DNA of 63,922 bases, filler included, from Octopus bimaculoides (Eukaryota): NCBI RefSeq assembly GCF_001194135.2. It is 5 parts of 5 records of this genome, joined end to end, with 100 filler letters (N's around TTAATTAATTAA, not from the genome) between each part and the next. Parts side by side here need not be neighbours in the genome. Positions count along the whole stretch, not along the records: positions 24,090 to 54,628 come from NC_069002.1; 4 more parts are not named here. One strand, given 5' to 3'. This document shows positions 1-63,922 of the stretch, in pieces (positions within the stretch are counted from its first letter, which is position 1; each line of letters starts with the position of its first letter). A model generated the notes under the pieces. It made no database searches and was not told where the DNA came from. It saw only the letters and a program-made list of their open reading frames with translations. The position numbers were made by a program, and so were the translations under genes.

Positions 1-79
1 CAGAAGGTGTTTATTGGCCATTTAAAAACACACTAAAAAATCGTGACTACTTGACTACGTGACTACGCTGAACACAAAG

Positions 80-790
80 AGCAAATGGTTGAACAAGAAC
101 AGGGATTAATAGAGGGACCAATAAGTCCCTACAAAAGAAATACCTACTCGGATGAAGGTAAATTTAGCTCTGTGGAGGGAATGACTATTATAGAGGAAGA
201 AATGAGGCACGAAATAGTAAAAGGAAGAGCCCGTCAGGTCTGAGAGGAATCGAAAGAAGAAAACTATAGAAAATAGTGAAAAAGTTGGACGAGCTGTTTG
301 GGAAAATCTACATTGAAATCATAACAGATCTGTACTAATCTTTGGGGCTAAAAGTCAAAGAATCACAAAGGACAAAGTCCCATAGCTGCTCGCCTCAACA
401 GGGTGGCATCATAAGAATGCTACAACAATTTGAGGAAGTGCATTGTAACCAGCGGTGGATAGTCTGGTTCATTCGGTGGTACGATTGCGAGGGTGACAAT
501 CTACTCTCATGCAATGAAAACCAACCGCCTGCTAGTGATGCCAACCACGCTATATTTGTCACATGCTAGATTACTCAGATATTTTAGAGAGATTCGAACT
601 AGCACATTGCCGGCTTGAAGTTGTTTTGTAACCAAATACGGTATTACATTTTCCCGTTGACTACAGACTGACAGAAAATTAGCTATTTTAGAAGTTAGTC
701 TTGAGCACAGGAATATAAGAACATGGGAAGTTAGAGCCAGTGATGACGGCGTATGAAGCATTGTTCAAGCAGTTCAACATCCGTGTGAGG
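80..790 (+). mobile_element. Highly decayed RTE-like LINE reverse transcriptase relic
   Basis: Scattered frameshifted remnants in the expected order: KGRA, SHAMK (about 505-520), AIFV (550-561), VMTAY. Confidence 0.45.
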
Positions 791-2807
791 CGCTAACTGC
801 GGTTCACTAAAATAGTACAATGCAGAAAAGCTACTTAAACAACAAATTAAAAACATCAAAAGCAACAACCATTTAACCTAGTCAACACGTCTTTGGCATT
901 ATTTTCGTTTCTGTGTTCTATCAAACATTTAAACAATTACAGTGCCAATGACGACATGATGAAAAAATATAAATACCAAAAAACAAACAAAATTATCAGA
1001 AAAACCGCGATTGTCTCTCGTCTCACCTCTTTCGTTTTATTCATTTCTAACCCACTATCTCTTTCTTCCTAACACACACACATTTATGTGTGTGTATGGA
1101 TATATATATATATATATAAATAAAGAATAAAACAGTAACTCAAGTGGACAGATCGTTCGGTAATTCGTGGTCTGTGATAATTAACTAAATACAATAAACA
1201 GAGACGGTCATTATTTCTTTGTAGTAGTGTATTTGTGTGAGTGTGCATGTGTGTGTGTTTGTAAATTATCTGTTATATAGTTTTTATATGTTCACGTCTC
1301 TTATTATTTGCAGTTATCGTTGAATCCCTGATCAGCTAGATCGAGTAAGTTTATGGAAAAAGTTGTTCTGTCTGTGACAATCCTATACGTTTTATATTTC
1401 TCGCAGATCGAGCAATCCTATAGAGCTTCCATTGTTTCTATTTGCTGTGATGGATGTGTGGTTGTTTCTCCCACCGCAATAAAGTGCCTCAGGGTTACAA
1501 TTCATCGTGCAATACTTTGGAAAAGTGTCTAGCATCTTAATCTCGAGTAGACCAAAGTAATATGTTAGGTGGAAAGTGTATGGAGCTCCGTCATAATATA
1601 TACATACATATATGACAACCACATACATAGTGGTTATCAAAAAGCGAACTGTTGCATTCTTACCGTGTTGCGCTACTGTCATTCGGACCAATCAAACGGT
1701 TTTCATACCCTGGTGGTGTACTGTAGTCTAAGTTTATTTTAACTAAATCACCAGCTACTCTTGTGTTTTTTTAGTGCTGTAACCTTACTAAATCTTATCG
1801 ATTCCACTCTAAACACCATTGTCAGTGCTGTTGACGATTTTCTCCGTAAACGTCCCCTTAATTAATTCGATCTTTCGGCCTGAGTCTGCATGTTGCACCG
1901 GGAGAGACGTGTTCACTGTAATTTGCGTGTTTCTGTTCGGGAGCATATAAACAGAATTGTTTCCCTTTCTGCTTCATTTTAAAGCTGTTACACTTTAGTG
2001 AGCATAACTTTCCTATCTTCTAGGTTGCTGATGTGCTTCTCTCCCTGTTGTAAATGTTCATGATTTTTGTGAAACAAAATAAAAATGTTGGTAATCATAG
2101 CAAAAGGAATATTTTTGTTGTGTTTTCACTGTTGCTCCTATTGTCACAGTTGTTACCTTTAGTGTTGTTGCTGTTGCTTCCGTCACTGTTGACTTTGCTA
2201 ACATCGCCTTTGCTGTTACTATTGTTACTTTCGTTAATGTTGGTGTTTTTACTGTTACTGCCTTTTGCTGTTATGGCAGCGGTGCAAAGCTTTTAACTTT
2301 GAACATTCAAAGGGGAAAAACACTTATTCCCTTCTATGAACTTATGTCATGTTTGCTACTATTCCTGTGATTGCTGTTGCGACTCTTGTTAATGCTGTTG
2401 CTGTTCTTCTTCTAACTGATACTATTGATTACTGCTGTTGCAGTAGTACAATTATTTGGACTGTGAACTTCCCATCTCTTCAAATCATTTTCCTTCCCTT
2501 CCACGTACTGCATCTGTCTTTGCGATTCACCTCCTACATCATCCTTCAGCTCATTGGCTGTAGAAGACGCCGACGCCATGTTTGTAAAAGATGTGCTTAT
2601 CAAAATAAAATGTGAACATTTTTCTTAGAAATTCGAGCCTCAAAATGGCTAGAAACAAAAGGGCGCTATGGGTTTAAGCTGGAGTCAACAAACTTTTATT
2701 AGAAGATTTCAATAATTATTAACTTTCGAGCATATTAACAGAACAACAGACTTACGTTCGAACCGAAGCTACTTGTTGCTGACAAGACCAGCGTAACAAA
2801 AATTGAT

Positions 2808-2980
2808 AGTTTAAAATTTTGACACAAGGCCAGTAACTCCGAGCAACGTGGTAAGTCGATTACAGCAACCCCTGTGCTCCAAAGACAAAGTCGACGTCGG
2901 TGGAATTGGAACTCAGAAAGTAAAGACAGACGAAATGCTTTAAGCATTTTCCCGGCGTGCAAACGATTCTGCCAGCTTTG
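2808..2980 (-). mobile_element. SINE family A (tRNA-like head, ATT tail)
   Basis: gctggcagaatcgtt.gcacgccggg..aatgctt...ctgagttc.aattcc consensus shared by about 20 copies in the window. Confidence 0.8.
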
Positions 2981-2986
2981 CTGACT

Positions 2987-3036
<50 letters not shown>

Positions 3037-3064
3037 ATAATAATAATAATAATAACAATAATAA

Positions 3065-3540
3065 TGTCCTGATGCAGTATCAGCCAGTGGCTTCTATGGC
3101 TTCTCATCTTATCTGACTGGAAGTGCTATCATGTACATTGTTTTGTCTTGGTATAAAAGATGGGCTACAGCAAATATTTTTCTCAATACCACAGATTTGC
3201 TTGTCAGTTGTTTGACTTTAACCAGTTGAGCATTTCCTTAGTAGCTGACGATATGTACATCTCTGATCCCGAGCAGAAGTAGTGAGGAGGCATCATAGTC
3301 ATGTGTTGAGAGGAATTCTTTGAGATTTGAATAATTCACTTCGAGCAGGATGGGCTACACAACTTTAAGAAAATTCTAACTGGGCCCCACCTGCAAGGTC
3401 ATGAGCTGTTTATCTCGATGTGAGATCCCCATGTCACGCACATATGACTGTGATGTATGGGCCTTGTGTACCCGTATCAGACAGGGTAGTCATGATGGGC
3501 ATGCTGGGCTTTGTATATTTTACCCCACTGTCACTTTGAT
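3065..3540. repeat. Probable interspersed repeat, family not identified
   Basis: GC-richer block of about 480 bp bounded by (AAT)n on both sides; only one copy is in the window. Confidence 0.35.
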
Positions 3541-3574
3541 TCAATAATAATGATAATATTAATAATTATAACAA

Positions 3575-3775
3575 CAATCCTTTCCACACAGGGCACAAGC
3601 CCTGAAATTTGGGGGAAGGGGAATAGTCGATTACATCGACCTCAGTGTTTCACTAGTACTGAAACGATGAAATGCTGATCGACCTCGGCGGAATTTGAAC
3701 TCAGAACATAGAGACGGGTGAAATGTCGCTGAGCATTTTGCCCGGAGTGCTAACGATTCTGCCAGCTCGCTGCCA
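3575..3775 (-). mobile_element. SINE family A
   Basis: Family consensus; (AAT)n on both flanks. Confidence 0.9.
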
Positions 3776-3792
3776 TAATGATGATGATGATG

Positions 3793-3868
<76 letters not shown>

Positions 3869-4079
3869 TGATAATGATAATAATAATACACAACAACATT
3901 ACTGCCGATAAATTTGACTTAGCATAAAATCTTAGATTCACATTTAGAAATATATAGATGGCGGGGAAGAGGAAAATAGAATTGTGTCACTCAAAATTTC
4001 TGCTAATGGAAAAATGAAAGGAAATGGTTACTTGAGACCAAACTCAACACTGGGTCACTGGAGCTTATGGCACTTGGCC

Positions 4080-4135
<56 letters not shown>

Positions 4136-4624
4136 TACAAATAATATTTTACGAAAGAAAATCACTTTAAATCACACTCGATTTGATCTTGGGAAGAGAA
4201 CCTCTCTGCTTGTTAAAGAGAGCATTATCTCATGTTAGTTCCGTGTCGGTTGAATTAAGTGTGTGGCTAAATGTCAAAAAGTATTAGGTAGGACTGTTAG
4301 TAATGCCAGCGTATTGACATTATTGGCAAAAGTCTTTGAGACCCCCAACTAAAAAACAGTAAATGTGGTATTTTCATATTATGTACAAGAATGATTTTGT
4401 TGATACGAAAATTCTATGTATACTAGTTATAGTACAAATTGCTTGAGTTCGAAAATATATGGGCTACATAAACTTTGCCGATATTTAGTAGTTATTATGA
4501 GGAATAGCTAGAACTTGAATTGTAAATACGAGAGGCACTGAAAGTTAAGCCTTTGCCGTATAAATATACTTACCAAGTTGGCAGTATTTCTGTATTCTTG
4601 TTACGGAAGCTAAGCCATAACCTA

Positions 4625-4857
4625 AACAAATACATTTCGTTATTCTTTTCTACTCTAGGAACAAGGCCCGAAATTTTGTGGGGAGGAGGCCAGGCGATTA
4701 GATCGACCCCAATACGGAACTGGTACTCAATTTATCGACCATGAAAGGATGAAAGGTAAAGTTGACTTCGGCGGAATTTGAACTCAGAACGTAAAGACAG
4801 ACGAAATACCGCTAAGCAATTTGCCCGGCGTGCTAACGTTTCTGCCAGCTCAGCGCC
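4625..4857 (-). mobile_element. SINE family A, full length
   Basis: Near-consensus copy with CpGs retained. Confidence 0.9.
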
Positions 4858-5369
4858 TTACACCTCGTTATTAATTATTTAATGATAATTATAAAATACC
4901 TGATAGACTATAGTATGTATTTTATCCTCTGCTTTACACATCTGCCAATCCACCTGCTTTATATCTGTTTATAGCCAAGGAAGTTTAACTCTCAGTACTT
5001 ATTGTAAAGTATGCTGGTTGTGTAAGTAAGAATGTCTTAATTTGAGGCTGCTTCTTATGAACCTGCAGTAAAGTTGAAGCAGAAATTTGAACTTGAACCA
5101 ATTTAGAATGCGTGATGTTGAACTCATGTGTTTTCGCTTTTGCGAGGATACTGTGTTTGAGAAATTGTATTGGCCTTCAAGTTCATTAGTTAATATTTAT
5201 TAGAAATGAATAGTTGATAAGCTAGCATAGTTATTACGTTTATTGTAGTTGTTAAACTAATGTAGTTTCCTTTTGTCCATTAGAAAATTTGAGGTGAACA
5301 CTTCATTATATAATGTCAGTAGACCTGTGTACTGGGAAAATCTTTTAAATCATTAGGGCCTTGCAATAT

Positions 5370-5560
5370 ATGCTTTCTGATTCCAAGTCTCGCCGAGGTA
5401 AACTTAACCTTTTATCTTTCCATGGTCGATAAAAATAAAATACTTGTGAAGTGTTGAGATCAATGGTATCGATATAACTCTTCCCCTTATAGCTGCTGGC
5501 ATTGTGCCTAAATTAGAAATTATTATTATTATTATTATTATTATCATTAATATAAAAATG
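5370..5560 (+). mobile_element. SINE family A, 3' part
   Basis: cgccgaggt.aact...gtcgataaa...ttgtgcctaaattagaa(att)n. Confidence 0.7.
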
Positions 5561-5604
5561 CCATTTTTTCCCCACATCCTTCTCCCTCGTGGCAAATAAA
5601 TGAA

Positions 5605-5657
<53 letters not shown>

Positions 5658-6401
5658 CATCATCATCATCGTCATCATCATTATTAATATTTGTCGTTGA
5701 TCTTGTGTTTTTTGTCTTGCCACATTTTGCTCGATATATATATATATACTGAATATATGGGTCATTGCAGCCAGTAAAGTAAAGATGCTTATTTATTTCA
5801 AAGTGGATTGCAGAATCGGTAGGCTCCAAACACAGAAGATATACTTAAACTAGGTAAGCCGATGTTTGAATCTCTATTACATCGTTTTGTGAGCGATAAA
5901 ACAAGTAAACCATTTATATTATAGGAAAGATTTAAACAACTGAGTTATCTGGAGTGGTGTTATTTACTTCGGGGTTATTATCATGAATGATAGTATCGCT
6001 ATAGAAGTGGAACAAGCGCCTAGCTGTATTTAAGTAACATTTTCAGTTAAAATCTCATTAGAACCTACTTTACATTTCAAATACACGCACAACCGTGCAT
6101 ACGTACGTAAAAACATATAAATATTAACCGCATGATACAAACGGGACTATAAATGTACATATTAAATAACTTATACACATATACAGTCATTTATACTGAA
6201 TAATGTATTCGTCCATATAAACATATATGTACAAACACGAACACAAATTAGAAATTACTTTACCCATAGACAATGAGATGCAGACAATTATGTGCGCTCA
6301 CACACAAAAATATATCTGCAGTTATATTAATAACTTAAACTACACAGACAATTGTATATTCATTATGTATATATGTGTGCATCTCTCTCTCTCTCTTCCT
6401 T

Positions 6402-6438
<37 letters not shown>

Positions 6439-6956
6439 NNNNNNNNNNNNNNNNNNNNNNNNNNNNNNNNNNNNNNNNNNNNNNNNNNNNNNNNNNNNNN
6501 NNNNNNNNNNNNNNNNNNNNNNNNNNNNNNNNNNNNNNNNNNNNNNNNNNNNNNNNNNNNNNNNNNNNNNNNNNNNNNNNNNNNNNNNNNNNNNNNNNNN
6601 NNNNNNNNNNNNNNNNNNNNNNNNNNNNNNNNNNNNNNNNNNNNNNNNNNNNNNNNNNNNNNNNNNNNNNNNNNNNNNNNNNNNNNNNNNNNNNNNNNNN
6701 NNNNNNNNNNNNNNNNNNNNNNNNNNNNNNNNNNNNNNNNNNNNNNNNNNNNNNNNNNNNNNNNNNNNNNNNNNNNNNNNNNNNNNNNNNNNNNNNNNNN
6801 NNNNNNNNNNNNNNNNNNNNNNNNNNNNNNNNNNNNNNNNNNNNNNNNNNNNNNNNNNNNNNNNNNNNNNNNNNNCATGTGGCGCAGATGTATATAACCA
6901 CACACACATACACACACACACACATACACACACAGACACACACACACACACAAACG

Positions 6957-7001
<45 letters not shown>

Positions 7002-8369
7002 TGTATGTCGTGGAATAACTACGTTGCATGATGGCAAGTTGGACTGCTTAATGAGTTCGTTCATTAATAATGAAAACGTTGAGCGGAGATATATAACTAT
7101 TTGTTGAAGCACGAACACGGCTCCGCCGAACTGCGGCCGTAGACTAATATTTCAACAAAAGGTGGAAATTATTCAGAAACTCTTGGAATGTGATTTGTGT
7201 CTGTCATGTTTATCTGGGAATAAATTCAGTGTAATTAGCAATTACTGTCCTAGACTGTAATATTCTACTTTTTGACCTTAACTATTTCCTTTGTAGAGTG
7301 AGTCGCAGCGGCTGGCTAGTTTTGCTTCTCTTTTTATATACTTCATTGCATTTATTTTATTTCCATTTTCTTCTTAACTAGCAAATTTCTTGGTGCGTGC
7401 CTATCTCTGTCATCGGCAACGAGCTCTCTCATTCTCTCTCTCTCTCTCTCACTCACTCACTCACTCAGTCCATCAAACTGTAAACATGAGCATTGTACAT
7501 TTATAGAGTAGTTGTTGTTGTTTGGCCCTCTCTTAGTCCTAACTTTAAACACAGTAGCAATGCATAATTTCAGGGATCTCGATGCAATTTCTAGTAGGCG
7601 GACTGCCCCCGAAAAGTACTTCCCGTTGTCATCATTTAAAAAATCGTTGTTCTTTTCGTTGTTGTTTTGCCCCGTTCATCTAATCTGTTTTGTTGCATCT
7701 ATGATTACACTCTCACTTTTATGATGCTAGGCTGTGACCTGCTGGATACATGAATGATATATCTGGCGAGTGAAAAGACCTCGTAGATACAATCTCTTCG
7801 TTATCTCCAGTAGAGTGCAACAAAACTAGCATTTTTCCCGTTAGATTGAAAAGGTAAGCTCGTAATTTCCTATTTGCAAAATTCGAAGATAGATTAGACC
7901 AGTGGATTTCCCCAATAAAAATGTGTTTACCAATCGATCAACTATTAACGCCGAGAAATATTTGCATAAAATGTTAATCGATCTCTACATGAAAATACGT
8001 GTATATTGCAGTCATATGAGATAGAGAAAATACAAACCAGCTGTATCTAATAGTGAATAATATCTCTTATTGTTCCATTAAGATTTACTTTCTGCTTTTA
8101 TAAAGTCACAGAACCCAGCTTCATGAGAAAGTAGCAAAATGCAATATATAACAGTTAACGAAAATGCTGACTTTGACATGTACGGAGGCCTGTAGTCAAA
8201 GTAAATATATTTGCTAGTGATGGCTGCGTAATATGTCTTATTTTATGGGCTACCCAGTATGGAACCAAAACTCCGAGAACAGAACGGGAAAATCAAACGG
8301 AAAACTGTTTTATGGATTTTTGAAGGACAGTAGTGTGCTCACGTATGTTCATACTTCTATCTGTTTCTT

Positions 8370-8563
8370 TCTTTTATGTTTCAGTACAGAGACTGCGGCG
8401 ATGCTGGTACACTGACTTGAGAATATTTAATCGAACGAATCCACCTCAGTACTTATTTTGTTAAACCTGGTACTTATTCTATTGGTCGCTTTTATCAAAC
8501 CACTGCTAGGTTACAAGGATGTAAACACACTGATACCGGTTGTCAAGCGATGGAGAGGGACAA

Positions 8564-8615
<52 letters not shown>

Positions 8616-8803
8616 GCACGCACACACACACATGCATATGTATATATGATGGGCTCCTTTGTTTTCCGTCTACCAAATTCGCTCATAAGGTTTTGGGCGA
8701 CCCGAGGCTACAGTAGAAGATACCTGTCCAAAGTGTCACGGTGTGGGACTGAACCCGAAACCATCTAGCTGGGATGCAAGTTTCTTACCACGCGGCCATG
8801 CTT
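8370..8803 (-). mobile_element. SINE family B (tRNA head + CORE-like ttgggcaagtgtcttc + internal (TG)n), full length
   Basis: Reverse complement of the 17543 and 23674 copies. Confidence 0.85.
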
Positions 8804-8822
8804 GAGCTTAATATACACAATA

Positions 8823-8827
8823 TATTC

Positions 8828-8903
<76 letters not shown>

Positions 8904-8972
8904 GTCTGTCTATCTGTCTGTCTATCTGTCTGTCTGTCTGTCTCTCTGTCTGTCTGTCTGTCCGTCCGTCTG

Positions 8973-9021
<49 letters not shown>

Positions 9022-9022
9022 A
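8823..9022. repeat. Compound (TATC)n/(TGTC)n microsatellite
   Basis: Seen directly. Confidence 0.97.
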
Positions 9023-9648
9023 TTTATATATAAATATGTTTGCGGGGGAGGGACATATGTCTCCTTGTGTGTATAATATTATACTTGCATATATGTGTGT
9101 GTGTGTGAGAGTGTGTATGTATGTGCGTGTGTGTGTGTGTGTGGATACCGATTTGATGTTCGTAGCAGGTAAAGTGGAACGACATGAAAATGTATGCAGT
9201 CTGCGGTATAGTAATGGCATTCACAGCCCGTCTTGTGTGTTTACATATTACAAATAGGAGATTTTTGCTACCAGGATTGAAGGGTCTAATCACATCTCAG
9301 TGCATTCAAACGTATTGAATATGTCTTTACGTTAGCATATTTCACTTAACGATACTTCGCACGACATTATAAATCGAATTTTATCTCAACTAAGCTTTAG
9401 GCATTTTACCATATAAAACATTTGCTGTTTGGATAAGAATACTTTCGATCTTAAGGAATGATGAGGCCAGGTTTAGTGTACATAGCTGACTAAATGAAAT
9501 GGCCCAGAAATGCATGCATCTCATGATTCAAGGAGGTTACCCAGAGCCCATCTTGTGTTTTCATACATGTCTAAGAGGAGGCTTTCTCTCGGGACTATCT
9601 TCGCAGCGGAAAATCTCATGTCCTAGTGCAGTCGAACATGTTGAGTGT

Positions 9649-9698
<50 letters not shown>

Positions 9699-10869
9699 TA
9701 GACCAAAAAGTGCAGATACAAAGGGTATACATACATTTATACACACGCGCGTGCACCCACCCACACCCGCACACACACATATATATATATGAGACAAAGA
9801 GGATGAAAATGTGACGGCTTGAGCAACTGGATCCTTGTTGAAGCCTCATTATAATAGCTTCTATGTTACGTATTATCATCGGATTCTACCTTCTCCAATA
9901 GTATTCTTATATCACGAAGCACTGGGTGAAAGCCTGTGTAATCGCCCAGTCTTCGAAAGATAATAACCAAATCTTCTTCAAATTGCACTCTACTTTTTAT
10001 CTCTCATACACAAATCTGATCCAGAAGTACAGATAATGATCCTCTTCGTAAATTTATGAATTTCGATATAGTTGAGTTCTGTACGCCTCTAATTAGATTC
10101 TCTCTTCAAATATCTTTAGAATTCAGTAGAGGTTTTATTCCAATTAGTGATTCGGATATTAAAATCATTATGCATATGGAGAAATCTTTGAAAATTATGA
10201 TCATTCTTTTGGGAGTAAACGTAATGACCAGAAATTGTTTGATGTAGTCAGGGGATCAAATGATGGCACTGGAATTTGCTAATTAATACGATTCTACATT
10301 TTAGACTTATTTCGGAAAAGATTCTTCTCCGTGTATTTAGGATGTTACTGGGATCAACGATTACTTATTTTAGGAAGTAGATAATATTGAATACTGTTAT
10401 AAAAGAATTTATTAACATACAAAATGCAACAGTGAAAGGTCGCAGCAGATACGAAACTAAGCATATTTCATTTCTTTGATAACACGAGATTTAGACTTTG
10501 GTAGGTACTGGTCTTGTGGTGAATCAAACGTAAGGTTGTTGTATATTAATGTAAATTGCAACTACTCCCAGTAGTTCTGAACTCGTAGTTAATAACATAA
10601 TTAAGCGCATATCAAACTGATCATTTGATGAGGAATATTTTGATTGTGTTGCTCATTATTACAATAACGAATTATTAGGCAGTAGCTTCGAAGCTATAAT
10701 ACATCATGTACACAACAATACCAAAATATAATAGACGCCAATCAAATAAACGCAAAATCAAATGATAACTGTTTCAATGTTGCCGGCTGAACAGATGCTT
10801 TTGTCAAAATATTTTTGCTGGAAACGCATAAAATCACATTCCAATGTTGACTATATCATTCGAATATAA

Positions 10870-11200
10870 ATCGGAGACCGCCTTCGGTCACGAATGACCA
10901 TGGGATTGCACCTAGAAAGATACCCTCCGAGGCACAAGTCTGGGCAAGGTTGTTTGTGGAAGACCAGCAGTCGCCCATGCACACCAGCCTCCCCTCTCCA
11001 CGCCACCGATGTTATCCAAGAGAAAGGCAAAGGGGCCGATACAGCTTGGCAACTGTGACATCGCAACTCATTTCTACAGCCGAGGGAACTGCAGCAACGT
11101 GAAATAAAGTGTTTTGCTCAAGAACACAACACGCAGCCCGGTTCGGTAATTGAACTCACAACCTCACGATCGTAAGTTCGACGCTCTAACCACTGTTCCC
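10870..11200 (-). mobile_element. SINE family C (tRNA head, gtgttcttgagcaaaacact core)
   Basis: Its head region is the reverse complement of the 35467 copy. Confidence 0.75.
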
Positions 11201-11355
11201 AACTTTACTTATTTAAATAATCGGTGTCGTGAAACACAGTTACGATTCAAGAAGTCTCACTTTCCTTTTCAAATGTATATACCCCATTTTATTTAAGAGT
11301 TACTTTTTTTACACGGTTCTAAATGCGAACGTTTCCTGAATCTCTCCCTTCCTCT

Positions 11356-11406
<51 letters not shown>

Positions 11407-11691
11407 AAAATGTAATAATAATTTGATAGCATAAATACTATATACATAATATATTACATCAAATATATATAAGTATAATATATAAGTGATACAATCCAAG
11501 TAATATACAGGCCATACATATTACGTATATATTTATAATACATGCTGACATACAGGTATGTGAGTATGTGTGTGTGCATGTGTGTGTGTGTGTATTAGTA
11601 CATATGCATATGTAACATATATAAATATGCACTATATATATGCTTATATGCTTATATATGTAAAGCACATATTTGTGTGGCATTCATATAT

Positions 11692-11726
<35 letters not shown>

Positions 11727-12423
11727 AAAGGCATAACAGTAGCGATGTGCAGTAACGATTTACTATTTGTTACCTGATTTGGACAAAACAAATTATCATA
11801 CCGTAGTCAAATTTTCACAAAGTTTGTAATCTGAATGATGCAAACTCAAAAAGTTCACTATTCCACCATTAAAGTTTTGGCGTTGTATCACCTTATATAC
11901 AACGTATCAGGTGAGTGAATACGAGAAGAAGCGTGATAATGTATAGACAGACATATTTGTAAAATAATATTCGTCGTGTTATGATTGTGTGTCAAAAATA
12001 TGACACATATTTTTGACTTCAGTTGGTAGGATCAGAACGCAATATAGATTCATTGATTCGCATGCTAAAACCCTTGATATTTTTTGCGTTTTTATTATTT
12101 GTTTAGTTTCCGGTAACGTCACTTTACGCGGAGCTTGATAAAATTAGTACCAGACAAAATATTTGAGTCACTAACCCCAATGGAAAACATAGAAGGCGTA
12201 GCCCCAACAATGGAAACTATTAAAACTATAGATGAATTATACAATGCCAGATATGTGCACATATATGTGTATGTGCCCGTTCGCGCTGACATGTATATGT
12301 GTTTAGTAGGTACATTTGAATTTTACATTTAATAACACTACTATCCACCATGCGTCATACACATATACACATTAGTAAAAACTTATTCTCACAAGGGTGG
12401 GAGAGGTCCATTTCCAAGTTTAA

Positions 12424-12700
12424 CCCATTACCTCCCATAATTCTATTAACTGGAATTTTTTTATGAAACTCTGATTTCTAGCATAAAACAGCCTTAGAAA
12501 CACGCTGGAATGATCAAAATAATATTTTAAATAGAAATAAGCGAGATATTGGGTGAAAAATTAGCAAACCTCATTTGAATATCAGAGAAATATACCTAGT
12601 AGATATATCAAAAAGGTTAGATATATGTAAATATTGACAGATAATTACGAAATTTTTAATTTTTAAGTGATCTCATATGAGATCACTGGTAGGTAATGGT
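12424..12700. mobile_element. piggyBac-type MITE
   Basis: TTAA|CCCATTACCTCCC...GGTAGGTAATGGT|TTAA. TIR match is 11/13, with an internal 22-bp palindrome. Confidence 0.55.
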
Positions 12701-13294
12701 TTAAAAAAAAACAAACCCTGACGAAGTGTCGTCATTACATCCCTATGCCCACGTACGATTCTGATTTGCACATCAAAACCATATTTTAATACCGTCTTGC
12801 AACTGAAATACGTGCAATGAACTTATCGTCGGTTAGGTTGTGCTTCTATTTTCTCAAATGGCATCCTGTTTGTTATCAAATTGGTTAAAGTAACTAGGAA
12901 ATGTGAAAGGTTCAGAGAAAAACCCAATAAAAATGTTTATAAATGTTTATCGCTGTCTATACAACACAACTTTTGTCTTAATTCTTTCGCTATGTTTTTG
13001 TGTTTTTTATCAAAAATTCTGTCGAGATTCCCACTAAACAATTTGTCTGTGTTCTATCTTTATTTTGGGTGATGTATGGTTTATATCAGATTACAAGTGT
13101 TTACTTAACATCATATATGCTGTCTCACCTCCCCCTGCTCCTGTTCTTTTGCGTTATTTGAGATTTTCGGCCTCCGAGTATACATAGACGTAAATGTATG
13201 TGTAAGAATGAATGTAAGCATATATATATTATGCATACACATACACACATGCATGCAAACTTGTATATGGTTAAATGTGCATATGCCTATACGC

Positions 13295-13332
<38 letters not shown>

Positions 13333-13413
13333 NNNNNNNNNNNNNNNNNNNNNNNNNNNNNNNNNNNNNNNNNNNNNNNNNNNNNNNNNNNNNNNNNNNN
13401 NNNNNNNNNTATA

Positions 13414-13453
<40 letters not shown>

Positions 13454-13616
13454 TTTATATTTATTTATATATATATATATGTGTATATATATATATATAT
13501 ACATATATGTCTATGTACATACATGTATATATACACACAGATATTTATATATATTACTATGTATATATATATATGTGTGTATATGTATACTTATATATGA
13601 ATGTATCTGTTTACTT

Positions 13617-13650
<34 letters not shown>

Positions 13651-14339
13651 AATACATATAAGCATATACATACATATAAAGTTACCCTCTCACACACAAA
13701 AGCGCGCACGCACACGCACGTACGCACACACATACACACACACATGTATGCTTTAAACATACGATGTTTGTTTTTGCTTCATGCCCAATCCGTTCTATAA
13801 TTATCTCTGGTCATTATATGTATTATATATCTTTGTAAACATACAATTTCTTATTTGGCACAAAAAAAGTACCCCTCGTAAAAACATTTGAAAGATCAAC
13901 AAAATTTCAAAATCCCAACACGAACCAAGCTACTTTATTTTATCAGTTCGTTTCGGTTTTATGATTTGATTTTTGATTTATGTTGGTGGCCTTGTAGCCA
14001 ATAGCACACAAAATTATTATTATTATTATTATTGTTGTTGTTGCTGTTTTTGTCGTTATTGTTGTTGTTATCATTATTATTTTTGGTCTGGCAATCGGAA
14101 TCGTATCTTGAATTTGGCATTGGGTAAAGTTAATGGAATTATAACTTTAAAAGAAGTCATAAAATTTCAGTTTGTTAAACAAACGTACAGTACGTGATAT
14201 ATGTGTTAGCTGGACATAAACAAAGTTTAGATCTTAAAAGGTTGAGGACGGCAGGAATATTTTTAAATGCAAAGAACATATTTACAAAACACAAACTGAC
14301 AAACAAAATACGAATATTAACAAAGACAAAAGACAAAAT

Positions 14340-14530
14340 AATCAAATATATCATTCCAGCCCACTCCACCCTCAATGGAGTGTTGCATTTTAATACTAAA
14401 ATTGATTTCTTACATTGGCACAAGGCCACATTTTGATGAAGGATATAGTTGATTCTATCAATTCTAATATTTGTTTGTGATTGTAATTTGTCGACTCCGG
14501 AAGGGTAAAAGGCAAAGTTTGATTTCTGTG
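14340..14530 (-). mobile_element. SINE family A, degenerate
   Basis: cacaaggcc...gtcgactccggaagggtaaaaggcaaag. Confidence 0.55.
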
Positions 14531-15764
14531 ATGAAATTAGAACTCACCCTTTTAAAGTAAATCCTTTAAATATGTTTGGGTTTTGTATTTGGTTTTGAAA
14601 ATTCTGTAAATTCGTGTGTTGAAGCATATTTTGTATTATCTTGGGAGGGCTATTATGCCAATACTAAACACAAGACCTGATTCTGTTTTACTTCTTCATT
14701 TTTTTGTTTGTTAGTTACTTAACCATTTAGCCAATTGGCTAATCGATTGTTTGATTAATAATTTGGCCAATCAGTCAATGTGCTAGGTTTGTCAAAGTTC
14801 TTTCACCGCTGTTCACGACCTCATTCATGACATGCTATCTCTACTCTGTCTGTCTGGATGTATGTGTCTCCTAGTTTACAGCTTCTATATTTATAATTAT
14901 ATGAATGTGAGTAAGAATATAAGTGAGAGAGGGAGGTATAATCGAATTGGCTGTGTCATTAGAGCGATGGATAAAATGGTTTGCGATATTTGTTCCGGTG
15001 TTTTAAAGTTGTGAGTTCAAATCCTACTGAATTCAATTTCCTATTCACCTCCGGGAGGCAGAAAGTGAATTACCAATTCAGGATAGCAGAGCTGCTGAAC
15101 GTTAGAGCATCAGACAAGATGCTAGTCTTTGCGTTTTGATGCAATACCTCAAATGACATTGGTCTCAAACCTTGCCTACGATTCCAGGACAATTAGGCTT
15201 GTAAGACACTATAAAGTCTTTCTTCCGAGTAAATGCATGACCACCTCTCAGCATTGCCAGGAAATATGGTGTTATTGATTGGTGATAAATCTTTCAGAGG
15301 CATGTTATTCTAAATACTGAATGAAATAGCTTTTTACTTTCATGTTAATGAAAAGAGCTACTGGAAAAGCTAACAATATTTCATGCTTAATTTAAATATA
15401 ATTTATCTGTAGCCCTCGGAAACTAATGGGACTGATATGGTGGGGGATAAGGTCGAAGGTCTGATTGGGCGACACCGGTAGAAAAGTTGTTTTTAGAGAT
15501 TTACATGGGATTTACATGTATTTTTTTATAGAGATTTACATGAGATTTACATGAGATGTATAATACAAGGTTTTTGGGTAATGAGGGGATCAGATAAAGT
15601 CATTTTGCAAAGAGAGGTTTCACAAGTATATAGGATGTCGAATGGGCAGATTTGAACCAGTCTATTTTTGACGATTAGCTGTTGTACTTGAAGTAGGCCA
15701 TGTAAGATGACAAAGAGAGTAGAAACAGATCATCGTGTCTGTAAGTCAATATTTATTATAGTCA

Positions 15765-15980
15765 AGACAGTAAGCTAGCAGAATCGTTAGCACGCCGGAC
15801 AGAATGCTTAGCGGAATTTCGTCCGTCTTTACGTCCGTCTTTCCGCCCAGGGTGGACTCTGTCTATCATTCTTTTGGGCTCGTTGAAATAAATATCAGCT
15901 GAGTACTGAGGCCGATGTAATCGACATACTCCTCCCACAAAATTGCTGGCCTTGTACAAAAATTTGAAATCAATATTCGT
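15765..15980 (+). mobile_element. SINE family A
   Basis: gctagcagaatcgttagcacgccggacagaatgcttagcgg... Confidence 0.85.
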
Positions 15981-17470
15981 TATTGCTGTTCTTTTTTATC
16001 CGTCGGTCAACAAAGAATCATCAAATACATTCGATCCGTAACTATCCTGTCTTACTGTTCTATTTTAAAGATGGAATTGCAAATTGAGTGAGACTTTGCT
16101 CTTATTTTTAACTAATCGAACGAACGTGACGAATGATCTTTGTGAGGTAGTGGCAGTAGCGTGCTGGTGAGTGAGTCAGCTATGCACCGACTGAGCAAAC
16201 CTACGATCAAAAGTATTTCCAATATCACTATCTCACCTTTTCAAAGAGTAACTAGAATTATATCACCTCACGTGTCTTTTCGTACTTTAAGACAGTATAG
16301 GGTCTCTTAAGATCTCTCGTTGGCTTGTTCGAGTACCAGATTGCAACAATATACAGAATGAAATGAATCAACGAACTTCCAGTCGGGTGAATAGAGAAAC
16401 ATCGTATCAAGTCAGCCAGTTACAACTATATAGCTCTATCATGATAAAGAAAATTACTACTGACACGGCACTAGGAAAGCAAGTAGATTGGTAAGTTGTC
16501 AGATGTAAAAATCAAAGAAGTGATTTAGCAGACACTAACAAATAATGAAGTAGTTTTATTGTAGGTGGAGAGGTGAACATCTAATTGACTAAACTGTTTG
16601 TTTAGCTCGTTAGACAGATTAGTAACTGAATCACTGATGTTAATGTGGATAGTTTGATGCTAATATATAAGTTTGTATCAGAAGATACGCACATTCATTC
16701 ATATACATATCAAAAGTATTCTCACGCACATACACACACAAACACACATGTATACATACACACGCACGCACACACGAACATACAAACATATATGTACACA
16801 CACACACACATACATGTACACACACAGACACAGACACACACACACACACACACACGAGAGAGATATATATATGAGAACATTCAACCTCAGACAGTCGAGA
16901 CTAACTGACAGACAGATGGTTGGAAAGACTGCCAGACAAAAACAATCGAGAATCTTTGCTTTGTGAATCTGTATCAATGACCTTATTACATTATTGATAC
17001 AAACTCACAAGTGCCTGCGCACAGACACCTACAAGCATAGTTCCATATATAGTTTCTCTTCCATTTTCACTTAGTCTCTCGAACAACCCACTCACAAACA
17101 CTCACACACACAAAAGTACACACAGACAGACAAGCACACACACACACATACACACACACACAGAGGCAATCAGGAACACATTTTACACAATGACGCCTGG
17201 TTGCATTTCTGGTTTGCTAGAAATTCACATACGCATACGTAAGGACAACGGAAGAGAATTAAGTAGATGGAAAGATAGAAAGATGGACAGATAGAAATAA
17301 AAACAAACAGACTGTTATTAAAACAAAGCTAAAGTGGGAATGAAATAGTTTATATTTATCTCTTCTTTCTCCTTTAATGCACAATGAGATACACTGTTTC
17401 TCCTTTACATATTTACACTCACAATGAATTACACATCACGTTCTATCATCACACACACACACGCACACAC

Positions 17471-17528
<58 letters not shown>

Positions 17529-17542
17529 ACACACACACACAC

Positions 17543-17960
17543 AGGCGCAGGCGTGGCTGTATGGTATGAAGCTTACCGCCCAACCACATGGTTCTTGGCT
17601 TAGTCCCACTGCATGGAAACTTGGAAAAACGTCCTCTAAAATAGCCTCGGGTGGACCAAATTTCTGCGAGTAGATTTATTAGACGGAAACGGAAAGAAAC
17701 CCGCCGTAATATATGTGTGTGTGTGTGTGTGTGTGTGTCTTCGTGTGTGTGTATGTGTATCTATGTTTGTCTTCATGTCTGTGTTTGTCCTCTCACTACT
17801 GCTTGACAACCAGTATTGGTGTGTTTACATTCCTCTAAGCGACCGGTTCGGCCAAAGTTATCGACGGAATAAGTACTAAACTTAAAAATATATAGGTACT
17901 GGGGTCGATTCATTCGGTTAAGAATTCTTGAAGGTGATGCCTTGATCATTGAGTTCTTAA
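17543..17960 (+). mobile_element. SINE family B, full length
   Basis: ggcgcaggcgtggctgtatggt...ttagtcccactgc...(tg)n...gcttgacaacc... Confidence 0.88.
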
Positions 17961-18244
17961 TATTACCACCATCCAGTATCCATAATATGATGGATTGAAA
18001 TAAAAGTAGATATTCAAAGACCGAATTTAATAAAAGTAAACAATATGTTCCTAGAAAGGAAACAAAAATATTTCAAATGAATTCCGTTTGTGGAATACCC
18101 ATTATATTTTGCATGTATTTTTAATCGAAACAATCAATAACAAGATTTGGGACTTTTTTAAATATATATATGTAAGAGCGGGGTGGTTTATTGTGACTTC
18201 GTAGAGCAACACAATAAATAATATGAGGCAGCCAACAATATGGA

Positions 18245-18440
18245 AAATAATAATTCTTCCTACTATATTCACAATGTTAAAAATTTGAGGGGAGGAGGCT
18301 AGTGGATTACAATGACCCTACTGCTAAACTGGCCCCTTCTTTCATCGGCCTCGACTTCAGTGGAATTTGAACTCAGAACGTAAAGCCAGAAGAAACGCAG
18401 CTAGGCATTGTGTCCGTCCAGGTAACGATGTAAGCTACTA
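18245..18440 (-). mobile_element. SINE family A
   Basis: Internally deleted consensus match. Confidence 0.75.
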
Positions 18441-18554
18441 TTAATACTTAAAGTACGTAGTATTAAAAAAGCTAATTATAAATAAATGAAGGTAAAAGAT
18501 AACTAAAATGACAAGTCATTCTCATTGTCTGATTATATCTGCAGTTATTACGCC

Positions 18555-18828
18555 AGACAAACTGCTTAGCGGTATTTCTTCCGACTCATCACGATATGAA
18601 TTCAAACTTTGCCGAAGTCGGCTTTACCTGTCACCCTTTCGGGGTCAATAAAATAAAGTACCAGTTCAATACTGGGATCGATGTAGTCGACTTGTCACCT
18701 CCTCTCAAAATTGCTGGTCTTGTGCATTTTTTTATCGATCTCAGCGGAATTTGAGAGCAGGGCGTAAAGGCGGACGAAATACCGCTAAGCATTTTGTCCG
18801 ATGTGCTATCGATTCTTCCAGCTCGCCG
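18555..18828. mobile_element. Two SINE A copies fused tail-to-tail (plus 18555-18727, minus 18728-18828)
   Basis: The plus copy runs to ttgtgca and is directly followed by the reverse-complement head of a second copy. Confidence 0.8.
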
Positions 18829-20640
18829 CGATAATAACAATAATAACAATAATCACAATAATAAACACAAAATGTGCAGACGTGGAATTTCTCTTACCAA
18901 CTCATCCAAACAAGTATGAGTTGAGGCTAGATTACAAAGAAAGTGATTCGGATAAAGATTAAATCTTGGTGTGATTAGTTCCAAGCAGACATTAGTAGAG
19001 ATCTATATGTTTTAAGTAAAGGTTAGTCTGGAAACTAGTATTGCTTGTTCTGAAAATTGTGCACATATGGTGCTATGTATATCACATCATATGGTCCCCT
19101 ATACACATACATAGTCGTGAATTTTACGGATTTAAGTCTAAACCCTCAAACAGAAATCAATTTTATTTTTACATGCAACAGTAGAAATCACTTGGATGTG
19201 TAAATACTATTAAAGAAAATCTTCATTTCCAGGTTAATATCACTAATAGGATGCTATAGAGTGGTATCATGTTTGTAAGGTCAGTGCTGTTGCTATTTCT
19301 ACATGAGCTACAGAAAAGGAGGTAAGCTTCCTGCAAGCCGAGGCAACGATTCATTGTCAGTAGATACTTTACGTCATTTCGTTACATTACACCACATTAC
19401 ATTACACTTCATTTCACTTACGCCAATAATGCTCACGGGATAATGGTCATGACGTCAGGATATCCAATTTCCCACATGACCCAAAATATAGAAACTTTTA
19501 TCATTGTCGATTCTGGGTTAAGAACACCTCAGGAGGATCGCATGTACTTTTAATTCATTCATTCATCAAAGGTCGATAAAATTACTATCATTATCAATAA
19601 CCCACTGAGTCTAATGCCGTGGACTTTAGTTTAAGAAATATTTGTAACAAATAAAAAGAAATATTCCTCGGAGTGGAAAATGGTGTAACACTGGAGGCAG
19701 TTGACTGACGTGCCAAGTCCATAATACCAGTTCATTAATTAAAGTTCTTACGAAAACAATGTACCTCACAACATAGTGCAACAGACACATACACATATTT
19801 AAGCATAAGAATTTAAAACTAATGCCCCCAGGCCAAAATCAATATTATTTTTATATCGAGATGAAAAGAGCACTAGGAGGTTTAACATAACGACTCGATT
19901 TCAATTCCCATTTGATGTCACTTTGTTTCCCTTATCGCACTACTACTTAAAAGAAAGACATAGACATGAAAGGAACTCATTTTTATCTGTTACAATGTCT
20001 AAGGACCTCTGCTTACATATTGGAAGTCAATATCTGAGAACTTACATTTTTAAAAATAGTTTTTAAAATCCAGAATGTTGATTTTCAAATGATGGCCGAA
20101 TGTTTTTGATATTAAACAATGGTTGATAGAAAAGGTGACGTTCGAATCCTTCACAAGTACAGTATTATTTTCGTAACTAAAACAGCTCTAACGGCCTCTT
20201 TACAGTAAACTGCAATCAGAGAGCAGTGATATTTCATTGTTTTAAATGATAAACGCAGAGTGAAATTACGGACTACTGTTTTGTCTTAACATGTAGGTAA
20301 CCTTTATCAAAAAATCGACTAAAACGGTGACAAATATTACATTCTTAACAGTACCGACAAAGATCCGATTCATTTGTTTATATATGAAACCAACATTCGT
20401 TTCTATAATTTCTAGCTTCAGTGTACAGATGATTTCAATGAACATCACACATTATATTCCATTAACTCTATAGCATGTGCTTGCATTGCAACGCAATATT
20501 TTCTACTTTATGCTTTTGGATTAGACAGTATCATTAAAAATCTTCGCAGTAGATGAAGCACAGAAAGCAAACAACAGTGAAGACTAAAGCAAAACCGAAC
20601 AATAACAAAGCAAGAAATCGTTCATGAGAAAAAGATGTAA

Positions 20641-20673
<33 letters not shown>

Positions 20674-21189
20674 CTATGAAGAAACAACATAAATAGGGGA
20701 AGGAAAGGGACATCTAGTTAGTATCTTTCCGCTGCGAGACATGCATTGAAATTCTTGATAATATATCTGTAATAAGCCACAAGAACTCGTTAGTCTTCAT
20801 ATATAACATATATACATATATACACACAGATATAATAAATGCATATTGATATATATNNNNNNNNNNATTCTTGTCTCCCTACAACTGACAGATGACTTTT
20901 ACGATAAATACACAAACGCATTCACTGGCGTGTAATACACGATATGCATATATATCACTTTCTTAATATACACACACACACACACACTTATATATAAATG
21001 TGCGTGTGTGTATGTGTGTGCGTGTGAGTGCGTGTGTGTGTATTTCTGTTTCTGTATATCCTGAAATGTGAATCGCCAGTGCTACTTCAAATCTCCGTCA
21101 TATACACACAAACACACAGATACTTAAGCCCATGGACAATGTTATACGTGCTGAATGTTTTAGCTCTTACTAGAAATATTTCCTCTGTG

Positions 21190-21458
21190 TGTGTGTGTGT
21201 GTGTTGTGTGTGTGTTTTTGAGTGTGTGTGTGTATGTGTGTGTGTGTGTGTACGTTGTGTGTGCGTATTTATGCATGCACGCATGTGTTCCCGTTTACAT
21301 ATGTATATGTGTACATATGTTTATATGTATTAGTAATATGCATGTATATATAGATATTGCCATGTCTGCGTATGTTTCTTTATGTAGGTATATCTTTATA
21401 CATACATACATACATGCATATATACTTACATACATATATATGCACATATATGCATATA

Positions 21459-21529
<71 letters not shown>

Positions 21530-21595
21530 GTATGCATACATAAAAGAGTATATATATATATATATATAGGTTTATATATGTACTGATCAATATAT
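21190..21595. repeat. (TG)n/(TA)n compound microsatellite
   Basis: Seen directly. Confidence 0.95.
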
Positions 21596-21596
21596 A

Positions 21597-21870
21597 TACT
21601 GATCAATAAGTATCCGGACTCTTGCTATAATAACGAAGCGAAAGCACGGAACATATTGGCCTTGTACTCTGCTGTGTATGTGCACAAGTTTTAACAATCT
21701 AGCTTACTTTCGCTATTTACTGCAATGCTTGGAAGGAAGGTGTGTAGCGAGAGAGATCCTTACATTGAACATGACAGAGAAAGCTGAGCAGAGAATCTGC
21801 ATCAAAATTTGTGAAAAGGTTGGCGATACCTGCTGAGAGTCCTGCGCAAACGTTTCTAAGAGTTTTCATC
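21597..21870 (+). mobile_element. Mariner left end (TIR + 5' UTR + transposase start)
   Basis: TIR tgatcaataagtatccggact, followed by MTEKAEQRICIKICEKVGDT. Confidence 0.8.
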
Positions 21871-21894
21871 GCTCACGACACAATCAAGGAGATA

Positions 21895-22482
21895 TTATGC
21901 AACTGAAACCCGAATGTCCTTTTGGTCAGCTGAAAGTTTTCCCACAAACTTGCAAGACACGCGTCTCATGCCCAAATCTTCAATGATAATCGACTGAACT
22001 AAACAGTAACTAATCTGCACATCTGATAACTCACGGATGGTGATTCGACGATTTCCCATCACAACTGCACGCACATCTGCAATCTTTTTCTCAGTTCTGC
22101 TGCTTGCGGGTCTCTCAAAACCTTCGCCAATATCGACATTTTCCCGGTCATCTTGGAAACGTCTCAACCACTCGTAACCTTGTGTGGGGTTCATACAGTC
22201 ATCTCCGTACACTTTCTGCAACTTAGCGTAGGTATCGCCATGACAACTTTCTCTGTCTTGCGTAGGTATCACCATGACAACTTTCTCTGGCATGTCAATG
22301 CGACGATCACACGCTACACACCGTCTTTCCACGCACTGCTGTAAACAGCAGATGTGAGCTAGAAAGTAAAAACTTAGTGCGCATGCGCAACAGAGGTCAA
22401 AGCCAATCTGTACCCAGCGCTGTAACTTTGCGTGACTTAGCTTCGTTACTGTCGCAACAGTCGGGATACTTATTGATCAAAA
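21895..22482 (-). mobile_element. Mariner left end with N-terminal HTH transposase fragment
   Basis: TIR tgatcaataagtatcccgact, and KLQKVYGDD..YEWLRRF..GRP-like..NRRITIRELS..LGMRRVSCKFV. No DDD domain is present. Confidence 0.88.
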
Positions 22483-22504
22483 GAAAATATATATACATAA
22501 AAGA

Positions 22505-22540
<36 letters not shown>

Positions 22541-23276
22541 ACACACACACANNNNNNNNNNNNNNNNNNNNNNNNNNNNNNNNNNNNNNNNNNNNNNNNN
22601 NNNNNNNNNNNNNNNNNNNNNNNNNNNNNNNNNNNNNNNNNNNNNNNNNNNNNNNNNNNNNNNNNNNNNNNNNNNNNNNNNNNNNNNNNNNNNNNNNNNN
22701 NNNNNNNNNNNNNNNNNNNNNNNNNNNNNNNNNNNNNNNNNNNNNNNNNNNNNNNNNNNNNNNNNNNNNNNNNNNNNNNNNNNNNNNNNNNNNNNNNNNN
22801 NNNNNNNNNNNNNNNNNNNNNNNNNNNNNNNNNNNNNNNNNNNNNNNNNNNNNNNNNNNNNNNNNNNNNNNNNNNNNNNNNNNNNNNNNNNNNNNNNNNN
22901 NNNNNNNNNNNNNNNNNNNNNNNNNNNNNNNNNNNNNNNNNNNNNNNNNNNNNNNNNNNNNNNNNNNNNNNNNNNNNNNNNNNNNNNNNNNNNNNNNNNN
23001 NNNNNNNNNNNNNNNNNNNNNNNNNNNNNNNNNNNNNNNNNNNNNNNNNNNNNNNNNNNNNNNNNNNNNNNNNNNNNNNNNNNNNNNNNNNNNNNNNNNN
23101 NNNNNNNNNNNNNNNNNNNNNNNNNNNNNNNNNNNNNNNNNNNNNNNNNNNNNNNNNNNNNNNNNNNNNNNNNNNNNNNNNNNNNNNNNNNNNNNNNNNN
23201 NNNNNNNNNNNNNNNNNNNNNNNNNNNNNNNNNNNNNNNNNNNNNNNNNNNNNNNNNNNNNNNNNNNNNNNNNNNN

Positions 23277-23366
23277 GAAGAAGAAGAAGAAGAAGAAGAA
23301 GAAGAAGAAGAAGAAGAAGAAGAAGAAGAAGAAGAAGAAGAAGAAGAAGAAGAAGAAGAAGAAGAA
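23277..23366. repeat. (GAA)n, 30 units, cut by gap
   Basis: Seen directly. Confidence 0.97.
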
Positions 23367-23673
23367 TGGTTATTGTAGAGATGATTGTCGTGTTTTTTAT
23401 TCATGTTATGTTTATGACTGTTGTTGAGAGTTTTAGTGGTGTGGTGGTGTTATATCTATATTTTGTTGGACTAATAGAGTTATGGTTATTGGCAGTTTTG
23501 TTATTGTTAATTGTGGGATTATTGGAGGTACTACGTACAGTGATAGTATTTTTGTTTATTATAGAAGAGATCTAGTTTCTTCTTATTGTTAAAGAAGAAA
23601 TTATCCTAAAAAAAAAAATTGGAGAACATGATAATCCCAATCTAATTTTTTTCATTATTAAATATTTTAGCAT

Positions 23674-23989
23674 AGGCGCAGGAGTGGCTGTGTGGTAAGT
23701 AGCTTTCTTACCAACCACATGGTTCCGGGTTCAGTCCCACTGCGTGGCACCTTGGGAAAGTGTCTTCTACTATAGCCTCGGGCCGACCAAATCCTTGTGA
23801 GTGGATTTGGTAGACGGAAACTGAAAGAAGCCCGTCGTATATATGTATATATATATATTGTGTGTGTGTGTGTTTGTGTGTCTGTGTTTATCCCCTCAAC
23901 ATCGCTTGACAACCGATGCTGGTGTGTTTACGTCCCCGTAACCTAGCGGTTCGGCAAAAGAGACCGATAGAATAAGTAATAGGCTTACA
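23674..23989 (+). mobile_element. SINE family B, young, cut by gap
   Basis: Near-consensus copy with all CpGs retained. Confidence 0.92.
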
Positions 23990-24089
23990 NNNNNNNNNNN
24001 NNNNNNNNNNNNNNNNNNNNNNNNNNNNNNNNNTTAATTAATTAANNNNNNNNNNNNNNNNNNNNNNNNNNNNNNNNNNNNNNNNNNNN
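23990..24089. other. Artificial scaffold linker N44-TTAATTAATTAA-N44
   Basis: Identical 100-bp layout occurs four times; the 12-mer has stops in all six frames. Confidence 0.93.
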
Positions 24090-24597
24090 TGGTGGTGGCG
24101 TAGATGGAGATGTCATTGGTGGTGGCCATGGTAGTATAGAAGAAGATGGTAGTGGTGGTGATGCAGATGGAAGTGTTGGTGTTAGTGGTGGTGTTGGTGG
24201 TAGTAGTAGCATATGTAGCAGAAGGAAGTACAGCTGTTGATGCCTGTGTTGAAGTACAGCAGATACACAAGTTGCCAGAATTGCAGTCAATGGCCTAACA
24301 ACAACAACAACAACAACAACAATGTAGTGATACGGGAGAAGCCACAACCCACAAACATCACAAAACATATACATACACACACAGACAAACACTCGCTTAT
24401 ACATACACACACACACACACACGGAAATCCTCTCAGCTCATTGATAAGGGAACTGTCTCATTAAATACGCAAACTGTGTTAGCTTTCACTTTCAACAAAC
24501 TCAGCATCTGGTTTTGTAAACAATATTATATATACATGCATACATAAATATATATATATATATGCATGTGTATAAATATGTGTGAATGCCTGTGTGC

Positions 24598-24632
<35 letters not shown>

Positions 24633-25194
24633 GAGAGAGAGAGTGGGGGGAGACTGTGTTACCTGAAATGGAGGTGAACACCTTTCTTCATGTGATCGGT
24701 TTGAAAGATTGTTAAGACATGAGGATATTTTTTCCTACTTTTTGTAGCATGAAACCAAAGGTAGCCTTAATTCATAAATAAATTATATCCACTACTGTAG
24801 TGTTAAGCACTCATTTTCATTGTTCAACTTTTATTTGTATATATANNNNNNNNNNNNNNNNNNNNNNNNNNNNNNNNNNNNNNNNNNNNNNNNNNNNNNN
24901 NNNNNNNNNNNNNNNNNNNNNNNNNNNNNNNNNNNNNNNNNNNNNNNNNNNNNNNNNNNNNNNNNNNNNNNNNNNNNNNNNNNNNNNNNNNNNNNNNNNN
25001 NNNNNNNNNNNNNNNNNNNNNNNNNNNNNNNNNNNNNNNNNNNNNNNNNNNNNNNNNNNNNNNNNNNNNNNNNNNNNNNNNNNNNNNNNNNNNNNNNNNN
25101 NNNNNNNNNNNNNNNNNNNNNNNNNNNNNNNNNNNNNNNNNNNNNNNNNNNNNNNNNNNNNNNNNNNNNNNNNNNNNNNNNNNNNNNNNNNNNT

Positions 25195-25290
25195 ATAGTA
25201 GAAGACACTTGCCCAAAGTGCCATGCAGTAGGACTGAACCCGGAACCATGTGGTTGGGAAGCAAGCTTCTTACCACACAGCCACACCTGT
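25195..25290 (-). mobile_element. SINE family B head
   Basis: Consensus with CpG decay. Confidence 0.88.
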
Positions 25291-25884
25291 GTCTATGTAT
25301 ACAGTTACATACATACACTTAATGCTAAATGTACATAAACGCAATATAAAACCAAGACTTAAACAGGAAACTAAAGAAAAGAAAACAGTTGCAAATACAC
25401 ACATACACACACACATATATATACATTTATATATGTATATCCATACATCCACCCACATCCATAAGTTCATATACACAAATATCTATGCATATATGATGTA
25501 TACACACACACACATCATCTCCACTGTGTATATCTGTATAAACTAAGTGTGTGTGTATGATTAAATACCTATATGTGTATCCATGTATATATATGCACAT
25601 AGATGAGTGCATGTGCACACGAGTCTGTGTGTGTGTGTGTGTGTATGTTTATAAGTGTGCATATATTCTACATAATCTCCTTTATCTTTTCTATGTTGTG
25701 CACACATTCTAGCCATGTGTATATGTACTCCCTGCCAAAACTCTGGAGACTTATGCCAAATCGCAATAACAGGAAACTTCAGATTTTTTCAAGAAAACCA
25801 GTGGAACAGGAAATGACAATGATGATGACGATGCAGATAACAATGGTGATGGTGATGATGATGATGATGATGATGATGATGTTT

Positions 25885-26090
25885 CTTTTATCTTTTACTT
25901 GTTTCAGTTATTAGGCTGTGGCCATGCTGGGGCACCGCCTTGAAGAATTTTGAGTCGAATGAATCGATCCCAGTACTTATTTCTTTTTAAAGCCTGATAC
26001 TTATTCTATCGGTCACTTTTGCTGAACTGCTAAGTTAAGGGAACATAAAAAAACTAGCACCAGTTGTCAAGCAGTGGTAGGGGAACAAAC
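25885..26090 (-). mobile_element. SINE family B 3' part
   Basis: ttttacttgtttcagt.attag.ctg.ggccatgctggggcacc... Confidence 0.88.
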
Positions 26091-26376
26091 ATAGACAGAA
26101 AGACACACACACACACACACATGCACATATATATATATATGTAAAGCAAAATATGAGTTAGAGGTTATGCAACCATCTAAGGGATAAATGTATCCGTAGG
26201 CACTACTGGTGTATTACCTTACTATGTATAGTCCTGGCTAAAAGATATACAGGAGTTGGTAATTTAAAGGTAAAACCATGGTTTAATATATACAGAAAAG
26301 AAAAGAAATGGAGCAATAATTAACAATGAGAAGTTAATCATTGGTATTAGAAAGTCATAGTTTAATTGTAGTTCAG

Positions 26377-26461
26377 AACCATTTACAGCTGTTTCTGTTT
26401 ATCAAATCGAGGTAAATTTGCACTTATCTCATTCAACTTAACAAACATCGTCAGAATGATT
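26377..26461 (-). ncRNA. Type I minimal hammerhead ribozyme, intact core
   Basis: Minus strand reads aaucauu-CUGACGA-stem II (15 contiguous pairs, 4 G.U, 22-nt loop)-GAAA-C-AGCU-G-UA^-aaugguu. Stem I is 7 bp and loop 3 is a palindromic tetraloop. Predicted cleavage is between 26384 and 26383. Confidence 0.8.
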
Positions 26462-26623
26462 TAGAGAAATATAAATAGGAGGAAAGGAAAAGAAAGGAAA
26501 AGGAAAAAGCAAAGAGAAAAGGAAAAATGTTCGTTAAGTCTTTAGGCTTACATTTTGGGTCCCACATGTGTGTACGTTTCCTTAATTAGATGAATGGAGC
26601 AGTAAGTGGACAACGCACGTTAA

Positions 26624-26655
<32 letters not shown>

Positions 26656-26984
26656 GAATGTTATTTGAGCGAGATTGTTGAGATTTCTTCATTTGCTCAA
26701 GATGTGTTTGTTACTCGTTTATTTCATGAATAGCAGATAGTTTATCAGACTAACAGCAAGTTGTCAGATTGACAGATTGGCAAATTGTGAGGTTGTCAGA
26801 TTGTCAAACTCACAAGAGATTGACAGATTGTCAGGCTAAACAACATTGTCAGATTGTCTGAGAATATATTGAGGTATTTACAATAATCAATTGCTATCAA
26901 GATAGCAATTGACATAAAGTAAATGAAAGACACACAGACAGACAATGAAACAGAATTTCCAGACTGAACCAAAAAAGTAGGTTA

Positions 26985-26996
26985 GCAAAATAAAGA

Positions 26997-27027
<31 letters not shown>

Positions 27028-27945
27028 GATGATGATGATGATTGTGATGAGGTTGGTGATGATGATAGTGATAATGATGATGGCAATGAAGATGATGATG
27101 AGGATGATGATAGTGAAGATGCTGATGATGATGATGATGTCGACAGAAAGTAGAAAGTCATCCAATCCCACCCGGATATGCAAGACTAATTATAATAATT
27201 TCTGAATTAATAAAACTAATTACCCAGAACATTGTTAACGGTGTTGATAATCTAGAGATGCATAGAGAAGTGGTGGTGGTGGTGATGGTCCCCATCGTCG
27301 TGGTTGTGGTAGAGTCGCTACTAAGTATAAACTTAGTAGTGGGGTGGTGGTGATGGTGGGAGTGGGGGTGATACTGATAGTGCTGGTTGTGATGGTGGTG
27401 GTGATGGTAATGGTTGCGGTGGTGCTACTGGTAAAGATGGTGCTGGCTGAGATGGCGACGGTAGTAGTGGTGATGGTGGTGTGGTGGTGGTGCCAGATGA
27501 AATGTGCTGATGTGACAGTGACCAGAACTATTATCAAACTACCAAAGGCATTAAACCCATTGACCATTCCATATATTTCAGACACAGTCTACCCTGGACT
27601 ACATTACCCAATGTGCAAGGTTTGAGTGAGATTAGGCTGCTGTTTCTAGCATGTCATGTAACCATGCCAAGGCCTCCTCTGACATGATTGATTTTGATGG
27701 CAGTGGTGGTGGTGGGGGTGATACTGGTAACGGTGGGGGTGGTAGTGTTGATGGAGATGTTGATAATCGTATGATGAAGGAGTGGGGACTGGGGTGGTAG
27801 CAGAGATGATGAAGATGATGATGGTGATGACTGCAGGTGTAGGAATGTTAGTGATGTTGATGCTGGTGATGATGGTGGTGATGATGATGATGATGGTGAT
27901 GGTGGTGGTGATGGTGATGGTAGTGATGGTGGTAGTGGTAGGAGG
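26985..27945. repeat. Degenerate (GAT)n/(GGT)n low-complexity tracts
   Basis: Seen directly; source of the spurious M/V-rich ORFs. Confidence 0.9.
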
Positions 27946-28043
27946 GGTACATTGTTCTAATGCACTCAGTAACCCCTACGTCAATGATTCTTCTTCTCTG
28001 CAGAGCAGACAGAGAAGAGTTAGCAATTATGCCATGGCTCCTT

Positions 28044-28087
<44 letters not shown>

Positions 28088-28756
28088 ATGATGTTGCTTT
28101 TATGATGTGTGTGGGGAGGGGTTATGTATCAGAATGCAAGGAGTGCGGGTTGGGGATACACGAAGGTGATCAGAGGGTACCTATTTTTGAAATTAGGCTA
28201 ACTTTGTGAAGTACAACACTAGCACCACCGCCACCACCACTACCACCACTGCTGCTGCCACCACCACCATGCCTGTCTCCTCACTTCCACACAGCACTTC
28301 TTCAGACCACCATGCCCCACCTACAGATTGGATTAGAGAGGGGAAGAAAGAGAGAGAGAGAGAGAGAGAGCAGTAGACAGAGCTATAAGAGAGAGAGAGA
28401 GAAAGACAGGGAGAAGAAGAGTAAATGGAGCAAACAGGGGTAGGGAGGGAGAGAGAGACTGAATGGCATCTTCTACTACTACTACTACCCCAACAATATG
28501 TGTGTGTATAATATAGAGTGCAGTCACCATATTTCATTCTATAATGGCTACCTCTGATGTGCACAGGGTTACATGATCGGACTGTTACCTAATGCTCTGT
28601 TGAGCCACTGGTGTGAAACCTATTGATAAGATCAGCTGTAATGGATATTTAATACTATACACTTCGATTAATATAATTAATACATATATGTATGTATATA
28701 TATATATGAGAAAATGAGATGACAAAGGAATAAACAATTATCTTATGACCTTCATT

Positions 28757-28856
28757 AGCTTACAGCTGTTTCTTCTGGGAGATGCAGTGGACACATAGCT
28801 GAGTGCCTGAGCAACACCTTATAGCTTCATCAGAGCCTTGGACTGAAACATATGTA
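28757..28856 (-). ncRNA. Degenerate hammerhead element (core and stem III intact, stem II broken)
   Basis: ggcu-CUGAUGA...GAAACAGCUGUA^-agcu on minus, with the same GAAACAGCTGTA as 26384-26395. An inverted GAAACATATGTA lies on plus at 28845-28856. Confidence 0.45.
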
Positions 28857-29482
28857 TTTTGAGTACTACACTAGGTTATTAGCCTTGCAATGCCTAAGTG
28901 AAACACACACACACACAAACACACACACATATGTATATATGTACTGGAAAATTAAGATAAACACAAGTATAAATTATTAGTTGCTACATATGTATCACCA
29001 TTGCAGATGTATGGAACTAAATATTGTATGTTCCAAGTGCAGCTGGATGCTTAACCACAACGGATCATCGAGGGAGCAATTTATCACACTTTGTTGCAGA
29101 GATCTGATATCTTAATTTTACCCCATGTATGATCTGTATATCATAACTAGTAACACTGCTAAGTACAGAGGTTGACTAAGCACTGTACTAAAAGCTGATT
29201 GGATAACGATAAGCTATGTGGAGCTCCGACTCATACAGTAGAAACCACACAGCTGACTATACGCATGCAATGTGTGCGCGTGTGAACTGTGTGGTGTGAT
29301 TTTCAACAACATAGAAACCCTGCCAAATCAGGCTGGACCCTGATGCAGTTCCCCAGCTTACCAGTTCCGGTCAAACTGTCCAACCCATGCCAGCATGAAA
29401 AGTGGACATTAAATGGTGATGATGATGGTGATGATGAGTATAACACTTGATCAGCTAAGAGATTAAAGATGTTATTTTATTG

Positions 29483-29603
<121 letters not shown>

Positions 29604-29765
29604 ATACACTGATGGACAGATAAATATATAGGCAGATATATAAACAGACAGATAAATAGAGAGAGTGGGAGGGAGGGAGACAGATAGCTAAAGTGACAGA
29701 CAGACATAGATTGACAGACAGACATAGATTGACAGACTGACAGATAAATAGACAGATAGAGATAA

Positions 29766-29808
<43 letters not shown>

Positions 29809-30239
29809 TTTAGTGATATGGAGACAAACAGATAGTCAAGCTATAAAGATAGATATAACATGGCTATATAAACAAAATGTAATTAATCTGAAGTAAATAT
29901 ATATATATACAGGGGGAGACAACCATAAACTTCCTGTCTGGTCAACCGGTGCAAAGGAAGATAGTCCTCCCCCTCCTTTCCCTCCTTTTGAACTCCCACC
30001 TTCACCTGGGGGCAACCACCCAGCCATAGACTACACTCCCCTTCATCTTTCATGTCAAGGACAACAAACAAACGATAGGGGTGGAAATGGGGGTTGACGG
30101 GGTGGGGGTGAGGTGGAATTTAAGGGAAGAAGCAGTGTGGGGTGGATTGAGGAGTGAGGTGAGTGAGGTGAGGTGAGGTGGGAGATTCAGCTGGTTTCAA
30201 TGACTATTAAGGTTCTCCACCCTTTAATATGGTCGGTAC

Positions 30240-30325
30240 CCGCCACCATCACCACAAACATCACCACTATCACAACCACTACTATTACTACTGCAGAAAC
30301 TACCACTTCTACCACCACCACCACC

Positions 30326-30357
<32 letters not shown>

Positions 30358-30690
30358 CACTACTATTACTACTGCAGAAACTACCACTTCTANNNNNNNN
30401 NNNNNNNNNNNNNNNNNNNNNNNNNNNNNNNNNNNNNNNNNNNNNNNNNNNNNNNNNNNNNNNNNNNNNNNNNNNNNNNNNNNNNNNNNNNNNNNNNNNN
30501 NNNNNNNNNNNNNNNNNNNNNNNNNNNNNNNNNNNNNNNNNNNNNNNNNNNNNNNNNNNNNNNNNNNNNNNNNNNNNNNNNNNNNNNNNNNNNNNNNNNN
30601 NNNNNNNNNNNNNNNNNNNNNNNNNNNNNNNNNNNNNNNNNNNNNNNNNNNNNNNNNNNNNNNNNNNNNNACCACTACTACTACTACTAT

Positions 30691-30725
<35 letters not shown>

Positions 30726-31130
30726 TTACTACTACTACCACCACCACCACCACCACCACATCATCATCACTACTGTAACACCACCGATACATTTCACAAC
30801 CACTACTATTATAACCACCGACACCACCACTACTACAACCACAACCACATCCACCACACTGCCTTAACCATCACTGCCACCATCACGATAAACATCACTG
30901 CTATCACAATCGCATCATCATCACTACTGCAACACCAACACCGCATTTTACAACCACCAGCACTAACACTACCGCCACATCACCATCACTACACTACCAC
31001 CATCATCACTGCAATGATCACTACCATTGCCATAACTATCACAGGCACCAACTGTCACACATGCCACTGTCATCACACCACCACTACTACATCACTAGCA
31101 CCATACCACTGCTACTACATCACTAGTTGG
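30240..31130. repeat. Degenerate (ACC)/(ACT)/(ATC)n tract with gap
   Basis: Seen directly. Confidence 0.92.
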
Positions 31131-31528
31131 CACTAAAGTATGTCACACCGACTATATGACACATTACATGATTACATGTCCTGTCATCTGGCTGACCATT
31201 GGGGCACCACTAATGACATTGCGACAAATCCTGTAATATTTATACACAAGCTCAAGGCTACAAATTTGAGAGAGTAATTAGGCAATTAAATGAATCTGGT
31301 ACTGGACGAGGACCAGTGTTTTATTTGTAACAGTTCTGAAAGAATGAAAGGAGATGGGTTTTGAATTAGGAATAAAAAGAGTCAGAACAAACACCACAAG
31401 GTATTTTCTCTGATGCTCCAATGATTTTTGCCAATCGACTGGAACAACATAGATCCCAGAAGATGAAGTGTAAAGCCAGCAACTCAGTGAAATATTTCTA
31501 GTGAGAAGGATGTAAAAATGTGACTTAC

Positions 31529-31602
31529 CGGCGATAGTGTAATCCATGTCAAACCCGAGATATTTCACTTTCTGCATGAGGAGACCCCGGTTCACAAAGA
31601 TC
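31529..31602 (-). CDS. NT5C2: NT5C2-like exon encoding (R)IFVNRGLLMQKVKYLGFDMDYTIA, HAD motif I DxDxT
   Basis: Acceptor tttctatttcAG, donor G|GTAAGT, 74 nt. The peptide matches the cN-II family signature [24 protein letters not shown]. Confidence 0.93.
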
Positions 31603-31746
31603 CTGAAATAGAAACCAAATATTTCTGTAATCACATATTACTAACCCCTACTTCTAAGGGGGTAAGCCAGCAGAATCTTTAGCTTGCTGGACTAAATGCT
31701 TAGTGGCATCTCATCCAACTCTCCATCCTGTGCTCAAATTCTATAG

Positions 31747-32026
31747 CAGTGGCTCCCAGACATTTTCAGGCTGCCACCTCCTTGACACCCTGGCCACATT
31801 CCTAGCACCCCCACCCCAACTAACCATCACAATCATAGACCTCTTCCTGAAGCAAATTCAAAGCAACTGTATTTCACAAATAAAACTTAACCTAATGAAC
31901 CCATTATTTTGTTGTTTTTACATGAATCGCTTCCCCATTATCATCCCATTTTTCTTCAAGGCCCCCTTGGAACTTTCCACGACCCGGGGGGGGGGGGGGC
32001 AATACCACCCACTTTGGAAACCACTG
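31747..32026. mobile_element. hAT-type MITE with 8-bp TSD
   Basis: Ends CAGTGGCTCCCAG...TTTGGAAACCACTG, flanked by ttctatag and ttctatat (7/8 match). Confidence 0.8.
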
Positions 32027-33124
32027 TTCTATATTGATACACCAGTCAAGTGCTTAGTTGATGGGTATATGGGTATTTTGAAAATACCTCATGGAGTGAT
32101 GACCTTGCTCTGTATAGTTACAAGCTAGCCTCTGGCAGGACAGGCTACCCTTTGGCTGCTACTCTGCCAGGGAGACGGTGAAGTTATGGGATTGCAGCAT
32201 GGTGGATTGTGAAGAGGTAACGGAAGAGCTCAGCTGAGCTCTTACATTGATGCTGAGCAGAGGAATCCAAGAAGATCAATGATCAGGATCACCAAGTTCT
32301 ATCAAGAGATACATTAAGATATCAATCCCATAAAGATGAAAGATGAAGCTGACCTCAGTAGGTTTTGAACTCAGAACATATTGAGCCAGAAGAAATACCA
32401 CAAGGCCTCTAACCATTCAGCCAGAGTCCTAATTCTGATACTAATAATAATAATAACAACCATGCAACAGCTATCTTTGCAATCTTAACACCAGAAGGAA
32501 GGATGTTTATTCATTGAATTTAATTTCCGTGGAGATCCAAAATGTGATGATCAACTTCTCTTGAGGGCCTTCTCTACCACCACAAACAGGAGAGAGAGAG
32601 AGAGAGGGGGAGAGAGATGAGGTTTTGTAAATGTGTGTACGTGCGTGCGTGGGTAGGCCTCACCTTGACAGAAGCATTACATATACATCAGAGAGCTGTA
32701 GGCAACTGAAAAGCTGTAAACAGGATGTTAGTTTCTAGCACTGAGATCCTTTACTACCTCTGGTGACCCCCACCACTGACTGACTCACTCACCACACCCC
32801 TAAAACTGTTTCTGCGTTACTCTCTCCTGCATTTCAATAAATAACTGCAGAGAGAGCCTCTACATCAATTGCTCAAACTGTTAGAAATAGTAACCGAATT
32901 TACCTCAAATCACACTATTGTTTTAGATAAGGTAAAACTACATAACATAATATAGCCCTAGATATATACGTATATTCCTAAAAAAAAAAAAAAAAGGAAA
33001 AAAGCAGAGGGAATGGTCATGGCTGGACTATCTTTGACATGAGTTTGATATGGGTTTCATAACTACAGCAGCAACAGTTATGAACCTTGTTGCTTTCTTT
33101 TAATTTTGGTTATTTCGGTATAGG

Positions 33125-33290
33125 ACAGGAATGGTTGAGTGGTTAGGGTCCTTACTTGGTCACCATGTGGTTCCAGGTTCAGTCCCATTGAATAGCACCT
33201 TGGGCAAATGTCTTCTGCAATAAATCTCAGGACTGACCGACGCATTGTGAAAGAATTTGGTAGATGAAAACTGAGCAGAAGCCCACCATA
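33125..33290 (+). mobile_element. SINE family B head, decayed
   Basis: ggttc.agtccca...caccttgggcaa.tgtcttct. Confidence 0.8.
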
Positions 33291-33379
33291 CACACTGTTT
33301 TAGATCCTGCTGTTTATAGTGCAAATAAGTTAATATCAATTGGCAGATATCAGCATTGATCAGCAAACAGTTTCTTTGT

Positions 33380-33735
33380 TCAAATTATAAACAAAGTCAG
33401 CATTTCGAAAGACATTTCTACAAAACTAGTTTTTAAACATCGAATGGCTAGGGGGGGGGGCGGTCTATACATAAAAAAATGATTGAGAACCCCTGCTTTA
33501 GATGTATGTATTGGTATGTATTGCAAGAAACAGCTCGGTTTCTTTCTCTAACATTTTACACAGTTTAACCAACACAAGTTACTGTGGAAAACAAAATAGG
33601 AATTTTGAGAGAAGTTTCTATAAAACTAGTTCTTAAACATCAAATGGCTGTGTGTGTGTGTGGGGGGGCAACAGAATAAAATAGTAATCAAAGGAGTCTA
33701 TAGATAAAAAAATGGCTGAGAACTCCTGGTCTACA
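33380..33735 (+). mobile_element. Two tandem copies of a hAT-like 3' fragment
   Basis: Repeated tttcta.aaaactagtt.ttaaacatc.aatggct...gggggc...gagaac.cctg. Confidence 0.45.
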
Positions 33736-34616
33736 CTAATACTCTCAGCTTGCTAGTTACAAGAGCTGTTCAATGCTAGGGTTGACTCGTTACATTCCCA
33801 AAATCAAGATATGCCTGTATATTACATGTGACAAGCCAGAATAATATTTCTTGTTTTTATGGCCCCCGCTATGTAGAATGTTCTAAAAGGCACATACATA
33901 ATGCATAACACATGCGCACACACATAGACATACATGCAAACATACATATACATATATATTCAATCCACTTCTGTAGTTTAGTCTAAAATTTGAGATATAT
34001 GATGATGTTCACACACACACACACACACAGCATATCATCATACAGAAAACACACCCAGGCATCAATTAGTAGAAATAACGAAGATTAATCACTGAAAGGT
34101 GAGTAAATCATGTAAATATCTTTTTACGCTAAATATCAACAAAATACATAAACAAAATAAACAACAACAAAAGTAAAACAAAAACCAGCAAAATAAAGAG
34201 GAAAACAAACCAAACAACAACAAAACAAGCAAAATGACAAAAATAAAATAAACAAAAAACAAAAACTGACAAAATAAACGAAAACAAAAATAATTGAAAA
34301 ACCAACAAAATAACAAAAAAAAGAACAACAAAATGACAGAAACAAACATGAATTATTTTTGAAGAAATTAAATCTTTTAAGTATTTTCTGTTAAAGTTAA
34401 TCAGTTTTTTTTTATTTGTTTTTTAAATACTAATAACTTTGGAAATGAAGTGGGTACATTTAGTATGTCAGAAAATTAGTATTTTTACATGATAGAGAGA
34501 CAAGTTGTTGTTGTTGTTGTTGTTTAGCCATGGGTCAACCTTATCCAGCAGACCTATAAATCAAAAGCATTCCAGCCTTTTCTTTTTTCAGGTATAGTGT
34601 GTTGTTGTTGTTGTTG

Positions 34617-34680
<64 letters not shown>

Positions 34681-35039
34681 TATTATAATTATTATTATTA
34701 TTATTATTATCATTATTATTATTATTATTTTATGTTTGACTTTTGTTTTGCATTTGTACAAGTTGGATCCAAGTCTCACCCAGAGACCTCAAGAGACAAC
34801 AAGTTAGAAGTTCATGTAGGTGTTATGCCTAGGGTACCATATATTTGNNNNNNNNNNNNNNNNNNNNNNNNNNNNNNNNNNNNNNNNNNNNNNNNNNNNN
34901 NNNNNNNNNNNNNNNNNNNNNNNNNNNNNNNNNNNNNNNNNNNNNNNNNNNNNNNNNNNNNNNNNNNNNNNNNNNNNNNNNNNNNNNNNNNNNNNNNNNN
35001 NNNNNNNNNNNNNNNNNNNNNNNNNNATTATTATTATTA

Positions 35040-35074
<35 letters not shown>

Positions 35075-35084
35075 GTTGTTGTTA

Positions 35085-35285
35085 GGGCAGTGAGCTGGCA
35101 GACTTGTTAGCATGCTGGACAAAATGCTTAGCGGTTCTGGGTTCAAATTCCACTGAGGTCTACTTTACCTTCCATTCTTTCAGGGTCAATAAAATAAGTA
35201 CCAGTTGATCCCTGGGGTTGATGTAATCGACTCATCCCCTTCCGCCAAAATTGCTGCCCTTCTGGCAAAATTTTAAACCATTATT
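35085..35285 (+). mobile_element. SINE family A, CpG-decayed
   Basis: Consensus with cacgccgg>catgctgg and ccgagg>ctgagg. Confidence 0.88.
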
Positions 35286-35466
35286 ATTATTATTATTATT
35301 ATGATTATTATTATTATTATTATTATTATAATTATAATTATTATTATTATTCATATACACACTATGGATTAGACTGTGGAAAAGAAACAATCATAACATT
35401 GGGCCACAACAAGTAACCTTAGATGCCAAGAACCCTCCTAAGTATCATTATCATTATTATTATTAT

Positions 35467-35700
35467 TGGAGGCGTGTGGCTTAGTGGTTAGGGTGCCGGT
35501 GCCATGATCGTAAGATTGTGGTTTCGATTCCTGGACCGGGCGACGTGTTATGTTCTTGAGCAAAACACTTCATTTCACATTGCTCCAGTCCACTCAGCTG
35601 GCAAAAATGAGTAACGCTGCGATAGACTGGGGAACGCATACGCCATTGAAACTGGGAAACCGGGCCCATGATACTGGCTAGGCTTTAAAAGGGCGCATTT
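35467..35700 (+). mobile_element. SINE family C
   Basis: A box tggcttagtgg, B box gtttcgattcc, CORE-like segment. Confidence 0.85.
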
Positions 35701-35999
35701 ATTTATTTTTTATTATTATTATTATCATCAAAATTAAGCTAAAGTGATCAGACAAAGCAACCTACTAAACTACATAATGAGTGAGTAGCATACAGTGAAA
35801 TGACTGGCTTCGTTTGTCGTTACTAAAACCAATTAGCAGAAATAACAGTAATTTAATGTTGATAGCTAAAGTTATTATAGCCAAACTATCACATCGTCCA
35901 CTGGACAACAGACAAATCAATGACCTGCTAGAAATAACGATTGAATTGCTCTCAAATCATGCCATAGCATCTCAAAAAATATTTATGAATGAAAGAATA

Positions 36000-36105
36000 T
36001 AGGTGTAGATGTGGACATGAGGGTAAGAAGCTTGCTTCTCAACCATGAGGTTTTGGGTTCTGTCCCACTGTCTGGCAGCTTAGGCAAGTGCCTTCTATTA
36101 TAGAC
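36000..36105 (+). mobile_element. SINE family B head, decayed
   Basis: ggtaagaagcttgcttctcaacc...ggcaagtgccttct. Confidence 0.75.
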
Positions 36106-37859
36106 TTGCATATATATACATGCATATATATACATACATACACACACACATACACATGTGTAATAATATATATGCTCACACACACACATGCACACACACA
36201 CACACACACTCACTCGCACACATGTGCCATACCAAAACCAATTATTCTAATTGGCCTGCATATGGTTGAATTTATTATTACTATTATTATTATCGTCATC
36301 GTCGTCACATCGTTATCATTGTCATCATCATCATTGTCATCATCATCATCATAAACAGCAGGAACAGGAATAGCAGTCCCCGACCTAGACAGACGTGTGG
36401 GGGGGGGCAGATCCTTCGTTCATAATCAGTGTGCCACCCCACTCCTCCTACCCTACCCACACACCCTGTCTCTGATGAAAACCAAAACTCAAGCTGTTCT
36501 ACCAATATGTGACAGGAGGAGGTCAGTCGGATTTGAACCAAGATTCCTGTGTTTGGCGGCGGTGAGGCGGGGCAGGGAGGGGTGGGCGNNNNNNNNNNTT
36601 TGAACCAAGATTCCTGTGTTTGGCGGTGGTGAGGCGGGGCAGGGAGGGGTGGGCGCCAATTAATAAATTGGAATATTAAATCCCAAATGGAATCGTTTAG
36701 AAAAATAACAGTTATAGGTTGTTTGTTTTTTTGATTTTTTTACTTTAATTTTGTATGTTTGCGTACGTGCATAAATGTGTGTGTAGGTGTATATATGGTG
36801 TGTGTGTGTGTGTGTGTCTGTGTGTGTAGGGGTGAGGTGAATGGGGGGACTTCATGTGTTTATTTCGTTTTGTTTATGGGTGGATGGTAGATTGATGGGA
36901 GATTATGCATACATACATCCATACATATATATATATACATGTGTATATGTACATATATATATATGTATATATATATATACACACACACACACACATATAT
37001 ATACATACATATATATATACATGTATATATACAGAGAGAAAGAGAGAGGGAGACGTACATATATACAGATATATACATATAAACACACACACACATATAC
37101 TTATGCTAGACAGACAGACAGACATGCCTATTAANNNNNNNNNNCACATACAAACTATACACACATGTGCAACACAACACATGTATATACACACATAAAC
37201 CAACTAAAGACTCTTGTCCATGTGGTTTGACTAGCTAGAAATAGCAGCCTAACCTCCTTGAAACCACACTATTGTCTTAAGCAAAGGAAAACACATTAGA
37301 AAACGTAACTCTCGATACACTACGACTGACAGTATGTTGGGATGGTCATTGCTGGAACACACAGTTTGCCTGATAATGGTTGACCTTGGGCTAAATAACA
37401 ATATACACACACACACACACACACACTCAAGTAAACATACACAAAAACTACTACTACTACTGCCACCACCACGACCATCATTTTTACTACTACTACTACT
37501 ACTACTACTACTACAAGCGTTATTGTGACTTGAGTTACCAGGATGTCATGATCCGAATGTCTTGTAGAATTAAAAGCAGTGACCCAGTTTCAATTCCAAG
37601 CTTCAGTTAGTTTACTAATAAAAACCCTTGGGTAATGTATGACCATCACAATTTTACACACACCACTCCACTCATGCCCTACACTCCCTCACAGACTGAC
37701 ACTTGATTATTAACAAAAAAAAAAATCCAACAAAAAACGAAAAAAAAAAAAATCTTTATCATTATGAGGTTTGATATAATTGGCTGCTCCCCCCCACCAC
37801 CACCACCACAAAATTTGTGGGCTCTTGTTAGAAATTATAATTATTATTATTATTATAAA

Positions 37860-38335
37860 AGGTGGCAAGCTGTCAGAATCGTTAGCACGCCAGGCAAAAT
37901 GCTTAGCGGTATTTTATCCGTCGTTACGTTCTGAGTTCAAATTTCACTAACGTCTACTTTGCCTTTCATTCTTTCAGGGGTCGATAAATTAAGTACCAGT
38001 GAAAAACTGGGGTTGATATCATTGAATAGTCCCCTCTCCCAAAATTTCAGGCCTTGTGCCTTTTGTAAAAGGATTATCATTATTATTATTATTATTATTA
38101 TTACTATTATTATTATTATTATTATCATCAAGGGCATTGAGCTGACAGAACCATTAGCATGTCGGGTGAAAGTCTTAGTGGCATTTCATGTTCGAAACTT
38201 GCCAAGGTCGAATTTGTCTTTCATCCTTTCAGGGGTCGATAAATTAAGTACCAGTTGAATACTGAGGTTGATGTAATTGACTTACCCCTTTCCCTGAACT
38301 TACTGGCCTTGTGCCAAAATTCAAAACCTTAATTA
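37860..38335 (+). mobile_element. Two tandem SINE A copies separated by (ATT)n
   Basis: Heads at 37860 and 38131. Confidence 0.88.
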
Positions 38336-38388
38336 TTATTAATTGTGTGTGCATGTTTGCTTGTGTGTGTCTCATGGTTTTTAGAAGC

Positions 38389-38506
38389 AGTGTGGCCTTC
38401 CCCTTGGCCCCAACCTCTCACCCCAATTTTGAATTTAGCTCACAGACTCCCAGTGGTACCTTTGCGGACCATCAGGGGTCCGTGGACCCCAGGGTAGGAA
38501 CCACTG
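38389..38506. mobile_element. Truncated hAT-type MITE
   Basis: Ends ggggtccgtggaccccagggtaggaaccactg, similar to the 32026 end. Confidence 0.5.
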
Positions 38507-38566
38507 TATTAGGCTAAGACATTGTATCCCTTACAGAAATAGAAAGAAGTTTTATCTAAGACGAAC

Positions 38567-38688
38567 CTTTTGTCTGGATCTCTTTTGTAGACTTTATTCT
38601 GAACTGGATTTTTTAACTCCGAGTAGGTCTGGTTTGAAACCTTATTGTCGTTATTCTTCAAAGGCATCTTAGCAAATCTGTCTTGGTG
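38567..38688 (-). CDS. NT5C2: NT5C2-like cytosolic purine 5'-nucleotidase, first recognisable coding exon (21 nt in-frame leader + MPLKNNDNKVSNQTYSELKNPVQNKVYKRDPDKR, ATG at 38667)
   Basis: Acceptor ttcttttaatccacAG and donor AG|GTTCGT. ATG to donor is 101 nt, phase 2, which splices in frame to 31602 (AG+G=Arg). The C-terminal YKRDPDKR aligns with human YRREAYHR, and both give 34 aa to the same junction (human sequence from memory). Confidence 0.8.
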
Positions 38689-39739
38689 CTGTGGATTAAA
38701 AGAATCATGAAAAGTAAGTCTTATTACACCATCATCATCATCATCAACAACCACCACCACCATAACCAATTAACATCATCAGCATTGCTAACACTACCAC
38801 TACCACCATCATAGCAATCACAACTACTGCCATCATCATCAACATTATCACTGCCATCACCAACATTATCATCATGGTAACCACCATTATCCTCACAACA
38901 ATTTCTATCGTCATGATCACCATTATTATCAACATCTCTTCTGTCATCCTCATCACCACAGCTATTATCATTATCATAATCTTCTTAAGCCTGATACCTA
39001 TTTCTTCCAGTCTCTTTTGTGAAATTAAGTTACAAGGGACATAAACAAACCAACATCTATTTAGGGAGATACTTAAACCAGTAGATAAGAATATGTGTGT
39101 GTGTATGTGTGTGTGTGTAAATATAGATATAGATATTACATATATAAATATATATAGATAGACAAAAAGACACACACACACACATATACAAACACACACA
39201 CACATACATAAAAACACACAAACATGGACAGGCAGACACATGAACCTTGTTAAATTATAAGGCACCAAAAGAGAATGGCTCTCCCCAGACAAAACAGAAA
39301 GACAGATAAATAGAAGGAGAATGGGGTGACAAATAGACAGGCAGACAGACAGAGTGACTGACAGACAGACAGACAGACAGGTAATGATAGAGCCATCACC
39401 ATAAGTACATGTCAACTTTCCAGTTGAGTAGAGATGCCAGTTCAATGGAACTGGAGCAGGTGGGTTAGGGGTGGGGGTGGAGGAGGTGGAGGAACAGTAG
39501 CAACCTCCCTCCCACTCTCCCTCATACTCTCTGTACCTCCTCCAGGCAACCACGCGTGCGCGTGGTTGCCTGCATATTTGACCTCTTCACACGACAATAT
39601 AAATGATAAGTGTATATTGATTCACATATAAACAAAGATAACGAAGACATCTAATCAATAACCAATAATTAGTATGTCAGAGAATGACCTTTATACATTC
39701 ATATCAATACACACACACACGCAAGCATATATGTGTGAA

Positions 39740-39930
39740 TCTTTCATCTTTCACTTGTTCCAGTCATTGAACTGCGACCATGCTGGAGCACCGCCTCCAA
39801 GAGTTTAGTTGAACAAATCGACCCCAGTAATGATATATGGATATTATTCATCTCTTCTGTTGAATTGTCAATTTACGAGGGACATAAACAAACCGACACG
39901 ACACCAGTTGTCAAGTGATGGTGGGAAACA
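39740..39930 (-). mobile_element. SINE family B 3' part
   Basis: Consensus match. Confidence 0.8.
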
Positions 39931-39948
39931 AACATAAACACACACGTA

Positions 39949-39995
<47 letters not shown>

Positions 39996-40072
39996 GATTG
40001 GAGTCTGGTGCAGCCTTCCAGCGTGCCAGCCCAATCAAACCGTCCAACCCATGCCAGCATGGACAACAAATT

Positions 40073-40103
<31 letters not shown>

Positions 40104-40204
40104 GACACACACACATACATGTAAACACATACCTTTACATAAACATGTGCACATGTATGCCCAACTACCAATGAAGAGGTTTCTATGTACTTCCTCCGAG
40201 TGTA

Positions 40205-40390
40205 TGAAATGGCAGCCAAATCTCTCGTGAATCACCACATTCTGGCATCTTGGAAAAGAAGGACACATTGGATATTGTGGCTTTGGGTGTATTGTTGGTG
40301 GGAAAGGGATCGGATGGTCATGGCTGGAATGCCTTTTGGGGCATAGATCTGTTCGATCAGGTCTGACCTAGGGCTAAACAACCTCAACAG
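40205..40390 (+). mobile_element. Interspersed repeat family G; other copies at about 16165-16330(-), 32860-33075(+), 34505-34590(-), 37215-37410(+), 42070-42250(-), 45415-45660(-), 47590-47720(+), 53115-53180(-)
   Basis: Shared gaaatagcagccaaatct...gatggtcatggctggaatg...ggctaaacaac. Confidence 0.75.
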
Positions 40391-42249
40391 TCAAAAGACT
40401 GTACTTGAGAGCATGTGTGTGTGAGTGGGTGAGAGAGAGTGTATGTGTGTGTGTGAGTGAGGAGAGAGAGAGAGAGAGAGTGTGTGTGTGTGTGTGTGAG
40501 TGAGAGAGAGTGAGTGAGTAAGAGAGAGTGTGTGTATGTACATGTATACACACAAATGCATACACAAATAATATATACAGAGAGGAATGCACACACATAG
40601 ACACATACATACACACACACACACCCATACATAAAAATAAATGATAGTGCTCCAGCATGGTCACAGCCTTTGGGCTGGAACCCATAAAGGAAATAAAAAC
40701 AATTATATAAATATACACGTGAATAAATATACATAAAATATGCATATATACATAAATATACATACATGCATTATACATACATATGGCCTGTGCTAGTTCC
40801 ACATCATCAGTTTAATGATCACTTTTGGGCTGGCATAATTTATACATACATTTATACATCCATACATGTAGATGTGTGTGTGTGTGTGTGACTATAATCA
40901 GGCATAATCGAGCATGTATTCATATAGATATCTCTAGTAATAAATACACATATACATACATGCCCACGTTTGTGTGCACGCAGAATTGTGTGTGCATGCA
41001 TGTGTGTGTGTATATAATATAGATACACACACACACACATATATATATATATATGTATAAACACACACACATATGTATGTGTAGATAGATAGATATTTAG
41101 ATAGGTAGATCGACGGATAAATAGATATATAAACACGCACACATGTATACACATATATTGAGACATGCACACATATTTATACTGAAACGCAAATGTGAGT
41201 GTGCATGTGTGAGTGTATGTTTATATATATAAGAGAGAGATGGATGGGTAGATAGATAGACAGAGAAATAGATAAGAGGCTTGATATATATATATATATA
41301 TATCAGTACATACATTAATAAATCATATATATATATATATGTATGTATGTATGCTGTATACACACATATACCTCATCAACTATAACCACCTTGTTAAATC
41401 TAATGATGTTGAGGTAGTTGTACTGGTGGATGTGGNNNNNNNNNNNNNNNNNNNNNNNNNNNNNNNNNNNNNNNNNNNNNNNNNNNNNNNNNNNNNNNNN
41501 NNNNNNNNNNNNNNNNNNNNNNNNNNNNNNNNNNNNNNNNNNNNNNNNNNNNNNNNNNNNNNNNNNNNNNNNNNNNNNNNNNNNNNNNNNNNNNNNNNNN
41601 NNNNNNNNNNNNNNNNNNNNNNNNNNNNNNNNNNNNNNNNNNNNNNNNNNNNNNNNNNNNNNNNNNNNNNNNNNNNNNNNNNNNNNNNNNNNNNNNNNNN
41701 NNNNNNNNNNNNNNNNNNNNNNNNNNNNNNNNNNNNNNNNNNNNNNNNNNNNNNNNNNNNNNNNNNNNNNNNNNNNNNNNNNNNNNNNNNNNNNNNNNNN
41801 NNNNNNNNNNNNNNNNNNNNNNNNNNNNNNNNNNNNNNNNNNNNNNNNNNNNNNNNNNNNNNNNNNNNNNNNNNNNNNCAGCTCCTTCCTATTGCGAACC
41901 CCCACCATCGACAGTACCACCTCCACTTTCACCCTATGGAAAGGGTGCGGGTGGAACTCTTGCCACACCTCTTCTGTACCCTATGACCCCTACAAACATT
42001 ACCTCCACCCCACCTTTCCCACTACAACTCCCAGAATCTCCTTCTGGGAGCTTCTACATATTTGTTGTTGCTTCTACTGTTTAACCCCAGGTCAGTCCTG
42101 ATCGAGTCGAACAAAGCTACGATCAAAGGTATTCCAGCCATGATCGTCCCGATTGATTTTCCCATGTGTGCAGGAAACCCAATACATTATTCAAGGAGTC
42201 CTTTTCAAATGCAATATGAAGTCATTTGAGGAAAATTAGCTTGCTACCA

Positions 42250-42490
42250 GATCAACTCCAGTACGCAACTGGTACTTAATTTATCGACCCTGAAAGGATG
42301 AAAGGCAAAGTTGACCTTGGCAGAATTTGAACTCAAAATGTAAACCTAGACCGATATATATTCTTTTCTACTCTAGGCACATGGTCCGAAATTTGTGGGG
42401 TGGGGGCCAGTCGATTAAATTGACCCCAGTATGAAAGGCAAAAATCGACCTCAGTGGAATTTGAACTCAGAACGTAAAGACAGACAACAA
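42250..42490 (-). mobile_element. Two partial SINE A copies
   Basis: Repeated ggcaaa...gacct..g.ggaatttgaactca.aa.gtaaa. Confidence 0.8.
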
Positions 42491-42719
42491 TAAAAGTATA
42501 TTACAATGCCTAATCACTACAAACATTAACGAGTGTTTCATGAAATGATTCAATTTAAATGACATCGTTCAGGTGTCAGTAATTGCTGTACATGTCCTGG
42601 TTACCTTCTGATTAATTACAAAAAAGGTAAAGACATAATAAGCGACACTGTCACTTGACCTTTTACTGATGACCTTTCTAATGTTTTCTGCAAATACAGA
42701 TAAATTTTGGCCACCGTTA

Positions 42720-42900
42720 TCTTTCATCTTTTATTTGCTTCAGCCATTAGGCTGAGGCCACAATGGAGCACTGCCTTGGATAATTTTTAGTCAGACGTAG
42801 CAACCCCAGCACTTACTTTTGTTTTTTAAAGTCTGGTACTCATTCTATTGGTCTCCTTTGCTGAACCACTAAGTTATGGTAACGTAAACACACCAACACA
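42720..42900 (-). mobile_element. SINE family B 3' part
   Basis: Consensus match. Confidence 0.8.
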
Positions 42901-43015
42901 GACACAAATAAAAAAGAAGATACACATACATATATATACTTATATAGATATATATACAAGTATATATATATACATACATATATTTATTTATTGTTTTTAA
43001 ACAAGAATGTTGTCG

Positions 43016-43060
43016 ACAGTGACTTTGAAGTTTCGGCTAGCTGACCCATCACCAGACTGC
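43016..43060 (-). ncRNA. Hammerhead-like motif (A6G variant) inside an inverted-repeat element spanning about 42994-43113
   Basis: gcagu-CUGGUGA-U-GGGU cagcu AGCC-GAAA-C uucaaa G-UC^-acugu. Stem I is 5 bp, stem II has 3 of 4 pairs, and the cleavage triplet is GUC. Confidence 0.6.
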
Positions 43061-43799
43061 TGCCTTGGATAGTTGAAACTTCAGTCACAATTAACAACAA
43101 GCTTGTTTAAAAATGATAAATTTGCACTCTGCAAAAGTATAGAGTGACCCGTCGGATTAATGTAAAACTGTTTTTATTACAACTGAACATAAAAACAAAC
43201 ATTAATATATATAGATGCATATATATATATACAAACACACATATATATATTCTCACAAATATGCATTCATATCCTATAGCATATAATCCAGTTAAATTAA
43301 AATTTCAGTGACGTTATAAAATATGATATGTTATACCATGTTACTAAGGAGATAGGGGTTTTCTAACACGAAAATAGCTAAGACATTCCTGCCAAGATTG
43401 AGAATGTACATAATCCGCAAGGGAAAACGGATTAACTACTCTAAGTATTAAGAAGATAGAAAAGTGTGAAAATATATACGAACATTCTTGTATTTCTCTT
43501 TTTATTAATTGAAAATGTTAATTACAAGTGTTAGTACTTGCAGAATTATATGCATAATTGCTTGCATATGTATACAATATATATGTATAGATCTATCTAT
43601 CCATCTATCTATCTATATATATATAAATAAATACATACACGCATATATGGGTACAGGACGTCACCAACGATGCAAATAACATGAAATACATAAACAACAA
43701 GAAAAAATGGAAAACAGGACAAGTAAACAGAGAGAAAGGACCCTTCATCAGTTGTTGGCTGTCTATCTACTCATTTTGAATGTACATGCACATACATAC

Positions 43800-43975
43800 A
43801 CATCATCATCATCATCGTTTAACGTCCGCTTTCCATGCTAGCATGGGTTGGACGATTTGACTGAGGACTGGTGAACCAGATGGCTACACCAGGCTCCAAT
43901 CTGATTTGGCAGAGTTTCTACAGCTGGATGCCCTTCCTAATATCAACCACTCCATGAGTGCAGTGGATGCTTTTT
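43800..43975 (+). mobile_element. Interspersed repeat family E (gtttaacgtccgctttccatgctagcatgggttggacg); other copies at about 29310-29435, 39995-40100 and 45040-45170 on minus
   Basis: Four mutually similar copies, each adjacent to (CAT)n. Confidence 0.8.
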
Positions 43976-44667
43976 AAATTTTGTAAATACAATTCCTAAA
44001 AATATATAATGGGATTTTTAAAAACTTCAAATGGTTATGGGGGTCAAGAAGAGTATAATAGGAATCAAAGAGATCCACAGACAAAATTGGTCGAGAACTG
44101 CTGATCCATAGCATTGTGGGCAGAGCACGTCGTCTCGACATGCAGTCACTTTCATTGTTGCATTTGAGCTGAGAATGGTTTTGTTGTATAGCTGGTTACT
44201 TTGATGTATTCAGTCAATTACATCTGCAGTTTTACTAAGCGCAGGTGGTTGTTTCTTTTATTTTTGCCTGTGCTTTTGTTTCTTTCTTGTCTTGTTTTGT
44301 TGTTCATAGTTGCTTGGTGCACCCTGCGTACACTCGCATACACACACACATTTTATGATTAACTGTAAGCAAATGAAGCTGATGATATAATCCTTGTTTC
44401 TTTCCCATTCAATAATATATGTATACATATACACACACACACAGATAATGCTAAACTATAGACACACACACACACACACACACAGATAATGCTAAACTAT
44501 AGACACACACACACACACACACACACACAGATATATGCCTACACATGTGTGAGACACAGTTCACTGTTTTGTGCAAATAACTCCAATTAAGAGCTAACTT
44601 GTAGCGTGATAACTTGCACATTCAATGCTAGGACTGCAAACCTGATGTAACATGATGATGATGATGA

Positions 44668-44723
<56 letters not shown>

Positions 44724-46134
44724 CTGTCTGCATGTGTAGGTCTATATAGCTATATAGATGTGTATCTGTGTGTGTGTGTGTATGTTTTCTTGTCTTGAAT
44801 CGTGTGATAGTTGTATATGAGCGTCCTTTTTTTTCCTGTTTGTTCAGATCTCGGTATATCTAGGACACATCACACGATGTATTCTTGCTTTCTTTTTCCT
44901 TCTTTTAGTTAAGACAGACGGGTGTGACCTGGCGGGGTGTACTATCTGATATTTCTAGCAATTCACGAATCAACTGGATTATTTCCACATCACCACTGCC
45001 ACGTCGAATATTCCGTGGAAACATGTCTAGCCACAAAGAAGTTTTACCTTGGTTGGAAACAGGTGAAGGTTGGTGACAGGACGGACACCCGGCCGTAGAG
45101 AACCCGCCCCCAATAAATCCTGTGCAACCCATGCAAGCATGGAAAAGTGGACATTAAAACGATGACGGTGAGACACACACACACACACATAAACGCGCGC
45201 GCGCACACTGCTAAATTTAATGACTATATAGAAAGACAAGGAAGGAGATGAGAAATAATGATGGAAATACAGAACGAAAGAAAAAATAAAGGTTAAGAAG
45301 GAGGAATAGCTGATCAGAAAGTGAGAGTACCATTTCGTACACAGTATTCTTCTAGCAACATCCACTTCCATCACCCTAAGACAGGAACCGCGTAGAACCA
45401 GCATACGCATGTTGTTTGTTTAGTCCCGAATCAGCTCTGAGCAAACAGACCGATGATTTTAGACAATCTAGCCATGACCATTACATCTCGCTTCTTCCCA
45501 CTTTTTTTTTTCTTTTTGCTATTTGTTTAGACTTCAGTATATCTAGGACACATCATACGATATATTCTTCCTTTTCTTTTCCATCATTTTTTCTTCTTTA
45601 AGACAGAAGGATGCGACCTGGGGGTGTAAGATCTGATCATTTTAGCAATTCACCAATTCAATGGGTTATTCCCCCATCACCGCTTCACCAAAATCCCATC
45701 TCCTTCTTCAGTTAATTCGTTTGGTGATTTACTTTATGTTTAACACACGTAACGACCGCTAAACAAAAACAGAGAGATAGAAAGTGCGACAGGGTATATA
45801 TGAGAAAAATATACACGTGCTTCGTGGTGGAACCGCTGTAATAATGAAGAAGGGCTTTGGCAAACGTGTATATAGGACACAACTACCTGTTAACCTTCGT
45901 TATACACCAAAATATATATACATACACATTCGCATACAGATATGTATACGCACACTGACATCAGGCCAAACAATATATATATATATTTATAAAACTATCG
46001 TTTATACATATAATGTACTTTGAAAACGAGAGTAACCACGATTTAAGACACAGTACTGAATGTGCATTTCTATGCATCGAAAATTTATACACACGCGTAA
46101 GTATGTTGTTGTATAGCTCGCTTTCTCTCCCTAT

Positions 46135-46183
<49 letters not shown>

Positions 46184-47023
46184 NNNNNNNNNNNNNNNNN
46201 NNNNNNNNNNNNNNNNNNNNNNNNNNNNNNNNNNNNNNNNNNNNNNNNNNNNNNNNNNNNNNNNNNNNNNNNNNNNNNNNNNNNNNNNNNNNNNNNNNNN
46301 NNNNNNNNNNNNNNNNNNNNNNNNNNNNNNNNNNNNNNNNNNNNNNNNNNNNNNNNNNNNNNNNNNNNNNNNNNNNNNNNNNNNNNNNNNNNNNNNNNNN
46401 NNNNNNNNNNNNNNNNNNNNNNNNNNNNNNNNNNNNNNNNNNNNNNNNNNNNNNNNNNNNNNNNNNNNNNNNNNNNNNNNNNNNNNNNNNNNNNNNNNNN
46501 NNNNNNNNNNNNNNNNNNNNNNNNNNNNNNNNNNNNNNNNNNNNNNNNNNNNNNNNNNNNNNNNNNNNNNNNNNNNNNNNNNNNNNNNNNNNNNNNNNNN
46601 NNNNNNNNNNNNNNNNNNNNNNNNNNNNNNNNNNNNNNNNNNNNNNNNNNNNNNNNNNNTATGTACATGTGTGTATATTATTAAACAACGCGGTGCGTGC
46701 AAAGTGAGATAAAAAATATAAAAACAATTTACGATCGGACATTATATATATATATATATATAATTCATATCATTACTTAACTAATTAAATCACATAGCTA
46801 TCAACTAAGACAACGACTACGACTACGAGTAATAATATAGCATTGTTATCACGATAAGTATTATTATTATTATTATTGTGATCGTTACTATCATAACTAT
46901 TATGATCATTGTTATTACCTTGAAGTTTCACGTAAATATTAGAAGACGATAATTTGTGTGAAGGAGAATTAGGATGGATGACACCTTTTCGTGTAATAAT
47001 GCGGCCGTTATAGTCTCTCGCAC

Positions 47024-47054
<31 letters not shown>

Positions 47055-47752
47055 GTGTGTGTGTATATGTATATATTGTTATTTTTCTGTTTTTCTTTTT
47101 GCTTTCAAAGAATGCTTCTTCCTCGTTTGTTCCGAAGTTAAACGAGGAAAGGAGGGAAAAAATTAATTTACAGATCCAGTTTCCGGGTTGACGCCAAAAA
47201 CTTGAAACAGTTCAATCGAAAATCCGAATTGTGAATGATGGAACAACGTAATTTATTCTTCGGGAAATTGATTGACACTTAAACTATTGTTAACCAAGAC
47301 AGCAACAACCACGAAAGTAGCGGAAGAAAGAATAAAAAGAGCGCTTGTTTTGTTTATTGTCACATCAATATTTAATTGTTTTTCTTACTCGTTGTGTTTA
47401 TTATTCGAATTTCGATCCGTATAAAGCATAGTTGTGAGTAATTATTTTTTTTTTTCTCGTTGTCATAAGGGATAAATTATATTTGGGTGGGGTCACCTTA
47501 CTTTAGATTTTCAGCTACTGCGGCTGGCTGAAAAAGCATAGACAAAACGCGGAGAAAAAACAAATAGTCCAACGTGTTTCGGTCTTATGTGGTCGGTCTC
47601 TTGAACTGCTAGAAATAACAACCTAATTTCCCTCAAATTACACATTCGATCGTCTTTAAACTGTTATGGCGGCGGTGGGGGTGTAAATCCGCAAAGACGA
47701 TATATTTCTTTTAGAACACATCCTCAAGGTATACCTCAACTTACGTCAACTG

Positions 47753-48070
47753 CAGGCATACCTCAACTTATGCCGTTCCGAGTTACGTCTTTTATTTACT
47801 TTACGTCATTTTTTGAAGAAATTAATGAGAAAAATAATAAACCCCAATTTCAGTCAATTAATCCCTTTTATCCTCTCGGCGAACAGATTTAATTAAAAAA
47901 AAAAGTAAACAAATAATCAGATACTGAAGTGAAAAAAAATCATAAAATAAATTAAATCAGATATATAAGCTAATAAATATGTTTTTTTTAATGTTTTTCG
48001 TGTTGCGTCATTTTCCGAGTTAAGTCGCAGGTTTTGGAACCAGCTACAGACGGAAGTTCAAGTATGTTTG
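47753..48070. mobile_element. Tigger/pogo-like MITE
   Basis: Starts CAGGCATACCTCAACTTA and ends AAGTTCAAGTATGTTTG|TA. Confidence 0.5.
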
Positions 48071-48099
48071 TATTTAAACAAAATATGCCAGTGAAAGTA

Positions 48100-48740
48100 A
48101 AAGGCGTTAGCATGCCGGACAAAATGCTTAACTGCATTTCGTCCGTCTTTACGTTCTGAGAGATCAAATCCCGCCGAGGTCGATTTTGCCTTTTAATGTT
48201 TCAGGGGTCGGTGAAATAAATACCAGTTGAGCACAGGGTTCGATGTAACAGACTTACCCCACAGCTCTGAAATTGCTGGCCCTCTGCCAAGATTTGAAAC
48301 TATTAAGTTAAGGTTCAATGTAGAGTCGTTGTATAGAAACCCCACGCATTATTTGTTCCGACTCAGTACGCTCTGAGTTCAAATCCTGCCGAGGTCGACA
48401 CTGTTTTCCTTCCTTTCAGAATCGATATATAAAAGTGTTGAGTTTCGAAATTTGCTGATTTCATAAGCACAGGTATAGGAACAAGGATCAAATAGCCGTA
48501 AACTGCGAATTTCTATCACTCCGTATATGTATGTGTGTGCGTGTGAGTGTGTGTGTTGATCGGATCAGCTGGAACCCTCGACGTCGTAAGCGACGGAGTA
48601 CCAACAACAACATCCTGTGTCTAAATTTCGCAAGGTTCGATTTTGCCCTTTATCCTTTCGGGGTCGATAAAATAAGTACCAGTTGAGCACTGTGATCAAC
48701 TCCGAAATTGCTGGCCTTGTATCAAAACCTGAAATCAATT
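48100..48740 (+). mobile_element. Cluster of three SINE A copies or fragments (48100-48305, 48365-48430, 48620-48740)
   Basis: Consensus matches. Confidence 0.8.
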
Positions 48741-49369
48741 TTTTTTTTTTTTTTGTCTAACGTCCTAACTATTCTCTGCTCTCACCGTTTTCGCTAAACA
48801 TTTCACATTAAATATTCCGACTCTATCAATAAAATATGATTTAATTATTATTTTTTCATCAATTTCATCTAATATTTCCATTAAATTTCTTTAAATATTT
48901 CTTGCTATTGAGCTGTCAGATAAATTTATTTATTTATTTCCAATGTTATTTGAATTAACACCAAAAACAATTTTGTTTTCATCATAGTGTTTTACGAGTC
49001 CCCCCCCCCCCCNNNNNNNNNNNNNNNNNNNNNNNNNNNNNNNNNNNNNNNNNNNTTTTTTTTTTTTTTGTCTTAGTAACTCTGTTTCTCCTCTGCAACA
49101 TTTGTTGATCGTTTTTGAAATTTGAATAAGCAGTAATGGGACAAAAGAATGGAGAAATTATTGCTTTTAAATCGAGTATATTTTTTTTAATATTAATTAT
49201 GCTTCTTAATTTTATGTTCGTCATTTACATGCTGGGATCGATAAGTTATCGACAACTCCATGAAGATCAATAATAAAACAAGTTTGCTCTACATACTGTG
49301 AAGTTGATGAACACTTCGACTGATCAAGCTGCAGGCCTTGCTCTCACGACAGCCCCACCATCATTCTAC

Positions 49370-49580
49370 TGCAGGCACAAGGCCTAGAATGTTGGGGAAA
49401 GCGAAATAATCGATTACATCGAACTCCATTGTTCAATTAGTACTTCATTTTATCATACTCAAATGAATAAAAAAAAACAACAAAGTCATCCTCGGCGGAA
49501 TTTGAGCTCAAAACATCAAGACTGACAGAGTGCTACTAAGCATTTTGTCCGGTGTGCTAACGTTTCTGCCAGCTTGCCGT
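49370..49580 (-). mobile_element. SINE family A
   Basis: Consensus match. Confidence 0.85.
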
Positions 49581-49734
49581 CAATAATAAATGCCAAAACG
49601 AATTTCTGTGTGTCAGTGTGTCACACAGTGCCCCCCCCCCTATCTCACTATTCAATGACACTTCTTCTACTCCTCTTGTTGGGAAGAGAGTAATAGGCAT
49701 AGAGACGGTGAGGGCGGTAGAGTAGATTGACAGT

Positions 49735-49850
49735 TGCAGAAGCTCTACAGGACATTCTATTCCAATCTCCTCCAACCATTTGTCTATGTCTTTGCTTACA
49801 GTTCCCAATGCACCATTAATTATAGGCACAACCTTTACAATTTTCATCCT
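49735..49850 (-). mobile_element. R4/Dong-like LINE fragment, endonuclease C-terminus
   Basis: MKIVKVVPIINGALGTVSKDIDKWLEEIGIECPVELLQ. Confidence 0.8.
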
Positions 49851-49881
49851 CATCATCATCACCATCATTATAATTATTATC

Positions 49882-50100
49882 AAGGTGGTTAACTGACAGA
49901 ATTTTTGGTACGTTCGGAGAAGTTGCCTAGCAACGTTTCTTCTGTCTCTTTACATTCTGACATCAAATGCCTCCGAGGTCAAATTTGCCTTTTCGCCGTC
50001 GATAATTTAAGTACCAGTTGAAAACTGGGGTCGATGTAATCGTCTTGTCTTTTACCTCAAAAATGGCTGACTTTGTACTAAAATTAGAAATAAATTATTT
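49882..50100 (+). mobile_element. SINE family A, degenerate
   Basis: Consensus match. Confidence 0.75.
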
Positions 50101-50243
50101 TTTATTGTCATTCTTGTTATTTTTCTTCTTCATCTTCGTTTTCATATAAGCACAAGGCTACAAGATTCTTGGACGCGAGACAGTGGTTTATATCGACCTC
50201 AGTAGATGGCTGGTACTTTATTTCATCGACTTCGGAAATGATA

Positions 50244-50545
50244 ATACGTCATGACAATGTGGCAAGAACGATCCATTGAGAACTGTCGAAAACACGGCCG
50301 GCAAAGAGCAATGACGTGGTATCAGCAAACCCCAGAAGGAGTCACCGAAAATGAGAATTGCAAAATTCTGTGGGATGCAATGATCCAGTACGATCACCTG
50401 ACCAGGCATCGGAAACTGGACATTGTTGTGGTGAATAAAAAACAAAGAACATGTATGATAATCGACGTAGCATGCCCCGGGGACAACAGGATCAATGTGA
50501 AAGAAGAAAAAATAAACATCTATAACGATTCGAAGAGGGAAATCC
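50244..50545 (+). mobile_element. R4/Dong-like LINE fragment, endonuclease domain
   Basis: RHDNVAR (frameshifted), WY..TPEGVTENENCKILWD, LDIVVVNKK..CMIIDVACPGD..KEEK..Y..KREI. Confidence 0.85.
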
Positions 50546-50755
50546 TTTCTATTAAAGGCACAAAGCCTGAAATTTTGCGGGAGGGGACTAGTCGATTACA
50601 TCGACCGCAGTGTTTCACTGGTACTTAATTTATCGACCCCGAAAGGATAAAAGTCAAAATCGACCTCGGCAGAATTTGAACTCAGAACGTAACGACAGGC
50701 GAAATACCCGCAAAGCATTTTGTCCGGCGCGCTAACGATTCTGCCAGCTCACCGC
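50545..50755 (-). mobile_element. SINE family A, young, lacking tail
   Basis: Near-consensus copy; its 3' end abuts the R4 fragment. Confidence 0.9.
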
Positions 50756-51194
50756 GTTTGCACTTCGATCAATGCCGTCACTTCTTTCTCCAAGCAATAT
50801 TTGAAGGAATGACCGAGGGATTTGGCCTGAAAGATGGAAAACTCCGTCCAGAAATCTCAATTAAACGAAAAACTACTACTAATAATAATAATAATTATTA
50901 TTAAATTGAAATTACCTTTTCTCGTTGACAGGTTGTAACGGAGAGAGTTGGTGTATGGTAACGGTTGTCCGCCATGGAAATGCTGTTCTCGTTGCTATTG
51001 TTGTTGTTGTTGTTGTTGTTGTTACAGCTACTGCTGCTGCTGCTGCTACTACTACTGCTGTTGCTGTTGTTATTGGAACCGGTTTGCACTAGGCGCGACA
51101 TATTTCGATCTGTTTGTAATGTAAATTAATAATTACTCGTGAACAGTTCAAGGGACAGCTGTAACACACATATATGACGAACAGTAGTAGTAGT

Positions 51195-51226
<32 letters not shown>

Positions 51227-51822
51227 TAGTAGTAGGGATCTATTCAATCTCAGTCACAGATTTTTTAATTGATTTTTGGGGATCAATTCAATCTTAGTCA
51301 CAGATTTTTTTTAAACAGTTTGAAACTTACCCAAATACCACAACTTTAATACGGAATAACTTCTAAAATACAAAATTTTGTCCCAACCGACAACACGAAG
51401 AGAGGGAGGGGGACTGGACACATGTACTTATCCACAAAACTTCTCTAATTATATGTATAGACACACGCACGCATACGTATAAACATACTTACTCACACAC
51501 ACACACACACACACATATTCTACACACACACGTAAACAATCAAGAAATCCCAGTGGAGGAAGTTTGCAAGCTTGAAGTATTGTATGCTGTCCACCAAAAG
51601 TGGACAGTATACAATAAGAAACACTTTATTGCCATCGACAGTTATACACTTTTTCCAATATCGAAGCTGCAAAGAAGTTCGATCCGCTGATAGTTTCTAT
51701 GCAGGTCATTGTCAACGACGAGCATATGCAGTTCGCATTTTCACTTGTTCCACTTCTTCAGTTTGGTACATACATACATACAATTATTGGAATAATTACT
51801 ATGAAGCATTGTGTAGAATATT

Positions 51823-52140
51823 TTGTATAAAGGATCGTGGGTAAGGCCAACACGACGTGAAGTAAATGCAAGGTAAATCACAAGAAAACAAATATGCGAA
51901 TTAACGTAGACTTACCTTGTATTCAATATTTCGGGGTTATGACCCCATTTTCAAGAAATTGACGAATGTTGCCGATGTGCCACTCTGTCGGCAACATTCG
52001 TCAATTTCTTGAAAATGGGATCATAACCCCGAAATATTGAATACAAGGTAAGTCTACGTTAATTCGCATATTTGTTTTCTTGTGATTTACCTTGCATTTA
52101 CTTCGCGTTGCTTTGGCCTTACCCACGATCCTTTATACAA
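51823..52140. repeat. 318-bp near-perfect palindrome: 153-bp arms, 12-nt loop
   Basis: 51823-51975 is the reverse complement of 51988-52140, with 5 mismatches by hand alignment. The loop is tgtgccactctg. Confidence 0.97.
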
Positions 52141-52619
52141 TATATACATACATATATCTATCCACGCATACATATATGCATGCTTGTATGCTACGGTTTT
52201 ACCGGTTTTTAAGCAGGACGTTTGGTTCTAGAATTAAGGGTTCTAGATTAGACCATTTCATCCCTTATACATATATAATCGAAACTACTTTACTCATAGG
52301 AAATTCAAGAGAACACACGATGAATTCGGGCAGGGGTGTCCAATGAGAGAAAGCTAGGGTATCTCCCGCTGATACTCTGAGCTTGTTGCCAATCGTTGTT
52401 GCCGGCTTGTTTGTTCGTTATTCGAGACACCGTTCGTCACCCGAAACGTTTTATATAGCTGCTGGGTCTGGCCCTTAATTTATTGTGTCCTATTCTATTA
52501 TAACACACGAATTGTGTCTAATGTCTTTATGGCTTAATAATGTCAGATAGTGAAAAGGTGAGGGGAGTGCCGTTGTTGAACAGGGCTTAGGGCATCTGTC
52601 GGCCTTAATCCGGACCGGG

Positions 52620-52657
52620 GATGATGTTAGCACTAATTGTGGTGGTTCTAGGAATGG

Positions 52658-52694
<37 letters not shown>

Positions 52695-52910
52695 AATATT
52701 AGTGGCAGCAGCAGTAGTAGTAGTAATGGTGGTGGTGGTGATGGTGGTGGCGATAGTAGTGGTCGTAGTAGTGGTGGTGTTAGCAGTAGTAGTAGTAGTA
52801 GTAGTAGTAGGACTGGTACTAATAGTGGTGATAGTGGCAGTAATAATTGAGATGGTGATGGTGGTGGCGGTAGGAGTAGTAGTGATGCTGCTAGTAGTAG
52901 TAGTAGTAGT

Positions 52911-52942
<32 letters not shown>

Positions 52943-52945
52943 AGT
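52620..52945. repeat. Compound (GAT)(GGT)(AGT)(AGC)n tract
   Basis: Seen directly. Confidence 0.93.
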
Positions 52946-53194
52946 CGTAAATTACAGTAAAAAGCTAAGGTGTGGGTAGATTCTTCCGCTCTACTTGACG
53001 TTCTCAATGAATGCTGAGAGAAAACAAAAACAATGAGAAACAATGGAAAGAAAGAAAGAAAGAAAGAAAGGGCAAGAATTAAGAACCGGTCGCAGTCGTC
53101 ATCGTCGTCGTCGATGTTTAACCCCGGGCCAGCCCTTATCCAGCAGAAAGATCTATGATTAAAAACGTCCCATTTCTTTTCTTATTCAGACATA

Positions 53195-53410
53195 TTACAA
53201 AATCTATATAATATTCCAGGTTCAATTCCACTGCGTGGCATCTTGGGAAAGTATCTTCTACTATAGCCTCGAGCCGACCAAAGCCTTGTGAGTGGATTTG
53301 GTAGACGGAAACTGAAAGAAGCCCGTCATGTGTGTGTGTGTGTGTGTACATATACATGCATGTATGTATTTGTGTGTCTGTGTTTGTCCCTCCCATCATC
53401 GCTTGACAAT
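53195..53410 (+). mobile_element. SINE family B, partial
   Basis: Consensus match. Confidence 0.88.
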
Positions 53411-54628
53411 ATATATATATTCCTGTCTGGCTTCAAATGGCCGAGGCGGTACCCATCATTTGAGGGGGCGAAATCATGTCTGATAGTCCGCTGTGACGTC
53501 GTTTGGAGATTGATGTGTCTTCACACAGAAAGTCTGCAGGGAAAACTTTGTTCACCGCAACAAAACCGCGCAGCGAATGTTATTCCCGTTGTAGTGTGTA
53601 GGGACGTGTTAATTACAAATGTACACCGCATCTCACATGCTCACACACACACACACACATACACACACACACACACTCTGTCTGTCTCTCTCTCTCTCTC
53701 TCTCATTCACACACTCATACACAAACACACATGCAGAACCATATAGGCAATGAGTGCTTGTGTGACACAAACACTGTAGAAAGATAGATAAGACGTGGGG
53801 TGGGGGAAAGATAAGAAGATAAAAAAAAATTAAAGATTGGGGAAGTATGCTGGGTGGGGGTAGAAGTTAGACCCAGAAAAAGCCAAATAAATCAATTAAT
53901 TACAGAGAGGGGGAGAGCCAGAGAGGGAGAATGAGAGGAGAGAAATAATTACAATAACAACAGGACTAACGAGAACATCAAGAGATGGATGGCAGCAAAA
54001 AAGACTGAGTCCTGAAAGAAAATATATATTATTTAGTAAATGTATTCCCGTTAATAAAGAACACTCGTTTCTCAAACCAAGAACAATAATCGCAAAAACA
54101 ACATCAGCAATTTTAAGAAATTAGGAAAAGAAAAGAAAAATAACGGCCACCTGTTGAACAGATTGTAGGTTTTGTGTGGGATGGTGACTCGATTCTCTTC
54201 CTCTTTGAGTTGGCTGTGAATGGTTAGGAGGATGGAGTGATGGTGAGAGACGGTGTGGTGGTGGTGGTGGTGGTGGGTGTACACAGATGGTACCGGTGGG
54301 TGTGGTTGATCACATGGATTGAGCGGGGAGTGTGGGAGGCGGAAGTGATTTTAGAAACTATATCTGAGTATGTTTGTCTTCTGCACATGTTTATATGTAT
54401 GTTTGTGTGTGTGTGTGTATTTTTGTGTATTTGTGCGTGTGCGTTTGTGTGTGTGCATGCGTGTGTTTGTGTGTGTGTGTATTTGCAAAAGTGCTTGTAC
54501 ATGTGTATGTGCAAAGAGAGAGAGAGAAAGGGGGAGAGCGATGCATTCACTCACTCACAGACACACACACACTCAAGCAAATACAGAAGACATACTCAGC
54601 TATAGTTATATATATATATATATATATA

Positions 54629-54728
54629 NNNNNNNNNNNNNNNNNNNNNNNNNNNNNNNNNNNNNNNNNNNNTTAATTAATTAANNNNNNNNNNNNNNNN
54701 NNNNNNNNNNNNNNNNNNNNNNNNNNNN
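54629..54728. other. Artificial scaffold linker N44-TTAATTAATTAA-N44
   Basis: Same 100-bp layout as 23990-24089. Confidence 0.93.
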
Positions 54729-54995
54729 GCAGCTGAGGAGTACATTTTCATTGTACATTCTGTGGTGTTCTCACCACATGAATAAATGGAGCTTGTACGA
54801 AGCGCACGTACTACTATAACCTATTGAATTTTTGTTGCTTATCTTCAAATTTTTATTCACCAAATCTCTTGATTTTGTTTTTGGTTTTTACCCTACCAAA
54901 TTCTGGTGCCTCAAACATTTTAAGTATCACATTTAATCTTTTGATTAAATCTATATTATTATATATAATATATGTATATATACGTATATATATAC

Positions 54996-55034
<39 letters not shown>

Positions 55035-55171
55035 TACGTATTTTTGTTAGTTATGCATGTGTGTATATATATATACATATATGTGTGTGTGTGTGTGTGT
55101 GTGCGCGCACGCGTTTGTGTGTGTGTGCGTGCGTCTATGTTTAGAGTGTTTGAAGTGATGTACAGATATTG

Positions 55172-55299
55172 TATATTAAGAAGGAGGCAGTCAGAATTTT
55201 GGATAATTCTTTATTAGCGCTTTCGTCCATTCTATCGAACTCTCCAAGATATATAAAGAATTATTCAAAATTCTGACTCCCTCCTTCTTCTTAATGCAT
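55172..55299 (-). ncRNA. Hairpin element (about 40-bp arms) with a degenerate hammerhead at its apex
   Basis: Arms attaagaa(gaa)ggagg(c/g)agtcagaattttg(g/a)ataattcttta. The apex on minus reads UUGGAGA-GUUC gauagaau GGAC-GAAA-GCGC-UA (55215-55247). Confidence 0.5.
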
Positions 55300-55384
55300 A
55301 TACGGGTTGGCATCGCTAAAACCTGACGTGTATAAATACAAACTTGTTACCAGTTCAAATCTACTTGAGACAAGCGTTAACACA

Positions 55385-55535
55385 CCGTTCTGTGTTGAAA
55401 TTTCGCCGGGGTCGACTTTACCTTTCATCCTTTCGGGGTCGATAAAGTAAGTACCAGTTGAGCATTGGTGTCAATGTAATTGACTTACCTCTTGCCCCAA
55501 AATTGCTGTTCTTGGGTCAAAATTTGGAACTGATA
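55385..55535 (+). mobile_element. SINE family A, 3' part
   Basis: Consensus match. Confidence 0.8.
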
Positions 55536-56129
55536 TTTAATTGCTCGTGGTAGGCTTAGCTTCGTTATCCATGTTATGAATTTCCTTTCTTTTAGGTGTG
55601 CTTCTTATTTTCAAGCGTGTAGTATACCAAGATTACGTTTCGTTTTTGTTTTTATTTTGTTATCTTTTATTTCATATGAAATTATTTATTCTGTATTTAG
55701 TGTATCCTATATACGCTAATAAACTGTAGCCGTTATCTTCCTCTTTTCTTTTGAAATAATACATACGTTGGTATCATTTACTAGATTCTTAATTATGTGT
55801 TTTGTATGTACATATATTCATCAAATAATTAATTAAAATACCTGATGTTAGAGAGAGGTGTTCACTTTTATCACAACGATACTGTGTGCCTTCTGAGATA
55901 AATATAAAACATTGAGTTTTTAACTTTAGCGTCAACAAATTAGTCTGTATTATGTTGGTGCTTTTTGAGTCTGTATCATTGTCAAGAAACGGTGTATTCT
56001 CTTCTGCCTGCAAGGATTCTTCCAGCTCGAATAATAAAAATTCACTCAAATTTTGGCATAAGGTCAGTAATTATAGGGGGAAGGGATTAACCAATATCAT
56101 TGCCTCCAGCACATGACTGATACTTATTT

Positions 56130-56130
<1 letters not shown>

Positions 56131-56203
<73 letters not shown>
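56131..56203. repeat. (TAA)n, 5' flank of the R4/Dong element
   Basis: Seen directly. Confidence 0.97.
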
Positions 56204-56204
<1 letters not shown>

Positions 56205-59200
56205 TTCGGTTTAAATAATAACGTGGACGTACTCTAAGAAGCTCTCTCCACAAAACAAACTTAATCCAGTAGAATCGGTGCGATGGAAGGAAAACTTCAC
56301 GATACAACTATGGTAAAAGTCCTGTTAAAGCAAAGGAACTAAAACGGCCGAAAGAATTTTGTTACATGCAATGTCGTTTCTCTCTTAAATGCGTGATGTC
56401 TCAATGTGACATACGCGAGACGCCGAAACCAGAACCAGGAACCTTGGAACAACACACTAAGTACGTAAATTGAAATATCGCCTATACATGCAACTGTTCA
56501 TGCATCCATGTGCACATGCTAATATTGATAAGCAACACAAAAAATGCCTACACGGCACACGCAGAAAATAAAAGAAAAACACATGTCACGAGCGACGCCG
56601 TACCAAACAAAAACAAAGCAACTTCCCACGAACGAATATAAAACGGCGCAAATTAGGTACTCAGTTTAAAACACCACTAAGCATTTATAACCGGAAACAT
56701 AGCTACCAAAAAACAAAAAAAAGTAGAGGCGATTTTCGATCTATCGGCCTACGCTACGATAGATATTGACTCGAAGAACAAGGAAACGGTGTAATGTCAA
56801 AAAGTCAATCTTATCACCGTCAATGCTTTAATGACAAACCAAAACTCAAGCCGGATCGGTCATCGCCTGGGACAAGAACCGCGTTACCCGGTGGGGAACC
56901 AGACTGGGATCGAAAAGTCTGCTGCTGGAACAAACTCTATAAGAAAAGAAAAAAGAACAATTAGATTACCAGAACCAGGATAACCTTAGACCTGTAGTGA
57001 CACCATCTAAAGCAAAACAAATAAGATGGACTAGATAGGTTTGTAGAGTTGTATTGAAAGCTTTCTATACAGCCCAATTAAACCCAAACAATAACCACAT
57101 TGTACCAACATACACTTCATGGAGAAACTTAGTAGGCAACGAAGTACGCAGATATATAGACACAAATAAATTAAGTAATGTACGAAGAGAAATCATTAAG
57201 AATAAAAGGTTAACTGACGCTGAAATTAGCCAGATTAGGACACAAATATCCCACGGTAGACCAAATGAAAATATAAACAATGCAGATGAAATAGGTAACT
57301 GATGCACAGAATCCAGTGTACAAGCAGTACATCTCAACGAGAAAGCTGAAGAAAGAATAGCGAAGAACAGATATGCGGAAAAAGAGGAGAAAGTAGACCC
57401 ACCTGAAGAACACCAGAATAGATATGACACAGAATTTGAGGTGAATAATAATAAGAAAATCATAGAAGCAAAAGAAAACGTTATGAGAGAACTCAGCAAG
57501 ACTGAATTTACTGACATGATCAATAGAGAATCGCTACCAAAGCTCTCAAACAGCATAAAAAATAGCAACAGAAGCTCAAAAAGGTTTGTGAGAGGAATTC
57601 TTATGGAAGCAAATATCAATTACTCATAAATAAAATGATTGTAGAGAATTGCCGGAGCAACACGAAGAACTTGAGTATGACATGGATAGACTATAGGAAA
57701 GCGTTTGATAGTGTCACACATAATTGGCTACTCAAGGCTTTTGAGATATACAAGATCTCTCCTGTAGTCTCCAAATTCTTACAAAGTAGCATGGCCAAGT
57801 GGAATACACGTCTCCTTCTAAACCATAGTAATGGAATGAGCCAATCTAATAACACCAACACCAAACGAGGCATCTTTCAAGGCGACTTCCTCTCCCCATT
57901 ACTCTTTTACAAACGAATTAAATAACACCAGGTATGGGTTCAAAATGTATAATATTATAGCAAATCATCTGTTTTATATGGACGATCTGAAGCTGTTTTC
58001 TAGAAATGACGAAGAGCTAGTAGAGCTGTTAGACATCGAGATGGATTTTGGCCTTGATAAGTGTGCTAGAGCAACTTTTGTAAAAGGGAAGCTCAAGCAT
58101 ACAACTTCCATTGAGCTTGACCCAAAAGGAAGTTATAAATACCTGGGGATAAACGAAAGAAACTGTATACAACATGCTACTATGAAGGAAAAAATACGAA
58201 AGGAGTATTACAGAAGAATATGACTCATACTAAAAACTGAATCCAAGAAATCGCTTCGAAGCCATTAAAACCCCGGCACTTCCAATAGTCCAATACAGTT
58301 TTACCGTCATTAACTGGAATCTTATAGGGCCCCAACGCCTGGACAAGAAGACAAGAAAGCTACTAACACCTAAGAACATACACCGCCCAAAAGCAGACCT
58401 AGAAGTAATGGGGGGAAAAGGAATTACGCAGGTAGAACTGTACTTATCTAGTACAGAGGACTGGATGCTGCGGCTTGAGTGCAAACACAAAAGCAGTAAA
58501 AAATCAAATTCTGTTGTCAAGGAAGTTTGCAAATTTGCAAGGGAACTTGGCATTAACCCTGAATTAGATGAAGAACCTGAAACCATTGCCAAGAAAAAAA
58601 CCAAAACGGATCAAACAGACTGCAAAGAAGAACGGGTAGAAAGAAATTAAGGAGCGGTGGAGCCAGAAGCCTCTGCATGGACAGTATATATATTTCGAAG
58701 CCGAAATGCTGATTTAGATCAAGAAACAACCCATCAGTGGCTGAGAAGCTCAGGACTGAAAGCAGAGACTGAAACTTTCATATTTGCGGCACAAGACCAA
58801 AGATTGCTTACCAAAAACTACCAGGCTAACGTTCTTCAAAACGGTTCTGATCCTAAATGCAGATTCTGCGATAAGTTTGATGAAACAATAGTCCATCTCG
58901 GCTCGGGATGTCCTGTGCTGACATCAAATGAATACAAAAATAATCACCATAGAGTAGGACAGTATTTACATTGGAAAATATGTAAACACTACAAAATCAG
59001 CACTCCTGCTTACTGGTATGAACATCATCCTGAGCCAGTCGTTGAAGGAAAAAAATCACTATCCTCTGGGATTTCCAGTCAACACAGACTAATCCAGGCT
59101 AATCGACCAGAGAAGAAAATACTAGTAGACTAATAGATGTAAGTGTTCCTACTGATAAAAATATATTTGTAAAGGAATTTGACAAATTAAGTAAATATAA

Positions 59201-59389
59201 GGAGCTGGAAATTGAAATACAAAAGCTGTGGCATCTTAAAGCTAGAACTGTTCCTGTTATTGTGGGTGCCCTTGGTATGATAGGAAAGGGATGTCAAAAA
59301 CATCTAGATAATATCCCAGGAGAACCATGTCTCAGAGAAGCTGGGTGTGTCTCGGCGAGTGATTGTAACAACCACGCGGATTAAAAGTA

Positions 59390-59433
<44 letters not shown>
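56204..59433 (+). mobile_element. Decayed near-full-length R4/Dong-clade non-LTR retrotransposon (RT + CCHC + restriction-like endonuclease), (TAA)n tail
   Basis: Motifs WIDYRKAFDSV, RGIFQGDFLSPLLF, YMDD (57975-57986), WLRSSGLKAETE, CRFC...HLGSGC and KYKELEIEIQKLW..VPVIVGALG. Many stops, frameshifts and deletions. (TAA)n lies on both sides. The 5' boundary is uncertain; the ORF-like start is near 56794. Confidence 0.9.
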
Positions 59434-59434
<1 letters not shown>

Positions 59435-60012
59435 TACGGACATTAACAAACGTAACAAAACTACATTCGGTTCTATTACCTGTGTAATCAACACTGTATA
59501 GTTTGACATATAAATAACTCCCCAAACTTTGACAAAATATATACAACCTACAACACTCACATAATCTTTCTACAAATCACTAACCAATGAACGTATTATA
59601 TATCTCACAGAACAACCTATTCTACTCAACTATCTCCTATGAGGAGCCACACACTTCGTATTCTACTCAATCACCTCCCTACACTATGACAGGATTGACA
59701 CATACGATACGTCACAGTGTCACCAATCAATATAATAACACCACTTACATGGCATACATTCTATACACTCAGGGTCCCTAGGCTGTAAAAAGGTCCATCA
59801 ACAAACAAACGCTACATTAAATTTACATTTAAAAAAAAAACAAGGCAAATAGAAAACGCTGTAAAATGGATTTTACACACAAACATTTTATGCCCTCTCA
59901 AAGGACGATCTTCCATACATTTTTCACACTCACCAGCAATATAGAAGTGCACCTGGTGTTGAAGAAAAATACTCAAAGGAAATTACTGAAACTCTCTCGT
60001 TCTCTTTCCCCC

Positions 60013-60072
<60 letters not shown>

Positions 60073-60172
60073 NNNNNNNNNNNNNNNNNNNNNNNNNNNN
60101 NNNNNNNNNNNNNNNNTTAATTAATTAANNNNNNNNNNNNNNNNNNNNNNNNNNNNNNNNNNNNNNNNNNNN
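60073..60172. other. Artificial scaffold linker N44-TTAATTAATTAA-N44
   Basis: Same 100-bp layout as 23990-24089. Confidence 0.93.
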
Positions 60173-60200
60173 TATATATGTATACATATATATATATATA

Positions 60201-60233
<33 letters not shown>

Positions 60234-60970
60234 TGTATGTATGCATATATATATATAGATGTATGTATGTATATATATTATATTGTATGAACGAGACAAT
60301 TGATATCTCGCACTTGTCTTCGTATTCCAGCAGCAACCAAACCATATACAAAAAGAAAATACAAAACAAAAGAAACAACTACAAATAATCAACAACAAAT
60401 TAGTAAAGAAATAAAACAAAACAAAGACAAAACAAGAACATAAACATCACCACCACCATCACCACCACCACCGCGTCCACCACCACCACCACCACCACCG
60501 CCAACAACAACAGCAACATTTTTATCCAACAAACCTTGACTGTAGTCCAAAGTGTTGATTGGTCTGTTGTATTGTAATGTAAGAAACCGTTTGTGTAATA
60601 AGCTTTGTTGTAATAAAAGGAGTTTTGTGTTTTTTGTTGTTGTTGCTTTTTGTATGTCGTTGAATGTTTATTGTACAGTGGTGTGGGAGGTTATGGCTTA
60701 AAAGAAGTGTGATAATTTGGCCCAACCTTGTTGAGCGCGCGCGCAAGTGTGTATATATATATATATACATTATACGGACGCACACATATAAACACATATG
60801 CATACACAGACTCGTATGTGTGTAATACGTGTTCATATATAAGTGTATACACGTATGCGAATATATGAATTTATATATGCATATATATTTACGAATATGT
60901 ATATACACGCACGTATGTATATATATATTTGTACATTCATATATGTACATATATATGTTCATATATTTAT

Positions 60971-61018
<48 letters not shown>

Positions 61019-61137
61019 ACACGCACATATATATATACATATATATATATACATACATATATATTTATATGTATATATAGATATCTATATATGTATATAT
61101 AGATATCTATATATGTATATATAGATATCTATATATG

Positions 61138-61178
<41 letters not shown>

Positions 61179-61188
61179 NNNNNNNNNN

Positions 61189-61234
<46 letters not shown>

Positions 61235-61243
61235 TTATCTATG

Positions 61244-61291
<48 letters not shown>

Positions 61292-62748
61292 AGCATACAT
61301 ACATAATCGCACGCACACATATACATGAAGAGAACTGACATCAAAGCAAAATATTCGTCTTTGACTGTTTTAAGAAGTATTTCCAACGTATTCTTCACAG
61401 TTCGTTGCAGTCTTTTACCAAACGAACTCCAAGACTTTGAGATTTAGGCAAGAAAATTCCTAGAACATTTTCACTCCGTTCTAAATACAGTTATAGTGCT
61501 GTTGTGTTTCTTGTTATTATCTGATCCCGGCTTAGTTCAGATCGGACGCACATTAAGAATAGCGTCCTGCACTTAACAGTATGTTCTGCACGCAGATGGC
61601 AGCCTTAGGAAATTCTTTAATGTGAATACAATCAATTGCCTATTCTGAGTAATATATTTATACACAAATTTGAGACATAATAGCCAAATCTTTCTGATAT
61701 TGTAGCTAACTGTCTAAAGAAAAACACAGAAAAAACACCCCCAAAATAAATACAAAAACTATGTCTTGGGCAATATAATAGTTCACGTACAAAGAATGAA
61801 ATGTTTATGGTTGGAGCGCCTTTAATCATATGTCTACTCAATTGGACTTTAGTAGTTATGTGTTCCTTATACTTTGCTGAGAAGGTCGAATAAAAATGAA
61901 ACATGTCCCCTGCTTTTGCCAAAGATCTCGAGATTTAAACAAATCCTAATTCTTTCATAAAGTTACTTCGGTGTTGGTCGATCGAAACTTTGGCTATTAT
62001 ATCACCTTGAGAAAACTTTTAAGCCCTTTTAAAGCCCCAATTGTCTTTAACGTTAATGGATTTTTCTGTGTCATTAAGATTTTAAATTCATCTGATTAAG
62101 AATAATTGTCGACTCACCATATTGTATGGAGTCTTGCATTTAATTATATATACGTAATCATGACAAACGTATGATATTTTTATTAGAATAGGAAAAAACA
62201 AAAGAAAAGAATCAATTATAGATACAGGATGTGGTGAAGAAAATCATTAACATTAAGACGAATATTGTACAAGTTCCGGTGTTAGTTAATCTTAAGGATT
62301 TACTAAAAATTCTGTCGAAATCTACGTTTGGTTAAATTCTTCGTCGATAATGATATCACTGAGAAGGAACAAATCAAAAGTCGCCCCAAGAAAATGGAAA
62401 CAAAAAAAAAAAAAAATAAAAGAAGAAAAACTCACGTTGTCTGCAATATTGATATCTTAGCCAAATTCCCATTGGAACAGAATATTACTGGTCAGTAAAA
62501 TATTAGCAAATAGGAAAAAATCTTAAGTTTTTGTAATACCAGGTCCTGACTTCAGAAAAAATGAGCGGTACTTTTGGTACAATGCAATGGCTTCCAGTTC
62601 AAGCATTTGTATAACACTTGATGCCGAAATTAGGTATTAGCCTATCTAGAATTTTATATATATATATATATGTATATGTATATATGTATATATGTATGTA
62701 TATATGTATATATGTATACATACATATATATATATGTATATATATATA

Positions 62749-62848
62749 NNNNNNNNNNNNNNNNNNNNNNNNNNNNNNNNNNNNNNNNNNNNTTAATTAA
62801 TTAANNNNNNNNNNNNNNNNNNNNNNNNNNNNNNNNNNNNNNNNNNNN
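62749..62848. other. Artificial scaffold linker N44-TTAATTAATTAA-N44
   Basis: Same 100-bp layout as 23990-24089. Confidence 0.93.
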
Positions 62849-63922
62849 TATATACATATATATATATACATATATACATACATATATACATATATATAAT
62901 GTATATGTAATTTATATGTATATAAACATATATATAACATACATACACTCATATATTCATATAAAGATATTTCAAGAATTTCAACCTAAAACAGAACGAT
63001 AATCATGAAGATTCGAGAGAAAAGAGATTACCATGAAACGAACGGAAGATATTGTTACCATGAATCAGTTCAAATGTAAAATTGTTTCTTTTTTGTTGTT
63101 CGTTTTGCTTTATTCTTCGTTTTAGACTCGAAAAAAAAAAAAAAATAATAAAATGACCCTCTTGATTATTCCTTTTTTTTTGTTTTTTTTAAAAAAAGAC
63201 TTCCCTCAAGCAAAGAAATTCATGTAAAAAGGTCATAACGAAAATATATTAAAAAAAAAAAAGAAAAGAAATCCCGCAAACACACACACAACATTGAAAT
63301 GAAGAAAAGAAGCAGCAAAGAACACGAAAAGGAAAAGAAAAGAAAAAAAAGACAAAACAAAAACAATTCTATAACAAATACATAAAAAAAATCTCAGAGA
63401 CTAGATTTATTGAAATTATATTATACTGCGATTTAAAATTTCTATTTTAAGAGCCTATTTTAGTCCATTTACCTAGATATATATTAACAATCTGAAGTAT
63501 CTTAAAAAAAAATACAAAAAAAAACAAAAGAAAAGAAAATTATTACAATGAACATATAAACAAAACAAAATAAACAATATGAGATTGAACTGTACTTCAT
63601 ATATGGGGGAAAAATTTCAACCAAGAATTATAAAGAAATAAATAAAAAGTGTCTAATGAACTAATTTTGTCTTTGATTTCCAGCAACGGTGTTTAGAATT
63701 GAATTTCTTGTCTGTTTTATCAGAAAAAAAAATGCTCTTCCGTATATTTATATATGCTTACAAGCCAACATGTCTAAACACGCAGAGACACATTCACAAA
63801 CACAGTCGTGATTCCGTGCGTATGTGTTAAAATATATGTGTATATATGTATGTATTATATATATATATATATATATATGTTACATACATATATATAATAT
63901 ATACGTATACATATATGTTACA

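What the first reader, a model, noticed from the sequence alone, without database searches (positions are those of the whole stretch)
26377..26461. Structurally complete type I hammerhead ribozyme in sense orientation downstream of the NT5C2 catalytic-motif exon
Seen: the minus strand gives stem I aaucauu/aaugguu (7 bp), core CUGACGA, a 15-pair stem II, GAAA, and a 2-bp stem III closed by the palindromic loop AGCU, with cleavage triplet GUA. Established: minimal type I hammerheads with a palindromic loop 3 are typical of Penelope-like elements and non-autonomous retrozymes, and they often cleave as dimers. Inference: this copy could cut the NT5C2 pre-mRNA intron, because it is on the gene strand in the same contig. 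Pair 10.1-11.1 is U-A rather than the usual G-C, which may reduce the rate.
Basis: partly seen in the sequence, partly recalled or inferred. Interest (0 to 1): 0.85.

Follow-up and report, generated by a model that had tools for sequence, protein, structure and literature searches.

The report
Orphan dimer-type hammerhead motif in intron
A complete, non-random hammerhead ribozyme motif of the weak-helix-III kind carried by Penelope-like retroelements and retrozymes lies alone in an intron of a 5'-nucleotidase gene, and it is most likely an inactive retroelement relic rather than a regulator of that gene.

Summary
On the minus strand at 26461..26377 there is a type I hammerhead motif. It has a 7-bp stem I, core CUGACGA, a 15-bp stem II, GAAA, a 2-bp stem III with loop AGCU, and cleavage triplet GUA.

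It is the only such motif in the piece, and chance does not explain it. None of 325 Mb of random sequence, 3780 scrambled-core decoys on the real sequence, or 120 core-string matches in viral and metagenome DNA gave comparable stems.

It is atypical and probably weak. Pair 10.1-11.1 is U-A, stem I has a single G-C pair, and there is no loop-loop contact. Rfam hammerhead models do not detect it. The predicted monomer fold pairs C3-U4-G5 with loop 3 (P about 0.98), leaving stem III at P about 0.0005. ACAGCUGU is a perfect 8-nt palindrome, so an active fold would need a second copy.

No second copy, tandem repeat or Penelope-like ORF is present in the 30 kb available. The motif lies 5.07 kb downstream of a cN-II/NT5C2-like exon on the same strand.

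Best reading: a solitary relic of a Penelope-like-element or retrozyme-type hammerhead. Cleavage of the pre-mRNA is unsupported and unlikely. I found no homologues, so covariation could not be tested. This is a new member of a known kind, of low to moderate interest.

The parts
26377..26461 (-). Whole type I hammerhead motif (85 nt)
   Evidence: Read directly. It is the only descriptor hit in the piece.
26455..26461 (-). Stem I, 5' strand, AAUCAUU
   Evidence: Pairs with 26377-26383: 7 bp, 1 G.U and 1 G-C. Duplex energy is only -2.8 kcal/mol.
26448..26454 (-). Catalytic core C3-A9, CUGACGA
   Evidence: In the predicted monomer MFE, C3-U4-G5 pair with C15.2-A-G of loop 3 (P about 0.98).
26396..26447 (-). 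Stem II hairpin: 52 nt, 15 contiguous pairs including 4 G.U; pair 10.1-11.1 is U-A
   Evidence: Hairpin energy is -13.8 kcal/mol. The G.U pairs make the structure specific to the minus strand.
26393..26395 (-). Core G12 A13 A14
26385..26392 (-). Helix III / loop 3, ACAGCUGU. A perfect 8-nt palindrome: A15.1-U16.1 and C15.2-G16.2 closing loop AGCU
   Evidence: The intermolecular 8-bp duplex is -11.1 kcal/mol, and no stable hairpin forms on its own.
26384..26384 (-). A17. The predicted scissile bond lies between 26384 and 26383 (triplet GUA)
   Evidence: Position mapping. Cleavage itself was not tested.
26377..26383 (-). Stem I, 3' strand, AAUGGUU
31529..31602 (-). Exon of a cytosolic 5'-nucleotidase II (NT5C2-like) gene encoding ..IFVNRGLLMQKVKYLGFDMDYTIA. 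Acceptor tttcag|G, donor G|GTAAGT
   Evidence: tblastn against a recalled human NT5C2 sequence: aa 32-58, 67% identity, E 1.6e-7. Pfam PF05761 scores 27.1 bits against a cutoff of 28.5, covering profile positions 1-24. Splice sites were read.
26477..26525 (-). Pyrimidine (CTTTY)n microsatellite immediately 5' of the motif. A similar run lies at 26293-26312
   Evidence: 18 nt, 89% identity between the two runs. That this is an insertion into a microsatellite is inference only.

Best explanation
The sequence is a genuine hammerhead-type motif by descent. It is a solitary ('solo') copy of the dimer-dependent type I hammerheads that Penelope-like elements and animal non-LTR retrozymes carry. It was left in sense orientation in the intron that follows the catalytic-motif exon of a cN-II/NT5C2-like gene.

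Shown:
- All invariant core positions are present, and three helices are in the right register.
- Helix III is an 8-nt palindrome.
- The stems are far beyond chance.
- The structure is specific to the gene strand.

Inferred:
- As a single copy in a pre-mRNA it folds into an extended hairpin that buries C3-U4-G5, so it cleaves little or not at all.
- An active conformation would need a second copy to build the 8-bp intermolecular helix III. No such copy is nearby.
- The weak A/U-rich stem I, the U10.1-A11.1 pair and the lack of loop-loop contacts lower the expected activity further.
- It therefore most likely has no effect on the host transcript.
For: - Motif and coordinates.
- Non-randomness: 0.01 loose hits per simulated piece. 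No hit at I>=6 and II>=6 in 325 Mb of random sequence. Only 2 weaker loci from 3780 scrambled-core decoys on the real sequence. None of 120 core-string matches in viral and metagenome DNA had both stems.
- Strand specificity: -19.4 kcal/mol, z -2.77 on the minus strand against -11.3, z -1.12 on the plus strand. All 5 wobble pairs are G.U on the minus strand.
- Dimer-type helix III: ACAGCUGU duplex -11.1 kcal/mol.
- Monomer misfold: stem III P about 0.0005, core-loop 3 pairing P about 0.98, hammerhead-compatible fraction about 5e-5.
- Solitary state: no second core-bearing candidate among the 13 CTGANGA sites, no sequence copy of 26150-26620 in the piece, and no tandem repeat.
- Literature: a short palindromic helix III, dimer dependence and low in vitro activity are described for Penelope-like-element hammerheads (PMC4209133, PMC6765202). 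Solo retrozyme monomers are dispersed along chromosomes (bioRxiv 10.64898/2026.07.22.740005).
Against: - No homologue could be retrieved, so descent from a repeat family and covariation are untested.
- No Penelope-like RT or GIY-YIG ORF was seen in the piece.
- Rfam hammerhead models give no hit, even at E<=10.
- Stem II (15 bp) is much longer than the 6-8 bp reported for Penelope-like-element hammerheads. G10.1-C11.1 and the extra nucleotide after A9 are absent.
- Thermodynamic predictions ignore tertiary structure, co-transcriptional folding and protein chaperones.
- Eight N gaps, and the piece edge 2.3 kb downstream, could hide a partner copy.
Confidence: 0.6

Rival explanations
1. It is one unit of an intact or recently active Penelope-like element or retrozyme. 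The partner hammerhead lies in an assembly gap or outside the piece, so the locus can form the double hammerhead and be processed.
For: The palindromic helix III implies a partner. There are N gaps at 24846-25193 and 30393-30670, and the piece ends at 24090. Penelope-like elements are known to assemble poorly (PMC8557442). A pyrimidine microsatellite lies on both sides of a 164-nt unit.
Against: There is no repeat of the segment within 1.2 kb downstream or 3.9 kb upstream of contiguous sequence. No RT or EN remnant was found. The 164-nt unit, folded as a circle, is only 56% paired with z -2.2, so it is not rod-like.
Confidence: 0.15
2. It is a chance coincidence. A pre-existing A/U-rich hairpin happens to be flanked by CUGANGA and GAAA plus short complementary flanks.
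For: Relaxed minimal descriptors are known to give many false positives (PMC6155905). Rfam models do not recognise it. The region is A/T-rich and full of simple repeats. Pair 10.1-11.1 is non-canonical. The number of windows screened upstream is unknown.
Against: The random rate extrapolates to about 3e-8 per Mb for I>=7 and II>=15. Given a hairpin, the flanks have a probability of roughly 4e-9 (my estimate from base composition). The decoy test on the real sequence gave nothing comparable. The palindromic loop and the strand-specific G.U pairs are extra unforced features.
Confidence: 0.1
3. It is a domesticated intronic ribozyme that cleaves the NT5C2-like pre-mRNA. This would be analogous to the amniote intronic hammerheads in RECK, CTCL and DTNB.
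For: It lies on the same strand as the exon, 5.07 kb downstream. The core is complete. Conserved intronic type I hammerheads are a precedent (PMC6155905).
Against: The monomer fold disfavours the active state. There are no tertiary loop contacts, a weak stem I and a U-A pair at 10.1-11.1. In a 281-nt context even stem II has a competing upstream partner. Retrozyme-type elements are reported as depleted from introns in the genomes mapped in a vertebrate survey, which suggests they are deleterious rather than co-opted (bioRxiv 10.64898/2026.07.22.740005). Conservation could not be tested.
Confidence: 0.07
4. It is another structured RNA, for example a miRNA-like intronic hairpin, whose extended stem mimics a hammerhead.
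For: The MFE of the 85 nt is one long imperfect hairpin of about 31 pairs.
Against: There is no Rfam match at E<=10 apart from three noise hits. The apical loop is only 4 nt. This reading would leave the full set of hammerhead core nucleotides as coincidence.
Confidence: 0.03

Closest known systems
Hammerheads of Penelope-like elements (min-HHRs and variants; Cervera & de la Pena 2014, PMC4209133; Lunse et al. 2016, cited in PMC6765202)
   Same: Type I topology. Very short helix III with a palindromic 15.2-16.2 pair and loop 3, implying action as a dimer. No loop 1-loop 2 tertiary contacts. Helix II longer than in canonical hammerheads. Animal genome. Flanking microsatellite.
   Different: No pseudo-LTR, RT or GIY-YIG context, and no second copy nearby. 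U10.1-A11.1 instead of the highly conserved G-C. No unpaired nucleotide between A9 and 10.1. Helix II is 15 bp against 6-8 bp, and helix I is 7 bp against 2-5 bp.
Animal non-LTR retrozymes (Cervera & de la Pena 2020, PMC7229834) and their solo monomers (bioRxiv 10.64898/2026.07.22.740005)
   Same: Type I hammerhead with a 2-bp helix III capped by a tetraloop (as in HHR_Amex2 and invertebrate motifs). Low G+C. A possible unit of about 164 nt, close to the 170-400 nt range. Solo monomers are known to be dispersed.
   Different: Not in a tandem array. The unit is not strongly self-paired. The canonical loop-loop interactions and 4-bp helix II are absent. The location is intronic, whereas retrozymes were reported as depleted from introns.
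Conserved intronic hammerheads of amniotes (Rfam HH9/HH10; RECK, CTCL, DTNB)
   Same: Type I motif in sense orientation within an intron of a protein-coding gene.
   Different: Those are canonical, with tertiary contacts, active as monomers and ultraconserved. Here no Rfam model matches, the monomer fold is unfavourable and conservation is unknown.
Newt satellite 2 / Schistosoma Sm-alpha hammerheads
   Same: Repeat-borne type I hammerheads. The newt motif also has a weak helix III and cleaves as a dimer.
   Different: Those occur in tandem or SINE-like repeats with pol III features. Neither a tandem array nor a tRNA-like part is present here.

Membership tests
Hammerhead ribozyme (general, type I) | Invariant core C3 U4 G5 A6 N7 G8 A9 / G12 A13 A14 / A15.1-U16.1 / H17 | tested here: met
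   CUGACGA, GAA, A15.1-U16.1 and A17 were read directly.
Hammerhead ribozyme (general, type I) | Three helices in register around the core, with helices II and III closed by loops and helix I open | tested here: met
   I = 7 bp, II = 15 bp, III = 2 bp. Helix III is not thermodynamically stable as a monomer.
Hammerhead ribozyme (general, type I) | G10.1-C11.1 pair (highly conserved, not absolute) | tested here: not met
   The pair is U-A.
Hammerhead ribozyme (general, type I) | Match to a curated covariance model (Rfam Hammerhead_1, _3, _II, HH9, HH10) | tested here: not met
   No gathering-score hit in the piece. No hammerhead hit at E<=10 in a 241-nt search. The 52-nt helix II insertion is a likely reason (inference).
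Hammerhead ribozyme (general, type I) | Site-specific self-cleavage after H17 | not testable with these tools
   Needs transcription and cleavage assays, or mapping of RNA ends.
Hammerhead ribozyme (general, type I) | Covariation of stems among homologues | not testable with these tools
   No homologue was retrievable: the protein routes failed, the metagenome and viral pattern scans gave only chance matches, and no animal genome collection was available.
Penelope-like-element hammerhead | Located in a pseudo-LTR flanking an RT/GIY-YIG ORF | tested here: not met
   No such ORF or Pfam domain was found among ORFs and stop-free segments of the piece. Decayed remnants cannot be excluded.
Penelope-like-element hammerhead | Second copy in tandem or in proximity (<50 kb) | tested here: not met
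   The motif is the only one in 30.5 kb and there is no sequence copy. Only 2.3 kb downstream and 28 kb upstream were available, with 8 gaps.
Penelope-like-element hammerhead | Palindromic 15.2-16.2 pair and loop 3 | tested here: met
   ACAGCUGU is a perfect palindrome.
Penelope-like-element hammerhead | Unpaired nucleotide between A9 and 10.1 | tested here: not met
   The U after A9 pairs with the A before G12. Treating it as a bulge would leave an extra A before G12.
Animal non-LTR retrozyme | Tandem repeats of 150-450 bp, each with a type I hammerhead | tested here: not met
   No direct repeat of the segment.
Animal non-LTR retrozyme | Unit RNA highly self-paired (circRNA) | tested here: inconclusive
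   The putative 164-nt unit, folded as a circle, is 56% paired with z -2.2. The unit boundaries are a guess.
Conserved intronic hammerhead (HH9/HH10-like) | Conservation in the orthologous intron across species, and canonical tertiary contacts | not testable with these tools
   No orthologous locus was obtainable. No Rfam HH9/HH10 match.

The most novel reading that the evidence does not exclude
The motif is a lineage-specific, domesticated intronic hammerhead. It is conserved in the orthologous NT5C2 intron of related species and cleaves the pre-mRNA, perhaps assisted by a chaperone or by pairing of two nascent transcripts through the palindromic helix III. That would tune cN-II expression, as an invertebrate counterpart of the amniote intronic hammerheads.
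Probability: 0.04. Interest if true: 0.7.

Novelty: new member of a known kind. Interest (0 to 1): 0.27.

Why it matters
If the best explanation holds, this is one more dispersed retroelement-type hammerhead in an invertebrate genome. It would show that such motifs, with an unusually long helix II and a U-A pair at 10.1-11.1, occur in this lineage and escape Rfam models. That is of modest use for repeat annotation and for descriptor design. It would matter more only if the motif proved conserved and active in the host intron. That would extend ribozyme-mediated pre-mRNA processing beyond amniotes.

Tried and rejected
- **Rfam.** The gathering-score scan of the whole piece and a permissive scan of 241 nt gave no hammerhead. 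The three E>=3 hits (RefA1, HOTAIR_2, SAM-SAH) are noise.
- **Orthologous or paralogous loci through the protein collection.**
  - A chimeric exon query returned only vertebrate exon fragments. That was my design error: the vertebrate half of the query dominated.
  - Exact look-ups of two window ORFs were not on record.
  - A concatenation of stop-free translations around the motif gave nothing among 2026 candidates.
  - A retroelement-like ORF gave nothing.
  - The collection evidently lacks this genome.
- **Pattern scans.** A near-exact pattern in metagenomes gave 0 hits. Looser core plus helix III patterns gave 55 viral stretches (56 matches) and 64 metagenome stretches, none with hammerhead stems. 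These served as real-DNA negative controls.
- **A degenerate partner copy.** I searched by relaxed core scan and by blastn within the piece and found none.
- **Penelope-like ORFs.** None were found.
- **Retrozyme-like rod structure of a putative 164-nt unit.** Not convincing.
- **tRNA-like SINE head.** None found.
- **Trans double-hammerhead energy.** It cannot be evaluated with a nested-structure model.
- **Literature.** Supplementary consensus sequences of cephalopod Penelope-like elements are not held, and Lunse et al. is not held.
- **Organism.** Simple-repeat richness and SINE-like strings remind me of an octopus genome, but this rests on memory only and no tool confirmed it.

Full report
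**1. Observation**

The minus strand between 26461 and 26377 reads AAUCAUU-CUGACGA-[52-nt hairpin]-GAA-ACAGCUGU-A-AAUGGUU. An independent descriptor scan required CUGANGA, helix II, GAAA, helix III closed by A15.1-U16.1, H17 and helix I. It recovers exactly this interval, with helix I = 7 bp, helix II = 15 contiguous bp and helix III = 2 bp. This is the only hit on either strand of 24090-54628.

Position mapping:
- C3-A9 at 26454-26448.
- Helix II at 26447-26396.
- G12-A14 at 26395-26393.
- The palindrome ACAGCUGU at 26392-26385.
- A17 at 26384, so the predicted scissile bond is 26384|26383.
- Pair 10.1-11.1 is U-A.

**2. Is it more than chance?**

- 400 first-order Markov simulations of the piece gave 0.01 loose hits per piece, and none with I>=6 and II>=6.
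- In 325 Mb of composition-matched random sequence the loose descriptor (I>=5, II>=3) hit 0.13 times per Mb. The rate fell about threefold per added base pair, and nothing reached I>=6 with II>=6. Extrapolated to I>=7 and II>=15, this is about 3e-8 per Mb (inference from that slope).
- Real DNA has more hairpins than random DNA, so I also ran 3780 descriptors with scrambled cores of identical composition on the real piece. They hit only two other loci, both weaker: I=5/II=8 and I=5/II=4.
- As a further real-DNA control, the strings CTGANGA-N40-60-GAAACAGCTGTA and CTGANGAT-N38-58-AGAAACAGCTGTA matched 56 times in viral contigs and 64 times in metagenome contigs. No match had both stems; the best was I=3, II=5.
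- The structure is strand-specific. The minus-strand RNA folds at -19.4 kcal/mol (z -2.77) and the plus-strand RNA at -11.3 (z -1.12). This is because all five wobble pairs are G.U on the minus strand.

I conclude that the motif is not a coincidence. It reflects an RNA-level structure on the gene strand.

**3. Surroundings**

The gene:
- The only coding feature of the host gene in the piece is a 74-nt exon at 31602..31529 on the minus strand, with acceptor tttcag|G and donor G|GTAAGT.
- It encodes ..IFVNRGLLMQKVKYLGFDMDYTIA.
- It matches residues 32-58 of human NT5C2 as I recalled it (67% identity, E 1.6e-7).
- It also matches the first 24 positions of Pfam PF05761 (27.1 bits, just under the 28.5 cutoff because the match is so short).
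- No later NT5C2 exon lies in 24090-31528. The motif is therefore 5,068 nt downstream of the donor site on the same strand. Its intronic status is inferred.

The motif's own neighbourhood:
- The segment 26150-26620 has no other copy in the piece.
- None of the other 12 CTGANGA sites has a plausible helix II plus GAA.
- The repeat finder shows only microsatellites.
- Two interspersed repeat families do occur in the piece, but the motif belongs to neither.
- No ORF or stop-free segment resembles an RT or a GIY-YIG nuclease.
- A pyrimidine microsatellite lies immediately 5' of the motif (26525-26477). A similar run lies 3' (26312-26293), bracketing about 164 nt. This would fit insertion into a microsatellite, a bias described for Penelope-like elements (PMC8557442), but it is only suggestive.
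- Folded as a circle, that unit is 56% paired with z -2.2. This is not the rod-like shape of retrozyme circRNAs.

**4. How it would work**

The hammerhead fold needs helix III.
- Here helix III is A-U plus C-G closing a tetraloop. In the predicted ensemble of the 85-mer these pairs have P about 0.0005.
- C3-U4-G5 instead pair with C15.2-A-G of loop 3, with P about 0.98.
- Conformations compatible with the hammerhead secondary structure make up about 5e-5 of the ensemble and lie about 5-6 kcal/mol above the MFE.
- ACAGCUGU is a perfect palindrome. Two copies could build an 8-bp helix III of -11.1 kcal/mol.
- This is the architecture for which dimer-dependent cleavage was shown in newt and viroid hammerheads, and proposed and tested for Penelope-like-element hammerheads. 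Their activity is low even as dimers (PMC4209133, PMC6765202). Weak-helix-III retrozyme monomers cleave poorly: 6% in one hour for the axolotl Rtz_331 monomer (PMC7229834).

Further handicaps:
- Helix I has one G-C pair and a duplex energy of -2.8 kcal/mol.
- With a 15-bp helix II and an open 7-bp helix I, no loop 1-loop 2 contact is apparent.
- U10.1-A11.1 replaces the 'highly conserved G10.1-C11.1' (PMC4209133).
- In a 281-nt context an upstream segment (26538-26526) competes for the 5' arm of helix II.

These are nearest-neighbour predictions. They ignore tertiary structure, kinetics and proteins.

My reading is that a lone copy in a long intron is very unlikely to cleave at a useful rate.

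**5. Comparison with known families**

The motif works like, and most resembles, the hammerheads of Penelope-like elements and animal retrozymes. It shares the type I topology, the tiny palindromic helix III, an enlarged helix II and the lack of tertiary contacts.

Membership cannot be claimed.
- Of the four hallmarks listed by Cervera and de la Pena, only the palindromic helix III is met.
- G10.1-C11.1 and the extra nucleotide after A9 are not met.
- Family covariation is untestable here.
- The defining genomic contexts (pseudo-LTR next to an RT/EN ORF; tandem 150-450-bp arrays) are absent within the sequence available.
- Solo retrozyme monomers dispersed along chromosomes are described. The same survey found retrozymes depleted from introns (bioRxiv 10.64898/2026.07.22.740005), so an intronic sense copy is somewhat unusual but not unprecedented.
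- Rfam's hammerhead models (types I, II, III, HH9, HH10) do not detect the motif, probably because of the 52-nt helix II (inference).

**6. What could not be done**

No collection of animal genomes was available. All attempts to reach orthologous or paralogous loci failed. Covariation, copy number, conservation of the intron and the identity of the organism therefore remain open. The simple-repeat richness and SINE-like strings remind me of an octopus genome, but that is memory, not a result.

**7. Verdict**

- The functional inference (cutting the NT5C2 pre-mRNA) is unsupported and disfavoured by the predicted fold and the lack of a partner.
- Most likely (about 0.6) this is a solitary, decayed or intrinsically dimer-dependent retroelement hammerhead with no host function.

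Alternatives:
- A partner hidden in a gap or beyond the piece edge: about 0.15.
- Chance: about 0.1.
- Domesticated intronic ribozyme: about 0.07.
- Another structured RNA: about 0.03.

Novelty: a new member of a known kind. Interest: about 0.27.

Noticed in passing
window 25194-25274; inverted copies at 36022-36102, 33162-33222, 53214-53265: An interspersed repeat family (81-83% identity) containing a B-box-like string 'ggttc(c)gggttcagtcc'. It is probably a tRNA-derived SINE, but ARAGORN calls no tRNA in the piece.
   Followed up: partly
window 25900-26090; copies at 42736-42899 and 39756-39933: A second interspersed repeat family (76% and 68% identity, same orientation), about 290 nt downstream of the hammerhead on the minus strand. 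The hammerhead segment is not part of it.
   Followed up: partly
window 49560-49949 (-) and 50245-50625 (+): Two facing open frames (130 and 127 aa) with motifs such as ILWD..IQ..D....R..DIVVV.K....C.IIDVA.PGD and VVPIINGALGTVSKD. I recall these from the C-terminal region of invertebrate retroelement proteins. There is no Pfam hit and no hit in the protein collection.
   Followed up: partly
window 31529-31602 (-): A 74-nt exon of a cN-II/NT5C2-like gene carrying the DMDYT catalytic motif. It has clean acceptor and donor sites and is the only exon of that gene in the piece.
   Followed up: yes
window 26526-26538 (-): The upstream string CUUAACGAACAUU is complementary to the 5' arm of helix II. 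It replaces the hammerhead hairpin in the MFE of a 281-nt context.
   Followed up: no
window 26313-26340 (-): An 11-bp hairpin (AAUGAUUAAC...GUUAAUUAUU) lies 40-65 nt 3' of the hammerhead. Its 5' arm contains AAUGAUU, an alternative perfect partner for the helix I strand AAUCAUU.
   Followed up: no
piece 24090-54628: There are eight runs of N (10-476 nt; the nearest to the motif is 24846-25193). Microsatellites are dense: (ATC)n, (AC)n, (AT)n, (AG)n, (GATA)n. G+C is about 36-38%. This looks like a draft assembly of a repeat-rich invertebrate genome.
   Followed up: no
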